A stretch of 64,000 nucleotides of DNA from an uncultured Alphaproteobacteria bacterium (GCA_944392255.1 CALXVY010000002.1:11106-75105), one strand, 5' to 3'; shown: positions 1 to 64,000, counted from the first letter of the stretch. Notes: generated by a model from the letters alone, not told the origin. Numbers and translations are program-made.

Positions 1-273
1 TCGGAAAACCATCTAAAATGAAGCCGTTTTTGCAATCATCTTCATCAATGCGGGCAGAAAGCATTTTGATAATCATTTCATCGGGAACCAAATTTCCGCC
101 ATCAATTAAGGCTTTAATTTCTAGACCTAGAGGCGTTCCTTTAGCTGCTTCGGCACGCAACATTTCTCCGGTTGAAAGGTGTGGAATAGCAACTCTTTCT
201 TTCAGCAATCTGGCTTGTGTGCCTTTACCGCAGCCAGGAGCTCCGGTAAAGACCACATGTAAACCTAATCCGT
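1..273 (-). CDS. adk: adenylate kinase (3' end truncated by window edge)
   Basis: minus-strand translation from ATG 271-273 gives MNKDGLGLHVVFTGAPGCGKGTQARLLKERV... with P-loop GAPGCGKGT; lies directly downstream of secY as in the spc operon. Confidence 0.85.
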
Positions 274-282
274 CCTTATTCA

Positions 283-1635
283 TTATCTTCTCTTTCCTTT
301 TCCGGCCAGAGATGCTTTACGAATTAAGGATTCGTATTGATAAGCTATCAAGTGAGATTGCAATTGACCGATAAAGTCCATGGTTACTTGAACCACGATA
401 AGCAAAGTTGTACCACCCAAAACAAACGGAACGGAAAGCTTGGTAATCAAAATCTCAGGCAAGATGCAGAGAGCTACCAAATAAACAGCCCCTAATACAG
501 TTAAGCGCGTAACAACATAATCCAAATATTCGGCAGTATTTTTGCCCGGACGAATACCGGCAATAAAGCCACCATGTTTTTTCAAATTATCGGCAGTTTC
601 TTCCGGATTAAATACCACTGCGGTATAGAAGAAAGCAAAGAACAAAATCAAAGCGGCATACAAAGTCAAATACAAAGGTTGTCCATGAGCAAGCATCTGG
701 CTCAAAGATTGAACCCAAGCCGGACCATTTTCAGAACTGAGTTGAGCAATAGTAATCGGCAACAACAACAAAGAGCTTGCAAAAATCGGCGGAATAACAC
801 CGGTCGGGTTAATTTTCAAAGGCAAGTGAGAACTCTCTGCAGCCCCCATTCTGCCCATAATCTGACGTTTTGGATATTGAATAATGATTTTACGTTGAGC
901 TCTTTCAACCAAAACGATGATATAAATCAAAGCCAAAACCATAACAAGCAGCATAGCCATTACCGGCAAAGACATCGAACCGACACGTCCCAATTCAAAG
1001 GTTTGAGCCAAAGCAGAAGGAATATTGGCGATAATACCAACGGTAATGATAAGAGAAGAACCATTGCCTACGCCACGTGCGGTAATTTGTTCACCGAGCC
1101 ATACGATAAACATGGTACCGCCGACCAAAGAAACAATGGTTGTAAAGCGGAAAACAAAACCGGGGTTAATAACGGCAGAAACACCTGCAGAACCATGCAT
1201 TCCCTCCAAACCGATAGCAATACCATAACCTTGAATAATGGTAATGAACACAGTCAAAATTCTTGTATATTGCGTAATTTTACGATGACCGGCCTCACCA
1301 TCTTTTTTCAAAGAAGCCAAAGAAGGAATAACCGTCTGACCAAGTTGAACAATGATGGATGCCGAGATGTAAGGCATAATGTTAAGAGCAAAAATGGTCA
1401 TACGTTCCAACGCACCACCGGCAAACATATTAAACATACCGAGAATACCGCCGGAATTTTTGGCAAAAATATCAGCCAAAACATGCGGGTCAATCCCCGG
1501 AAGCGGAATAAAAGTTCCCAAACGGAAAACAATCAAAGCCAAGACGGTGAACCACAATCTTTTTTTGAGTTCGTCAGCTTTACTAAAGGCAGACATATCC
1601 ATATTTGCTGCCATTTTTTCTGCTAATGATACCAT
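283..1635 (-). CDS. secY: preprotein translocase subunit SecY
   Basis: 450-aa polytopic membrane protein; N-term ...KADELKKRLWFTVLALIVFRLGTFIPLPGID matches the SecY signature; spc-operon context. Confidence 0.95.
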   Translation of the reverse strand: MVSLAEKMAANMDMSAFSKADELKKRLWFTVLALIVFRLGTFIPLPGIDPHVLADIFAKNSGGILGMFNMFAGGALERMTIFALNIMPYISASIIVQLGQTVIPSLASLKKDGEAGHRKITQYTRILTVFITIIQGYGIAIGLEGMHGSAGVSAVINPGFVFRFTTIVSLVGGTMFIVWLGEQITARGVGNGSSLIITVGIIANIPSALAQTFELGRVGSMSLPVMAMLLVMVLALIYIIVLVERAQRKIIIQYPKRQIMGRMGAAESSHLPLKINPTGVIPPIFASSLLLLPITIAQLSSENGPAWVQSLSQMLAHGQPLYLTLYAALILFFAFFYTAVVFNPEETADNLKKHGGFIAGIRPGKNTAEYLDYVVTRLTVLGAVYLVALCILPEILITKLSVPFVLGGTTLLIVVQVTMDFIGQLQSHLIAYQYESLIRKASLAGKGKRR

Positions 1636-1904
1636 TTTTTAACTATCCTTACTCATTTTAAAACATCAATACGGGGCACAAAAACCCCTTTTAGCTAAGA
1701 TATTAATACACGATATTTTTTTTAATTCAACAAAATTATCCACTTACACCACAGATTTGCAGCGATTCTTTAATCCTTGAGCAAAAACCTTGCCAAAGGT
1801 ATAACCCCCTTCAAGAAACCTAACTACACCTTAGCTTTTTAGCCTCTGCATGCACAGCAACTAATTAATGTGATCCAGCGGCCTCAACATAAAAAAAGAA
1901 AAAT

Positions 1905-1945
1905 CCCCTCTTTGGTCAAACCAACAAAGAGAGGATTTTTTTAAT
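1905..1945. terminator. intrinsic terminator hairpin (bidirectional) between lipoprotein gene and secY
   Basis: inverted repeat AATCCCCTCTTTGG...CCAACAAAGAGAGGATT flanked by an A-run and a T-run. Confidence 0.5.
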
Positions 1946-1952
1946 GTAAGAC

Positions 1953-2282
1953 TTAGTCCTTGAACTTAACCTCTAAAACTTTTTCTCCGCTATAGACGAT
2001 TGTATCTCCAGGCTGAGCGAAGAAAAAATCTTTAATCTGCTTGTTTTCATAGTTATCCTTATCGCAACAAAACCCCGACAAAATATTTCCATCCGTAAGG
2101 CGAACAGAAAAAACAGTCCAGATTCTATGGTCTCTCTGAAATACGCGGTGCACGACACCTTGTTTTATTTCTTGTGTCTCCATCGATACCTGTTCAGGTT
2201 TTTGAAGCTTATCCTCAACAGAAGAACAAGAAGTTAAACTCAAAGAAAAAATCACCCCCAAAACAAATAAAAATTTTTTCAT
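1953..2282 (-). CDS. hypothetical lipoprotein (109 aa)
   Basis: N-term MKKFLFVLGVIFSLSLTSC has a lipobox (L-T-S-C); no recognisable domain. Confidence 0.55.
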   Translation of the reverse strand: MKKFLFVLGVIFSLSLTSCSSVEDKLQKPEQVSMETQEIKQGVVHRVFQRDHRIWTVFSVRLTDGNILSGFCCDKDNYENKQIKDFFFAQPGDTIVYSGEKVLEVKFKD

Positions 2283-2288
2283 ACACTC

Positions 2289-2480
2289 TTATTGTTTGAA
2301 ATGAACACTTTTCCAAATCATATCAATAATCATTAAGAGCATTGCCAAAGCAGCAGTAATACATCCGGCAAGCAAAATATTCAATACCTTTTGGTTAGGT
2401 CCGGTTATAGATGCAACCAAAATAAAAAGAACAACCTCTATAAAGGCTAAAATAAAGCCTCCGATAACTACATATTTCAT
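2289..2480 (-). CDS. hypothetical small membrane protein (63 aa, 2 predicted TM helices)
   Basis: two hydrophobic segments; sits 6 nt upstream of the lipoprotein gene on the same strand. Confidence 0.35.
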   Translation of the reverse strand: MKYVVIGGFILAFIEVVLFILVASITGPNQKVLNILLAGCITAALAMLLMIIDMIWKSVHFKQ

Positions 2481-2499
2481 ATGCCTTATTTTTTAGAGA

Positions 2500-2859
2500 T
2501 TAAACATATTTAACTACCCCTCTCAAAGAGGGATTAAACATTCCGTTTAAAACGGAAACAACCATTTTCTCAACAAAAAGTACAGAATCCATAATTTGGG
2601 TTGTCGGATTTTCTTCTCGCCATGCCTCGATGGCTAATTTAACCATCAATACAAAAGCTTGTAAATGCGGTTCCGAAAAAAGGATTTTTTTAAGCTTTTG
2701 CTCATCGGCGTAGGGATGAGCTTGGCTCATTAAACTGCGCAATTCTCGAGATTTTGTTTTTTTCTCTTCTTCAGAAAGAGCGTTTAAAACTCTAAGCTGT
2801 TCAAAATTTTCAATTTGTTTGGTCAAATACGCAACGACATTTTTTTTAATTTCTTCCAT
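2500..2859 (-). CDS. hypothetical protein (119 aa)
   Basis: ORF with coding-like composition in same-strand tandem with the two genes above; no recognised motif. Confidence 0.4.
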   Translation of the reverse strand: MEEIKKNVVAYLTKQIENFEQLRVLNALSEEEKKTKSRELRSLMSQAHPYADEQKLKKILFSEPHLQAFVLMVKLAIEAWREENPTTQIMDSVLFVEKMVVSVLNGMFNPSLRGVVKYV

Positions 2860-2939
2860 AATTATATGTTTTAAAGTTAATAATTTTTATATAGCGCTTA
2901 ACGTAGCATATTTTTTTGTCTCAGGCAAGCACAAAAAAA

Positions 2940-2972
2940 AGGGGCAAGGAAAAATTCCCTTACCCCTTTTTC
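2940..2972 (-). terminator. intrinsic terminator after rplO
   Basis: hairpin GGGGCAAGG...CCTTACCCC preceded by an A-run on plus strand (a T-run on the minus transcript). Confidence 0.5.
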
Positions 2973-2991
2973 AAATTTTTTCTCAGCTGAA

Positions 2992-3447
2992 TTAAGCAAT
3001 AACGTTAACTTTACCGCCTGCTTTTTCAACAGCTGCAATAGCAGCCTTAGAAGCTGAATTTACGCTAATGGTAACATTGCTGGTGATAGCACCGCGAGCC
3101 AACAAACGAACACCGTCGAGCTCTTTGGAGATAACACCGGCTTCCATCAAAGCTTTAACATCAATAGAAGCAGCATTCAATTTACCGGCATCAACAGCTT
3201 TTTGGATAGTATCCAAATTAACAACTGCAAATGTTTTAGCAAAAGGATTTTTGAAACCGCGTTTCGGAAGTCTACGGTAGATAGGCATTTGACCGCCTTC
3301 AAAACCGTTAACAGCAACACCGGAACGAGATTTTTGACCTTTTTGACCGCGACCACCGGTCTTACCGGAACCACTACCGATACCGCGAGCAACACGCTTG
3401 CGAGATTTTCTGGCTCCTTCGTTGTCTCTAATTTCGTTTAATTTCAT
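2992..3447 (-). CDS. rplO: 50S ribosomal protein L15
   Basis: [43 protein letters not shown]... gly-rich L15 signature. Confidence 0.95.
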
Positions 3448-3517
3448 TTTTCTTCACCTTAAACTTTTCAAAATCTTCTGGGAAGCGAGGCTCATCACCT
3501 CGCCCCATAACAGATTT

Positions 3518-3703
3518 TTATTCTTCGACTTTAACGAGGTGAGCCACTTTGCGGATCATACCTCTGATTGACGGAGTATCTTCCAATTCTCTAGTCTTGT
3601 TCATTTTGTTCAAACCCAAACCAATCAAGGTTTTTCTTTGAATTTCGGGACGACCGATAGGACTAGCGATTTGAGTAACTTTAATAGTCTTTTTATTAGC
3701 CAT
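3518..3703 (-). CDS. rpmD: 50S ribosomal protein L30
   Basis: 61 aa, [31 protein letters not shown]... Confidence 0.9.
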
Positions 3704-3705
3704 TA

Positions 3706-4266
3706 TTAAGCCTCCTCAACCATTTTAGCGTTAGAAGAATTTTCGCGGCGGCTAACGATATCGCCAACCTTTTTACCTCTTTTAGCAGCAACCATTCTCG
3801 GAGAGTTGATTGATTCCAAAGCGTTGAAAGTAGCTTTAATCATATTGTAAGGGTTGTTAGAGCCCAATGATTTAGCAACAACGTCTTGAACACCCAAAAC
3901 TTCGAAGATAGCACGCAACGGACCACCGGCAATAACACCGGTACCGGCAGGAGCAGTTCTCAAATAAACTTTACCTGCGCCGAAACGACCGGCAACGTCA
4001 TGGTGGAGAGTTCTGCCCTCGCGGAGAGGAATGCGAACCATATTCTTTTTAGCTTCGTTAGTAGCTTTAGAAATAGCATCTGGAACTTCAGTTGCTTTAC
4101 CTGTGCCGTATCCAACGCGACCTTTTTGGTCACCGACAACGACAACAGCAGCAAAAGACATGTTGCGTCCGCCTTTAACAGTTTTAGCTACGCGGTTAAT
4201 GTGAACCAGTTTTTCAACCAATTCTTCTTTCTTTTCAGCCTTACGACGATCTACAGCTTGTGCCAT
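3706..4266 (-). CDS. rpsE: 30S ribosomal protein S5
   Basis: 186 aa; ...[18 protein letters not shown]... S5 dsRBD/C-terminal domains. Confidence 0.95.
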
Positions 4267-4275
4267 TTAATCCTC

Positions 4276-4647
4276 CTAAAATTTCAGACCAGCTTCACGA
4301 GCTGCGTCAGCTAAAGCTTTTACACGACCGTGATAGATGTAGCCGCCTCTATCGAAGACAACTTCACTAACACCATTCTTAACCGCTCTCTCAGCAACAG
4401 TCTTACCGATGAAGCTAGCAGCTTCGATGGTAGATGTTTTCTTGATGCTGTCGCGAATTTCTTTATCCAAAGTGGAAGCAGAAGCAACAGTAACACCTTT
4501 GGTGTCATCAATGATCTGAGCGTAGATGTGCTTACCGCTGCGAAATACAGACAATCTCATCTTTCCATTCGCAGCTTTTTTCAAAGCAGCACGAACGCGG
4601 TTTTTTCTTTTTTGATTTTTTTCAAACAATTTACTTGGCGTACTCAT
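4276..4647 (-). CDS. rplR: 50S ribosomal protein L18
   Basis: 123 aa; ...[18 protein letters not shown]... Confidence 0.95.
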
Positions 4648-4658
4648 TTGATTAATCC

Positions 4659-5198
4659 TTATTTCTTCTTGCCTTCTTTACGACGGACATATTCGCCAAC
4701 ATATCTAACACCTTTACCTTTGTACGGTTCCGGAGATCTGTAATCGCGAATTTCCGAAGCAACTTGACCAACCAATTGCTTATCTGCACCAAATACGGAG
4801 ATTTGGGTCGGAGATGCACAAGTAATTTTGATGCCTTCAGGAATTGCAAAGTCAATATCGTGAGAAAAACCTAAAGACAAAACCAATTTTTTAGTGCCTT
4901 CAACACGAGCTTTGTAACCAACGCCGATAAGTTCCATTTCTTTAGTAAAGCCTTCGCTAACACCTTTAACCATGGTGTTGATGCGAGCACGAGTAGTGCC
5001 CCAAAGAGTGCGAGCTTGTTTAGAAGTTGACAACGGAGTTACAACAACAGTGTTGTTTTCCAATTTAGCGACTACGTGGCTGTCATCATAAGCAAAGCTT
5101 AATTCGCCCAATTTACCACTTGCTTTAACAACGTTACCGTTGATAGCAACATTAACGCCATTAGGGATAATAACAGGATATTTTCCAACTCTAGACAT
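4659..5198 (-). CDS. rplF: 50S ribosomal protein L6
   Basis: 179 aa; [21 protein letters not shown]... Confidence 0.95.
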
Positions 5199-5210
5199 AT
5201 CAGTTTCTCC

Positions 5211-5609
5211 CTAAAATACTTGACAAAGAACTTCACCGCCAACGTTAGCTTTACGAGCTTCGTGATCACTCATAACACCAGAAGGTGTAGAGATGATAGA
5301 AATTCCTAAGCCGTTGTAAACTCTCGGCAAGTCTTTAACGCTAGAATATACGCGACGACCCGGAGTAGAAACGCGGTAAATTTCGGTTATAACAGATGTA
5401 CCTTCATGGTACTTTAATTTAATGTGAAGTTCATCAACACCGGCTCTAACATTAACCTTTTCATATCCGGCAATGTAGCCTTCTCTTTTGAGAACTTCCA
5501 ACACATTTTCACGCAAGCGAGAAGCCGGAGATACGACCTCAGATTTTTTCGCTCTTTGTGCGTTTCTAATGCGTGTGAGCATATCGCCCAAAGGATCACT
5601 CATAGACAT
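5211..5609 (-). CDS. rpsH: 30S ribosomal protein S8
   Basis: 132 aa; [22 protein letters not shown]... Confidence 0.95.
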
Positions 5610-5620
5610 TCTCGATTCTC

Positions 5621-5926
5621 CTACCAGCTTGATTTAACTAAACCTGGGATTTCACCTCTGCCGGCTTTCTCGCGCAATTCAACACGAGCAATACCGAACT
5701 TGCGGTAATATCCGCGAGAACGACCGGTCAATTTGCAGCGGTTTCTAAAACGAATTGCTGCAGAGTTACGCGGCAGTTCTGCCAATTTCAAAGTCGCTTG
5801 GAATCTCTCCTCAGGAGAAACAGTTTTATCCATAACGATCTCTTTGAGTTTCAAACGGCGTGAAGCGAACTTCTTAGCCATTTTAGCTCTTTTCAAGTTT
5901 CTGTAGATTTCACTTGTTTTTGCCAT
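5621..5926 (-). CDS. rpsN: 30S ribosomal protein S14
   Basis: 101 aa; [31 protein letters not shown]... C-term ...[18 protein letters not shown]. Confidence 0.9.
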
Positions 5927-5940
5927 AGTTCAGTCTCCAC

Positions 5941-6480
5941 TTATTTCTTGCACGGCAAGTTAAATGAGGTCAGAAGAGCTTTAGCTTCTTCATCGGTCTT
6001 TGCGGTAGTGCAGATGCAAACATCCAAACCGTGAATATTTTCAACTTTATCATAGTTGATTTCCGGGAAGATGATTTGTTCTTTAATACCGAAAGCAAAA
6101 TTTCCGCGACCGTCAAAGTTTTTACCGGTAATACCGTGGAAGTCACGAACACGCGGCAAAGCCATATTGATCAATCTTTCCAAGAACTCATACATTCTGT
6201 CAGAACGAAGAGTTACTTTGCAGCCGATAGGCATACCTTCTCTGAGCTTAAAAGTAGCAATTGATTTACGAGCATGAGTCATAACAGGTTTTTGACCAGC
6301 AATCAATGCCAATTCTTCAGCAGCGGTGTTGAGTTTTTTCTTATCGGTAACAGCGTCGCCGACACCAACGTTCAACACAATCTTTGTCAACTTCGGAATC
6401 TCATGTGGGTTTTTGTAACCGAATTTTTCCACAAGAGATTTCTTAATGACCTCGTTATAAAGTTTTTCAAAATTAGTCAT
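5941..6480 (-). CDS. rplE: 50S ribosomal protein L5
   Basis: 179 aa; ...[16 protein letters not shown]...[10 protein letters not shown]... Confidence 0.95.
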
Positions 6481-6491
6481 TAGATTTTCCC

Positions 6492-6809
6492 CTATTTATC
6501 GATTACTTCACCGGATTTACGAGCGACGCGTACTTTTTTGCCATCAACTTCTTTGTAACCAACTTTAGTTGCTTTTCCAGATTTCGGATCAACAATGGCT
6601 ACGTTAGAAACGTTGATAGGAGCTTCTTTCGTAACAATGCCGCCAGGAGTAGTTTGGCTGGGTTTGGTATGTCTTTTAACCAAGTTGATACCTTGAACAA
6701 CCACTTTACTCTCTTTAGGCAAAGCTTTTACGACTTCACCGGTTTTGCCTTTGTCTTCACCAGACAAAACAATAACCTGATCGCCTTTTTTAATTTTCAT
6801 CTTAGGCAT
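6492..6809 (-). CDS. rplX: 50S ribosomal protein L24
   Basis: 105 aa; [26 protein letters not shown]... KOW motif. Confidence 0.9.
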
Positions 6810-6810
6810 A

Positions 6811-7179
6811 TTATAAAACCTCCGGTGCTAACGAAATTATTTTCATAAATTTCTTTGCACGCAATTCTCTGGTAACGGGGCCAAAGATACGAGTACCGAT
6901 AGGCTCGCCGTCCTTATTAATCAGAACTGCAGCGTTTTTGTCAAAACGGATAACACTACCGTCTTTACGTCTGATGTCAGAAGCTGTTCTAACAATCACA
7001 GCTTTTTGCACATCACCTTTCTTTACGCGTCCTTTTGGGATAGCGTTTGTAACAGAAACTACAATCACATCGCCGACCGAAGCATGCATTCTCTTGGAAC
7101 CGCCAAGAACTTTAATGCACTGCACCTGACGAGCACCTGAGTTATCAGCTACATCAAGGTTGGTTTGCATCTGTATCAT
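6811..7179 (-). CDS. rplN: 50S ribosomal protein L14
   Basis: 122 aa; [28 protein letters not shown]... Confidence 0.95.
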
Positions 7180-7198
7180 TTTTTAATTCCTTCTTTTT

Positions 7199-7435
7199 CT
7201 AGGCGTTATTAACGATTACAGTCCAAGTTTTTGTCTTAGAATATGGTCTTGATTCCTCAATAGAAACCACATCACCGACTTTGAACTGATTGTTTTCATC
7301 GTGTGCAGCATACTTTTTGCTTTTACGAATGAATTTTTTGTAAACAGGGTGCATAACTTGGCGTTCAACTTTAACGACAACTGTTTTGTCCTGTTTATCG
7401 CTTACAACAACACCTTGAAGAATTCTTTTAGGCAT
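7199..7435 (-). CDS. rpsQ: 30S ribosomal protein S17
   Basis: 78 aa; [25 protein letters not shown]... Confidence 0.9.
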
Positions 7436-7445
7436 ATCGTTTCTC

Positions 7446-7643
7446 CTAACTATTCTTCTTGCGCTCAGCGATGAGCGTGTTGATTTTTGCTATTTCTCTA
7501 CGGACATTTCTTATTACAGCAGAATTTTGTAATTGTCCAGTAGATTGTTGTACTCTTAAGTTAAATTGTTCTTTTTTCTTTTCGAGCAATTTAGCATTAA
7601 GTTCATCAATAGTCATAGCACGAAGATCTTTAACTTTAAGCAT
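7446..7643 (-). CDS. rpmC: 50S ribosomal protein L29
   Basis: 65 aa; [32 protein letters not shown]... Confidence 0.85.
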
Positions 7644-8073
7644 TAGCTTCTACTCCTTGCTCTGATTTCAATTTTTTAACAAATTTGGTTTTGATTGGGA
7701 GTTTAGCAGCGCCCAAAGCAAAAGCTGTGCGAGCTGTTTCTTCATCAATACCATCTGCTTCGAACATAATGCGACCCGGTTTAACGCGTGCGCACCAGTA
7801 TTCGACAGATCCTTTACCTTTACCCATACGAACTTCAGCAGGTTTGTCTGAAACAGGAACGTCTGGGAAAATTCTAATCCATACTCTTCCGGCTCTTTTC
7901 ATTTCACGAGTGATAGCACGACGAGCAGCCTCAATTTGGCGAGCTGTAATACGATCAGGTGTAAGAGCTTTCAATCCATATGAACCGAAGCTTAATTCTG
8001 TACCGCCCTTAGCGTTGCCGTGAATACGGCCTTTGTGCTGTTTGCGGAACTTTAATCTTTTTGGACTTAACAT
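7636..8073 (-). CDS. rplP: 50S ribosomal protein L16
   Basis: 145 aa; [24 protein letters not shown]...; 8-nt overlap with rpmC. Confidence 0.95.
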
Positions 8074-8092
8074 CTTATTTTAACCTCAAAAA

Positions 8093-8761
8093 TTATTTCT
8101 GTTCAGCCAACTTTTTGTCCTGAGCCATCGGATCGTGAGCCATAATATCGCCTTTGTAGATCCAAACTTTTACGCCGCAGGCACCGTAAGTTGTGTGAGC
8201 CGTAGAGGTTGCATAATCAATGTCAGCGCGCAATGTGTGCAAGGGAACACGACCTTCACGATAGTATTCTGTTCTTGCGATTTCAGCACCGCCTAAACGG
8301 CCTGAGCAGCTAACTTTGATACCTTCTGCACCCAAACGAAGAGCAGATTGCATAACTCTTTTCATAGCACGACGGAAAGCAACACGGCGTTCCAATTGTT
8401 GAGCTACGGAGTCAGCAACCAACTGAGCATCCAACTCAGGTTTTCTAACTTCCAAAATGTTCAATTGGACTTCAGAGTCAGTCATTTTTTGAATTTGGCT
8501 TCTCAAATTCTCAATGTCTTGACCTTTTTTACCAATTACAACACCCGGTCTTGCAGAATGAATAGTAACTCTAGCCTTTTTAGCAGGACGTTCGATAACA
8601 ATCTTGCTTACGCCGGCTTGAGCCAATTTCTCTTTCAAGAAATCTTTAATTTTCAAATCTTCGTGTAGGTAATCAGCATATTTTTCGTCTGCATACCAAC
8701 GAGAGTCCCAAGTGCGGTTAACTCCAAGACGAAGACCTGTAGGATTTACTTTTTGTCCCAT
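8093..8761 (-). CDS. rpsC: 30S ribosomal protein S3
   Basis: start placed at internal ATG (8759-8761) giving [13 protein letters not shown]...; KH domain; the longer upstream ORF would overlap rplV. Confidence 0.9.
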
Positions 8762-8765
8762 TAAC

Positions 8766-9140
8766 TTACTCCCCACGCTCAGATACAACGATTGTTAAGT
8801 TAGAGAAAGGTTTCAGAACTCTTGCTCCTCTACCGCGGCCTCTAGCGTGCATACGTTTCATTACCAAACCTTTGCCGACATAAGCTTCTTTAACATAAAG
8901 CTTATCGATATTTAACTGATGGTTGTTTTCAGCATTTGCAATAGCAGATTGTAAAACAGCCAAGGCAGCTTTTGCAATTCTCTTCTTAGAAAAAGTAAGT
9001 TCTGCAATAGCTTTTTCAGCATTCATACCACGGATAGTTTGAGCAACTAAGTTCAGTTTACGCGGACTTGTACGAATAGCGTTACAAATAGCAATAGCTG
9101 ATTTTGCGTCTACTCTTCTTTCATTTTTAGTCTGAGCCAT
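8766..9140 (-). CDS. rplV: 50S ribosomal protein L22
   Basis: 124 aa; [38 protein letters not shown]... Confidence 0.9.
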
Positions 9141-9142
9141 AA

Positions 9143-9421
9143 TTAACCTCTCTTAGCTTTTTTATCAGCGGCGTGACCATAGAAGGTACGTGTCGGAGCA
9201 AATTCACCAAACTTGTGACCAACCATGTCCTCGGTAACCAAAACTGGAATAAATTTGTGACCGTTGTGAACACCAAATGTCAAACCAACAAATTGCGGCA
9301 ACATGGTAGAACGACGAGACCAAATTTTGATTACTTCGTTTTTGCTAGAATTTCTAGCATTTGCAGCTTTTTTCAGAAGATAGCCATCAACGAAAGGGCC
9401 TTTCCATACGGAACGTGTCAT
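9143..9421 (-). CDS. rpsS: 30S ribosomal protein S19
   Basis: 92 aa; [18 protein letters not shown]... Confidence 0.95.
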
Positions 9422-9436
9422 TAGCTTTTCTCCCTA

Positions 9437-10270
9437 TTATTTCTTATTCTCATGACGGCTTCTCATAATGAACTTATCCGTCTTCTTGTTAGTACGAGTC
9501 TTATAACCCTTAGTCGGTTTACCCCAAGGAGTTGTCGGATGACGACCACCGGAGGTTCTACCTTCACCACCACCCATCGGGTGATCAACAGGGTTCATAG
9601 CAACACCACGGGAAACAGGTCTCATACCCAACCAACGAGCACGACCGGCTTTACCCAATGATCTGTTTTGGTTATCCGGGTTAGAAACAGCACCGACAGT
9701 AGCCAAGCACTCTTCACGAACAACACGGAGTTCACCAGAGCTCAATTTCAACTGAGCATAACCGGCGTCTTTACCAACGAGTTGAGCATAGCAACCAGCA
9801 GAACGAACCAATTGGCCGCCTTTACCAGCTTTGAGTTCGACGTTGTGAATAATAGTACCAACCGGCATATTTTTCAAAGGCATTGCGTTACCCGGTTTAA
9901 TATCTGCTTTGTCGGCAGAAATGATTTTATCACCGGATTTAATTCTTTGAGGAGCCAAGATATAAGCCTTTTCGCCATCTTCATAGCTAATCAAAGCGAT
10001 GAAAGCTGAACGGTTAGGATCATATTCGATTCTCTCAACAGTAGCCTCTACATTCATTTTGTTACGTTTAAAGTCAATAACGCGCAATTTGCGTTTATGA
10101 CCGCCACCAATTCTACGACTAGTAACGTGACCAAAATTATCACGTCCGCCAGTTTTTGTCAAACCAATAGTCAAAGATTTCTCAGGGGCTCCTTTATAAA
10201 GCTCGGATCTATCAACGATTACAAGCTGACGAAGTCCAGGAGAAGTGGGCTTATAATTTTTCAATGCCAT
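9437..10270 (-). CDS. rplB: 50S ribosomal protein L2
   Basis: 277 aa; ...[19 protein letters not shown]... and C-terminal ...[19 protein letters not shown]... Confidence 0.95.
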
Positions 10271-10273
10271 GTC

Positions 10274-10591
10274 TTATATTCCTGTAGTAACATCAATATT
10301 TTGACCTTCAGCCAAAGTAACAACAGCTTTTTTGTAGTCAGAACGTTGACCAACAAAACCTCTAAAGCGTTTTACTTTGCCGAATTGACGAATTGTATTA
10401 ACTTTGTTTACTGTAACGTTAAAGATGTTTTCAACCGCAGCTTTAACATCATCTTTAGTAGCAGACAAAGGAACCAAGAAGGTTACTTTACCAGCTTCTG
10501 AAGAAATCATAGATTTTTCAGTAATAACCGGACGTACGATTGTGTCATACATCTTAGCGGTTACATTGTTTGATTTTTTAGAGTTACTCAT
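10274..10591 (-). CDS. rplW: 50S ribosomal protein L23
   Basis: start taken at ATG 10589-10591 (MSNSKK...[14 protein letters not shown]...), overlapping the rplD stop in an ATGA arrangement. Confidence 0.85.
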
Positions 10592-11208
10592 TTCAATCTT
10601 TCTCCCAAGCAAACAACCGCATCTTTAGTCAATACCAATTTGTCTTTTCTCAAGATGTCGTATACATTGGCACCAATTGTCGGCAATACATCAACGCCGA
10701 TAATGTTTCTAGAAGCCAATGCAAAGTTTTCATCAACTTCTTTACCATCGATGAACAAGCAATTTGTCAAACCGCAAGCTGCCAATTTGTTTTGCAAATC
10801 TTTAGTTTTCGGAGCAGACAATTTAGCTTCGTCAATGATAACGAGATTACCCTCTTTAGCTTTAGCAGAGAGAGCAGTTTTCAAACCGAGTTTTCTAAAC
10901 TTCTTGGTCAGTTCGTGTGAGTGGTCGCGAACAACCGGACCAAATACAACACCACCTTTTCTAAACTGAGTACCTTTGCGAGAACCTTGACGAGCATTAC
11001 CAGAACCTTTTTGTTTGAAAGGTTTAGCAGGTGTCAAAGCAACTTCGCTACGGCCTTTGGTTTTGTGGTTACCAGATTGCAATCTGGCCAACTGCCAATT
11101 TACAACGCGGTGTAAAATGTCAGCGCGAACTTCCAAGCCGAAAATAGACTCGTCGAGTTCGATTGAACCAACATTTTTATTATCTAAATTTAAGATGTCC
11201 TGTTTCAT
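10588..11208 (-). CDS. rplD: 50S ribosomal protein L4
   Basis: 206 aa; [24 protein letters not shown]... Confidence 0.9.
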
Positions 11209-11228
11209 AATTTACTTTCCTTTTTCCA

Positions 11229-11954
11229 TTATGCATTCTCAGCTGAAGTAGTTTCAGCTTTAGCTGCAACAGGTTCATCAACTTTCTTCAAACCGGCAGG
11301 CATCGGCAAGTTAGAAGCAGCAGCTTTCTTTACGGCATCGGTAACATATACCCAAGCGTTTTCACCACCCGGAACAGCACCTTTAACCATAATAAGACCT
11401 CTGTTGGCATCAATAGCGGCAACTTTCAAGTTTTGAACGGTAACACGTTCATCACCCATGTGACCAGCCATTTTCTTACCTTTGAATACCTTACCTGGAT
11501 CTTGTCTTTGTCCTGTAGAACCATGAGAACGGTGAGAAATTGATACACCGTGAGATGCTTCCAAACCGGCAAAGTTATGACGTTTCATAACACCGGCAAA
11601 ACCTTTACCTTTTGAAGTTGAGCAAACATCAACATATTGACCAACAACAAAGTGTTCTACAGATAATTCGCTGCCGACAGGGAGCAAGCAATCTTCAGAA
11701 ACTCTGAATTCAGCGAGCTTTTTCTTCGGCTCAACATTAGCTTTGGCAAAATGTCCTTTAAGAGGTTTGGATACGTTTTTAGCTTTTACAGCACCTGTTC
11801 CGAGTTGAACAGCTGTATATCCGTCTCTTTCTTGAGTTTTAACATCAACAACTTGCAAGTTGTCAACTGCCAAAACTGTAACTGGGGTATGAGTACCATC
11901 AGCACCAAAAATGCGAGACATTCCAAGCTTTTTTGCGATCAGACCCGTACGCAT
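11229..11954 (-). CDS. rplC: 50S ribosomal protein L3 (alphaproteobacterial long C-terminal tail)
   Basis: 241 aa; [20 protein letters not shown]... C-terminal extension typical of alphaproteobacteria. Confidence 0.95.
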
Positions 11955-12019
11955 TATTATTTTTTCCTTTTCTAATTGGTTGACAGCCTATCTTAAGTAA
12001 ACCGCCAACATTAAATTAA

Positions 12020-12331
12020 TTACAATTTGATTTCTACATTAACACCAGCAGCCAAATCAAGCTTCATCAAAGCATCAACTGTTTGCGGTGTCGGATCTAC
12101 GATATCAAGAAGTCTTTTGTGAGTTCTGATCTCGAATTGTTCACGAGATTTTTTATCTACGTGCGGAGACATATTTACAGTAAACTTCTCAATTTGAGTA
12201 GGCAGAGGAATAGGTCCTCTTACATTTGCCCCGGTTCTTTTGGCAGTGTGCACGATTTCTTTGGTAGAAAGGTCGAGCAAACGATGGTCAAAAGCCTTGA
12301 GGCGAATTCTGATATTTTGTGTTTCCATCAT
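12020..12331 (-). CDS. rpsJ: 30S ribosomal protein S10
   Basis: 103 aa; ...[14 protein letters not shown]... Confidence 0.95.
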
Positions 12332-12711
12332 TTTAAATTTTATTCCTATAACTAGACAGTAAAATTTTATTCATAAAAATTTAGATGAGTAAAATCTTAC
12401 CATCTAAAATGTTAAACTCAACAAATCATTGAAAATCAATAACTTGTGTTATGGTTTATATCGCAATCTTGGGAGTGATTCGCTCACCTATCCTTGATTG
12501 CAGTGGCTTTGTAACATAATTGAGTCTAATTTGCAAGCAAAAAATTGCATAATTTTGCATTTTTTTAAAGGCTTAAAAGCTTATCCAGACTCTTTTTGAG
12601 TCCGGTTGACAAAATTTTTAAATTCGAGTCTATTTTTTGTAGAAAAATCAAAAATTTATGGAATCGATTCAATGGGTTAACCAATTTTTAAGAATCTCAT
12701 TGGCACAAAAA
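12332..12711 (-). promoter_or_regulatory. S10-operon upstream/leader region with repeated GAGTC-containing motifs
   Basis: 380-bp non-coding stretch upstream of rpsJ containing TTGAGTCTAATTT (12521), GACTC (12587), GAGTCC (12598), TTCGAGTCTATTTTT (12623). Confidence 0.35.
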
Positions 12712-12743
12712 AAGCATCTCACTTAGCTAAAAGTGAAATGCTT
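12712..12743. terminator. repeated terminator-like hairpin, copy 1 (AAGCATCTCAC-loop-GTGAAATGCTT)
   Basis: 11-bp stem (one mismatch) with loop TTAGCTAAAA, A-run upstream and T-run downstream; immediately 3' of ACP-like gene 1. Confidence 0.55.
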
Positions 12744-12753
12744 TTTTATAATC

Positions 12754-13134
12754 TCATTTCTTGAACCAATAACGCTCAAAAATGTCATAAAAGTCCGCAA
12801 CGGTTTTAATATTCTCGTAATCTTCATCTGAAACAGTTTTACCATATTTTTTTTCACAAGACATAATAAAATCTGTCATTAGCAAAGAATCCGCTCCTAA
12901 ATCATCTGTAAAAGAAGTTTCTTTTGGAATAACAGGTTTCTGGTAATCGAATTTCTTAACCACTAAGACCCCACCTGTTGGATAATAGCCTGATTCTACT
13001 CTAATTTTACAATACTTTTCAACACGTTCTCTGTCATAGCGACTGAAATAATCATAAATGAGTTCTTTAGCCTCTTTAATCATTTTAGGATTATAAGCTC
13101 TTTCCGGCTGCGACTTTTTCTCTAAATTTTCCAT
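12754..13134 (-). CDS. acyl-carrier-protein-like domain protein with N-terminal extension (about 127 aa from MENLEKK)
   Basis: C-terminal ...FTDDLGADSLLMTDFIMSCEKKYG... matches the ACP phosphopantetheine site (DLGADSL); about 60 aa of unknown N-terminal sequence; the longer ORF upstream is probably not translated. Confidence 0.5.
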   Translation of the reverse strand: MENLEKKSQPERAYNPKMIKEAKELIYDYFSRYDRERVEKYCKIRVESGYYPTGGVLVVKKFDYQKPVIPKETSFTDDLGADSLLMTDFIMSCEKKYGKTVSDEDYENIKTVADFYDIFERYWFKK

Positions 13135-13215
13135 AAAATAATATTTTTTAGAATTAATAATCAATTGAATTACCGCCAATTTAACCACAAATCATTCAAG
13201 AGTCAAACAAAAAAA

Positions 13216-13247
13216 AAGCATCTCACTTAGCTAAAAGTGAAATGCTT
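13216..13247. terminator. repeated terminator-like hairpin, copy 2
   Basis: identical 32-nt element AAGCATCTCACTTAGCTAAAAGTGAAATGCTT, preceded by AGAGTCAAACAAAAAAAA. Confidence 0.55.
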
Positions 13248-13256
13248 TTGTTATGA

Positions 13257-13694
13257 TTACAATCCCAATTTTTGCAAAACCAGAATCTGAACATCTTCGA
13301 CGGTTTCAACTTCTTCAAATTCTTCGTCATCAATCTGGATACCAAATTCTTTCTCCAAATGAATCATCAATTCAACTTTTTCTAGACTTTCATAGCCCAA
13401 ATCATCTTGCAAATTTTCTTCAAGTTTTAAATTCCAAGCATCTATCCCTACAAGATCACCGATATGTTTGTTTATTTTATCGACAACATCTTGGTGTAAC
13501 AAAGTCTTTTGAGGAGTTTTTTCCGCTTCAAGGCTTGAATTTGTTTTAAACAAAATTTCTGCCTCATCACATAAATTATCAGAAAATTGAGTTTTCAAAC
13601 TTTCAGGAAAATTAACTTCCAACTCTTGCTCCAACGCAGAAAACATATCTGCAACTTTTTGTTGGATTTTACGTTCTAATTGAGACTTTTTCAT
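13257..13694 (-). CDS. acyl-carrier-protein-like protein with N-terminal extension (about 145 aa from MKKSQLERK)
   Basis: C-terminal 75 aa align along their length to ACP (...IGDLVGIDAWNLKLEENLQDDLGYESLEKVELMIHLEKEFGIQIDDEE...); Ser retained at the attachment position. Confidence 0.55.
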   Translation of the reverse strand: MKKSQLERKIQQKVADMFSALEQELEVNFPESLKTQFSDNLCDEAEILFKTNSSLEAEKTPQKTLLHQDVVDKINKHIGDLVGIDAWNLKLEENLQDDLGYESLEKVELMIHLEKEFGIQIDDEEFEEVETVEDVQILVLQKLGL

Positions 13695-13770
13695 AAAATA
13701 ATGTTTTAAATTAATAATCATTTGAATTATTGGTACTTTAAGCTGGCGCTGATAAAGAGTCAACAACAAA

Positions 13771-13802
13771 AAGCATCTCACTTAGCCAAAAGTGAAATGC
13801 TT
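13771..13802. terminator. repeated terminator-like hairpin, copy 3 (one substitution in loop)
   Basis: AAGCATCTCACTTAGCCAAAAGTGAAATGCTT preceded by AAGAGTCAACAACAAAA. Confidence 0.5.
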
Positions 13803-13810
13803 TTTCATCA

Positions 13811-14116
13811 TCAATCAGCAGAACTCTTACGCTCATGAAGCGCAGTCAAAATTTTTCCAACTCTGGTATCAAGATATTCTGCTGTCCACCCGCATGATAC
13901 TCTTTCATAAACACAAACAGCATTCTCTTCAAAAAAATCAATTGCCTCATCAATCTTATTGGGAGGCATTGAAGCTGCAATTTTCTGAAGAGGTTTATTT
14001 CCATGTTGTTTCAGCCAACGAGAGACAATGACGTCTTTTCCCAAAAGCAAGGCAATTTTTTGAAAAAAATTTCTATCTTGCAAATGCATCACAAAAATGA
14101 ATTTTCCAATTTCCAT
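13811..14116 (-). CDS. hypothetical protein (101 aa), paralog A
   Basis: paralogous to the adjacent ORF (…NFFQKIALLLGKDVIVSRWLKQHGNKPLQKI vs …NWFEKIALFFGRDLIVSHWLKQYQGKTIEEI); no recognised domain. Confidence 0.5.
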   Translation of the reverse strand: MEIGKFIFVMHLQDRNFFQKIALLLGKDVIVSRWLKQHGNKPLQKIAASMPPNKIDEAIDFFEENAVCVYERVSCGWTAEYLDTRVGKILTALHERKSSAD

Positions 14117-14128
14117 AAATGCAAAATT

Positions 14129-14434
14129 TTATATTGTTTTAATGTCTTTTTCTAACTGCTTTCGACGTTGACGAATACAAACAAAACAAGTTCTGACTCT
14201 CACATCAATAAAAGCATTATCATTAACATAAGAAGCAACATAAGCTGCATTTCGGCCTAAAAACCCCACAGCTTGATTAAGTTGATTTTCATTCATGTTT
14301 GCAAAAATTTCTTCAATTGTTTTACCTTGATATTGTTTCAACCAATGAGAAACAATTAAATCTCTACCAAAAAACAATGCAATTTTTTCAAACCAATTTC
14401 TGTTTTCAATGTTTTGAATAGCAAATTTTTTCAT
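14129..14434 (-). CDS. hypothetical protein (101 aa), paralog B
   Basis: same length and about 40 percent identical to paralog A; 12-bp gap to paralog A suggests co-transcription. Confidence 0.5.
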   Translation of the reverse strand: MKKFAIQNIENRNWFEKIALFFGRDLIVSHWLKQYQGKTIEEIFANMNENQLNQAVGFLGRNAAYVASYVNDNAFIDVRVRTCFVCIRQRRKQLEKDIKTI

Positions 14435-14509
14435 AGCAAAATAATTAAGAATAAATAACTAATTTTCATAAAAAAAATAAAAAAGATTTCTTAAAGAGTC
14501 AAACAAAAA

Positions 14510-14535
14510 AAGCCGCCTCGATAATAAAGCGGCTT
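14510..14535 (-). terminator. terminator hairpin after nadE
   Basis: AAGCCGCCTCGATAATAAAGCGGCTT preceded by AAAGAGTCAAACAAAAAAA. Confidence 0.45.
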
Positions 14536-14553
14536 AAAATTGAGAGAACAAAA

Positions 14554-15333
14554 TCAGATTTTCAAAATCTCGGGCATTTGTTTGCGCTTAAACGCCATTT
14601 TATGATATTGCTTAATCACCCAAGCAACGATTTTGGCATCATGTCCCAGCGCCACAATCTCATCTTCTGTTTTCTGTTCATCGAGATACTGATGCAAAAT
14701 AGCATCCAAAACAGAATACGGCGGCAAAGAATCCTCATCTTTCTGCCCGTCACTGAGTTCAGCTGAAGGTGCGCGATTAATCACTTCTTCGGGGATAACA
14801 TAACCTTGCTGATTGCGCCAGCGCGCCAAATCAAAAATCAAAGTTTTATATAAATCACCAATCGGCAACAATCCGCCGCAGACATCACCATAAAGCGTGC
14901 AATATCCCATCGCCGCTTCCGACTTATTACCGCAAGCCAAAACCAAAGCGCCGTTCTGGTTGGAATAGGCCATCAAAATTTTACCGCGCTCTCGCGCTTG
15001 CAAGTTTTCCATAACCAAATTTTTCGGCTCTTGACCAAAGGCTTGAGTGAGAAATTGCTTTTGCGCAACAATAACCGGTTCAATATCCAAAATCTGATAA
15101 GCAAAGCCGTTCAAATCGGCAAGTTTTTGCGCAATCTGCAAGCTTAAATCCGAAGTATGTTTAGTTTTCATCATCAGACAAGATACATTTTCTTTGCCCA
15201 AAGCATCACAAGCCAGCACTGAAACCAAAGCAGAATCCATACCACCCGACAACCCCAAAATCACTTTTTTAAAACCATAACGCTGACAATAGTCTTGCAA
15301 ACCCTTTTTCAATTTGTTCCAAATCTTTTCCAT
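14554..15333 (-). CDS. nadE: NH3-dependent NAD+ synthetase
   Basis: 259 aa; PP-loop ...VILGLSGGMDSALV...; no glutaminase domain. Confidence 0.85.
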   Translation of the reverse strand: MEKIWNKLKKGLQDYCQRYGFKKVILGLSGGMDSALVSVLACDALGKENVSCLMMKTKHTSDLSLQIAQKLADLNGFAYQILDIEPVIVAQKQFLTQAFGQEPKNLVMENLQARERGKILMAYSNQNGALVLACGNKSEAAMGYCTLYGDVCGGLLPIGDLYKTLIFDLARWRNQQGYVIPEEVINRAPSAELSDGQKDEDSLPPYSVLDAILHQYLDEQKTEDEIVALGHDAKIVAWVIKQYHKMAFKRKQMPEILKI

Positions 15334-15337
15334 AGTC

Positions 15338-16816
15338 TTATCTCCCGAATTGATTTTGATAATGTTGAATCAAAGCTTGTTGTTTTTGATAAAGCGGCGC
15401 GTTCATACCCACACCGTAACGATGCGGATTGTGCAGACGTTTATATTCTTCCGGCAAAGCTTGCAAATTACGCATTGTGGCTTGCTGAATTTCGCTAAGC
15501 GGACGATTTTTGTGCTTTTCATCTACCTTACCGTTTTGTACCACATCTTGCAACAACAATTGCGCCTGCGTTCCAGCTTCAAAGTGCCTCGGCGCTAGGG
15601 TTTTATCTTGCAAATGATAAGATAGCAAAGGTTTAACTAAAACCCCATTTTGCAAATAATCCTCATCTTGAGAAACAACCACGTCACCATTATATTTCCC
15701 GTCTTGAAGCAAGCGGATGATATTAGTCTTTCCCGGGATGGAGGTTTTATCTCCCGCTACTTTGATTTTATCTGTACCTTCATAATTTTTGGTTTTATAA
15801 ACACAACCCAGCGCCGGCATATCATCGGCACGCACTAACTTGGTACCAAGCGCAAAACTGTCAATCGGTGCTTTTTGTACTTTGATTAAGTCTTCGATAA
15901 TGTATTCATCCAAATCATTTGAAATAATGATTTTGGTTTGCTTCATTCCGGCATCATCCAAAAGTTTGCGTGCTTGCTTACTCCAATAAGCCAAATCACC
16001 GGAATCAAGACGAATACCCTTGAGCGGAATTTTGGTTTCTTTGCTTGCTTTAATCGCGTTCAAAATACCTTGTCTGGTTTCATAAGTATCGGGAAGCAAA
16101 ATGCCGTCATAAGGATAGGTTTGCAAATAGGCTTTGAAAGCATCAACCTCATTTTCAAAAGACATAATCCAAGAATGCGCCATTGTCCCGACCGGCGGAA
16201 TATGATAAGTCTGTGCAGCTGCCACATTAGATGTTGCCACACATCCACCGACAAATGCCGCACGTGTTGGTGAAAAACCGCCCTGCTCCATCGCCCGACG
16301 TAAACCAAACTCCATCACCGGTCTTTTGATGCCGTCAGATTGCGCTGCATAAACCGCGCGTGCTGCTTTGGTAGCTACTGTATTTTGCGAGTTGAGAATA
16401 TTTAACAACGCCGCTTCCACCAATTCCACCTGCCAGTTTGGTCCACTGATACTATAAAGCGGCTCTCCAGCAAAAACGAGTTCTCCTTCCGGCACGGCTT
16501 TCACATCAACTTGCAATTTTTGACTCCTAAGTGCGGTTAAAAAATCTTTAGAAAAAAGCGGTTCGCCATTGCTGTTTTTTTGTGCTGCTAAATAGGAGAT
16601 ATCTTTATCGGTCACTTGCCAATTTTCCACCCACTCGAGAAATTCACCCAATCCGGCAGAAACGATATAACCGCAATCTTTGGGCATTTTTCTAAAAAAA
16701 GCCTCTGAGGTTTTATGCTCATTTTGCTTGCCGGCAGCAAACCATCCGCCGCTCATGGTCAAATGATAAAAATCGCACCACAACAAACTGCCTTCATTAA
16801 TCAAATTTTGTCTCAT
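15338..16816 (-). CDS. pncB: nicotinate phosphoribosyltransferase (long-form, eukaryote-type)
   Basis: 492 aa; blocks LLWCDFYHLTMSGGW, VKAVPEGELVFAGEPL, MEFGLRRA, GTMAHSWIMSF, IRLDSGDLAYW, LGCVYK align to the long-form NAPRT family, not to NAMPT. Confidence 0.8.
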   Translation of the reverse strand: MRQNLINEGSLLWCDFYHLTMSGGWFAAGKQNEHKTSEAFFRKMPKDCGYIVSAGLGEFLEWVENWQVTDKDISYLAAQKNSNGEPLFSKDFLTALRSQKLQVDVKAVPEGELVFAGEPLYSISGPNWQVELVEAALLNILNSQNTVATKAARAVYAAQSDGIKRPVMEFGLRRAMEQGGFSPTRAAFVGGCVATSNVAAAQTYHIPPVGTMAHSWIMSFENEVDAFKAYLQTYPYDGILLPDTYETRQGILNAIKASKETKIPLKGIRLDSGDLAYWSKQARKLLDDAGMKQTKIIISNDLDEYIIEDLIKVQKAPIDSFALGTKLVRADDMPALGCVYKTKNYEGTDKIKVAGDKTSIPGKTNIIRLLQDGKYNGDVVVSQDEDYLQNGVLVKPLLSYHLQDKTLAPRHFEAGTQAQLLLQDVVQNGKVDEKHKNRPLSEIQQATMRNLQALPEEYKRLHNPHRYGVGMNAPLYQKQQALIQHYQNQFGR

Positions 16817-16817
16817 C

Positions 16818-17441
16818 TTAAATCTCCTTTACCCCTTTAACCAAATTGAACTGACATTTTTTCTCATTCAATGCCATGCGAAAAAACTGCTTTGAAGTCA
16901 TCATCTTGAGATACCCCTTTTCAACTGCTTTTTGATAAGCCGGCTGTTGGATGATTTCGGGCATTTGTTGGTTTGCTCCCATGCACAAATCTTCCAGAAC
17001 CGTGACCTTAGCACCACGGCTCAAAAATCCGTTCATTGCTTGCTTCACACAAATATCGGAAAGCACGCCGCAAAGATAAACTTCTTTGCCTTTCCAATCT
17101 TGTTGCAATAAGGCATAAGTCTTTTCTTCGTTCCACAAATTGGTGGTCGATTTATAGAGATTTATAACAGGGATATTGTCCTTAAATTCGGCAGCCTTTT
17201 GCCAACCCCAAGTGCCGTAAATGGTATGAGGCGGAAAAGATTGTGCTTCTTTGGTTTCGGGATAAGTTTCAGCAAAATGTGTGTCCGCTGCATCAATAAT
17301 TTGCGAGAACATTCCTTTTTGCAAAGACTGGTTAAATTGTTGATGTCTTGCAATCAACTCGGGATTATTAATGGTGAGGTTACCGTTTTCGGCAACAAAA
17401 TCGTTCTGAAAATCTATGCGAACTAAAGTGCGTTCGTTCAT
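16818..17441 (-). CDS. pncA: nicotinamidase / isochorismatase-family cysteine hydrolase
   Basis: 207 aa; N-term LVRIDFQNDF and catalytic-Cys region LCGVLSDICV typical of PncA-like hydrolases; sits between the NMNAT and NAPRT genes. Confidence 0.65.
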   Translation of the reverse strand: MNERTLVRIDFQNDFVAENGNLTINNPELIARHQQFNQSLQKGMFSQIIDAADTHFAETYPETKEAQSFPPHTIYGTWGWQKAAEFKDNIPVINLYKSTTNLWNEEKTYALLQQDWKGKEVYLCGVLSDICVKQAMNGFLSRGAKVTVLEDLCMGANQQMPEIIQQPAYQKAVEKGYLKMMTSKQFFRMALNEKKCQFNLVKGVKEI

Positions 17442-17475
17442 TGTTTATACTCCTTAGGCTTATCAGGTTAATCAA

Positions 17476-17514
17476 GCGACCTCTCTCCCATAAGCCCTGC
17501 GGAAGACCAAGGTC
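17476..17514 (-). promoter_or_regulatory. GC-rich conserved motif, copy 1 (CCATAAGCCCTGCGGAAGACC core) in the nadM-pncA spacer
   Basis: second copy at 18198-18228 shares the core YCCATAAGCCCTKCGGAMGACC; stands out in an AT-rich region. Confidence 0.3.
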
Positions 17515-17527
17515 GATAAATAAAAAT

Positions 17528-18070
17528 TTAGATAATTGCTTTTCTTTTGTAAAAATGATCTTCAATCAACTGGTAATTTTCCGGATGAATAAAGTTTTTC
17601 CAGCGTTTATCGCCAAACTTAATCATATCGCGCACCATGGTACCGGTAACAAAGGGAAAATCCTCAGACGTGCGGTCAACATATTCAATATTTTGAAAAG
17701 CCTCTTTGAACCAATGCGCATCATAAGAACTACCGGCATAATAAACATCGGGACGTCCAAGTTGCGGCAAACTTTCGTTCATAAAGTCTAAAACATATTC
17801 TGCCCATTCAGCCGGATTGTTAATATCAAACAAACCAATGATTTTTAAGCGCGGATAATCAGGAGAATTACGATAGACATTTTGAATCATCTTTTTGCGC
17901 GTGGTGTAGTTGAGAGGGTTGCGCTCTGTTCCTTGTTCTTGAATAGAACCCAAGATGATGGTTACTTGTGCACATTCTTTAAGCATACGGTCAATCAAAC
18001 GGGCATGCCCAATGTGGAAAGGCTGCGCGCGCATAATACTTAAACCATGTTGATATTTATATTCAGACAT
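17528..18070 (-). CDS. nadM: nicotinamide/nicotinate mononucleotide adenylyltransferase, archaeal/NadM type
   Basis: 180 aa; nucleotidyltransferase motif IMRAQPFHIGHARLI (HxGH) and overall resemblance to archaeal NMNAT. Confidence 0.7.
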   Translation of the reverse strand: MSEYKYQHGLSIMRAQPFHIGHARLIDRMLKECAQVTIILGSIQEQGTERNPLNYTTRKKMIQNVYRNSPDYPRLKIIGLFDINNPAEWAEYVLDFMNESLPQLGRPDVYYAGSSYDAHWFKEAFQNIEYVDRTSEDFPFVTGTMVRDMIKFGDKRWKNFIHPENYQLIEDHFYKRKAII

Positions 18071-18197
18071 AAAAAAAACTCCTTATTTAAGGAGCCGACA
18101 TCAGAAAGATTTATATTTCATTTTAGAAACTGATAAATTTAGATAGCTTGTGCAAATAAATTTATCCATCTTTGAACTCGGCTCTGTTCTAACTCTG

Positions 18198-18228
18198 TCC
18201 CTCGTCCATAAGCCCTTCGGACGACCGG
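18198..18228 (-). promoter_or_regulatory. GC-rich conserved motif, copy 2, upstream of nadM
   Basis: TCCCTCGTCCATAAGCCCTTCGGACGACCGG; forms stem CGTCC/GGACG with loop ATAAGCCCTTC. Confidence 0.3.
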
Positions 18229-18359
18229 AACAATTTTTATAATAAAGATAAAAAATAAAATTGCAACAAAAAAGTCTTTTCAAAATACGCACTCGAAACT
18301 CTCCGCAAGGCACTTATAGAAACTCGATAATTGAGATGAGTAGAAGCAAAAATAGAAAA

Positions 18360-18401
18360 GCCGAAAATCCTAGTGTACATAAGCGTACATGAATTTTCGG
18401 C
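18360..18401. repeat. nested palindromic repeat, copy A
   Basis: GCCGAAAATCC-TAGTGTACATAAGCGTACATGA-ATTTTCGGC: conserved core TAGTGTACA..GTACATGAATT inside complementary outer arms. Confidence 0.6.
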
Positions 18402-18497
18402 TCTTTCTAATTTTTGCGATTAATCGCTAGAACAAAAGCGCCACAAGGCACTTTTCTAAAAGTTCAAGATTTGGAGATTATAACGCAAAAAACAAAG

Positions 18498-18540
18498 CGG
18501 TCGAAATTCTAGTGTACAAGAAGTACATGAATTTCGACCG
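18498..18540. repeat. nested palindromic repeat, copy B
   Basis: CGGTCGAAATTCTAGTGTACAAGAAGTACATGAATTTCGACCG, perfect outer 11-bp stem. Confidence 0.6.
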
Positions 18541-18585
18541 TTCTGTAGTTTTTTGCGCTAGAAGCCCAAATACTGAGCTTTTAGA

Positions 18586-19776
18586 CTATTTCAAGATTTT
18601 AGAAACCACACCAGCACCTACAGTGTGACCACCTTCACGAATAGCAAAACGAAGACCTTCGTTCATTGCAATCGGGTGAATCAATTTTGCTGTCATGCGA
18701 ATGTTATCGCCAGGCATTACCATTTCTGTACCTTCAGGCAATTCAATTGCACCGGTTACATCGGTGGTACGGAAATAGAATTGAGGACGATAGTTTGAGA
18801 AGAACGGAGTATGACGACCGCCTTCTTCTTTGGTCAAAATGTAGCATTCGCATGTGAAGTCTGTGTGCGGAGTAATGGTGCCAGGAGCTGCCAATACTTG
18901 TCCACGTTCAACTTCTTCTCTCTTGGTACCGCGGAGCAATACACCGATGTTATCGCCGGCTTCACCTTCATCCAACAATTTACGGAACATTTCAATACCG
19001 GTACATGTGGTTTTTTGTGTCGGTTTAATACCTACGATTTCGATATCATCACCTACGTGCAATACACCTCTTTCTACACGACCGGTTACAACTGTACCAC
19101 GACCAGAGATTGAGAATACGTCTTCAATCGGCATCAAGAACGGTTGATCTTTCGGACGTTCCGGTTGCGGAATGTAGCTGTCTACAGCTTTCATCAATTC
19201 TACGATTGAATCGTGACCAATTTTCGGATCGCCGTTTTCCAATACTGCCAATGCAGAACCTTTGATGATTGGGATTTCATCGCCTGGGAAGTCATATGAG
19301 CTCAACAAATCTCTGATTTCCATTTCAACCAAATCCAACAATTCTGGATCGTCTACTTGGTCTACTTTGTTCATGTATACTACCAATGCCGGCACACCTA
19401 CTTGACGAGCGAGCAAGATGTGTTCACGTGTTTGCGGCATCGGACCATCTGCTGCTGATACAACCAAGATTGCACCATCCATTTGAGCTGCACCGGTAAT
19501 CATGTTTTTAACATAGTCAGCGTGGCCCGGGCAGTCTACGTGTGCATAGTGACGATTCGGGGTTTCATATTCTACGTGTGAGGTGGAAATGGTAATACCG
19601 CGTGCTTTTTCTTCAGGAGCTTTATCAATTTGATCATATGCTGTGAAGCTTGCACCACCCTCTTCTGCCAATACTTTGGTAATTGCAGCTGTCAAGGTTG
19701 TTTTACCGTGGTCTACGTGACCAATCGTTCCAATGTTGCAGTGAGGCTTATTGCGCTCAAATTTCTCTTTTGCCAT
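18586..19776 (-). CDS. tuf: elongation factor Tu (complete copy)
   Basis: 396 aa; [15 protein letters not shown]..., DCPGHADY..., NKVD...; stop CTA at 18586-18588. Confidence 0.97.
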
Positions 19777-19877
19777 TTAGATTTCTCCAAATAAAAAAAT
19801 TAAAATAAAAAAAATAAAATTAATCAAAATTTTGTTTTTGGCGCGGAAGATAGAGTGATTATCAAAGTGAGAAAAAT

Positions 19878-19903
19878 TTAGTGTACAATTTCTCAAAACT
19901 AAC
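19878..19903. repeat. nested palindromic repeat, degenerate half-copy C
   Basis: GAGAAAAATTTAGTGTACAATTTCTC in the fusA-tuf spacer; part of an about 85-bp tandemly duplicated unit (19841-19925 vs 19927-20012). Confidence 0.45.
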
Positions 19904-19963
19904 TCCATATTTCCAACAAACCAAAATTTGTTTTTAGAGGAGCAGGTAGAGTGATTTTGGAAG

Positions 19964-20007
19964 CGAAAAAAATTTTAGTGTACATCGAAGTACATGAATT
20001 TTTTGAG
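19964..20007. repeat. nested palindromic repeat, copy D
   Basis: CGAAAAAAATTTTAGTGTACATCGAAGTACATGAATTTTTTGAG. Confidence 0.5.
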
Positions 20008-20051
20008 ACTGAACAAAACCACTCTAGTTGCCCTATAAAAACGAATTTTTA

Positions 20052-22127
20052 TTATGCGTTTTTGGCCTTTACTTTATCAGCAATATCCTTCGGCACTTCA
20101 GCATAGTGATCAAACACCATGGTGAATTGTGCACGACCTTGAGACAAAGAACGCAATGTGTTAACGTAACCGAACATGTTAGCCAATGGAACTTGAGCAT
20201 CGATAACGCGAGCATTAGCACGTTGATCCATACCATTAACCATACCGCGGCGAGAGTTCAAGTCACCGATGATATCACCCATATATTCTTCCGGAGTAAC
20301 AACTTCAACTTTCATTACCGGTTCAAGAAGTTTCGGGTTAGCTTGACGCATACCTTCACGGAAGGCAGCACGAGCAGCAATTTCAAAACACATAACGTTA
20401 GAGTCAACTTCGTGATATGCACCATCATACAAGGTACATTTTACGCCGCTAACCGGATATCCGGCAATAACACCGGCATCCATAGCCGAACGCAAACCTT
20501 TTTCAACACCCGGGATGTATTCTTTTGGTACGTTACCGCCAACAACAGTATTTTCAAATTCAAAACCATTGTAACCTTCAATCGGTTCAAATTTGATTTT
20601 AACTTTAGCGAACTGACCAGCACCACCAGATTGTTTTTTGTGGGTGTATTCGATATCGCAAGGTTTGGTAAATGTTTCACGATAAGCAACTTGCGGCTCA
20701 CCGACATTGCATTCAACTTTGAATTCACGTTTCAAACGATCAACGATAATTTCGAGGTGCAATTCACCCATACCTTTGATGATGGTTTGACCAGAATCCG
20801 GATCAGAAGAAACTTTGAAAGACGGGTCTTCCATAGCCAAACGAGACAAAGCCAAGCCCATTTTTTCAACGTCAGCCTTAGTCTTCGGCTCAACAGCCAA
20901 TTCGATAACCGGATCAGGGAATTCCATGTTTTCCAAAACAATAGGTTTGCTTTGGTCGCACAAGGTATCACCTGTTGTGGTATCTTTCAACCCAGCCAAA
21001 GCGATAATATCGCCGGCATGAGCTTCTTTCAAATCTTCACGTTTGTTGGCATGCATCAACAACATACGACCAACGCGTTCTTTTTTATCTTTAACAGAGT
21101 TATAGATATAAGAACCGGCAGTCATTGTACCAGAATAAATACGGGTAAATGTCAAAGAACCAACGAACGGGTCGTTCATGATTTTGAATGCCAAAGCTGC
21201 AAGAGGTTGATCATCAGCAGGATGTCTTTCTTCTTCAATATCTGTACCAGGTTTAACACCTTTAATTGACGGAATATCGAGAGGAGAAGGCAAGTAGTCG
21301 ATAACAGCATCCAATAAAGGTTGAACACCTTTGTTTTTGAATGCAGTACCGCAAAGAACCGGAACGAAATCTTGAGCCAATGTACCTTTACGGATGCATT
21401 TTTTCAAAGTTTCAACGGAAATTTCTTTACCTTCGAGATAATCTTCCATTGCTTGTTCATCTTGTTCAACAGCAGTTTCAATCAAAGCGTGGTGATATTC
21501 TTCAGCTTTATCTTTCAAGTCAGCCGGAATATCTCTTTCTTCAATCGGAGAATCTGCAGTATCACCTGTGTAAACAATAGCTTTCATACGCAACAAATCG
21601 ACAACGCCTATGAAATCAGCTTCAGCACCGATTGGCAATTGTAAAGCCAACGGGCGAGCACCCAAGCGGTCGACAATCATATCCAAGCAACGATAGAAGT
21701 TGGCACCGATACGGTCCATTTTGTTGCAGAAACAAATACGAGGTACACCATATTTATCAGCTTGACGCCATACGGTTTCGGATTGAGGTTCAACACCGGC
21801 AACGGAGTCGAACACGGTGATAGCACCGTCCAAAACGCGCAAAGAACGTTCAACTTCAACGGTGAAGTCCACGTGGCCCGGAGTATCAATAATGTTTACT
21901 CTATGACCTTTCCAGAAGCAAGTAGTAGCAGCGGAGGTAATAGTAATACCACGCTCTTGTTCTTGTTCCATCCAGTCCATGGTAGCGGCACCTTCGTGGG
22001 TTTCACCGATTTTATGGTTCACACCTGTATAATATAGGATACGCTCAGTAGTCGTTGTTTTACCGGCATCAATGTGAGCCATGATACCGATGTTTCTGTA
22101 CATTTCAAGTTTATGTGTACGAGCCAT
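20052..22127 (-). CDS. fusA: elongation factor G
   Basis: 691 aa; [31 protein letters not shown]... Confidence 0.97.
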
Positions 22128-22154
22128 GTTTTTTTCCCTATATTAAAGTTAGAA

Positions 22155-22628
<474 letters not shown>

Positions 22629-22637
22629 CTATTTCTC

Positions 22638-23009
22638 CTATTTAGGTCTCTTTGCGCCGTACAAAGAACGACGTTGACGACGTTTAGCAATACCTTGAGT
22701 ATCCAAAGTACCGCGGATGATATGATAACGAACACCAGGCAAGTCTTTAACGCGTCCGCCTTTAATCAGCACCACTGAGTGTTCTTGCAAGTTATGACCT
22801 TCACCAGGGATATAGCTGATTACTTCAAAGCCGTTTGTTAAACGTACGCGAGCCACTTTACGCAAAGCGGAGTTCGGTTTTTTCGGGGTAGTCGTGTAAA
22901 CCCTTGTACAAACACCGCGTTTTTGTGGGCAAGCTTTCAAAGCCGGAACTTTGTTTCTCTTGACTTTTGGTGTTCGTGATTTACGAATTAACTGATTAAT
23001 TGTAGGCAT
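22638..23009 (-). CDS. rpsL: 30S ribosomal protein S12
   Basis: start at internal ATG giving [12 protein letters not shown]... (123 aa); the ORF-track N-terminal extension is probably not translated. Confidence 0.95.
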
Positions 23010-23078
23010 CACAATTTCCTTAAGTGTTATTAAAATTAAAACTAAACGCTCAATTTTCAAACAAGTAAAAGGACACAC

Positions 23079-23381
23079 CTGTGCCCTCTCTCTAAATTGA
23101 GTCTCGGCATAGTAGATTCAGATATCAAAATAGTCAACCCCTAAAATGCATTTTTTTATCATTTTGAGTCTATTTTTATAAGCAAGAGTCTAATTTATAT
23201 ATTAGCAATCGAGTTGCAAATTCCCTTCCTGACTCATTTTGAAACTTTTATTTACGATTTTTTAAGCATTTTCATTGAGTCTATTTTGAGTCTAAAATTT
23301 TATTAAAACGATAAAAAAAACTTGCCTTTAATAAAATTAGATAATACTCTCTGCCTAAATACAATATTATGGGGAAATAAA
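23079..23381. promoter_or_regulatory. divergent rpsL / kdsD promoter region with five GAGTC-containing TTGAGTCTAwwTT-like motifs
   Basis: AT-rich 300 bp; motif copies at 23087, 23164, 23186, 23274, 23287. Confidence 0.4.
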
Positions 23382-24350
23382 ATGAATATAGAAAATCCGG
23401 ATATTATTTCAGCCAAAAGAACCATCGACAAAGAAATTGAAGCTTTGCGCATGATGGAAGATGAATTAAGCGCCAATTTAACACAAGCTCTTGATTTGAT
23501 GCAAAATACCAAAGGCCGTGTTATTATTACCGGCATGGGAAAATCCGGACATGTCGGAAGCAAAATTGCCGCCACTCTCGCTTCAACCGGAACGCCATCA
23601 TTTTTTGTTCACCCCGGAGAAGCTAGCCATGGAGATTTAGGAATGCTCACCAATGACGATTGCGTTGTTGCCATTTCTAACAGCGGCGAGACCAAAGAAT
23701 TAAGCGATATTATTCTTTACTGCAAAAGATATGGCATTCCGCTTATCTCCATTACCAAAAACGCCAATAGTACTTTAGGTCAAGCCGGAGATATTTTGTT
23801 AAAACTTCCCGATGATGGCGAAGCTTGCCCATTAGGTTTGGCCCCAACCTCATCAACCACAGCCACCATTGTTTTGGGCGATATATTAGCTGTTCGTTTG
23901 CTGGAAAGAAAAGGTTTCACCAAAACCGATTTTAAACAACGCCATCCGGGTGGAAAACTTGGTTCATTCTTGAAAAAAGTTTCCGATTTGATGCACAAAG
24001 GTGAAGAAATGCCTATTGTCAATGAAGATACTCCTATGCAAGATGCTCTCCTCGTTATGACATCGAAAATGCTGGGTTGCGTAGGTGTTATAGATAAGAA
24101 TGGAAAACTCGTTGGAATTTTTACCGATGGCGATTTACGCCGTTGTTTAGGTCCTGATATTTTAACCAAAACTGCTAAAGATGTCATGACAACAAACCCC
24201 AAAACAATTTCGGCAGATGTTTTAGCTGTAGAAGCCTTGAACACCATGAACAACACCGGTAAAGGCATTACTCAACTATTTGTCATTCAAGATGAAAAAC
24301 CAATCGGTATTATCCATATGCATGATTGTTTAAGAGCCGGAGTAATGTAA
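23382..24350 (+). CDS. kdsD: arabinose-5-phosphate isomerase (KpsF/GutQ family, SIS + 2 CBS)
   Basis: ...GRVIITGMGKSGHVGSKIAATLASTGTPSFFVHPGEASHGDLG...; precedes lptC-lptA-lptB as in Rhizobiales. Confidence 0.85.
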   Translation: MNIENPDIISAKRTIDKEIEALRMMEDELSANLTQALDLMQNTKGRVIITGMGKSGHVGSKIAATLASTGTPSFFVHPGEASHGDLGMLTNDDCVVAISNSGETKELSDIILYCKRYGIPLISITKNANSTLGQAGDILLKLPDDGEACPLGLAPTSSTTATIVLGDILAVRLLERKGFTKTDFKQRHPGGKLGSFLKKVSDLMHKGEEMPIVNEDTPMQDALLVMTSKMLGCVGVIDKNGKLVGIFTDGDLRRCLGPDILTKTAKDVMTTNPKTISADVLAVEALNTMNNTGKGITQLFVIQDEKPIGIIHMHDCLRAGVM

Positions 24351-24351
24351 T

Positions 24352-25029
24352 TTGGTTGATATCAAAGAAATAGATTCTTTATTTGATGAAGAATCTCGAA
24401 AAAGAACAGAACAAAAGCAAATCTCAACTATAAGCAAGCATACAAGGCGTGTGCAATTGGCAAAATTAATTTTGCCGAGTTTTGCTGCTGTTCTTATCGC
24501 TTTGCTACTGATATTACCTTCTTTACAAAACAGCGGCAAAGAATTTTTGCTGGATGTTACTTTACCCAAAAAAGGAGAGTTAGAAAAACTCCATGTAGAA
24601 AAAACCGTGCTCAATATTACCGATAAAAAAAATCGCGTAAACAATTTTACCGCCGATAATATTGATGAAACAGAACCTGGTTCAAAACTTATCAAATTAA
24701 AAAATCCTGATGGTGTTATGCCGACAACAGATATTGAGTGGATTAATGTAAAATCTCCAACAGGTTTCTATAACCAAAATAAAAATACTTTAATCCTCAC
24801 GGATAATGTAGAAATTTACTATTCACTTGGTATGAGTGTTAATGTTTACGATATTTTATACGATTTCAAAACCAATATCGCCAAAAGCGACAATCCAGTT
24901 AAAGCACAAGGAGAAATCGGCGATTTAACTTCAGAAGCTTTTGAAATGAATACAGATACCGGAGTCATAACATTCAAAGGAAAAACCTTTATCAAATTAA
25001 GAGAAGAATCATTAAAAGGAATGGAATAA
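24352..25029 (+). CDS. lptC: LPS export system protein LptC (TTG start)
   Basis: 225 aa with an N-terminal membrane anchor (LILPSFAAVLIALLLILPSL); position between kdsD and lptA. Confidence 0.65.
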   Translation: MVDIKEIDSLFDEESRKRTEQKQISTISKHTRRVQLAKLILPSFAAVLIALLLILPSLQNSGKEFLLDVTLPKKGELEKLHVEKTVLNITDKKNRVNNFTADNIDETEPGSKLIKLKNPDGVMPTTDIEWINVKSPTGFYNQNKNTLILTDNVEIYYSLGMSVNVYDILYDFKTNIAKSDNPVKAQGEIGDLTSEAFEMNTDTGVITFKGKTFIKLREESLKGME

Positions 25030-25030
25030 A

Positions 25031-25801
25031 ATGCGCATATTAGCATATCTGTTTATTGCTTTACTAAGCGGAATAACCACATCACGAGCACAATATATCA
25101 CACTTGATGCTGATAAAGAAGTTGTTTGGGATTCAAAAGCGCAAAAAATGTCCGCAGTCGGCAATGCTGTTGCAACCAAAGGCGACATGACCGTCAAAGC
25201 CGCAAAAATGGAAGCTTATTATGCCAAAAATAATACCACCGGAAAAAATACCATTACTGAAGTGCATGCCTACAATAATGTCATCATGACCTCACCAAAA
25301 GCCAATGCTTATGGTGATACTTTAGATTATGATGTGGTAAAAGATGAGCTTGTTCTCAAAGGACAACCAGCCAAACTTAAAACCGAGAAAGAAGAAATTA
25401 CGGCCAAAGAAAATATTACTTATTACCCTTCTGTTCAAAAAGCAGTTGCCCTAGGCGATGTTGAAGCCACGGACAAAGACAATAACAAAATTTTTTCTCA
25501 AAAAATGATTGCTTTTTTCAAAAAAGATGAAAAAGGTGAAACCGTTATGGACAAAGTTGAGATTTATGATAACGTAAAAATAGTCACCAAAGATGCCACG
25601 GTAACTGCCGACAAAGGTTTATATCTGCCTAAAATTGCCGTCATTAAATTGTTTGATAACGTTTTAATCGACCAACAAGGCAATAAGCTAAAAGGAGACT
25701 TTGCCGAAACCAACTTAAACACCGGCAAAAGCAGAATTATCGCCGGCCAGACATCAAAAGGTCGAGTATCCGGTATTTTTAAAGAAAAGAAAAAAGATTA
25801 A
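25031..25801 (+). CDS. lptA: LPS transport periplasmic protein LptA (OstA-like)
   Basis: signal peptide MRILAYLFIALLSGITTSRAQ; repeated beta-jellyroll-like segments; position before lptB. Confidence 0.7.
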   Translation: MRILAYLFIALLSGITTSRAQYITLDADKEVVWDSKAQKMSAVGNAVATKGDMTVKAAKMEAYYAKNNTTGKNTITEVHAYNNVIMTSPKANAYGDTLDYDVVKDELVLKGQPAKLKTEKEEITAKENITYYPSVQKAVALGDVEATDKDNNKIFSQKMIAFFKKDEKGETVMDKVEIYDNVKIVTKDATVTADKGLYLPKIAVIKLFDNVLIDQQGNKLKGDFAETNLNTGKSRIIAGQTSKGRVSGIFKEKKKD

Positions 25802-25816
25802 TAAAAGGAAATATAA

Positions 25817-26563
25817 ATGAACACACCATCATCAGTTCCCGTTTCCAAATTAGAAGTATTTAATATTGGTAAAAAATATAAAAATCGACCGGTTTTGCGC
25901 AATGTATCCTTAAACATCAAAAGAGGAGAAGCTGTTGGCTTATTAGGTCCGAATGGTGCCGGAAAAACCACTTGCTTTTACTGTGTTACCGGCCTTATTA
26001 CACCTGATTACGGTGACGTTCACATTGATGGGCAGGATATAACTAATTTACCGATGTATCGTAGAGCGCGCATGGGTATCGGCTATTTGCCTCAAGAAGC
26101 ATCCATTTTTCGCTCTCTGAGTGTTGAAGATAATATAAAATCCATATTAGAAATTGTAATTGATGATGAGAGCCAACGAGAAAATATGTTGGAAGAATTG
26201 TTATCAGAATTTTCAATTGCGCATCTTAGAAAATCTCCGGCCATTGCCTTATCCGGTGGAGAAAGACGCCGTTTGGAAATAGCTCGTGCTTTAGCCAGCC
26301 AACCCCACTTTATCTTACTCGACGAGCCTCTTGCCGGTATTGACCCGATTGCCGTGGGAGAAATCCGCAATTTGGTTTCTCAATTAAAGCACCGCGGTCT
26401 AGGGGTTTTAATTACCGACCATAACGTTAGAGAAACGTTAGATATTACCGATCGAGCCTATATCTTACATGGCGGCACGGTATTAATGGAAGGCACCCCT
26501 GATGAAATTGTCAACAACGCGGAAGTAAGAAAAGTTTACCTCGGCGATAACTTCTCGATGTAA
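25817..26563 (+). CDS. lptB: LPS export ABC transporter ATP-binding protein
   Basis: Walker A GLLGPNGAGKTT, signature LSGGERRRLEIARAL, Walker B ILLDEP. Confidence 0.9.
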   Translation: MNTPSSVPVSKLEVFNIGKKYKNRPVLRNVSLNIKRGEAVGLLGPNGAGKTTCFYCVTGLITPDYGDVHIDGQDITNLPMYRRARMGIGYLPQEASIFRSLSVEDNIKSILEIVIDDESQRENMLEELLSEFSIAHLRKSPAIALSGGERRRLEIARALASQPHFILLDEPLAGIDPIAVGEIRNLVSQLKHRGLGVLITDHNVRETLDITDRAYILHGGTVLMEGTPDEIVNNAEVRKVYLGDNFSM

Positions 26564-26582
26564 TAAAATGGAGGGTTAATCA

Positions 26583-28064
26583 GTGGCGATTACACCCAAA
26601 CTGGAACTCAAACAATCGCAATCATTATTAATGACGCCGCAACTGCGCCAAGCCATTAATCTTTTGCAATTGTCCAATTTGGAACTGGGAGCCCTTGTTG
26701 AAGAAGAACTCATTGCCAACCCTCTTTTACAAAAAGAAGATTCAAACGCCGGTAATGATGCGGAAATACCGCAAACCATAGATGATTATGACACAAAAGA
26801 AACATCAAAAATTTCTGAAGAAGAATTTTGTAGCGACTTTGATTTATCTGACCGTTTTGATGATTTTGGTTCCGACAATGAAGGGTACAACAGCCTTGAA
26901 AATGATTATGATTGGAACATAAATAATCAAAGAAAATTACATCTTGATGATGACGATTTTGATTTTTTTGAAAAGAGATTAGCCCACAAACCCTCTTTAT
27001 ACGATTTTCTTGAAAAACAAATCGGCCTATCTTTCAAAAACAGAGCCCAACAACTAATTGCTCTGCGTTTATGCGAATATTTAGATGACGCCGGATATTT
27101 TAGAGGAGATATAAAACAAATTTCTCTCCAACTCAAAATTTCCGAAGTAAAAATAAACGAAATTCTAAAAGAATTAAAAAAATTGGAACCAAGCGGTATT
27201 TTTGCTCAAAATCTGGCTGAATGTCTACTTTTGCAAATTGAAGACCGCGGACTTCAAAACTCTGGTTTATTAACTCTGCTGCAACATTTACCTTTATTAG
27301 CGGAACGTCGCTTCAAAGAACTAAAAAAAATCTGCAATTGCAATGAAGAAGAATTGCAAGAATATATAAAAACAATAAAAAGTCTGAACCCTAAACCAAC
27401 AGCTGATTATAACTGCGAAACAACGAGTAATATCATTCCTGATGTCTTTGTCAAAAAAGATAAATACGGCATCTATCATGTTGAACTGAATAATGCATCA
27501 TTACCCAGACTTCTCATTAATCAACACTATTACAGCGAAATCAGTAAAAGCGACAAAGCCACAAAAAAATACCTAAAAGAAAATTTAAGCTCCGCTAACT
27601 TTTTAATCAAATCATTACACCAAAGAGCCGTTAGCATATTAAAAGTCAGCGAAGAAATCGTCAAATACCAATATGATTTTTTTGAAAAGGGAATAGAATA
27701 TATAAAACCCATGGCACTCCGAGATGTTGCCGAAAAAATTGAAATGCATGAAAGCACCGTCAGTCGTATCAGCAATGGAAAATATATGCACACACCTCTT
27801 GGCATATTTGAGCTCAAATACTTTTTCTCACAAGCTGCCGGTAGTTATATCGGAGATGAACAAACCTCAGTTTTGAGCATCAAACATAAACTCAAAAAAT
27901 GGATTGAAGAAGAAACTCCCGACCATATACTCTCTGACGAAGAATTATCAGAATTGTTTGCCAAAGAAGGAAAAAAGGTTGCACGCAGAACCATTGCCAA
28001 ATACAGAGAAGCATTAGGTATTGGTTCATCAGCACAAAGAAAGAGAGCAAAACGCAACCGCTGA
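26583..28064 (+). CDS. rpoN: RNA polymerase sigma-54 factor (GTG start)
   Basis: N-term ...LKQSQSLLMTPQLRQAINLLQLSNLEL... and C-terminal RpoN box ARRTIAKYREALGIG. Confidence 0.95.
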   Translation: MAITPKLELKQSQSLLMTPQLRQAINLLQLSNLELGALVEEELIANPLLQKEDSNAGNDAEIPQTIDDYDTKETSKISEEEFCSDFDLSDRFDDFGSDNEGYNSLENDYDWNINNQRKLHLDDDDFDFFEKRLAHKPSLYDFLEKQIGLSFKNRAQQLIALRLCEYLDDAGYFRGDIKQISLQLKISEVKINEILKELKKLEPSGIFAQNLAECLLLQIEDRGLQNSGLLTLLQHLPLLAERRFKELKKICNCNEEELQEYIKTIKSLNPKPTADYNCETTSNIIPDVFVKKDKYGIYHVELNNASLPRLLINQHYYSEISKSDKATKKYLKENLSSANFLIKSLHQRAVSILKVSEEIVKYQYDFFEKGIEYIKPMALRDVAEKIEMHESTVSRISNGKYMHTPLGIFELKYFFSQAAGSYIGDEQTSVLSIKHKLKKWIEEETPDHILSDEELSELFAKEGKKVARRTIAKYREALGIGSSAQRKRAKRNR

Positions 28065-28194
28065 TGAAATAAGTTTTTATTGACTTTTATCAAGATTGGG
28101 GTTAAGTACAAACTTACATTTGCTATTCTGCCAAAAAATAACTATATTAGATAGGTAGAGTATTTTTTTAATATATTTTGTAAGGATACAGATT

Positions 28195-28764
28195 ATGAAA
28201 ATTGAAATAACAGGAAAACAAGTTGACATTGGCGACAAACTTCACAAACATGTTGAAGATGGCGTAATGAATTCTGTCAACAAATATTTCAACGCACCTA
28301 TCAGTGCTACGGTAGCTTTTTCCAAAGAAGGAGAAGAATTCAAAGCCGAAGTAACAGTTCATCCTGCTAAAAACATCGTATTAAAAGGTACAAGTGAAAG
28401 CTGCGCTGATCCTTACTCTGCATTTGATTCTGCTAATCAGCACATTGCCACACGTTTACGTCGTCACAAAAACAAATTAAACGACCACAAAGGTAAAGCC
28501 GGTTTAGATGAAGCTGAAATTGCTAATCAAGCCATTTTCCCTTTGATTGAAACTGAAGAAGAAATGGACATCAATGAAGATGCTCCGATTACCATTGCAG
28601 AAACTGAAGCAAACATCCCTGTCTGCACAGTTAGCGAAGCAGTTATGCGCATGGATTTGGCAGATGAATGCGCCATCATGTTCAAAAATAGCGCTAACGG
28701 TCATATCAGCATGGTATATCGTCGCAAAGATGGTAATATTGGCTGGGTAGAACCCAAAGCTTAA
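28195..28764 (+). CDS. hpf: ribosome hibernation promoting factor (long form)
   Basis: MKIEITGKQVDIGDKLHKHVEDGV...; follows rpoN. Confidence 0.9.
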   Translation: MKIEITGKQVDIGDKLHKHVEDGVMNSVNKYFNAPISATVAFSKEGEEFKAEVTVHPAKNIVLKGTSESCADPYSAFDSANQHIATRLRRHKNKLNDHKGKAGLDEAEIANQAIFPLIETEEEMDINEDAPITIAETEANIPVCTVSEAVMRMDLADECAIMFKNSANGHISMVYRRKDGNIGWVEPKA

Positions 28765-28788
28765 TCTGGTATTAATAAAAAGGCTTAA

Positions 28789-29241
28789 ATGATGAAACTT
28801 TCAGAAATAATGTCTGAGAAAAGTATTGTATTGGGATTAAAATCCAACAGCAAAAGACAACTTTTACAAGACTTAGCCGCTAAGGCTGCAGAAATAACCG
28901 GTTTAAACGAACGCACAATTTTTGATGCCATTATGGAAAGAGAAAATTTGGGCTCAACTGGTTTTGGAGAAGGAACGGCATTACCACATGGTCGTTTTGA
29001 AGGATTGGAAAAAGTATATGGCTTTTTTGCAAAACTAAACTCACCTGTTGATTTTGAAGCAATAGACGGGAAACCTGTGGATTTAATTTTTATGCTGCTT
29101 TCTCCGGAAGGAAACGGAGCCGACCATTTGACAGCATTGGCTCAAGCTTCCAGATTCCTAAAAGATGAATCAACACGTCAAAAGCTTCGTCAAATTTCCT
29201 CAATTCAGGAAATTTATGCCCTTTTGAATAATAATGATTAA
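28789..29241 (+). CDS. ptsN: PTS IIA-Ntr nitrogen regulatory protein
   Basis: ...GSTGFGEGTALPHGRFEGL... with active-site His; rpoN-hpf-ptsN context. Confidence 0.9.
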   Translation: MMKLSEIMSEKSIVLGLKSNSKRQLLQDLAAKAAEITGLNERTIFDAIMERENLGSTGFGEGTALPHGRFEGLEKVYGFFAKLNSPVDFEAIDGKPVDLIFMLLSPEGNGADHLTALAQASRFLKDESTRQKLRQISSIQEIYALLNNND

Positions 29242-29259
29242 TCACAACCCAATAGATAT

Positions 29260-29375
29260 CCCCCAGTAAACTGGGGGTTCTATAACAGCTACAAACCTTA
29301 CGGTTTGACCACGCTCGTTGGCGTGGAGCGGTGTTGTTCCAACACCTCGGCATTCAGCCCCGAGTAAACTCGGGG
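29260..29375 (+). ncRNA. candidate structured RNA / 3'-UTR element: five consecutive GC-rich hairpins
   Basis: CCCCCAGTAAACTGGGGG (29260-77), CAAACCTTACGGTTTG (29292-307), CCACGCTCGTTGGCGTGG (29309-26), GGTGTTGTTCCAACACC (29330-46), CCCCGAGTAAACTCGGGG (29358-75); first and last share the loop AGTAAACT. Confidence 0.3.
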
Positions 29376-29400
29376 TTTTCTGTAAGGCAACTAATAAAAA

Positions 29401-29432
29401 AAGCACTTTCTTTCAGGAAGTGCTTTTTTTAT
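29401..29432. terminator. bidirectional intrinsic terminator
   Basis: AAGCACTTTCTTTCAGGAAGTGCTT with an A-run upstream and TTTTTTT downstream; between ptsN and the convergent small gene. Confidence 0.6.
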
Positions 29433-29460
29433 ATGATTTACGAGATTATATAATCCAGAT

Positions 29461-29685
29461 TTATTGAATAAGCTGCGGCTTTAAATCATTTTGCTTAGCG
29501 ACAATAAAAGCAAATTCTCTATCATCTGTAACGGCAATTTTCTCTCCGTCAGCAGCATAAATAGACCACATTTCTTTTCCATTTTCCATAGCAGGCTTAA
29601 TAAAAGCCACATTTTCGTCATTCCAAAAGCTTAATTCGCTTAAGATTGCTTCATCAACATTCTCAACCAACTTTTTCATATCCAC
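29461..29685 (-). CDS. small conserved hypothetical protein (74 aa; DUF1150-like, tentative)
   Basis: ...WSIYAADGEKIAVTDDREFAFIVAKQNDL... resembles a small alphaproteobacterial family; assignment is from memory and not verified. Confidence 0.35.
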   Translation of the reverse strand: MDMKKLVENVDEAILSELSFWNDENVAFIKPAMENGKEMWSIYAADGEKIAVTDDREFAFIVAKQNDLKPQLIQ

Positions 29686-29774
29686 CTCTATTCCAAAACA
29701 TTACCATCATACAGATACTTTATTAAATTTTAACTAAAATTTGTTTTATAATAAAAGAAAAAGGAATATTGAAA

Positions 29775-31412
29775 ATGTTTGTCAGCCTCAATAAAAAATT
29801 TATTTATACAATTGTAATCTTCTTTGCAATTACCGCCATGATATTCTTGTATTCATTTTATCTAACATACGGAATAAGATTTCAAAACGAATTAAAAGCC
29901 AACATCAGCCGTAATCAGCAATATATCAATTTGTTATATGAAAATAACTTAATGAGAAAAAAGCTCATTCAAATCGCCAAACAACATCCACAAATCAATC
30001 TTCCTAAAGAAATTGTTGCTCAAGATATTTTCAACTTAGAAAACACAATATCCAAAGAAAAAGAGCGTATACAGCAATTACAAGCAAGCTATGATGCTAG
30101 GTATGCTTCAATTTATGAGGGTATCAAAATTATTGCCGCCAGCGCTGTACTAATCATTTTATCATTGCTCCTACTTTGGTTTTTATTAAAGAGATGGGTG
30201 TTAACCCCCTTAAATATTTTAGCAGATGTAAGCAAAAACGTAACCAATGGTAATTTATCTCAGCGTGCCATACCCTATCGCACTCGTTATTTCTTAGATG
30301 AGACAGATTTTTTAATTGATACTTTTAATAACATGTTGGATAAATTAGAGCAAAGCATTTCGGAAATTCAAGAAGCCGAAAATTTTTTACAAAAGATTAT
30401 TGACGGTATTCCAGATGGTTTACGTGTAATAGACCAAAATTATAATATTATCATAGCCAACAAAGCCTATTATCAACAAGTCGGTTCTAAAGACAAAAGT
30501 TTAAGATGTTATGAAGCATCTCAACAAAGAAGTACCCCCTGCAATACCAACATTACCAGCTGTCCGTTAAAAGAAATCTGCCACAAAAAGAAAAAACATA
30601 TTCATGTTATTCAGCAATTTGCCCACAATCCCAACAAACATTTATACATCAACGCTGCGCCATTAAAAATTGAAAATAGACTATTGATAATTGAAATAAT
30701 CCGTGATTTAAGCGAAGATATTAAATTTTCACACCAACAAAAACTCTCTTCTTTAGGTTTTATGACAACTTCCGTTGCGCATGAAATGAAAAACCATTTA
30801 GGCGCCATAAGAATTATTATTGAGCGTTTACTTGAAAACCCAAATACATCGGCATCGGAGCAAACAAAACTCCTCAAACTTATCTTGCAACAAATTATAG
30901 AAAGCATTAATGTTCCCGAAAGACTATTAAAATTATCTCATTTATCGACAGACGAACATCAAAAAATAAATTGCTACGAAAATATTAAAGATGTTGTTGC
31001 CTTAATGGACTATGAGGCAAAAACCCACGGCATAAACATAACAATCGAAGGGGAAAAAGACGTAACGATTATCGGTAATGAAAATGACTTCAAAATGGTC
31101 ATCATAAATTTAATTCTTAATGCCATCAAAGCCGGCAAACCTGACGGAAACATTTTAATAAAAATAAGCGCAGATAAGCACCAAAATTTAATACAAGTAA
31201 TAGATGATGGCTGCGGTATTGCAGAAAATGTGCTGCCACACATATTTGATCCTTTCTATTCTGATGGCAAAGAAGGTTCTATAGGCGGAACCGGTTTAGG
31301 TTTGGCAATTGTAAAATCTATCATGGAAAAACATAAGGGTCATATTTCCGTTGAAAGCAAAATAGGAGTTGGAACTTCTTTTAACTTACAATTTCCAATA
31401 AACAAAAAATAA
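29775..31412 (+). CDS. sensor histidine kinase (TM + HAMP/PAS + HisKA + HATPase); no adjacent response regulator
   Basis: H-box TSVAHEMKNHLGAI; ATP-lid ...IQVIDDGCGIAENVLPHIFDPFYS...GGTGLGLAIVKSI...; N-terminal TM helices. Confidence 0.85.
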   Translation: MFVSLNKKFIYTIVIFFAITAMIFLYSFYLTYGIRFQNELKANISRNQQYINLLYENNLMRKKLIQIAKQHPQINLPKEIVAQDIFNLENTISKEKERIQQLQASYDARYASIYEGIKIIAASAVLIILSLLLLWFLLKRWVLTPLNILADVSKNVTNGNLSQRAIPYRTRYFLDETDFLIDTFNNMLDKLEQSISEIQEAENFLQKIIDGIPDGLRVIDQNYNIIIANKAYYQQVGSKDKSLRCYEASQQRSTPCNTNITSCPLKEICHKKKKHIHVIQQFAHNPNKHLYINAAPLKIENRLLIIEIIRDLSEDIKFSHQQKLSSLGFMTTSVAHEMKNHLGAIRIIIERLLENPNTSASEQTKLLKLILQQIIESINVPERLLKLSHLSTDEHQKINCYENIKDVVALMDYEAKTHGINITIEGEKDVTIIGNENDFKMVIINLILNAIKAGKPDGNILIKISADKHQNLIQVIDDGCGIAENVLPHIFDPFYSDGKEGSIGGTGLGLAIVKSIMEKHKGHISVESKIGVGTSFNLQFPINKK

Positions 31413-31483
31413 CATTGCAAAAATAAAAATATAGGGATATATATGAAGCAATAAATAAAAAAAGACAAATAAAGGATTGATTT

Positions 31484-31705
31484 ATGAGTAAAGAAGAACT
31501 TCTGGAATTAACCGGAGAAGTAATAGAAAAACTCCCTAATGCCATGTTTCGCGTCAAATTGGAAAATGGTGTAGAGATTTTGGCGCATACTGCCGGAAAA
31601 ATGCGTAAATTCCGCATTCGCGTCATGGTTGGAGATAAGGTAGATATTGAAATGACACCTTATGATTTAACCAAAGGCCGCATTACTTTTCGCCACAAAG
31701 ATTAA
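31484..31705 (+). CDS. infA: translation initiation factor IF-1
   Basis: 73 aa; ...[51 protein letters not shown]... Confidence 0.9.
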
Positions 31706-31712
31706 AAATAAA

Positions 31713-31745
31713 ATCCCCGAAAATTCATTTCGGGGATTTTTTTTA
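31713..31745. terminator. bidirectional intrinsic terminator after infA
   Basis: ATCCCCGAAAATTCATTTCGGGGAT followed by TTTTTTTT. Confidence 0.6.
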
Positions 31746-31754
31746 GAGGTTAAC

Positions 31755-32372
31755 TTAAATATATTTAATCAAAGCAAAACTTCCGATTAACAAAACAAAA
31801 AACAAAATAGCGAGCATACCTAAATTTTTTTCAATAAATACTTTCATCGGCTCGCCATATTTTTTCAAAAGCCAAGCCACTAAAAAGAAACGTCCGCCAC
31901 GTGCCAATACAGAAGCAATGGTAAAGACAAACAAATCTAAGTGAACAACACCACTGGCAATTGTAATAACTTTATATGGGAAAGGTGTAATACCAGCCCC
32001 AAAAACAATCCAAGCCCCCCATTCATGATAGTAACCGCTAAAGACATCAAATTCATGCCCATAGCCATAAAAGTTCAAAAGAGGCATAGCCACTGCATCA
32101 AATAAAAACACCCCAATGGCATAACCAAAATATCCGCCTAAAACGCTAGCAACAGTAGTCACACCGGCAATTTTCCATGCTTTTTGCGGAGTTGCCAAGA
32201 CCATAGGAATAAGCATAACATCAGGCGGAATGGGAAAGAAAGAACTTTCGATAAAAGAAACCGCAAACAAAAAATACAAAGCTGTAGGGCGAGCCGCTAA
32301 ATTAAGCATATAATCATAACATTTTTGCACACACCCACGACTAAATCCTAAAATACGAGAAACAAGAACCAT
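31755..32372 (-). CDS. DedA/YqaA-family membrane protein
   Basis: 205 aa polytopic; ...YFLFAVSFIESSFFPIPPDVMLIPM... (SNARE-associated/DedA signature). Confidence 0.65.
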   Translation of the reverse strand: MVLVSRILGFSRGCVQKCYDYMLNLAARPTALYFLFAVSFIESSFFPIPPDVMLIPMVLATPQKAWKIAGVTTVASVLGGYFGYAIGVFLFDAVAMPLLNFYGYGHEFDVFSGYYHEWGAWIVFGAGITPFPYKVITIASGVVHLDLFVFTIASVLARGGRFFLVAWLLKKYGEPMKVFIEKNLGMLAILFFVLLIGSFALIKYI

Positions 32373-32387
32373 AATTTTTCCTTTATA

Positions 32388-33242
32388 TTAAATTTCCAAA
32401 TCATTTTGTTGAGCAAAAGCAGCAACAGTATTTTCCAAAAGCATAGCAATTGTCATCGGCCCAACCCCACCTGGAACAGGAGTAATATAAGCCGCTTTTT
32501 TAGAAACATCATCAAAATCAACATCGCCGCAAATTTTTCCATCAATACGATTAATTCCGACATCCACAACAAAAGCACCTTCTTTTATCCAAGAAGCTTT
32601 AATCATTTTAGGTTTACCACATGCGGCAATAACAATATCTGCTTGTTTAACAACATCTTCAATATTTTGGGTTTTGGAATGCACCACGGTAACCGTACAG
32701 TTATGATTAAGGAGCAATGCCGTCATAGGCTTTCCAACAATATTAGAGCGCCCTATTATCACCGCTGATTTACCGGTCAAATCAGAATAGACGCTATGCA
32801 GCATATATAAAATTCCTTTTGGAGTAGCCGGAACAATCGCTTGAGAAGAATTAGCCTGCAACAAACCAATATTATAAGGATTAAAACCATCAACATCTTT
32901 TTCTGGGCTAATATGCATTAAAATGCGCAAAGAATTAATTTGCTTTGGCAAGGGTAACTGCACTAAAATACCATGCACATGATGATCGTTATTAAGCTGA
33001 GAAATGAGTTCAATCAATTCGCGTTCGCTAACATTTTCATCTAAATGGTAAATATGACAATCCATTCCCACACTTTGGGCTGCCTTTTGTTTACTGCGAT
33101 CATAAATCAAACTGGCTTCATCATTACCCACAAGAATAACCGCCAAATTTGGTTTAAGAGGACAAGTTGCAATTTTCCGCGCAATATTTTCCTTAATTTT
33201 TGCGGCTAAAGCCTTACCATCAATTATATGAGCATCCACCAT
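32388..33242 (-). CDS. folD: bifunctional methylenetetrahydrofolate dehydrogenase/cyclohydrolase
   Basis: 284 aa; MVDAHIIDGKALAAKIKENI...LAVILVGNDEASLIY... Confidence 0.9.
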   Translation of the reverse strand: MVDAHIIDGKALAAKIKENIARKIATCPLKPNLAVILVGNDEASLIYDRSKQKAAQSVGMDCHIYHLDENVSERELIELISQLNNDHHVHGILVQLPLPKQINSLRILMHISPEKDVDGFNPYNIGLLQANSSQAIVPATPKGILYMLHSVYSDLTGKSAVIIGRSNIVGKPMTALLLNHNCTVTVVHSKTQNIEDVVKQADIVIAACGKPKMIKASWIKEGAFVVDVGINRIDGKICGDVDFDDVSKKAAYITPVPGGVGPMTIAMLLENTVAAFAQQNDLEI

Positions 33243-33243
33243 A

Positions 33244-33603
33244 TTAACCTCTCTGCGCCCATGCTAAAAGTTTTGAGATAATTTCGGAAGATTTATTATG
33301 CAGCAAAATTTTTTTATATTTATCCGTTTGTCCGGCAACAATTTCTATTTGATTTTTAGGAAGCTTTAATTCTTTGGCCAAAAAGCTTTGTAATTCAGAA
33401 TTTGCTTTACCCTTTTCTGGCACACTTACCACATTTATCTTCAGAAAATCATCTCCCTGAGCATCGGTAAAAATACCCTTTATCACACAAGAAGAAGAGT
33501 TAGGATTTAACCTAATTCTTAAAATTATGCCTTGCGCAACTTCATTATAAAACACAATTCTTGTATCCTTAAAATTAAGAAAGTAAGAATTGAGAAAGTA
33601 CAA
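33244..33603 (-). CDS. DUF167 (YggU) family protein; the true start is probably downstream of the ORF-track start
   Basis: ...VPEKGKANSELQSFLAKELKLPKNQIEIVAGQTDKYKKIL...; ORF-track start overlaps yggT by 29 nt. Confidence 0.55.
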   Translation of the reverse strand: MYFLNSYFLNFKDTRIVFYNEVAQGIILRIRLNPNSSSCVIKGIFTDAQGDDFLKINVVSVPEKGKANSELQSFLAKELKLPKNQIEIVAGQTDKYKKILLHNKSSEIISKLLAWAQRG

Positions 33604-33883
33604 AAATCAAACGGCTGATAAACAACAAAACCAGCAACAAGACAAACGGAGAAAAGTCAAAATTGCTGAAGACCACAGCCGGAAATTTCTCTTTAATTTT
33701 CTCATACACCGGATGTGTTGCCTTTTCTAAAAGTTCCATTGTTTTCTGAGAATATTTATTAGATGTCTCCAAAATTTTGAAATGAATTAACCAATGTAAA
33801 ATAATCTCAATAATCACAATTTTGAAATACAAACTAACAATCAAACCAATAATATATAAGAAAGGTTCAAATAAAGCACCCAT
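33575..33883 (-). CDS. yggT: YggT-family membrane protein
   Basis: 102 aa, 2 TM; paired with the DUF167 gene as in many bacteria. Confidence 0.6.
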   Translation of the reverse strand: MGALFEPFLYIIGLIVSLYFKIVIIEIILHWLIHFKILETSNKYSQKTMELLEKATHPVYEKIKEKFPAVVFSNFDFSPFVLLLVLLFISRLIFVLSQFLLS

Positions 33884-33895
33884 AATTAAAACTCC

Positions 33896-35128
33896 TTAAG
33901 CCATCTGTTGAGCATTCAATCGTTTTTTAAGAGCAATATATCGGTTCATATCAAACGATTGTATTCTTTCTTTGTTAACTGATTGTGGCGCAATTGAGCT
34001 TGTTTGTCTACCTCTAAGTTCATTTATCCTCTTAATAACATCAGATTTAGACTGAGATTGTATATTTTTCTGTAAAATTTCTTCGCTCATACTATAATCA
34101 GGAACAAAAGATTTGACCCCGAGCTTATACAAAATCTTATCGGGAACATCTTTGTCACGACGTCTATACTCGAGCACAGCCCCACAAACATTACGTCGGA
34201 TTTGTTCTTCTTCGGTGAAATACCCATGATTTTGAGAAGTATTAGCCACCTTAACCAAGTTCATCATTTCCATATGCTTAGCATAGGCCTCTGACAAGGC
34301 ATTATCAGGATGAATTCTATTAAGGAAGCGCAAATCATTAGCCCGACGCAACATATATTCTTGATAACGTTGCTTACGAAGCTGGTTAGCTTTATCCATC
34401 TCATCTACAGCAGCCATAGCAATCAAGGTTTGAGCCATCATCAAACTTGCTTTATATTCCATATCAGAATAAAGAGTTTTATTATCCTCTTGCTCAATCA
34501 TACGCTGATATTCTAAAGCCAAACGTTTTTCCTCTTCTTTGGCCTGACGTTCAGCCTCAGCTTCTTCGCGGCTTTTAGTTGAAGCAATAACCGCGCTGCG
34601 AAGTTGCTGAAGTTTAGCAAGTTTTAACTGCAAAAAATCAAGACGTTCTTTAGCTTTTGAAGAATTAGATGCGGCATACAAAGCCATATAGACACGCATT
34701 TCAGTTTCACGCTCATCCAAAGTCGACAAGAAATTTTCACGAAAATCTATATCGGCATCCGTTATATTGCCATCAGTCATATCATGAATGACTTTTCCTG
34801 CATCTTCAATCCAATAAAAATATTCATTCTGGGGAGCAACTTCATTTTCAATTGATTGGATGGAATTAGCCACAATAAAAGCAAAATCTTCCAAATTTTT
34901 ATCAAGAGGAAGGTTTTCTCCATCAACGACACGTTTTAATACTTCTTTAGCTTTTTCTTTTTCCGGACCTTTCAAATCGGGACGAGCACGCTCAACTCCT
35001 TTTTCAATAATGTCCATTTTTTTCTTTTCTTTTTCAGGATTTTTTCGAGTAAGCTCTGCTTTTGAGAGCTCTTTTTTATCTTTATCCTCGGAAGAAGAAA
35101 TGCCTCTAAGTTCCTTAATATCAACCAT
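33896..35128 (-). CDS. hypothetical highly charged coiled-coil protein (410 aa)
   Basis: K/E-rich N-terminus (KEKKKM, KEKAKE), central ...REEAEAERQAKEEEKRLALEYQRMIEQ...; no TM, signal peptide or known catalytic motif recognised. Confidence 0.5.
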   Translation of the reverse strand: MVDIKELRGISSSEDKDKKELSKAELTRKNPEKEKKKMDIIEKGVERARPDLKGPEKEKAKEVLKRVVDGENLPLDKNLEDFAFIVANSIQSIENEVAPQNEYFYWIEDAGKVIHDMTDGNITDADIDFRENFLSTLDERETEMRVYMALYAASNSSKAKERLDFLQLKLAKLQQLRSAVIASTKSREEAEAERQAKEEEKRLALEYQRMIEQEDNKTLYSDMEYKASLMMAQTLIAMAAVDEMDKANQLRKQRYQEYMLRRANDLRFLNRIHPDNALSEAYAKHMEMMNLVKVANTSQNHGYFTEEEQIRRNVCGAVLEYRRRDKDVPDKILYKLGVKSFVPDYSMSEEILQKNIQSQSKSDVIKRINELRGRQTSSIAPQSVNKERIQSFDMNRYIALKKRLNAQQMA

Positions 35129-35142
35129 AAATTTTCCTCAAA

Positions 35143-35589
35143 TTATGCTTCTTCGAAAATAAGTTTAGCTTCCTCGAGCCAAATAACACGATCAATTACC
35201 CATTGGCTGATTTGTTCGATTTTTTCCAATTCGACACCCATAGCTTGCCCGACACGACCGATAAGCAAAACTTCTGCATCACTCAACTCATTATCAGCAT
35301 GAGCTAAAATGCACATTTCTTTGATAAGTTCCAAAGCGGCACGACGATTATCAATAATTTTAACGGCATTAACCACATCATCAATATTATTGATTTGCAA
35401 AATTTCTTGTACTCTGGTTTGAGGCACGCCATAAATGACGGCAACATCCTGAATAAACTCAATCTCCTCTTTATCAAGCTTTCCATCGGCATTGGCCAAA
35501 GAAGCCAGAGCTTTCATAAAAGCGATTCTTTGATTGTCATTCAGTTTTGACAAGATGTTCATATTCATCTCCATTCCTAAATTACTCAT
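35143..35589 (-). CDS. TerB-like (tellurite-resistance TerB / DjlA N-terminal-like) small protein
   Basis: 148 aa with two TerB-type repeats (...ALASLANADGKLDKEEIEFIQ... and ...CILAHADNELSDAEVLLI...); 14 nt upstream of the 410-aa gene. Confidence 0.45.
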   Translation of the reverse strand: MSNLGMEMNMNILSKLNDNQRIAFMKALASLANADGKLDKEEIEFIQDVAVIYGVPQTRVQEILQINNIDDVVNAVKIIDNRRAALELIKEMCILAHADNELSDAEVLLIGRVGQAMGVELEKIEQISQWVIDRVIWLEEAKLIFEEA

Positions 35590-35772
35590 TTGTTATTCTC
35601 CTAAATATAATTCATGATAGCGTAAAAAAAATTAAAATTTCAATAAAAAAGAATACTTAAAAAGAGATTTACAAAAAAAAGCAGCTTTGCTCTGAGAAAA
35701 CATTTGAAATTATCAAGAGAATACCCTAAAATATAGATTTAAAGAGCTATTGAAGATTATTAGGAATCAAAC

Positions 35773-37110
35773 GTGAATAAAAAACACTATTATATCAAAA
35801 CTTTTGGCTGCCAAATGAATGTCTACGATTCTCTGCGCATTGCCAATATCTTAGAAACTTTAGGCTATGCATCAACCAACACGCCTAAATCTGCAGATTT
35901 GATAATTTTTAACACCTGCCACATCAGAGAAAAAGCCGCAGAAAAAGTTTTTTCTGATTTAGGTCGTGCTTATGCAATAAAGCAAGAAAGGGCCGCTGAA
36001 GGAAAAGACACCATTATCGGTGTCATGGGTTGCGTTGTTCAAGCAGAAGATGAACAAATTGCCAAACGAGCTCCCTTTGTTGATTTTGCCACAGGACCGC
36101 TGACCTACCACCGTTTGCCGGAAATCTTAGCTAAAATCGGACGTAAAAAAGGTACTACAATAATAGATACTGAATTTCCGGTAGAATCAAAATTTGACTT
36201 TTTACCTGAAAATCATTCAGCCGGAGGTTGTTCTTATATTGCCATTCAAGAAGGATGCAACAATTTCTGCACCTATTGTGTTGTCCCTTATACTCGTGGT
36301 GTGGAATGCTCCCGTCCGGTGGAAGATGTTTTGCAAGAAGCCAAACGCTTGGTTTCCGAAGGAACTCTAGAAATCAATTTGTTGGGACAAAATGTTAATT
36401 CTTATCATGGTGAAGATAAAAACGGAAAAGAACGCAACCTAGCCTATTTGCTGAGAGAAATAGCTAACATAGATGGACTAAAGCGCATTCGTTACACCAC
36501 CTCATATCCGGCAGATGTTGATGACGATTTAGTCGCTTGCCACCATGACTTAAAACAATTGATGCCTTATCTTCATTTGCCAATCCAATCCGGTTCAGAC
36601 AAAATCTTAAAAGCCATGAATAGAAGACACAATTCCGCTGATTATTTGCGCGTTGTAGAAAAACTGCAAAAAGCTAATCCTGATTTGCGCATGTCATCAG
36701 ATTTCATCGTCGGCTTCCCCGGAGAAGATGATGCCGATTTTCAAGCAACATTAGACATTGTAAATCAAGTCAAATTTATTCAGGCATTTTCTTTCAAATA
36801 TAGCAGACGAGCAGGAACTCCCGCTGCTATTATGAAAAATCAAGTTGAAGAAAAAGTCAAAAAAGAACGTTTAGATATTTTGCAAGATTTACTCTTTTCT
36901 TACCAGCGCAAATTCAATGAAGAAAGCGTGGGAAAAGTTATGCCGGTTTTGTTTGATATGAAAGGCCGACACGCCGGACAACTCATCGGTCGCACACCAT
37001 ATATGCAAAATTTGCATGCTAATTTAGGAAAAGAATTCTTAAACAAAATTGTTAATGTAAAAGTAACGGAAGCCACCACCAATTCATTAAGTGGCATAAA
37101 GGAGGGTTAA
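35773..37110 (+). CDS. miaB: tRNA-i6A37 methylthiotransferase (GTG start)
   Basis: MNKKHYYIKTFGCQMNVYDS...; radical-SAM CxxxCxxC (CNNFCTYC). Confidence 0.9.
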   Translation: MNKKHYYIKTFGCQMNVYDSLRIANILETLGYASTNTPKSADLIIFNTCHIREKAAEKVFSDLGRAYAIKQERAAEGKDTIIGVMGCVVQAEDEQIAKRAPFVDFATGPLTYHRLPEILAKIGRKKGTTIIDTEFPVESKFDFLPENHSAGGCSYIAIQEGCNNFCTYCVVPYTRGVECSRPVEDVLQEAKRLVSEGTLEINLLGQNVNSYHGEDKNGKERNLAYLLREIANIDGLKRIRYTTSYPADVDDDLVACHHDLKQLMPYLHLPIQSGSDKILKAMNRRHNSADYLRVVEKLQKANPDLRMSSDFIVGFPGEDDADFQATLDIVNQVKFIQAFSFKYSRRAGTPAAIMKNQVEEKVKKERLDILQDLLFSYQRKFNEESVGKVMPVLFDMKGRHAGQLIGRTPYMQNLHANLGKEFLNKIVNVKVTEATTNSLSGIKEG

Positions 37111-37113
37111 ACC

Positions 37114-38082
37114 ATGGCAGAAATCAGCTTTGAACTTTTTAACAATGTTCTGGTACAACAACTTGTCGGACCGCAAGATGACAATCTGCGTTTGATAGAA
37201 AAAATGACCGGAACAGAAATTTCTTCTTTTGGCAATCAGATAAACATTAAAGGAAACCAAGATGCCATAACTTTAGCCAAGAATGCCATAGACACCCTAT
37301 ATAACAAAGTCAGCCGCGGCATTGAAATTGGTGAAGAAGAAGTAAAAGCCGCAGTTAGAATGAGCGGAGGCAACGTCGGAGATAATAGCACGGAACAAAA
37401 TTTAAGTGATATTGTCCTCAAGACCAAAAAACGCCATATTTACCCAAGAACCGCCACCCAAGCTCAATACATTCAAGAGATGATGAAAAATGAACTTGTT
37501 TTTGGCTTAGGACCTGCCGGTACAGGTAAAACCTACTTAGCCGTAGCTTTGGCCGTATCTATGATGTTGGAAGGAAAAATTGACAAGATTATTTTGTCTC
37601 GTCCGGCAGTCGAAGCTGGTGAAAACTTAGGTTTTCTCCCCGGAGATTTAAAAGAAAAAGTAGACCCGTATTTACGTCCCTTGTATGATGCTTTATACGA
37701 GATGTTACCGGCAGAACAAGTAGATAAAAAAATAGCTATCGGTGAAATTGAAGTTGCACCTTTGGCTTTCATGCGTGGTCGTACTTTGACCAATGCCTTT
37801 GTTATTTTGGACGAGGCTCAAAATACCACCCCAATGCAAATGAAAATGTTTTTAACCCGTATGGGTGAAAATTCCCGCATGGTTGTTAATGGCGACTTAA
37901 GTCAGGTAGACTTACCCAAAGGCACTATCTCCGGTTTGCGCGATGCCTTGGATATTTTGAAAAATACTCAAGGCATAAGTTCCGTACGCTTCACGGCAAC
38001 CGATGTGGTTAGACATGGCCTTGTTGCCAAAATTGTCAAAGCCTATGAAGAAAGGAGCCAAAAGACCTATGGCGAAGAATAA
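37114..38082 (+). CDS. ybeZ: PhoH-like ATPase
   Basis: Walker A GPAGTGKTYLAVALAV; miaB-phoH-ybeY order. Confidence 0.9.
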   Translation: MAEISFELFNNVLVQQLVGPQDDNLRLIEKMTGTEISSFGNQINIKGNQDAITLAKNAIDTLYNKVSRGIEIGEEEVKAAVRMSGGNVGDNSTEQNLSDIVLKTKKRHIYPRTATQAQYIQEMMKNELVFGLGPAGTGKTYLAVALAVSMMLEGKIDKIILSRPAVEAGENLGFLPGDLKEKVDPYLRPLYDALYEMLPAEQVDKKIAIGEIEVAPLAFMRGRTLTNAFVILDEAQNTTPMQMKMFLTRMGENSRMVVNGDLSQVDLPKGTISGLRDALDILKNTQGISSVRFTATDVVRHGLVAKIVKAYEERSQKTYGEE

Positions 38083-38596
38083 TTTTGAGCTCAATATTGA
38101 TATTGAAGAAGAGGGCTGGATAAAAGCCCTCCCTTCTTTACAAGACTTATCAGAACAAATCTTTGATGCCGTTTTAACTTATGTAAAGGCTCATGAAGAT
38201 ATAGATTTTTTGCAAATGGATAAACCCATTTGTGTGAACTTAGCTTTAAGTAATGACGAGAATATTCATCGGCTGAATGCTGAGTTTCGACATATGGACA
38301 AACCCACTAATGTTCTCTCTTTTGCCAATATAGATGATGAAAGTTTTGCGGATGAAATCAAAATTGCCCCACAAATTGAACTTGGTGACATCATGATTGC
38401 ACTAGAAACCATGCAACGCGAAGCTCAAGAAAAAGGCATCAGTTTACATGACCATTATTGCCATTTATTCATTCATGGTCTTTTACATCTTTTAGGTTTT
38501 GACCATATTGAAGATGATGAAGCTGAATATATGGAAAGTTTTGAAATTGCCATTTTGGCACAAATGAATATGGAAAATCCATATAAGGAAGATTAG
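38069..38596 (+). CDS. ybeY: endoribonuclease YbeY
   Basis: HLFIHGLLHLLGFDH zinc motif; start at MAKNNFELNIDIEEEG (14-nt overlap with phoH end). Confidence 0.85.
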   Translation: MAKNNFELNIDIEEEGWIKALPSLQDLSEQIFDAVLTYVKAHEDIDFLQMDKPICVNLALSNDENIHRLNAEFRHMDKPTNVLSFANIDDESFADEIKIAPQIELGDIMIALETMQREAQEKGISLHDHYCHLFIHGLLHLLGFDHIEDDEAEYMESFEIAILAQMNMENPYKED

Positions 38597-38597
38597 T

Positions 38598-40133
38598 TTG
38601 CGTTTATTTTCAGCAACATTAGATTGGCTTTTGTCTCAAAAAAAGACCTTATGTTTAGCACTTGGCATTATGTCTGCGAGTGCTCTTCCGCCTTTTTATG
38701 CTTTTCCGATTTTATTTTTAACCTTCTCATCACTGCTGTTAATTTTAAATACAGCAAAAGATAAGAAGCAAAGTTTTGCTTATGGTTATTGGTTTGGCTT
38801 TGGCTACTTTGCCTGCAATTTATCATGGATTGGCAATGCTGTCCTAATAGATGCCGCTAAACTTGGATGGTTATTTCCGATAATTATTCTTGCCGCCGGC
38901 GGTTTTTTTGGACTTTTCACCGCCCTACCGGCATTATTAAGTAATTTATTTAAATCTTTCTATTCACGTTGGTTGGCATTTGCCGCTTGGTGGAGCCTTT
39001 TTGAATGGATAAGAAGCTTTATATTCACCGGTTTTCCATGGAACTTACTCGGTTCTGTTTTATCTTTCAACCTGACATTATTACAGGCTGCCTCTATAAT
39101 CGGAACATATGGCCTTTCTTTGGCTGTACTTCTTATATGCTCCGCCCCTGCCCTGATATTTTATTATCGAAATAAAAAAAGTATCATAATCTCTCTGGGA
39201 AGTATATTACTTATATTTGGAATACTTATAGGTTATGGAACATATCATTTATCAAGCATGAAAGATACCCCTTCGGATACAAAAATTCGCTTAGTACAAC
39301 CGGCAATTCCTCAAAAAATGAAATGGAATCGTCAAAAATTAGAACAAAATTTTGAACAATATATCAATATGTCAAAACAAGACGGACTAGAAGATATAGA
39401 CTTCGTTATCTGGGGAGAAACAGCAACACCTTTTGCTCTCGATTTTGAACCCCAATATTTAAATAAAATAACTCAGGCTATTCCAAGCAACGGTTACTTG
39501 ATAACCGGTCTGGTTCGATATGAATTTCAGGAAGGAGATTTTCATCCGCTTAATTCCTCTTTTATAATTGATAAAAGCGGAAAAATAAGAAACTATTATG
39601 ATAAAATTCATCTTGTTCCATTTGGAGAATATATTCCGTTTCGGCGTTATTTTCCGGAATGGATTACACCAATAACCAATACTATAACAGATTTCCTCGC
39701 CGGAGACGGACACAAATCCATAAAAATGGATAAACAACCAAGCTTTGGAATATCCATTTGTTATGAAATTATTTTTCCACATCAAATTATCAATCCCAAG
39801 GACAAACCGGACTGGCTCATCAATCTGACCAATGATGGTTGGTATGGCATTTCTCAAGGTCCATATCAACATTTAGTCACAACGCAATTACGTGCCATAG
39901 AAGAAGGAAGAAGCATTGTCCGCGCCGCTAATACCGGAATCAGTGCCGTGATAAATCCATATGGAAAAATCTTAGCTAAAATAGATTTAAATAAAACAGA
40001 TATTAGAGATATAAATTTGCCTCAACAAATATCAATTGATACAATTTATGGAAAAATTGGCAATTATATACCTCTTATATTATGTTTATTGAATATACTA
40101 ATTGCATTTGCAATTAAAAATAAACATAGCTAA
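38598..40133 (+). CDS. lnt: apolipoprotein N-acyltransferase
   Basis: 511 aa; multi-TM N-terminal half plus C-terminal CN-hydrolase domain (...WGETATPF...ICYEIIFPH...). Confidence 0.85.
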   Translation: MRLFSATLDWLLSQKKTLCLALGIMSASALPPFYAFPILFLTFSSLLLILNTAKDKKQSFAYGYWFGFGYFACNLSWIGNAVLIDAAKLGWLFPIIILAAGGFFGLFTALPALLSNLFKSFYSRWLAFAAWWSLFEWIRSFIFTGFPWNLLGSVLSFNLTLLQAASIIGTYGLSLAVLLICSAPALIFYYRNKKSIIISLGSILLIFGILIGYGTYHLSSMKDTPSDTKIRLVQPAIPQKMKWNRQKLEQNFEQYINMSKQDGLEDIDFVIWGETATPFALDFEPQYLNKITQAIPSNGYLITGLVRYEFQEGDFHPLNSSFIIDKSGKIRNYYDKIHLVPFGEYIPFRRYFPEWITPITNTITDFLAGDGHKSIKMDKQPSFGISICYEIIFPHQIINPKDKPDWLINLTNDGWYGISQGPYQHLVTTQLRAIEEGRSIVRAANTGISAVINPYGKILAKIDLNKTDIRDINLPQQISIDTIYGKIGNYIPLILCLLNILIAFAIKNKHS

Positions 40134-40273
40134 ACATTTGAAATTTATAATACAAATAATCATATTAGAATATAGATAAATTAACAATATAATATATTAT
40201 ATAAAATATCTGTTGACGTAATAGCCTAAAAATCATATTTATATAATATGCAATAATAAAAGGATATGAAAAC

Positions 40274-40774
40274 ATGACTGCAGAATTAATAAAAAGATCA
40301 AGTCGGGGACGCACCCCGCAAGGAGAACCGAATCCGATTGACGTCCATGTAGGCAATCGCATTCGTTTAAGACGTACCCTTTTAGGCTTAAGTCAAGAAA
40401 AGCTAGCATCTATGCTGGGCTTGACTTTTCAACAGGTACAAAAATATGAAAGAGGCATGAACCGTGTTGGTGCCAGCCGCTTATGGGATATTGGAAAAGT
40501 TTTGGAAGTACCTATCGGTTTCTTTTATGAAGACATGGATAAAGAAGTTGCCAACCAAAGTCCTCGCATGTTTAGCATTCCAGATAGTCACCCAATGGAA
40601 TTAGCTGAAGAAGAAGAGCATGCAGATTTAGACCCAATGAATCGTCAAGAAACAATTGAACTGGTAAAAGCATATTATAAAATACCTAACCGCAAAGCGG
40701 CTAAACATATGTTTGATTTAATCATTGCCATGTCCAAAACAACTTATAATAATGATGACGATGATGAGAAATAG
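40274..40774 (+). CDS. XRE-family helix-turn-helix transcriptional regulator with acidic C-terminus
   Basis: ...RIRLRRTLLGLSQEKLASMLGLTFQQVQKYERGMNRV...; C-terminal ...TTYNNDDDDEK. Confidence 0.7.
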   Translation: MTAELIKRSSRGRTPQGEPNPIDVHVGNRIRLRRTLLGLSQEKLASMLGLTFQQVQKYERGMNRVGASRLWDIGKVLEVPIGFFYEDMDKEVANQSPRMFSIPDSHPMELAEEEEHADLDPMNRQETIELVKAYYKIPNRKAAKHMFDLIIAMSKTTYNNDDDDEK

Positions 40775-40791
40775 TCTTTAGAAAAACAAAT

Positions 40792-40825
40792 AAAAAAAAG
40801 CTGGTTTTTACCAGCTTTTTTTATT
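40792..40825 (+). terminator. intrinsic terminator
   Basis: AAGCTGGTTTTTACCAGCTT followed by TTTTTTT. Confidence 0.6.
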
Positions 40826-41671
40826 ATGATAACAAAGATTGTTTTAACTATAGAGAATATTAATATGCTAATAACAGAAAAAACCAATCTCAAACAAGGC
40901 AATATAAATATACAAATTGAACCCAAAGCCACAGTATATACACCGGACAATGGTCATAATAAGCCCAAATTTTATGGCAGACGCAAAGGCAGAACCATAA
41001 GAAAAGCAAAATCTACATTATTAGAAGCTTTCTTACCGGAAATCAAAATCACCGAACAAAGTATATTTGATAAAGAAAAACTATTTGGCAAACCTGTTGA
41101 AAAGATAGCCTTAGAAATAGGATTTGGTGATGGACAACATTTAGCCGGACAAGCAAAAAATCATCCTGACACAGGTTTTATTGGTGCAGAAGTTTTTCAA
41201 AATGGCGTGGCTAATTTACTCACGCTGATTACAGGCATCAAAGAAGGTAGTCATTTACCCGAAAAAATCAATTTAGAAGAGGGTCGTGTTGACAATATCA
41301 GAGTCTTTGATGATGATATCCGACTTTTATTTAAACAGATTCCAGATTCTTTTTTAGATAAAGTCTTCATTCTCTTTCCTGATCCTTGGCCAAAAAAAAG
41401 ACATGCACACCGCCGTTTTGTTAACCCCGATAATTTAACAGAAATAGCTCGTATTATGAAAAAAGGCGGAATTTTACGCATTGCAACCGACCATAAAATT
41501 TACAAAGGTTGGGCTTTAAGACAAGTCAAAGAAAACGGCAATTTTATCTGGACGGCAAAATGCGGAAATGATTGGAAAAAAGAACCCGCAGATTGGGTGC
41601 AAACCAAATATCAACTCAAAGCTCTGCGAGAAGGACGACGCCCCGTATTTCTCGATTTTGAAAAAATTTAA
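40826..41671 (+). CDS. trmB: tRNA (guanine46-N7)-methyltransferase
   Basis: ...LFPDPWPKKRHAHRRF...; SAM-binding ...LEIGFGDGQHL...; true start may be the internal Met at 40865. Confidence 0.85.
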   Translation: MITKIVLTIENINMLITEKTNLKQGNINIQIEPKATVYTPDNGHNKPKFYGRRKGRTIRKAKSTLLEAFLPEIKITEQSIFDKEKLFGKPVEKIALEIGFGDGQHLAGQAKNHPDTGFIGAEVFQNGVANLLTLITGIKEGSHLPEKINLEEGRVDNIRVFDDDIRLLFKQIPDSFLDKVFILFPDPWPKKRHAHRRFVNPDNLTEIARIMKKGGILRIATDHKIYKGWALRQVKENGNFIWTAKCGNDWKKEPADWVQTKYQLKALREGRRPVFLDFEKI

Positions 41672-41678
41672 AAATGCA

Positions 41679-41709
41679 AAGGACACTTTATACAAGTGTC
41701 CTTTTTTTA
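41679..41709. terminator. bidirectional terminator between trmB and the convergent membrane-protein gene
   Basis: AAGGACACTTTATACAAGTGTCCTT followed by TTTTTTT. Confidence 0.55.
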
Positions 41710-41720
41710 ATTATCATACC

Positions 41721-42068
41721 TCAGAAATTTCTGTTGACCCATTCCCGTAAAACATTCCAACGTTTTTCATTCAAAGAAGAACTTTGGGCTTCTTGCTTGT
41801 TGGAAGCAAACCAACTTTTTTCAGAAGCATTCTGGCATTCCAAATCGATATCTTCTCGAATTGTTGGCGGGAAAGAGCTTTTATACTTGTTTATCAATAA
41901 CTTTAAAGCCTCAACTTGTAAGTCCAGCGCATCGGTATCTTTCCTAAGAGAAGCAAATCTTTGTTTTATTTTCTTTAAATTAAGCCACAGAAGATATGCA
42001 TAAATAGCAACAATTAGTAACAAAATCACAAGAAAAAAAATGATAACAGAGTAATCAAAAGTATCCAT
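41721..42068 (-). CDS. hypothetical membrane-anchored protein (about 115 aa from MDTFDYS...)
   Basis: one N-terminal TM helix (VIIFFLVILLLIVAIYAYLLWL) then a charged coiled-coil-like segment; the ORF-track upstream extension is probably not coding. Confidence 0.4.
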   Translation of the reverse strand: MDTFDYSVIIFFLVILLLIVAIYAYLLWLNLKKIKQRFASLRKDTDALDLQVEALKLLINKYKSSFPPTIREDIDLECQNASEKSWFASNKQEAQSSSLNEKRWNVLREWVNRNF

Positions 42069-42225
42069 ACTTAAAAATATTAAATTAAACAATAATAAAT
42101 AAACTTTTTTTACTATATAAACAATGATTTTCTTGTCAACACCAAAATTTAGACAAAAAATATTTACGAACAACAAAAAATGGTGTATGATACATTCATA
42201 TATAAACAACAAGAAGGACAATGAC

Positions 42226-44265
42226 ATGGCAAAAAAAAAGCAAAAACGCAAAGTTGCTAAAGAGTTTGAAGTACATTCTTCTGAATTTCCTCAAAAACAA
42301 GTAAAGAAACAAAAAACCCCTACTTTAACCTTGGAAGATCGCGTCAATAATGAATTTGATGAAATGGCTGTTTCTGTAGCCTATGGCAAAAACGAAGGAG
42401 AAAAACTCAAAGCCATCCGCTCTTTCAATACCTTTATCGACAACAATGTTCCTGCCGAAGAGAAAGACAAAATCAAAGCTCTGGTTGAAGAAAGATTAAA
42501 AGATAACGACTTTATCTATGGTAGTGAATTTATCGATTTAACTCCTCTCAAAGAATATACTGATCGTTTGTTTGAAGAACGCAAAGTTGCTAAAGAGTTT
42601 GAACCTCATTCTTCTAAAAAGGTTAAAGAAACAAAAAAATCAAAGAAAAAAGAAACATCGGAAAATCTTGCTGATGTCGTTAAATCAGTTAAAGATAATG
42701 CCAATAATACGCTTGGCGGAATTTTGGGCGGATTAGCAGAAAATGCGGCTAAAAGAGAAGAACATAAAATGCCTCGTCCAAATCCAAATAAAGAAGCAGA
42801 AAAAGCTCTTCACCAAGCCTTACTCGATGGCATTGCTAATGAAGAAATCAAAAACATCAAAGGTTACAGCAATGATGATTTGAAAAAAATCTTAGAATAT
42901 CATGACAAACTTCTTTATGCCGATGATGGTAACGGTACGGCTTTAGAAAGTTTATATGATAACAGCATTGCCGATTTGAAAAAATTTGCCGAAGGTAAAG
43001 TATCTATTGATAATGATAGCTACGAAACAATGATGCAATTCATCAAAACTTTTGGTACTAACTCTAAAGGGCAATTACTTCCGGAAGGCAAAGCTGCTTA
43101 TGATAAATTGATGAATTTAATGGCAGAACAACAAAAACAAAAAATTCTTGCCAACAAAGAAAAATATCAAGCTCATGCTGAAATCGTCAAGAATGTTCAA
43201 AATCATGCCAATAATACATTAGCTGGAATTTTGGGCGGACTAGCTGCCAATGCGGCTAAAAGAGAAAAGGCTGCTACAAACAGCGCCACCTCAACAACTA
43301 CGCCGAAAACAACTAAAGAAGAAGCTCCGACAGAATTTGCTATCGGCGACGAAGAAGCTAAAGACACAACAAAAGTAATCTTGAAGGAAAAACAACATCA
43401 GGAACCCCAAAAAAACGAAAACAAAACATATATTCCGGTAACTCCAACTTCAGCGACAACCAATAAAAATTCATTTACACCAGAAAACACAACCAATGAA
43501 ACCCCCAAACCGCAACCGGAGGAAAAGAAAAAAGGTTTCTGGGGCAAGACAAAAGATTGGCTTAAGGATAAATGGAAAAAAATTGCCGCTATTACTGCAT
43601 TAGCTGCTGCCGCTTTGCTTTTACCTAAAAGTTGCGCCGGCAATGGTAATAATGAAAATAAAAACCAAGACAGAGATATACCGGAAAAAACCACAGTCAT
43701 TCCGTCAGATTCTATTGCTAAGCCAACTCCTGCAGATACTTTACAGTTGACCCCGCAAGACTTAAGCAATGGTTTCTATCTGGAACGTTCTGCCGGCTTC
43801 AAGGGTGAACAAGAAGGTATCAGTTTCAAAGATGCTGAAAAAGCCAATAAACAAGACCTCTTGACCATCAAACGTCTAATGGCTCAAAAGAAACTGGATA
43901 TAAACAAATTCAAACGTCATACAACCTCACAAAATAAAGAACCGATTACGATAACGGAAATTGCATATAAAATGCGTGTTGTAATGCAAAACTTCCCCGG
44001 TTCTAAAATTGCAAAAAGTATGGAAAATATCTTTTCCGGCAAAGTTAGCGAACGTGATCAAAACAACCTCTATGGAGCTTTTACGCATATCAATGATTAT
44101 GGTCAATTAATTGACCGTAATGGCAAACCAATAAACACCATAGATATGGAAAAAGAAATCAGTGCTGAACGTTTTGGAAAAGGTAGTGAAGAATATGGCA
44201 CGGAAGGCACCGATAATAACTTTATTCAAGTTTTGAAAAAGCATAAAGATATCTTAAGTAAATAA
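42226..44265 (+). CDS. hypothetical bitopic membrane protein (679 aa) with internal sequence repeats
   Basis: duplicated blocks RKVAKEFE(V/P)HSS and ANNTL(G/A)GILGGLA(E/A)NAAKRE(E/K); single TM helix IAAITALAAAALLLP at about residue 470; K/T/P-rich linker; no known domain recognised. Confidence 0.55.
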   Translation: MAKKKQKRKVAKEFEVHSSEFPQKQVKKQKTPTLTLEDRVNNEFDEMAVSVAYGKNEGEKLKAIRSFNTFIDNNVPAEEKDKIKALVEERLKDNDFIYGSEFIDLTPLKEYTDRLFEERKVAKEFEPHSSKKVKETKKSKKKETSENLADVVKSVKDNANNTLGGILGGLAENAAKREEHKMPRPNPNKEAEKALHQALLDGIANEEIKNIKGYSNDDLKKILEYHDKLLYADDGNGTALESLYDNSIADLKKFAEGKVSIDNDSYETMMQFIKTFGTNSKGQLLPEGKAAYDKLMNLMAEQQKQKILANKEKYQAHAEIVKNVQNHANNTLAGILGGLAANAAKREKAATNSATSTTTPKTTKEEAPTEFAIGDEEAKDTTKVILKEKQHQEPQKNENKTYIPVTPTSATTNKNSFTPENTTNETPKPQPEEKKKGFWGKTKDWLKDKWKKIAAITALAAAALLLPKSCAGNGNNENKNQDRDIPEKTTVIPSDSIAKPTPADTLQLTPQDLSNGFYLERSAGFKGEQEGISFKDAEKANKQDLLTIKRLMAQKKLDINKFKRHTTSQNKEPITITEIAYKMRVVMQNFPGSKIAKSMENIFSGKVSERDQNNLYGAFTHINDYGQLIDRNGKPINTIDMEKEISAERFGKGSEEYGTEGTDNNFIQVLKKHKDILSK

Positions 44266-44274
44266 TCTTAAGAT

Positions 44275-44309
44275 AAAAAAATATCACCGATTTTCGGTGA
44301 TATTTTTTT
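44275..44309. terminator. bidirectional intrinsic terminator
   Basis: ATATCACCGATTTTCGGTGATAT flanked by an A-run and a T-run. Confidence 0.6.
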
Positions 44310-44323
44310 ATCTTATTTTACAT

Positions 44324-44848
44324 TTATTGCGAAACGATAGTCGGTTGAATATTCGGTTCTGTTACTGTTGAAACATCATTTATCGGATAAGCCTGAACAT
44401 CAATGATATCATTTCCCGATTGATAAAGTTCATTTTCAATACGTGTACTCGGTTGAGGTAAAGCCAATTCTCCAGGTTGCAAAATACCTTGCTGACTTTC
44501 TTGTTGAATAGGTTTAATTTGCGGCGTTGCCGGCATAGGATTATTAGAGCTCTCAGAGGGCTTTTCTTGAGAAGGAAGATTGTTTTCCGGAGCCAAATTT
44601 TGAGAGGATTGAGAAACATCTTCTTGCGTATCTAAAGGACTTCCCAACGGATTAGGGGCATCTGCACTTTGTTCTACAAAGTCCGAATTTACACCACCGC
44701 TCGCATTAGCTGCCGCACCAAAAACTTCTGTCGGTGTAGAATTAATCTGCATATCTTCTTGCATCGTTACAGTATCTGTTATGTTTTGAGCCAAAGCACT
44801 TGTACTCAGCAAAACCAAAGCAGATGTACATAATAAAATTTTTTTCAT
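44324..44848 (-). CDS. hypothetical secreted low-complexity (S/Q/P/N-rich) protein
   Basis: signal peptide MKKILLCTSALVLLSTSALAQ; remainder compositionally biased. Confidence 0.5.
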   Translation of the reverse strand: MKKILLCTSALVLLSTSALAQNITDTVTMQEDMQINSTPTEVFGAAANASGGVNSDFVEQSADAPNPLGSPLDTQEDVSQSSQNLAPENNLPSQEKPSESSNNPMPATPQIKPIQQESQQGILQPGELALPQPSTRIENELYQSGNDIIDVQAYPINDVSTVTEPNIQPTIVSQ

Positions 44849-44974
44849 TTTCCCTCCTAAATCAAATTGTTCTTATATAAGATAATCCTGATTTAAGTTG
44901 TTTCAAGCAAAAAACAAATTATACAAAAAAGATTCCCAATGACTTTGAGAATCTTTTATAAAATTAAACATAGA

Positions 44975-45433
44975 TTAAAAACTTGCTTTGCAAAGTAAAA
45001 ATGAACACATTTCGCGACGCTTTTGCGCCAACAATAGCAAGCGCCACAATATAGCATAAAACATCTGCATATTAAGCTCATTCATACTACAATTTTCAAA
45101 CTTTTTAAGCTTATAGCAATCATACTTTTGTTTTGCAAAATCAATCAAACTGGAAACATCATAAAAAGACAATAAATCTACGATATCACTGTCTCTGGAA
45201 GAACCCCCAACTTTCAATTGTTCAATAATGTTTTTAACGATACATGATGGAAAAATATAAATATTCCATGATGCATCAAATTTTTCCAACTGATTAATTC
45301 GCCTCTGTCTCTGTAAATTTTCACACAATCGCCAAAATAATTTCTTTTTCATAAAAATAACATTTATAATTAAAACCTTTTCAAAAGTATAAAGAAAAAT
45401 AAAATCAAAACAAGAAAAAAAATTAAACAACAA
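44975..45433 (-). CDS. hypothetical protein (126-152 aa)
   Basis: ORF immediately downstream of rpoC on the same strand; likely start MKKKLFWRL...; no motif recognised. Confidence 0.35.
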   Translation of the reverse strand: MLFNFFSCFDFIFLYTFEKVLIINVIFMKKKLFWRLCENLQRQRRINQLEKFDASWNIYIFPSCIVKNIIEQLKVGGSSRDSDIVDLLSFYDVSSLIDFAKQKYDCYKLKKFENCSMNELNMQMFYAILWRLLLLAQKRREMCSFLLCKASF

Positions 45434-45461
45434 AATATCCCTTATTATATTTTCTCAAGAC

Positions 45462-45489
45462 AAAAAAAGCCTCCTGAAAACAGGAGGCT
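45462..45489 (-). terminator. intrinsic terminator after rpoC
   Basis: AGCCTCCTGAAAACAGGAGGCT preceded by an A-run on plus strand (a T-run on the minus transcript). Confidence 0.6.
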
Positions 45490-45511
45490 TTTTCTTTCAG
45501 CTTAGAAAAAC

Positions 45512-49681
<4,170 letters not shown>

Positions 49682-49701
49682 TTATATCTAACTCCTTTAC
49701 C

Positions 49702-52700
49702 TTAAACTTCTTCGTTCAACAATTCGACGTTCAAGCACAAAGATTTGATTTCTTTAACCAAAACGTTAAAGGATTCCGGAACACCGGCTTCAAATCCGTC
49801 ATCACCGCGAACGATAGCTTCGTAAACTTTAGTACGGCCGTTAACATCATCGGACTTAACGGTGAGCATTTCTTGCAAGGTGTAAGCAGCACCATAAGCT
49901 TGAAGAGCCCAAACTTCCATTTCACCGAAACGTTGACCACCAAACTGAGCCTTACCTCCCAAAGGTTGTTGAGTAACCAAAGAGTACGGACCAACAGAAC
50001 GAGCGTGCATTTTCTCGTCAACAATGTGGTGAAGTTTAAGCATGTAGATAATACCAACGGTAACCTTACGGTCAAATTTTTCACCGGTACGACCATCATA
50101 CAAGTCAATTTGACCAGAAGTCGGCAAACCAGCTAAAGACAACATAGAGTTAATATCATCATTGGAAGCACCATCAAATACCGGAGTAGCCATTGGCACA
50201 CCTTTCTTGAGGTTACGAACCATTTCTTCTAACTCTTGTTCGTTCAAAGACTTAATGTCCTCTTTATATTGTTTTTCACCATAAACGGCTTTGAGTTCAT
50301 CATTAAGTTCTTGAATGGTCTTTTCACCTTTCTTGTATTGGTCCATCATATCGTTGAGTTGTTTACCAAGTTCCTTAGCGGCCCAACCCAAGTGAGTTTC
50401 CAAAATTTGACCAACGTTCATACGTGAAGGCACACCCAACGGGTTCAACACGATATCAACCGGAGTACCATCTTCCATGTAAGGCATATCTTGCAAAGGC
50501 AATACACGAGAAATTGTACCTTTGTTACCATGACGTCCGGCAATTTTATCACCGGTTTGAATTTTACGTTTGGTAGCAATGAAGACTTTAACCATCTTCA
50601 ATACACCAGGTAACAAATCATCACCGCGTTGTACCTTTTCTACCTTATTTTCGAAGTGTTTTTGAACTTTCTCAACACGAGCATCAAAAGCAGCGATTAA
50701 TTCTTCTACCTTAGACATAATATCTTCGTCTTTAACAACGATTTTACGCCATTGAGAAGAAGGAATGCTGTTCAAAGCTTCTTCAGTCAATTTGGTTTTC
50801 TTTGCAATACCTTTCGGAGCATCAACAACTTCATGACCGATAAACATAGCTTTCAAACGATGTTCAAAGCTTGCTTTAATGATGTTGATTTCATCATCAC
50901 GGTCTTTGGCCAAAGCAGAAATTTCTTCTTGTTCAATAGACAAAGCACGTTCGTCTTTCTCAACACCACGACGAGAGAAGACGTGAACATCAACAACAAT
51001 ACCTTCAATACCTGGTTGGACACGCAAAGAAGTATCGCGAACATCACTGGCTTTTTCACCAAAGATAGCGCGCAAGAGTTTTTCTTCCGGAGTAACCGGA
51101 GATTCGCCCTTCGGAGTAACCTTACCAACCAAGATATCACCGGCTTTAACTTCAGCACCGATATAAACGATACCAGCTTCATCAAGGTTACGCAAAGCTT
51201 CTTCACCAACGTTCGGAATATCACGTGTGATTTCTTCTTGTCCGAGTTTAGTATCACGAGCCATAACTTCAAATTCTTCAATATGAAGAGAAGTGAAGAC
51301 ATCGTCACGAGAAATACGCTCAGAAAGCAAAATAGCATCCTCGTAGTTCAAACCGTTCCAAGGCATGAAGGCAACGAGTACGTTTTTACCCAAAGCGAGT
51401 TCACCCATTTCGGTACAAGGACCATCAGCCATGATATCTCCGGCTTTAACCTTATCACCAACCTTAACCAAAGGAACTTGGTTAATGCAGGTATTTTGGT
51501 TAGAACGACGGAATTTTTGCAATTTGTAGATATCAACACCGGCATCGGTTACGTTTTCACCTTCGGAAGTAACCACGATACGAGTAGCATCAACCTGAGA
51601 AACAACACCGTCACGTTTAGCAACAACTGTAGCACCTGAATCTTTAGCAACAGTGCCTTCAACACCGGTACCAACCAACGGAGCTTCGGAACGGAGCAAT
51701 GGAACAGCTTGACGTTGCATGTTTGCACCCATCAAAGCACGGTTCGCATCGTCATTTTCCAAGAACGGAATCAAAGCCGTAGCAACTGATACCAATTGTT
51801 TTGGAGAAACGTCAATGAAGTCGATTTCTTCAGGTTTAGCAAATTCAAATTCACCGGCTTTACGGCAAGCAATCAAATCATTTTCGAAATGACCATCTTC
51901 TTTAACTTTTGCGTTAGCTTCAGCGATTTTGAACTTACCTTCTTCATTAGCAGAAAGGTAAACCACATCTTTGGTAACCACGCCGTTAACAACTTTACGA
52001 TACGGACATTCAATGAAGCCATATTTGTTGATACGAGCATAAGTAGACAAAGAGTTAATCAAACCAATGTTCGGACCTTCAGGAGTTTCAATCGGGCAGA
52101 TACGACCATAGTGTGTCGGGTGCACGTCGCGGACTTCAAAGCCAGCGCGGTCACGGCTCAAACCACCGGGTCCTAATGCAGACAAACGACGTTTGTGTGT
52201 AATTTCAGACAACGGGTTGTTCTGATCCATAAATTGAGACAATTGAGAAGAACCGAAGAACTCTCTGATAACAGAAGCAATCGGTTTAGCGTTAACCAAA
52301 TCTTGTGGTTTTACATTGTTCAAAACTTCGGAAGACATTCTTTCGCGAATAGCTCTTTCCATACGGAGCAAGCCCATGCGATATTGGTTTTCCATCAATT
52401 CGCCAACGGAACGAACACGACGGTTGCCCAAGTGGTCAATATCGTCAACTTCGCCTTTACCATCGCGGAGTTCAACCAAGTGTTTAACAATGCGCAAAAT
52501 ATCATCTTTACGCAAAACGCGGCAAGTATCCGGAGCTTCATCAAACGGAATATCCAAAGCGGCGTTCATTTTAACACGACCAACGGAAGACAAGTCATAA
52601 CGTTCGTTATCAAAGAACAATCCGTTAAAGAGTTGATCAGCCGTATCATATGTAGGTGGTTCACCCGGACGCATAACACGATAAATATCGAGCAAAGCTT

Positions 52701-53874
52701 CTTCACGGCATGTATTTTTATCTGTTGCCAAAGTATTGCGGATATAAGGTCCAACATTAACCCCATCAATAAATAAGGTTTTAAATTCTTTAACTTTGGC
52801 AGCGCTCAATTTATCCAAAACTTCTTGAGTAATTTCATCACCGGCTTCGGCAATAATTTCACCTGTTTTGCTATCAACAACGTTGTTAGCCAAGAATTTT
52901 CCGATAATTTGTTCGTTAGAAACTTTATAAAATTCCAAACCGTTATCTACGAGTTTTTGAGCCATACGCGGAGCAAGTTTTTTACCTTTTTCCAATACAA
53001 CTTCACCGGATTTGGCATCAATCAAATCATAATCAAATTTAACGCCCTTCATACGTTCGGCATCAAATTTAACTTTCCAGCCTTTTTTATCGGCAACATG
53101 CAAAATGGCATCATAGAAGTAATTTAAGATTTCTTCTTTATCCATACCTTTAATTTCGGTACGCTCAATCTCTTTGCCTTCTTTAGCAAGTTTGGCAATT
53201 TTTTCTTCTGTTTCTTTAGAATATAAAGAATAAAGAATTGAAGAAATCGGCAATTTACGGCGACGGTCAATACGTGCATACATCAAATCTTTGGCATCAA
53301 ATTCAAAATCGAGCCAAGAACCGCGATAAGGAATAACGCGTGCGGCAAACAAATATTTACCGGAAGAAACGGTTTTACCTTTATCATGGTCAAAGAACAC
53401 ACCAGGAGAACGGTGCATTTGAGAAACAACGACACGTTCAGTACCGTTGCAGATAAATGTACCTTTATCTGTCATCAACGGAATATCGCCCATATAAACA
53501 TCTTGTTCTTTAATGTCATGAATAGATTTTGCACCGGTAGCTTCATCGGTATCCCAAACAACCAAACGCAAAGTTGCTTTAACGGGAGCAGCATAAGTCA
53601 TATCACGTTTGATACATTCATCAACGTCATATTTAGGCTCTTCGAGTTCATACTTAACAAACTCCAACTCGCCGTTACCGGAAAAATCTTTAATTGGGAA
53701 AATTGACTTGAAAACTTCTTCCAGACCAAATTCGCAGGGTTCTGCCCCTGGAGCCTGGATAAAGCTGTCATAAGAACCTTTTTGAACTTCGATTAAGCTC
53801 GGCATATCAGCAACAGCATCAATTCTGCCGAAACTTCTTCTTACACGTTTTTTGCTCGTATAAGATTTCAACAT
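49702..53874 (-). CDS. rpoB: DNA-directed RNA polymerase subunit beta
   Basis: 1390 aa; conserved beta-subunit blocks throughout. Confidence 0.97.
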
Positions 53875-54232
53875 TGTGCTTTAATCCTTAGGTTATGATT
53901 CTGCGACAATACTGGCGGAAAACCGCACCCCGACCGCAGAAAGTTATGTAACAAAAATCGATTTTTAAGAGTGAATCGCCCCAAACCATTGATTTAAAAA
54001 TCCCCTTGAACGCGATTCGCAAAATAATAAATTTTTAAAATTCGTCTATTTATAATCCTTGAGTCTAAAATTGCAAGAGTTTTTATCAAAAAAGAGTCAA
54101 GTTTTTTAATTTTTTTGCACAACAATATTTCTTAAAAGAGTCAGTAAGATTCACTTTCTGCTTGTCAGCGATTCGCTTATTGATTTTTCATCATTTTTTA
54201 AAAAAATTATTTTTTTGTCAAAAGAGGCGCAC
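53875..54232 (-). promoter_or_regulatory. rpoB upstream/leader region with GANTC-type motifs
   Basis: TTGAGTCTAAAATT (54059), AGAGTCAAG (54095), AGAGTCAGT (54140), GAATCGC/GATTCGC repeats (53978, 54013, 54166). Confidence 0.35.
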
Positions 54233-54272
54233 AAAAAAAAGCGTATGAACCTGCTTTTTAGATTCATACGCT
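54233..54272 (-). terminator. intrinsic terminator after the ankyrin gene
   Basis: A-run then AGCGTATGAACCTGCTTTTTAGATTCATACGCT. Confidence 0.55.
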
Positions 54273-54293
54273 TTCATCAAACTTCAATTACAT

Positions 54294-54779
54294 TCAAATA
54301 GTCGCGTGTTCTTTTTTTTCAGCATACCATCGAGCATCATGACCGTAATTATCTTTGGTATCAGCCTTCAGCCCGCTTTTCTTTAAGAGCGCATCTACGA
54401 TATTTTTAAATCCGAACCAAACTGCATGTATAAAAGCTGTTCTTCCGGAATCATCTTGTGCATTGATATTAATATTTGGCTTTTGCAACAAGGCGTTTAC
54501 AACTGCTATATCGCCTTTAACGCAAGCCCAAATAAGAGCTGTGTTCATCTGCAAATCAGCAAAATTATAATCAATACTTGGATGATTTAATAAGTAAAGA
54601 GCAATTTGAGTATACCCTTTATGAATAGCCCAAATAAGAGCCGTTTTTCCATTATGACCAACATAATTAATGTCGAGTTCTGGCACTGTCTCTACAAAAT
54701 ACTTAACCAGTTCGAACTCTCCTTTTTTCACAGCATCAATAAAGTGCTTGTGAATTTGATTTAATAATACTTTATCCAT
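54294..54779 (-). CDS. ankyrin-repeat protein (161 aa, about 4 ANK repeats)
   Basis: GKTALIWAIHKGYTQIALYLLNHP... / NTALIWACVKGDIAVVNALLQ... / GRTAFIHAVWFGFKNIVDALLK... ANK consensus (TALhxAxxxGhxxhVxxLL). Confidence 0.85.
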   Translation of the reverse strand: MDKVLLNQIHKHFIDAVKKGEFELVKYFVETVPELDINYVGHNGKTALIWAIHKGYTQIALYLLNHPSIDYNFADLQMNTALIWACVKGDIAVVNALLQKPNININAQDDSGRTAFIHAVWFGFKNIVDALLKKSGLKADTKDNYGHDARWYAEKKEHATI

Positions 54780-54858
54780 AGCTACATAAAAATTAAAATA
54801 TAGGGTGAAAATATATTTTTTTCTTAAAAAGTCAAGTTTTATTTAAAACAGAATAAGG

Positions 54859-56169
54859 TTATAAACTATAAGAATCTTTTTTGTTTAAAATCATCTTTTC
54901 GGTGGGTGTCAACTCTTTCACGTCAGACTTAACAACAAATTTTTTGGCAACTTTTTTAGGCACTGAACGTCCAGATAAAATCCTTAACAAATTCACAGCA
55001 TCTTTGCTCTGATTCCCTGGCATTTTTTCACTTATATCTTTGGCGCTATCAGGTGTCATACCAGTATAATACAAAGTCAAATCATCTGCCTTCTTTTGAA
55101 CTTCCGGAGATAATGGGACAATATTTTCAGAAAGATATTTTGAAAAATTTTCAACACTTATACCTTTTTGTTTCAAAATCTCATTATCTTTAAGACCATC
55201 AAAAATTAAATCAATTCTTTTAGCAAATTCTTTGTCGTTACCAATAGCCAAACTTGCAGCATCATATTTATCACACTTTGTTTCCATAGAGCCCACTATC
55301 TGATTAGAATATATAGACTGATAATTATTTTGCCACATCTGGCAAACTCCTTGTACCATTTGCTTATTAAAATCATTTTTATTCATCTTTTCTTTTTGAA
55401 AAAGCAAATCTTTATAAAAAGCAAAATTTTTAAACTCATTTTTTTCAAAAAGCTGTAATGCTTCTTGTTGTGGCACGCCTTGCTTAATCTTATCTTGATA
55501 AGCCTTGTCTAGCAACAAAAGCTCAGCCATCTTAGAAGATATTTCATCATATTGATTGAGCATTCCATATTGAGCAACAGACAATCCCGGAGCATAAATA
55601 TTATTTTTATCATTTGTCATATGCTGTACTTCATGGGCTAAAAGAACATTATTCTCAAGTGTATTGACATCATTATAGTTACTCAAAACCTCTTTCACAT
55701 GCTGTACTTTCTTATTCTGTTCATCTAAAGACAAATGTGCATAATTTTGTTCAACATAAGCTTTAATATCTTCATCATTCTCGGTTTGCACATAATTCAT
55801 AGTTACAGTTTTTTCAGAAAAATCATAACTTCCAACGAGTTTATTATCAGCAAATTCATTAAAAGGAATAGTATCCATTTTCACAGAAAAATCCGTTGCA
55901 AAAGCCTCTTTCTGCTCATCATAATAAGACTTCAAATCTTCTTTAACATCACTATAAATATTTCCATGGACAGGCTGCCCATTTATTGAAGTATAGATAT
56001 TATCTCCTTCTAAAACCTCTTGAATAACAGCCTGTTCTATCTTATCTTGCTTTTGTTCTTCTATTTTGGGCTCTGTTTGAGCATAAGCCACTTGCGAAGA
56101 CAAAGCCATACCCACAACAGTTGCCCCGTTTTGTTTCTTAAAAAAATCCTTCAGCTTATCCCAAACCAT
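54859..56169 (-). CDS. hypothetical protein with HExxH motif and possible N-terminal signal peptide (436 aa)
   Basis: ...NNVLLAHEVQHMTND... zincin-like HExxH; N-term MVWDKLKDFFKKQNGATVVGMALSSQVAYAQ hydrophobic stretch ending in AYA. Confidence 0.5.
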   Translation of the reverse strand: MVWDKLKDFFKKQNGATVVGMALSSQVAYAQTEPKIEEQKQDKIEQAVIQEVLEGDNIYTSINGQPVHGNIYSDVKEDLKSYYDEQKEAFATDFSVKMDTIPFNEFADNKLVGSYDFSEKTVTMNYVQTENDEDIKAYVEQNYAHLSLDEQNKKVQHVKEVLSNYNDVNTLENNVLLAHEVQHMTNDKNNIYAPGLSVAQYGMLNQYDEISSKMAELLLLDKAYQDKIKQGVPQQEALQLFEKNEFKNFAFYKDLLFQKEKMNKNDFNKQMVQGVCQMWQNNYQSIYSNQIVGSMETKCDKYDAASLAIGNDKEFAKRIDLIFDGLKDNEILKQKGISVENFSKYLSENIVPLSPEVQKKADDLTLYYTGMTPDSAKDISEKMPGNQSKDAVNLLRILSGRSVPKKVAKKFVVKSDVKELTPTEKMILNKKDSYSL

Positions 56170-56226
56170 TTTATTTTCCTTTTTGCAATTAAAAATATCT
56201 TAGCATAAAAGTCTCAAATGAACAAA

Positions 56227-56252
56227 TAAAAAAGCCTGTCAAAATGACAGGC
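56227..56252 (-). terminator. intrinsic terminator after rplL
   Basis: A-run then AGCCTGTCAAAATGACAGGCT. Confidence 0.6.
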
Positions 56253-56278
56253 TTTTTTCAAAATTTTGAAAGAAGAAA

Positions 56279-56653
56279 TTACTTCAATTCAACTTTAGCA
56301 CCAGCGGCTTCAAGTTTCTTCTTAATTTCTTCAGCTTCAGCTTTAGGAGCACCTTCTTTAACAGTTTTTGGAGCACCATCTACCAAGTCTTTAGCTTCTT
56401 TCAAGCCCAATTGAGTGATAGCACGGATTTCTTTAATAACGTTAATTTTGTTAGCACCAGCGTCAGCCAAGATGATATCGAATTCATCTTTTTCTTCAGC
56501 GGCAGCAGCACCACCAGCAGCACCACCGGCAGCAACAGCAACAGCAGCAGCGGCAGAAACGCCCCATTTTTCTTCTAACATTTTAGACAAGTCAGCAGCT
56601 TCCATAACAGTCAAAGCTGACAATTCATCAACTAATTTGGCTAAATCGGCCAT
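56279..56653 (-). CDS. rplL: 50S ribosomal protein L7/L12
   Basis: 124 aa; Ala-rich hinge [22 protein letters not shown]; C-terminal ...[13 protein letters not shown]. Confidence 0.95.
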
Positions 56654-56769
56654 ATTTTTTCTCCAATAAAATAAATTAAATCAAATTAAAAAATCTTTTT
56701 ACTCATACTCTATTTTTTATTTTTAGAACCGTTAATACGTAGTAATAACGACATAAAAATGAAAAATAA

Positions 56770-57252
56770 TTAAGCAGCTTCTTTTTCGCTGTAAGCTTTT
56801 GTAACTCTTGCCAATTGAGCAGCAGGAGCTTGCAACAAACCAATGATTTTGGCTCTGAGTTCGTCCATAGAAGGAATAGAAGCCAATTTCTTGATTTCAT
56901 CAATAGAGATAACGCCAGTACCCATAGCGCCACCAACGATGAGCAATTTTTCATTAGTTTTAGCAAATTCAACACAAGCTTTGCAGGCAGAGATTGGATC
57001 AGAAGCGAAAGCAATAGCTGTCGGACCTTTGAACAAATCAATCAAACCTTCAAATTTTGTGCCTTTAAGAGCCAGACGAGTAATGCGATTTTTTGTAACT
57101 TTAAAGCCAGCGCCTGCTTTTCTAACATTGTTACGCAATTCAGAAACTTCGGCAACAGTCAAGCCTTTGTAGTGAGAAACAACTACAACTTCTGAATTAT
57201 TGAACAATTCATTCAGTTCGCTGAGCAATTGTGCTTTTTCTTCGCGATTCAC
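56770..57252 (-). CDS. rplJ: 50S ribosomal protein L10
   Basis: 160 aa; MNREEKAQLLSELNELFNNSEVVVVSHYKGLTVAEV... Confidence 0.9.
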   Translation of the reverse strand: MNREEKAQLLSELNELFNNSEVVVVSHYKGLTVAEVSELRNNVRKAGAGFKVTKNRITRLALKGTKFEGLIDLFKGPTAIAFASDPISACKACVEFAKTNEKLLIVGGAMGTGVISIDEIKKLASIPSMDELRAKIIGLLQAPAAQLARVTKAYSEKEAA

Positions 57253-57689
57253 TTATTGTCTCCAAAAAAACATCTTTTATTTAATAAAGATGCATTCAAC
57301 ACATTTCCACAATCGACACCGTTTCAAGAAAAGCCAAAGCTCTTCGTCCACCTTGCCTACTGTGGGACCTAATCTGTCCAGGAGAAAAAAGATATTAAAA
57401 TTTTTCTTACTCCCGTCTGCGTAGGATATTTAAGATTTCTGTTTATAAGTTGAAGAACATTCCTTAACAAAAAATCTCAGAACTTTCCTTCCCCTTTTAT
57501 CACAGCGACCACCTACGGTCTTGGACAGTTTCCAAGGGAAATCGAACTCCGATTTCAGCATCTACGACTAACACCCTCGATGCTTATTTTTCTTCGTCGC
57601 CCCTTGGAGAGCGGGTGATGATAAGTTCACCACCCAAAACTTTTCAACAACTCCAAGCACCAAACTTATCGGCGCCCGAGCCCCAAGCA
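57253..57689 (-). promoter_or_regulatory. rplJ (L10) leader, probable L10(L12)4-autoregulated structured 5' UTR
   Basis: about 435-nt untranslated gap between rplA and rplJ, markedly GC-richer than surroundings with multiple stems (e.g. CGTCGCCCCTTGGAGAGCGGGTGATG); known L10-leader position. Confidence 0.5.
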
Positions 57690-58370
57690 TTACAAAGCTG
57701 TTGTATCAACTTTAACGCCAACGCCCATAGTGCTGCTCAAAGAAATTTTCTTCAAGTAAGTACCTTTGGCACCAGCCGGTTTAGCTTTGATAATAGCATC
57801 AATAAAGGTTTTAGCGTTATCATAGATTTGATCTTCGCTGAAAGAAGCTTTAGCGATACCAGCATGAACGATACCGTTCTTTTCAACACGATATTGAACT
57901 TCACCAGCTTTAGCTTTTTTAACAGCGTTGGTAACATCCATGGTAACAGTACCGAGTTTCGGGTTCGGCATCAAGCCTTTAGGACCCAAAACGCGAGCAA
58001 CTTTACCGGCAAGACCCATCATATCAGGAGTAGCGATGCAGCGGTCGAAATCAACTTTACCAGACAAGATAGAGTCGATTAAGCTTTCAGCACCGACGAT
58101 ATCAGCACCGGCAGCTTTAGCTTCATCAGCTTTTTCGCCTTGAGCCAAAACGGCAACGCGAACAGTTTTACCATTGCCGTGCGGCAAAGAGCAAACACCG
58201 CGAACCATTTGGTCAGCGTATTTCGGGTCAACACCGAGGTTAATTGCAACATCAATGGTTTCATCAAATTTAGCAGTAGCGTTTTCTTTAACGATTTTAA
58301 CAGCATCTTTCAAGCCATAAGCTTGATCTTTATTAACTGTTTTATAAGCGTTTACGATTCTTTTTCCCAT
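57690..58370 (-). CDS. rplA: 50S ribosomal protein L1
   Basis: start at [12 protein letters not shown]...; ...[19 protein letters not shown]... Confidence 0.95.
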
Positions 58371-58374
58371 CACA

Positions 58375-58812
58375 CTACTCCACAACCTTAATGCCCATAG
58401 AATAAGCTTGACCTTTAACCATGTTCATAGCTGCTTCAACGGTTGAGCAGTTAAGATCAGGCATTTTAGCTTCAGCAATTTCTTTAACTTGAGCCATTGT
58501 AATTTGACCGGCAACGGTTTTAGTCGGTTCTTTAGAACCACTTTTAACGTTAGCAGCTTTTTTAATGTAGTAGCTAACCGGCGGCAATTTTGTAACGAAT
58601 GTGAAAGATTTGTCTTCGTAAGCGGTAATAACAACCGGAACAGGGATACCCGGTTCCATTTTTTGAGTTGCAGCGTTAAATTGCTTACAGAAATCCATGA
58701 TGTTCAAGCCTTTTTGGCCGAGAGCCGGACCAACCGGAGGAGAAGGGTTAGCTTTTCCAGCCGGAATTTGAAGCTTGATTAAACCTAAAATTTTCTTCTT
58801 AGACTTAGCCAT
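58375..58812 (-). CDS. rplK: 50S ribosomal protein L11
   Basis: start at [43 protein letters not shown]... Confidence 0.95.
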
Positions 58813-59123
58813 TATATACCTCAATTTTCGGGTTCGTGGTCGGACCATGGCTGGTCTCCCACGAAATTATGTTAAAACGATTCGCTCATAAAAAGACATA
58901 AGAATCCCTTTAAGAGTCGCTTTTGTATACCACACTCTTTTCAGATTGCAAGCATTTTTTGTAAAAATTTTCACATTTAAGACTTTGATTCGATTCACAC
59001 TTCCGAATCTAAAATATTTTTTTGTATTTTTGTCCACATTATACTTGCATAGCATAAATAAGTATGTTAACAAAAAAATTAAATAATCAATTATTTTAGA
59101 TAACCCGTTAACTTATTATAATT

Positions 59124-59609
59124 ATGAAGACTAAATCTTCTTACGGTATTGGAAAAATTTTCACTGCCGTAGTCAAGAAAATCAAAAAAGACAAAATCTT
59201 TTTTGACATTAAGCAATTACTTTTTAACGAAGACGGACAAGAAGAAATTACCAGAAAAGCAGCTTTTTCCATAAAGCAAAAGCATTTCAATCCGCACCTG
59301 TTCTTCAAAAAAGAAAAAATTGTTGATGTTCGCGTTGTCAGGTTATTAAATCCGAGAAAAAACGCCTGCTTCTTGGATTATGAAGTTGTTCCTTGTACTC
59401 TTCCCGTAGATGAATACATCAAAGCTCATCCTATCGGCACCATGGTTCAGGGAACGATTGAAACAATTACCGGTGCAACTATGACTATTTGTCTGGCACC
59501 AAACGTTTATGCCGTGACAAAACGTTGCAACCACGCTCACACCGGACAAATCATTGATTGTAAAATTGACAGATTTCACAATCAAAAAATTTCCTTAAGA
59601 GTTTTCTAA
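59124..59609 (+). CDS. hypothetical protein (161 aa) with possible S1/OB-fold-like segments
   Basis: ...HPIGTMVQGTIETITGATMTICLAPNVYAVTK... resembles an S1 RNA-binding motif; weak. Confidence 0.35.
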   Translation: MKTKSSYGIGKIFTAVVKKIKKDKIFFDIKQLLFNEDGQEEITRKAAFSIKQKHFNPHLFFKKEKIVDVRVVRLLNPRKNACFLDYEVVPCTLPVDEYIKAHPIGTMVQGTIETITGATMTICLAPNVYAVTKRCNHAHTGQIIDCKIDRFHNQKISLRVF

Positions 59610-59719
59610 AAAAAATTATTAACCCTAGCCCCCTGATTTATTTCACGGGGCTTAAATTTTGTGGACGAATAGATTTTCTTTTGCTATGCTTTCCAAAATG
59701 ACCCTTTAGAGAGGCTAAA

Positions 59720-61048
59720 ATGAGCAAAAAAATTTATCGCTGTATCGGTATCATGACCGGAAATTCCCTAGATGCCGTTGATGTTGTTTTAACCGAATTT
59801 AATGATAGCCACATCAAAGATATTTGCGGTCTTTCTTTGAGTATTCCCACCTCATTAAGCAACCGTTTCCGCCAACTCAAATTTTTACTCAGCCAAAATA
59901 ATTGTGATATTAATGGCTATTATACCAAAGAAAAAGACAACTTTATATCTCTGCACAATGATTACATCAATCTTGTCGCCCAAACTGTAAATCTCATGCT
60001 CAAAGAAAACAATATCTCTAAAGACAGTATTGATGCCATCGGCTTTCACGGACAAACTTGTGGCCACTGCCCTCCTTCCATTGTCCAAAGCAAAGACCCC
60101 AGCCAAATTTATACCCTTCAAATCGGCTCTGGACAAATGCTTGCAGATTTAACCGGTATTCCTGTTATATATGACTTTCGTTCTGATGATATAATGAATC
60201 TGGGCGAAGGAGCACCTTTAGCACCAATACACAATCAACATATTGCTCAAGACTTAATCAGCAAAAAAATCTTTCCGGTTGCTTTTTGTAATGGCGGTAA
60301 CACCGGAAACATTGCTGTAATTTCACGCAACAAAATCACCGGAAAAGATATTGTAATGGGCTGGGATGTTGGTCCTTTTAATCATTTTATTGATATGCTG
60401 ATGCGCAACGAATTACACCTTCCCTGTGATTTGAATGGTGAAACAGGAAAGAAAGGCAAAATCAACTTCCGCTTATTACGCAAATTATTTGAGAATGCTG
60501 TTCTAACTAATATCCGAGAAAACTTTATTACTATGCCACCTCCAAAATCTTCTGACCCGGCATGGTATATTTTTATTCCCGAATTAATGGATAAGAGTAT
60601 TGCATTTGAAGACAGACTAAGAACTGTTGAATTTTTTAGTGCTTATATCATGGTCTATAATTTAAGCTTTATTCCTGAAGACATAGAATCTCCCAAATAC
60701 TTTTTATTCTTTGGTGGCGGCTGGAAAAACCCGATTGTTCTAAATGATTTTAAAAATTTACTCAATGGCGATGCCGAAGTATTACCCGAGCATCAAGAAA
60801 TTTTTGACAAACTCTTCACCCCAGAAGCAATAGTCCGCTGGTCCGATGACTATGGTTATAACGGCAAATATATGGAAGCCCGTATTTTTGCCGATATGGC
60901 GAAATGCTTCTTAACCAAAGAACCTTTTTCTTTTCCGGAAACCACCGGCTGCACCAAGCCCACCATTGGCGGAATTATGACCAAACCCAATGGTAAGGAT
61001 ACAAGGCTCTGGTCGCGCGCCGCACCGGGATGGGCTGAAAAAAAATAA
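59720..61048 (+). CDS. anmK: anhydro-N-acetylmuramic acid kinase-like (AnmK family, extended 442 aa)
   Basis: N-term IGIMTGNSLDAVDVVL, ...GFHGQT..., ...LQIGSG..., ...DFRSDDIMNLGEGAPLAPIHNQ... match AnmK hallmark blocks. Confidence 0.65.
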   Translation: MSKKIYRCIGIMTGNSLDAVDVVLTEFNDSHIKDICGLSLSIPTSLSNRFRQLKFLLSQNNCDINGYYTKEKDNFISLHNDYINLVAQTVNLMLKENNISKDSIDAIGFHGQTCGHCPPSIVQSKDPSQIYTLQIGSGQMLADLTGIPVIYDFRSDDIMNLGEGAPLAPIHNQHIAQDLISKKIFPVAFCNGGNTGNIAVISRNKITGKDIVMGWDVGPFNHFIDMLMRNELHLPCDLNGETGKKGKINFRLLRKLFENAVLTNIRENFITMPPPKSSDPAWYIFIPELMDKSIAFEDRLRTVEFFSAYIMVYNLSFIPEDIESPKYFLFFGGGWKNPIVLNDFKNLLNGDAEVLPEHQEIFDKLFTPEAIVRWSDDYGYNGKYMEARIFADMAKCFLTKEPFSFPETTGCTKPTIGGIMTKPNGKDTRLWSRAAPGWAEKK

Positions 61049-61052
61049 GTAA

Positions 61053-61087
61053 CAAAAAAGCTCCGAAAACATCGGAGCTTTTTTTTC
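61053..61087. terminator. bidirectional terminator between anmK and nusG
   Basis: AGCTCCGAAAACATCGGAGCT flanked by an A-run and a T-run. Confidence 0.6.
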
Positions 61088-61102
61088 AAATTTATAATAT
61101 TT

Positions 61103-61636
61103 CTATTTTACTTTCTCAACTTGAGAAAATTCCAATTCTACCGGCGTAGAACGACCAAAAATAGAAACAGAAACTTTCAAACGAGATTTTTCGGTATCCA
61201 CTTCTTCAACCAAACCAATGAAAGAAGCGAACGGACCATCATTAACACGTACTTGTTCACCAACTTCATAATTAACAATAGTCTGCGGACGTTCAATACC
61301 TTCTTGCATTTGCGTCATGATTCTTTGAGCTTCTGCTTCGGTAATCGGATATGGTTTATTGCGGCTACCCAAGAAGTTTGTAACTTTAGGATTATTTTTA
61401 ATCAAATGCCAAGCATCATCAGTCATAATCATTTTAACCAAGATATAACCTGGGAAAAATTTGCGTTCAGAATTAACTTTTGCACCTTTTCTGATTTCAA
61501 CAACTTCTTCAATTGGAACCATTACATCTAAAATTTTATCGTCCATTTTTTTGAGAACAGCTTGTTCTTTAATAGATTCGGCAACCTTTTTCTCCGAACC
61601 GGAATGAACATTTACAACATACCAACGAGCGTCCAT
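61103..61636 (-). CDS. nusG: transcription termination/antitermination factor NusG
   Basis: start at [18 protein letters not shown]...; C-terminal KOW ...[22 protein letters not shown]... Confidence 0.9.
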
Positions 61637-61640
61637 AAAA

Positions 61641-61838
61641 TTAATCTCCAAGACCTAAAACTAACTGTACTGCCCAACCCAAAATTTGGTCAACAAAGAA
61701 AAAGAATGTTGCGGCAATAGCCACCAAAACAATCACCACCAAAGAAGTTTTAACAACTTCATTTTTGGTTGGCCAAGTAACTTTTTTAACTTCTTGTTTA
61801 ACTTGTCTAAAAAACTGAATCGGACTGATTTTTGCCAT
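61641..61838 (-). CDS. secE: preprotein translocase subunit SecE
   Basis: 65 aa; ...[39 protein letters not shown]... Confidence 0.85.
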
Positions 61839-62069
61839 GGACTATATCCACCTTAACTAAAAAAATTAAACACTTCAGAGCCATCTATCCACGACAAACC
61901 ATTCGGATAACAAAGCTCCGACTAATGTGGCAAACATATTAAATAATTTCAGAGATGTCAACAACTATATTACCGCTACAAGCAAATAAATCATTGCTTA
62001 AACTATCATGTAATATATAATGCAAAACAATAATTAAATTATCATGTTAAACTATTAAAATTAAAAATT

Positions 62070-62516
62070 ATGGAAAATATCATCAAATTAATTAAAGCTC
62101 ACGCTTATGAAAAAGCCAAAGAAGCTGCCAAACAAGGCGTTAAGCCAAGCATAAAAGCTCAGCTTAAACTGTTTCACATGTTAAATACATCTCTACTTAC
62201 CAAAGAAGCCCTGATAATCCGAATAATATATTATCACGAGGGTTTCATGTATGACATTAAGCACCTTGTAGATGGAATAGAAAGAGCTACAATTGAAAGC
62301 AAAAATTGGGCCAAAATAACTTCTCTGATAGAAGATGCTCCGTTGCAGACGAACAATCTTATTTTACTCATAGCAACAATACACAAACATAAGGAAGAAG
62401 AAAAAGTACGCAAAATACTTTTCAAATATGACCAACTTTACAAATTGAGTAGCATTTCATGGCCGGAAAGTATTAAAACAACTTGCCAAAACATGATTGC
62501 TGAAATTGAACCCTAA
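62070..62516 (+). CDS. hypothetical protein (148 aa)
   Basis: ORF between secE and tRNA-Trp on the opposite strand, followed by a terminator; no motif recognised. Confidence 0.4.
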   Translation: MENIIKLIKAHAYEKAKEAAKQGVKPSIKAQLKLFHMLNTSLLTKEALIIRIIYYHEGFMYDIKHLVDGIERATIESKNWAKITSLIEDAPLQTNNLILLIATIHKHKEEEKVRKILFKYDQLYKLSSISWPESIKTTCQNMIAEIEP

Positions 62517-62548
62517 AAAAAGCCACCTTAACGGTGGCCTTTTTTTAT
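62515..62548 (+). terminator. intrinsic terminator
   Basis: GCCACCTTAACGGTGGC followed by CTTTTTTTATT. Confidence 0.55.
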
Positions 62549-62556
62549 TGGCATGG

Positions 62557-62700
62557 CAGTAAGATTGTCCGCGACATTGCGTTCCGCAATGCTTGTTCCT
62601 TCGCGCTCATTCGTTTCACTCACCGGCGTGCATCCGCCCGCCTTTCGCTTGGCGTCGAACTCACTTCCTCGTGAGTTCTCATCAACTTCCCCTAAATGCC
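62557..62700 (-). pseudogene. degenerate tRNA-Trp-derived fragment / GC-rich structured element
   Basis: TGGCATGGCAGTAAGATTG (compare tRNA-Trp 3' end TGGCAGGGGCAGTAAGATTCG), GACATTGCG (compare GACATTCGG) and GTCGAACTCAC (T-loop) pieces separated by about 70 nt of GC-rich insert; same TTTTTATTGGCA lead-in as the intact tRNA. Confidence 0.35.
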
Positions 62701-62702
62701 AA

Positions 62703-62735
62703 TAAAAAAACCGCCCTTTCGGACGGTTCTTTTTA
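62703..62735. terminator. possible bidirectional terminator 3' of tRNA-Trp
   Basis: A-run, AACCGCCCTTTCGGACGGTT, T-run. Confidence 0.3.
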
Positions 62736-62811
62736 TTGGCAGGGGCAGTAAGATTCGAACTCACGACATTCGGTTTTGGAGACCGACGCTCTACCAACTG
62801 AGCTATACCCC
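62736..62811 (-). tRNA. trpT: tRNA-Trp (anticodon CCA), 3' CCA encoded
   Basis: minus-strand AGGGGTATAGCTCAGTTGGTAGAGCGTCGGTCTCCAAAACCGAATGTCGTGAGTTCGAATCTCACTGCCCCTGCCA; 7-bp acceptor stem, GTTCGAATC T-loop, anticodon loop CTCCAAA; classic tuf-tRNATrp-secE-nusG context. Confidence 0.9.
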
Positions 62812-62914
62812 TATCAAATCTTGCGTATTATTAGATACACAACTATTCACTATAAATCAAGTCTTTTTTACACAACAAAACAAAAAATTTTCATTTTTTA
62901 GCCCAAGAGAAAGA

Positions 62915-62944
62915 TTGACAATTCTTAAATTTACTTTTTATAAT
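62915..62944 (+). promoter_or_regulatory. near-consensus sigma-70 promoter (TTGACA - 17/18 nt - TATAAT)
   Basis: TTGACA at 62915-62920, TATAAT at 62939-62944. Confidence 0.5.
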
Positions 62945-62950
62945 TTATCT

Positions 62951-63113
62951 GCCGATTAGAGGTAGTCGGCGGTGCCTAAACAACACCCTCATGTAAATAA
63001 AATCCTCCGTTCAATTTGAGCGGAGTGCCGGTAATATATGGAATAACGGCGACTGACATGACAGTTGTTTAGCTCCGCTCGCCTTAGTTTGAAACTTTGG
63101 CGAGCTTTGTTTT
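62951..63113 (+). ncRNA. candidate small RNA or terminator-containing leader upstream of the XRE gene
   Basis: about 160 nt downstream of the consensus promoter with stems (CCGATTAGAGGTAGTCGG; GAGCGGAG...CTCCGCTC) ending in hairpin GCTCGCCTTAGTTTGAAACTTTGGCGAGC + TTTGTTTT (63077-63113). Confidence 0.3.
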
Positions 63114-63138
63114 AACTATAAAAAACAGGAGCTAAAAA

Positions 63139-63384
63139 ATGAATACCAGTGAAATCAGCAAAGGAATATCATCTCAAGTTTTTGAAGTGCGCAAAGAAAT
63201 CGGCGCAAAATTATTACAATTTCGTCTGGAAGACGGTTTGAGCCAATCCGAGGCTGCCGTTCTTTGCGGCATTTCCAAACACCGCATCCAGCTCTTTGAA
63301 AACGGCTATTCTCTTTCTTATCGGCACTTAGCCCTCCTCGCCCGCCTGTATGGTTTTCGCTATGAGATTATCTTGCGAAGATAA
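63139..63384 (+). CDS. small XRE/Cro-like HTH protein (81 aa)
   Basis: ...FRLEDGLSQSEAAVLCGISKHRIQLFENG... HTH; GGAG RBS 8 nt upstream. Confidence 0.55.
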   Translation: MNTSEISKGISSQVFEVRKEIGAKLLQFRLEDGLSQSEAAVLCGISKHRIQLFENGYSLSYRHLALLARLYGFRYEIILRR

Positions 63385-63629
63385 AAAACAAGATTGAAGA
63401 ACAAACTTGTTATTAAACCGTTGCGGTCAAGCTGGCTCAGCTTGGCCGGCGGCAGCCAATATTTCAAACGTCATTCTGAATTTATTTCAGCATCCCATAG
63501 ATGCTGCTCACCTCTCCACAGAGCACTCATAAAAACTCGATAATTGAGCGATTAATCGCTAGAACAAAAGCGCCACAAGGCACTTTTCTAAAAGCTCAAG
63601 ATTTGAGGATTATAGTGTGAAAAACAAAG

Positions 63630-63672
63630 CGGCCGAAATTCTAGTGTACAAGAAGTACATGAATTTCGACCG
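63630..63672. repeat. nested palindromic repeat, copy E
   Basis: CGGCCGAAATTCTAGTGTACAAGAAGTACATGAATTTCGACCG; lies within the about 150-bp block (63540-63700) nearly identical to 18415-18560. Confidence 0.6.
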
Positions 63673-63771
63673 TTCTGTAGTTTTTTGCGCTCGACATCAC
63701 CTCTTCATACTCAACACAAGGCACTTTTTTAGAACGCAGAGAATAGTTTAGATAGAGTGAAAATAAGAAAG

Positions 63772-63813
63772 GGAAAAATTCTAGTGTAGTTAAGCCTACA
63801 TGAATTTTTCCCT
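63772..63813. repeat. nested palindromic repeat, copy F (compensatory inner-stem change GTAC to GTAG/CTAC)
   Basis: GGGAAAAATTCTAGTGTAGTTAAGCCTACATGAATTTTTCCC. Confidence 0.55.
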
Positions 63814-63859
63814 TTTCGAAATTTTCGCTCTAGATGAGCTGTTATATGTGTTCTAAAAC

Positions 63860-64000
63860 TTATTTCAAGATTTTAGAAACTACACCAGCACCTACAGTGT
63901 GACCACCTTCACGAATAGCAAAACGAAGACCTTCGTTCATTGCAATCGGGTGAATCAATTTTGCTGTCATGCGAATGTTATCGCCAGGCATTACCATTTC
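63860..64000 (-). CDS. tuf: elongation factor Tu, second copy (only C-terminal 46 codons in window)
   Basis: nucleotide-identical to the 3' end of the tuf at 18586-18730 (...[14 protein letters not shown] stop); classic tufB-tRNATrp-secE-nusG arrangement. Confidence 0.9.

Follow-up and report, generated by a model that had tools for sequence, protein, structure and literature searches.

A slowly evolving trio of putative envelope genes and a strain-variable insertion between trmB and rpoC in an uncultured alphaproteobacterium

Introduction

Bitopic tethers such as ZipA, FtsN, TonB and RodZ have a common build, in which a single transmembrane (TM) segment and long low-complexity linkers join small globular end domains that lie on one side of the inner membrane or on both. 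The 679-aa protein at the center of this study (orf2), encoded between trmB and rpoC of an uncultured alphaproteobacterium, is built along similar lines: it has a single TM segment, linkers rich in Pro, Thr, Asn and Gln, and globular end domains. It differs from all four in sequence and fold, in having folded domains on both sides of the membrane, and in an invariant juxtamembrane Cys.

Two secretion-related systems are comparable through one part of orf2, which we call module B. In the Rickettsiales, VirB6 paralogues characteristically occur in tandem and bear large extensions (PMC8035066), and, as in RvhB6, the VirB6/TrbL protein of their type IV secretion system (T4SS), a relative of module B lies in the C-terminal extension of one of three tandem TrbL/VirB6-like genes. 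Unlike RvhB6, orf2 has one TM segment, no polytopic TrbL domain, no TrbL match and no adjoining T4SS gene. The LanL-type lyase domain has homologues in the OspF effectors, which are phosphothreonine lyases (PMC2843593), and three distant relatives of orf2 (P0098, P0099 and P0104) combine a lyase-type domain with module B and with the same plan of Lys-rich segment, TM, Cys and C-terminal domain, whereas orf2 itself is without a lyase domain.

Two small-protein systems invite comparison with orf2 and its neighbor orf1. Like PspB, orf1 pairs a small N-out TM with a cytoplasmic helix, and an amphipathic GxxGGLA motif of orf2 is similar to the helix that opens the PspC domain; however, all scores are sub-threshold, the domain spacing of orf2 is wrong for PspC, and there is no PspA partner. 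Like FtsB and FtsL (DivIC), orf1 is small, with an N-terminal TM and a leucine-zipper-like coiled coil, and its best HMM match is FtsL_Actino, but this match reaches 22 bits against a cut-off of 55 (E 1e-4), the predicted topology is opposite and there is no division cluster.

An initial annotation had treated the interval as one block of four envelope or secreted proteins with probable surface or host-interaction functions. We find its observations partly confirmed and its interpretation partly supported. The best explanation, to which we give a probability of about 0.45, is a vertically inherited envelope trio (orf1 to orf3), with orf2 as a trans-envelope tether, next to an unrelated gene, orf4.

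Results

Four genes between convergent housekeeping units

In the window, by which we mean the whole 64-kb stretch of DNA analyzed, the housekeeping units miaB-phoH-ybeY-lnt-HTH-trmB and rpoBC converge on the interval described here. An ORF scan recovers four ORFs where they had been placed, and public assemblies call the same four genes with lengths of 115, 679, 174 and 125 aa; the longer readings of 176 and 152 aa are over-extended, the supported lengths being 115 and 125 aa. The main features are as follows.

41678..41704, both strands: bidirectional intrinsic terminator common to trmB (+) and orf1 (-), from a terminator scan
41721..42068, - strand: orf1, 115-aa single-pass membrane protein (ORF and public gene calls)
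42069..42225, both strands: divergent promoter region between orf1 and orf2 (sigma-70-like matches)
42226..44265, + strand: orf2, 679-aa protein predicted to be bitopic, N-in (ORF and orthologue alignment)
44270..44314, both strands: bidirectional intrinsic terminator of convergent orf2 and orf3 (scan and folding)
44324..44848, - strand: orf3, 174-aa exported protein (ORF and homologue search)
44927..44957, - strand: orf4 terminator, a hairpin and U-run at the left edge of the indel (-12.8 kcal/mol, z -4.1)
44931..45456, no strand: strain-variable 526-bp insertion with orf4 and its own promoter-like region (locus alignment)
44975..45352, - strand: orf4, 125-aa Cys-rich protein of 31% GC (public gene calls and composition)
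45462..45495, - strand: intrinsic terminator of rpoC itself, reached by transcription before orf4 (folding and alignment)

All four ORFs are real genes, each transcribed separately; these independent transcription units fall into two kinds, the trio and orf4. The orientations run - + - -, so the alternation described earlier does not hold when read strictly. We scored as an intrinsic terminator any GC-containing hairpin that is followed by a U-run and is more stable than shuffled sequence; four hairpins qualify (z -4.1 to -9.7), with a T-run after each. Two of these were correctly recognized in the initial annotation as strong and bidirectional: the hairpin at 41678-41704 folds on the two strands with -13.9 and -15.5 kcal/mol (z -4.7 and -5.1), and that at 44270-44314 has a 22-bp stem that reaches -27.2 kcal/mol on either strand (z -9.7 and -9.0). 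Between orf1 and orf2, the best sigma-70-like match is TTGACA-16-TATAGT on the minus strand (42139->42112), and the plus strand has two 9/12 matches at 42133-42161 and 42163-42191. The orf2 ATG is preceded by AAGGA 7-8 nt upstream, and the orf3 start by a strong AGGAGGG ribosome-binding site.

The absence of recognizable families was also borne out: none of the four proteins has an above-threshold family in Pfam, NCBIfam, PADLOC or PDB, and a PHROGs search returned weak matches only, to unannotated families. The families of orf1 to orf3 are absent from current databases, yet the genes are real and slowly evolving.

orf4 is a separate insertion at the rpoC terminator

The 526-bp insertion is absent from the close relatives L001, L002 and L003, while L004 carries a different insert of 624 bp at the same site. 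The only divergent homologue of orf4 lies in L004 (34% identity, both termini conserved), and orf4 had no match in PADLOC, PHROGs, Pfam, NCBIfam, or phage or plasmid DNA; its sequence contains no TM segment and no signal peptide. This gene had been placed before the terminator of rpoC. Instead, the rpoC terminator (dG -24.5 kcal/mol, followed by U7, z -5.2) stands between the rpoC stop and orf4, and it is kept in all relatives, including those without orf4; at this site Rfam gives nothing but sub-threshold terminator-like matches. The weaker hairpin of orf4 aligns with the rpoC terminator of the relatives that lack orf4. The four genes are not a single block: orf1 to orf3 form a conserved neighborhood, and orf4 is a separate cytoplasmic protein, variable in presence or absence, inserted at the rpoC terminator and unrelated to the trio.

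orf2 is a modular protein with one membrane segment

The start of orf2 (MAKK) is fixed by alignment of its orthologues, of which there are 23, at 41-95% identity, none annotated. The protein consists of three conserved helical modules separated by variable disordered linkers, and AF2 models all three with confidence, together with a TM helix at 438-461. Its parts are the following.

42322..42585, + strand: module A (aa 33-120), helical, pLDDT about 80
42646..42759, + strand: amphipathic block, first copy, with Gly/Ala-rich motif NANNTLGGILGGLAENAAKRE (direct repeat D1)
42790..43161, + strand: module B (aa 189-312), better conserved than A and C (mean pairwise identity 0.75)
43153..43266, + strand: amphipathic-motif block, second copy, NANNTLAGILGGLAANAAKRE (direct repeat D1)
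43516..43641, + strand: Lys-rich segment KKKGFWGKTKDWLKDKWKK, TM (aa 453-466) and Cys470 (43633-43635), from alignment and hydropathy
43741..44262, + strand: module C (aa 506-679), helical and predicted to be periplasmic (AF2 and alignment)

Hydropathy reveals no signal at the N-terminus and only one hydrophobic segment, residues 453-466, with flanking charges of +6 and 0. From these we predict that orf2 is a bitopic inner-membrane protein with its N-terminus in the cytoplasm; for both orf1 and orf2, topology is assigned by hydropathy and the positive-inside rule only. The view of orf2 as a bitopic protein with duplicated blocks stands, since in addition to the single TM there are two repeat pairs. 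One, 42646-42759 and 43153-43266 (76% identity, direct repeat family D1), contains the amphipathic motif, which occurs in one to three copies per orthologue. The other, 42242-42285 and 42575-42618 (44 nt, 89% identity), flanks module A with a spacing of 333 nt, equal to one unit, and module A, whose copies lie in tandem, is present once in the window, L001 and L006, twice in L003, L004 and L005, and at least three times in L002.

Beyond the membrane segment, module C reaches pLDDT 82-92 over aa 541-630 and has 47 invariant columns and a mean pairwise identity of 0.62. Two short relatives (P0093 and P0096) have module C without a TM, which means that this module is not obligatorily periplasmic and counts against the tether. 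Cys470, just after the TM, is invariant (22 of 22 orthologues). With an n-region, an h-region and this Cys, the segment has the general look of a lipoprotein signal, which we rejected: it is internal, at residue 470, rather than N-terminal, and where the lipobox (L-[ASTVI]-[GAS]-C) has small neutral residues the orf2 family shows K, R, N or Q, positions -3 to -1 reading PKS, LKT, LKN, MRG, AKS or QK.

orf1 has a predicted cytoplasmic coiled coil and orf3 a signal peptide

The protein orf1 was described earlier as a one-TM coiled-coil protein, and this is what we find. Residues 8-29 form one strong hydrophobic segment, an N-terminal TM, followed over residues 31-62 by a heptad coiled coil whose unbroken a/d pattern (L31-I34-F38-L41-T45-L48-V52-L55-I59-Y62) can be read from the sequence. 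The charges flanking the TM are -2 on the N side and +5 on the C side, with the same sign in L003, L015 and L016. Because of this bias, the positive-inside rule predicts orf1 to be N-out/C-in, with its coiled coil in the cytoplasm.

Could the trio be a divergent membrane-stress or division module, in which orf1 is PspB-like or FtsB/FtsL-like and orf2 is a PspC-like sensor? The topology of PspB agrees with that predicted for orf1, and orf1 has weak matches to PspB as well as to FtsL_Actino. Yet every match is well under its curated cut-off and covers a TM or short-motif stretch only: besides FtsL_Actino, ftsL_broad gives 13.6 bits against 42.45, DivIC 16.8 against 28.9 (E 6e-3) and PspB (TIGR02976) 15.3 against 51.7 (E 0.02). 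FtsL and FtsB moreover require N-in/C-out with a periplasmic coiled coil, the reverse of what the charges of orf1 predict by the positive-inside rule. For orf2, we required of a PspC domain an amphipathic helix directly before the TM, the full domain and a score above gathering. The motif NNTLAGILGGLAANAAK matches profile positions 4-21 of 58 only, at best with 19.8 bits against 25 (E 7e-4), in 3 of 22 orthologues that do not include the window protein, and it is separated from the TM by more than 100 residues. There is no pspA-like gene nearby and no dcw or division context, and we consider such a module highly improbable.

The third member, orf3, has the N-terminus of an exported protein (MKK, a hydrophobic core and ALA|Q) and a composition of 11.5% S, 10.9% Q and 9.8% P, in agreement with its earlier description as an S/Q/P-rich secreted protein with a signal peptide. 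A lipoprotein was rejected here too: there is no Cys at +1, Cys7 lies inside the signal and is unconserved, and LPAM_1 gives E 0.16. The signal peptide is followed by two conserved beta-hairpin motifs, a variable disordered S/Q/P linker and 45 near-invariant C-terminal residues; mean identity is 0.84 in the C-terminus and 0.16 in the linker. Searches give 66 homologues of orf3, at 38-100% identity. The AF2 model, mostly disordered with two hairpins, makes orf3 look like a binding partner. The envelope or secreted topology proposed for the block applies to orf1 to orf3, while a surface location does not fit orf2, which is predicted in the inner membrane.

The trio is inherited vertically at this locus

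Homologues of orf1 are present in L001, L003, L004, L015 and L016, with a weak match in L005 (E 1.2e-4). The order trmB> <orf1 orf2> <orf3 is shared by the window, L001, L003 and L004; L015 and L016, and L005 on its weak orf1 match, have trmB> <orf1 <orf3 orf2>; and L006 and L014, where orf1 is missing from the trmB locus, have trmB> <orf3 orf2>. In the more distant relatives L007-L010, orf3 adjoins trmB without orf2 or orf1, which indicates that orf3 does not depend on orf2; this and the missing orf1 of L006 and L014 speak against the tether. The trio is limited to a clade of uncultured, mostly gut-derived Alphaproteobacteria, in whose divergent MAGs it stays beside trmB, and is inherited vertically at this locus in relatives down to 41-48% identity. 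A roughly 1-kb tract over orf1 and the 5' end of orf2 has recently been exchanged with the L001 lineage.

These arrangements bear on whether the genes are functionally linked at all. Alternatively, the gap between the convergent operons could be a permissive site, in which lineage-specific genes with nothing in common collect and change places. In favor of this, promoter-like sites and terminators are separate for each gene, the phyletic spread is unequal (orf3 > orf2 > orf1 > orf4), gene order has changed, and orf4 and further genes were inserted here. Against it, no orf2-bearing locus examined separates orf2 from orf3, even though gene order has been rearranged and identity falls to about 42%, and orf1 is again beside them in two separated clades. 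We judge the absence of any link unlikely. In the window the three genes are never one operon, a point against the tether, and the site could be one of permissive 'parking'.

Selection argues against hypervariable antigens

The initial annotation's suggestion of hypervariable surface or host-interaction antigens can be examined quantitatively. For orf1, orf2 and orf3, dN/dS is 0.09-0.12, 0.10-0.15 and 0.15-0.23 (at dS 0.7-2.5), far under 1, and orf2 evolves no faster than the neighboring membrane enzyme Lnt (75-85% against 78% amino-acid identity). Mean identity in orf2 is 0.56-0.75 in the modules and 0.2-0.3 in the linkers; only the disordered linkers and the number of module copies vary. An antigen would be consistent with linkers that vary in length and composition, with the changing number of module A copies, with the dN/dS of orf3 (the highest of the region), with the variable presence and divergent alleles of orf4, and with the recent exchange of the orf1/orf2-5' tract. 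However, conservation is strong in the folded modules and in the orf3 C-terminus, prediction assigns orf2 to the inner membrane and the orf1 domain to the cytoplasm, and profile searches detected no outer-membrane anchor, autotransporter or adhesin repeat. The selection analysis thus largely refutes this view, which we regard as very improbable; the dN/dS values mark orf1 to orf3 as conserved lineage-specific genes.

Module B recurs in a wider superfamily

A search of 1.8 billion proteins places orf2 in a wider modular superfamily. Module B recurs in the VirB6-like proteins P0091 and P0114, in the three lyase-domain proteins and in many bitopic paralogues. The plan of Lys-rich segment, TM and Cys is also found in 10 of 12 TM-bearing distant paralogues, and the superfamily's C-terminal domains are of at least four unrelated types.

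Such recurrence raises the possibility that orf2 and its paralogues are secretion-linked: a type IV apparatus containing VirB6 would use them as cargo, adaptors or accessory subunits; module B would then be a shared docking or delivery module, and the locus would interact with host or target cells. Effector repertoires typically show module duplication and shuffling. P0091, last in a tandem row of three TrbL/VirB6-like genes, carries module B twice at its C-terminus, at 57% and 46% identity to that of the window in a profile search. Its neighbors match TrbL, one above the cutoff (E 2.5e-8) and one with 25.0 bits, just under the cutoff of 25.9, and a Peptidase_M23 and VgrG3_C-like protein comes after it. 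P0114 joins a weak TrbL match to module B, and in P0098, P0099 and P0104 module B is fused to a RamC_N / LanKC-LanL lyase-type domain with a GWKFHIH (K-x-H) motif. This domain is related to OspF effectors (PMC2843593), and the tandem extended VirB6 genes are Rickettsiales-like (PMC8035066).

The counter-evidence concerns both orf2 and these relatives. orf2 is single-copy, syntenic, vertically inherited and under purifying selection, which makes a core envelope component likelier than an effector. The 64-kb window and the flanks of the orf2 loci hold no T4SS gene: no virB, virD4 or trb neighbor was found among the Pfam-scanned window ORFs and the called neighbors of orf2 loci, which are housekeeping genes (Lpt, RpoN, FolD, NAPRTase, PhoH, YbeY, Lnt, TrmB and RpoBC). 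P0091 itself has no match to Pfam TrbL, the L011 array has no adjoining virB3 or virB4, and neither BID or other known translocation domains nor a search of 72,556 plasmids gave a match. We rejected orf2 as a TrbL/VirB6 subunit, since it does not match TrbL (PF04610), has a single hydrophobic segment where TrbL is polytopic, and has module B alone in common. A secretion-linked role is unlikely in our estimation, and it is the main alternative for orf2. A link to host or target cells is hinted at indirectly, through module B in the VirB6-like and OspF/LanL-lyase-domain proteins.

Discussion

Our best guess is that orf2 is an inner-membrane trans-envelope tether, and its anatomy suggests how it might work. 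About 450 residues would lie in the cytoplasm, comprising modules A and B, the Gly/Ala-rich amphipathic segments and a disordered tether of roughly 90 residues. Next would come the Lys-rich juxtamembrane helix, the one TM and the invariant Cys, and finally a linker of roughly 40 residues bearing module C as a 170-residue helical domain in the periplasm. Such a protein could serve as a flexible tether or scaffold across the envelope. Its cytoplasmic modules may engage the membrane-anchored coiled coil of orf1, and on the periplasmic side module C may contact the near-invariant C-terminal beta-hairpin of orf3, which is exported and largely disordered. We infer in this way both a complex of orf1 to orf3 and the role of that complex.

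A bolder idea is that orf2 represents an undescribed superfamily of modular 'two-sided' membrane proteins of uncultured Alphaproteobacteria, whose modules couple to a VirB6-type apparatus. We hold this to be quite doubtful. If true, a conserved internal cassette resembling a signal and made up of Lys-rich amphipathic helix, TM, invariant Cys and polar tether would export an interchangeable C-terminal domain, possibly lipid-anchoring or disulfide-linking it, while module B, module A repeats and OspF-type lyase domains would be the interchangeable modules on the cytoplasmic side. The superfamily would then be a new class, of membrane effectors and adaptors that are secretion-linked or processed.

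Four separately transcribed genes between trmB and rpoC

The region analyzed here is flanked on one side by the conserved forward-strand unit miaB-phoH-ybeY-lnt-HTH-trmB and on the other by the reverse-strand end of rpoBC, in a window with a GC content of 38%. It holds four unnamed genes (orf1 to orf4), whose existence we confirm in the window and which appear in public assemblies as unnamed calls of 115, 679, 174 and 125 aa. Longer versions of three of them (176 aa for orf1, 713 aa for orf2 and 152 aa for orf4) are upstream over-extensions: the public gene calls and the orthologue alignments, which start at MDTF (orf1), MAKK/MAKT (orf2) and MKKK/MKRK (orf4), both give 115, 679 and 125 aa. The features of the region are as follows.

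41678-41704: hairpin, strong on both strands
42068..41721, reverse strand: orf1, a single strongly hydrophobic segment (residues 8-29)
42226-44265, forward strand: orf2, a single hydrophobic segment at residues 453-466, without N-terminal signal
44270-44314: hairpin, strong on both strands
44848..44324, reverse strand: orf3, S-, Q- and P-rich, opening with MKK + hydrophobic core + ALA|Q
44927-44957: separate, weaker hairpin of orf4
44931-45456: insertion carrying orf4, reverse strand
45462-45495: canonical rpoC terminator, -24.5 kcal/mol, then U7, z -5.2

The initial annotation described genes of alternating orientation, separated by strong bidirectional terminators. The terminators are there, as the first two hairpins listed; the orientations run - + - -, so that the alternation is not strict. 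Moreover orf4, which had been placed ahead of the rpoC terminator, in fact lies beyond it: this terminator comes after the rpoC stop and before orf4, and relatives that lack orf4 keep it too. With clear terminators, the four transcription units are mutually independent. Rfam returned only sub-threshold terminator look-alikes in this region.

As first noted, the proteins belong to no recognised family: none of the four gave an above-threshold match in Pfam, NCBIfam or PADLOC. PHROGs yielded only weak matches to unannotated families (the best for orf1, E 1.5e-4), and sequence-profile searches of the PDB with alignments of orf2, orf3 and module B (a helical segment of orf2) gave nothing meaningful. 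The four proteins define families that are missing from Pfam, NCBIfam and PDB.

Other ORFs of the window encode NAPRTase, a KpsF-like SIS/CBS protein, LptC, LptA, RpoN, a histidine kinase and FolD; by this gene content the organism is a diderm with an LPS pathway. Source records for all loci with relatives of the 679-aa protein read 'uncultured Alphaproteobacteria bacterium' or 'uncultured proteobacterium', one being isolate UMGS1426, and a literature search on the clade yielded 16S survey papers only. Elsewhere in the window, a 410-aa Lys/Glu-rich ORF (33896-35128, reverse strand), apparently helical, is a lineage-specific orphan with no Pfam match at E <= 1e-5. Gene content also differs on the trmB side: in the relatives L006, L007-L010 and L014-L016, metK separates the HTH regulator from trmB, whereas it is not found at that position in the window (40775-40864, between the HTH gene at 40274-40774 and trmB) or in its close relatives L001, L003 and L004. 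Similarly, L009 and L010 have corC/tlyC between ybeY and lnt, and the window does not. The window's clade may have lost both genes or moved them elsewhere.

Three conserved envelope genes under purifying selection

The topology of the first three genes is much as initially described. The one-TM coiled-coil protein is orf1: its hydrophobic segment is followed by a heptad-like pattern in which hydrophobic residues recur at 3-4 spacing (L31, I34, F38, L41, T45, L48, V52, L55, I59, Y62, read from the sequence), which fits a coiled coil. Its flank charges are -2 on the N side and +5 on the C side, with identical sign in three homologues, and therefore the coiled coil is predicted to be cytoplasmic. 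The secreted, S/Q/P-rich protein with a signal peptide is orf3. Its signal peptide is followed by a conserved segment (PT.V.G.A...GG.....VEQ.....NPLG.P.), a variable linker of 25-41 residues and then a near-invariant LPQPS.KIENELYQSGNDIIDVQAYPI.DVSTVTEPNIQPTIV. The AF2 model has two beta-hairpins only (residues 40-58 and 138-153), the remaining chain being disordered, and its pLDDT of 59 is too low for a fold search. As modelled, the profile is that of a protein predicted to act through partner binding.

Gene order was compared across the loci of relatives, L001-L016.

Gene order around orf1-orf3 (arrowheads give orientation)
trmB> <orf1 orf2> <orf3 (<orf4) <rpoC: window, L001, L003, L004, L012, L013
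trmB> <orf1 <orf3 orf2>: L015, L016; also L005 (weak orf1 match, E 1.2e-4)
trmB> <orf3 orf2> <rpoC: L006, L014
orf3 alone, tail-to-tail with trmB: L007-L010 (more distant)

Since orf3 occurs alone with trmB in the distant L007-L010, the orf3-trmB adjacency is the oldest feature of the arrangement. Rearrangement notwithstanding, orf2 adjoins orf3 at every orf2-bearing locus examined, and orf1 stands beside orf2/orf3 again in two separated clades, its homologues in L015 and L016 aligning over their full length (E 3e-13 and 7e-6). This synteny argues moderately, if not decisively, for a functional link among the three genes.

The block had been proposed to have surface or host-interaction functions, and surface antigens are typically hypervariable. 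Against L001, L003 and L004, in comparisons where synonymous divergence is ~1 or higher, dN/dS is 0.09-0.12 for orf1, 0.10-0.15 for orf2 and 0.15-0.23 for orf3; phoH, ybeY, lnt, HTH, trmB and full-length rpoC give 0.01-0.08. These values indicate purifying selection, and therefore the expectation of a hypervariable antigen fails. Nor is orf2 more diverged than the adjacent membrane enzyme Lnt, with an amino-acid identity of 75-85% compared to 78%. Variation is mostly located in linkers, which are length-variable with a mean pairwise identity of 0.2-0.3, as opposed to 0.56, 0.75 and 0.62 for modules A, B and C of orf2; the C-terminal 45 residues of orf3 reach a mean identity of 0.84 over 66 homologues. 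We thus show that orf1-orf3 are three conserved envelope genes under purifying selection, from unannotated families.

One tract departs from the general level of divergence. Over ~1 kb (window 41580-42580, from the trmB end through orf1 and the divergent promoter to ~350 nt into orf2) the DNA is 99-100% identical to L001, compared to only 70-90% for flanking DNA, and orf1 within it has a dS of 0.03 versus about 0.7 for its neighbours. It looks as if lineages had recently exchanged this tract by homologous recombination.

Anatomy of orf2

The 679-aa protein is bitopic and carries duplicated blocks, as initially reported: it has one hydrophobic segment, and its gene contains two pairs of duplicated DNA blocks. 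An AF2 model built from 22 orthologues (overall pLDDT 56) has three confident all-helical modules separated by disorder, namely A (residues 33-120, pLDDT about 80), B (residues 212-310, pLDDT about 76) and C (residues 541-630, pLDDT 82-92), with a TM helix at 438-461. The flank on the N side of the TM segment is the motif KKKGFWGKTKDWLKDKWKK; flank charges are +6 on this side and 0 on the C side, so that an N-in / C-out orientation is predicted. Four residues past the hydrophobic core, Cys470 is invariant in 22/22 orthologues.

Module A is present once in the window, L001 and L006, twice in L003, L004 and L005, and at least three times in L002. Direct repeats of 44 nt at 42242 and 42575 are spaced by 333 nt, exactly one module A unit, and could serve as substrates for unequal crossing-over. 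The other duplicated block codes for a Gly/Ala-rich motif, NANNTL(A/G)GILGGLA(A/E)NAAKRE, with 1-3 copies in orthologues.

Searches for a known counterpart came back empty: Foldseek of the orf2 model against PDB and BFVD viral structures gave no match at E <= 0.001. When all orthologues were scanned against Pfam, a short PspC-motif match was the sole consistent weak match, and we rejected it as a domain assignment. PspB/PspC-like readings of orf1 and orf2 and an FtsB/FtsL-like reading of orf1 are unlikely: the matches are sub-threshold, cover a TM or motif only and do not qualify the proteins for these families.

A strain-variable gene beside the trio

The envelope or secreted topology claimed for the whole block stands for orf1-orf3, each with a TM segment or signal peptide, and fails for orf4, which has neither. 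DNA comparison places orf4 (GC 31%) on a precise insertion of 526 bp relative to L001, L002 and L003. At the same site L004 has a different insert, of 624 bp, whose ORF is 34% identical to orf4; both termini (MK+KLFW..., ...RREMC..L...SF) and the promoter-like upstream DNA are conserved between the two. Three additional GC-rich hairpins lie between orf3 and the orf4 homologue in L004 (9013-9200) and are not in the window's insert. No match to orf4 was found in Pfam, NCBIfam, PADLOC, PHROGs, plasmids (72,556 searched by tblastn, with zero matches to orf2 as well) or an IMG/VR scan. We regard orf4 as an accessory gene that varies between strains and is independent of, and unrelated to, the trio.

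Modular relatives of orf2

When 1.84 billion representative proteins were searched in full by HMM, 29 matches only came back, and these reveal the parts of orf2 as shuffled modules; the module B profile scores >100 bits on orf2 itself in a local run. Several relatives (P0095, P0097, P0100, P0106, P0107, P0108, P0113 and the second gene beside orf2 in L016) share one plan, in which cytoplasmic helical modules including B lead into a Lys-rich 'KKKGFW/F..K.KDW.K+.WKK' motif, a TM segment, a Cys and then a polar linker, followed by C-terminal domains of at least four unrelated types. The Cys after the TM is retained in 10/12 TM-bearing paralogues, where the preceding residues (PKS, LKT, MRG, AKS, QK...) do not match a canonical lipobox.

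In L016 (6210-9270), the second gene encodes a 654-aa bitopic module B paralogue directly 3' of the orf2 orthologue, with a differing C-terminal domain type, and is followed by a 341-aa Phage_lysozyme-domain protein. P0101, also from the HMM search, is 1155 aa long and combines a signal peptide and a subtilase (Peptidase_S8) domain with seven near-perfect tandem ~90-aa repeats, the repeat scoring as a distant relative of module A. In the window, a 436-aa orphan ORF (54859-56169, reverse strand, GC 0.32, no Pfam match at E <= 1e-5) lies immediately upstream of the stretch that precedes rpoB. It contains HEVQH, an HExxH-like motif, and its N-terminal part (MVWDKLKDFFKKQ + hydrophobic + AYA|Q) recalls the Lys-rich 'W.K.KDW.K' motif ahead of the orf2 TM.

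Other relatives bring in the main alternative for the family, a possible coupling with a secretion apparatus of VirB6 type. P0098, P0099 and P0104 have an added N-terminal domain that matches Pfam RamC_N above cut-off, matches class III/IV lanthionine synthetases in their lyase region, and contains a GWKFHIH motif. Homologues of this lyase-type domain include the effector phosphothreonine lyases OspF/SpvC, in which the catalytic Lys and His form a K-x-H arrangement (PMC2843593). P0091 (1344 aa) holds two copies of module B, the one at its extreme C-terminus 57% identical to the window's module. A 570-kb metagenome contig has three TrbL/VirB6-like genes in tandem, with P0091 in third place; of its neighbours, one matches TrbL above cut-off (E 2.5e-8) and the other falls just short of it (25.0 bits against 25.9), and a 1223-aa Peptidase_M23 + VgrG3_C-like protein follows the array. 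P0114 combines module B with a weak TrbL match. The Rickettsiales T4SS likewise has tandem VirB6 paralogues with large extensions (PMC8035066). The secretion alternative draws on this sharing of module B with VirB6-like and lyase-domain proteins; it is weakened in that orf2 behaves as a core gene and that T4SS genes are absent around every orf2 locus.

At this metagenome locus, L011 (7853-18970, contig Ga0209694_1000005), the three tandem TrbL/VirB6-like genes are followed by the M23 + VgrG3_C-like protein and a double-HTH regulator; the array adjoins an apparent rRNA operon, with no adjacent virB3 or virB4.

A possible tether and its meaning

That an uncultured lineage should have orphan envelope proteins is unsurprising per se, and the mechanism that we propose for these is one we infer. 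We suggest that orf2 would act as a two-sided inner-membrane tether with flexible linkers, most likely partnered by orf1, through its cytoplasmic coiled coil, and by exported orf3. We hold this model with moderate to low confidence because orf3 occurs without orf2 in distant relatives and orf1 is absent at some loci.

For the locus, these results correct the idea of hypervariable antigens: the trio are conserved, constrained envelope components in a clade of uncultured Alphaproteobacteria from the gut of which little is known. For the family, they describe a modular superfamily in which cytoplasmic modules are shuffled, the K-rich-TM-Cys cassette is conserved and the outer domains can be swapped, which is a useful lead, and they define several new domain families that are candidates for database addition. 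Together they offer testable leads on envelope organisation or cell-cell interaction in these uncultivated bacteria.
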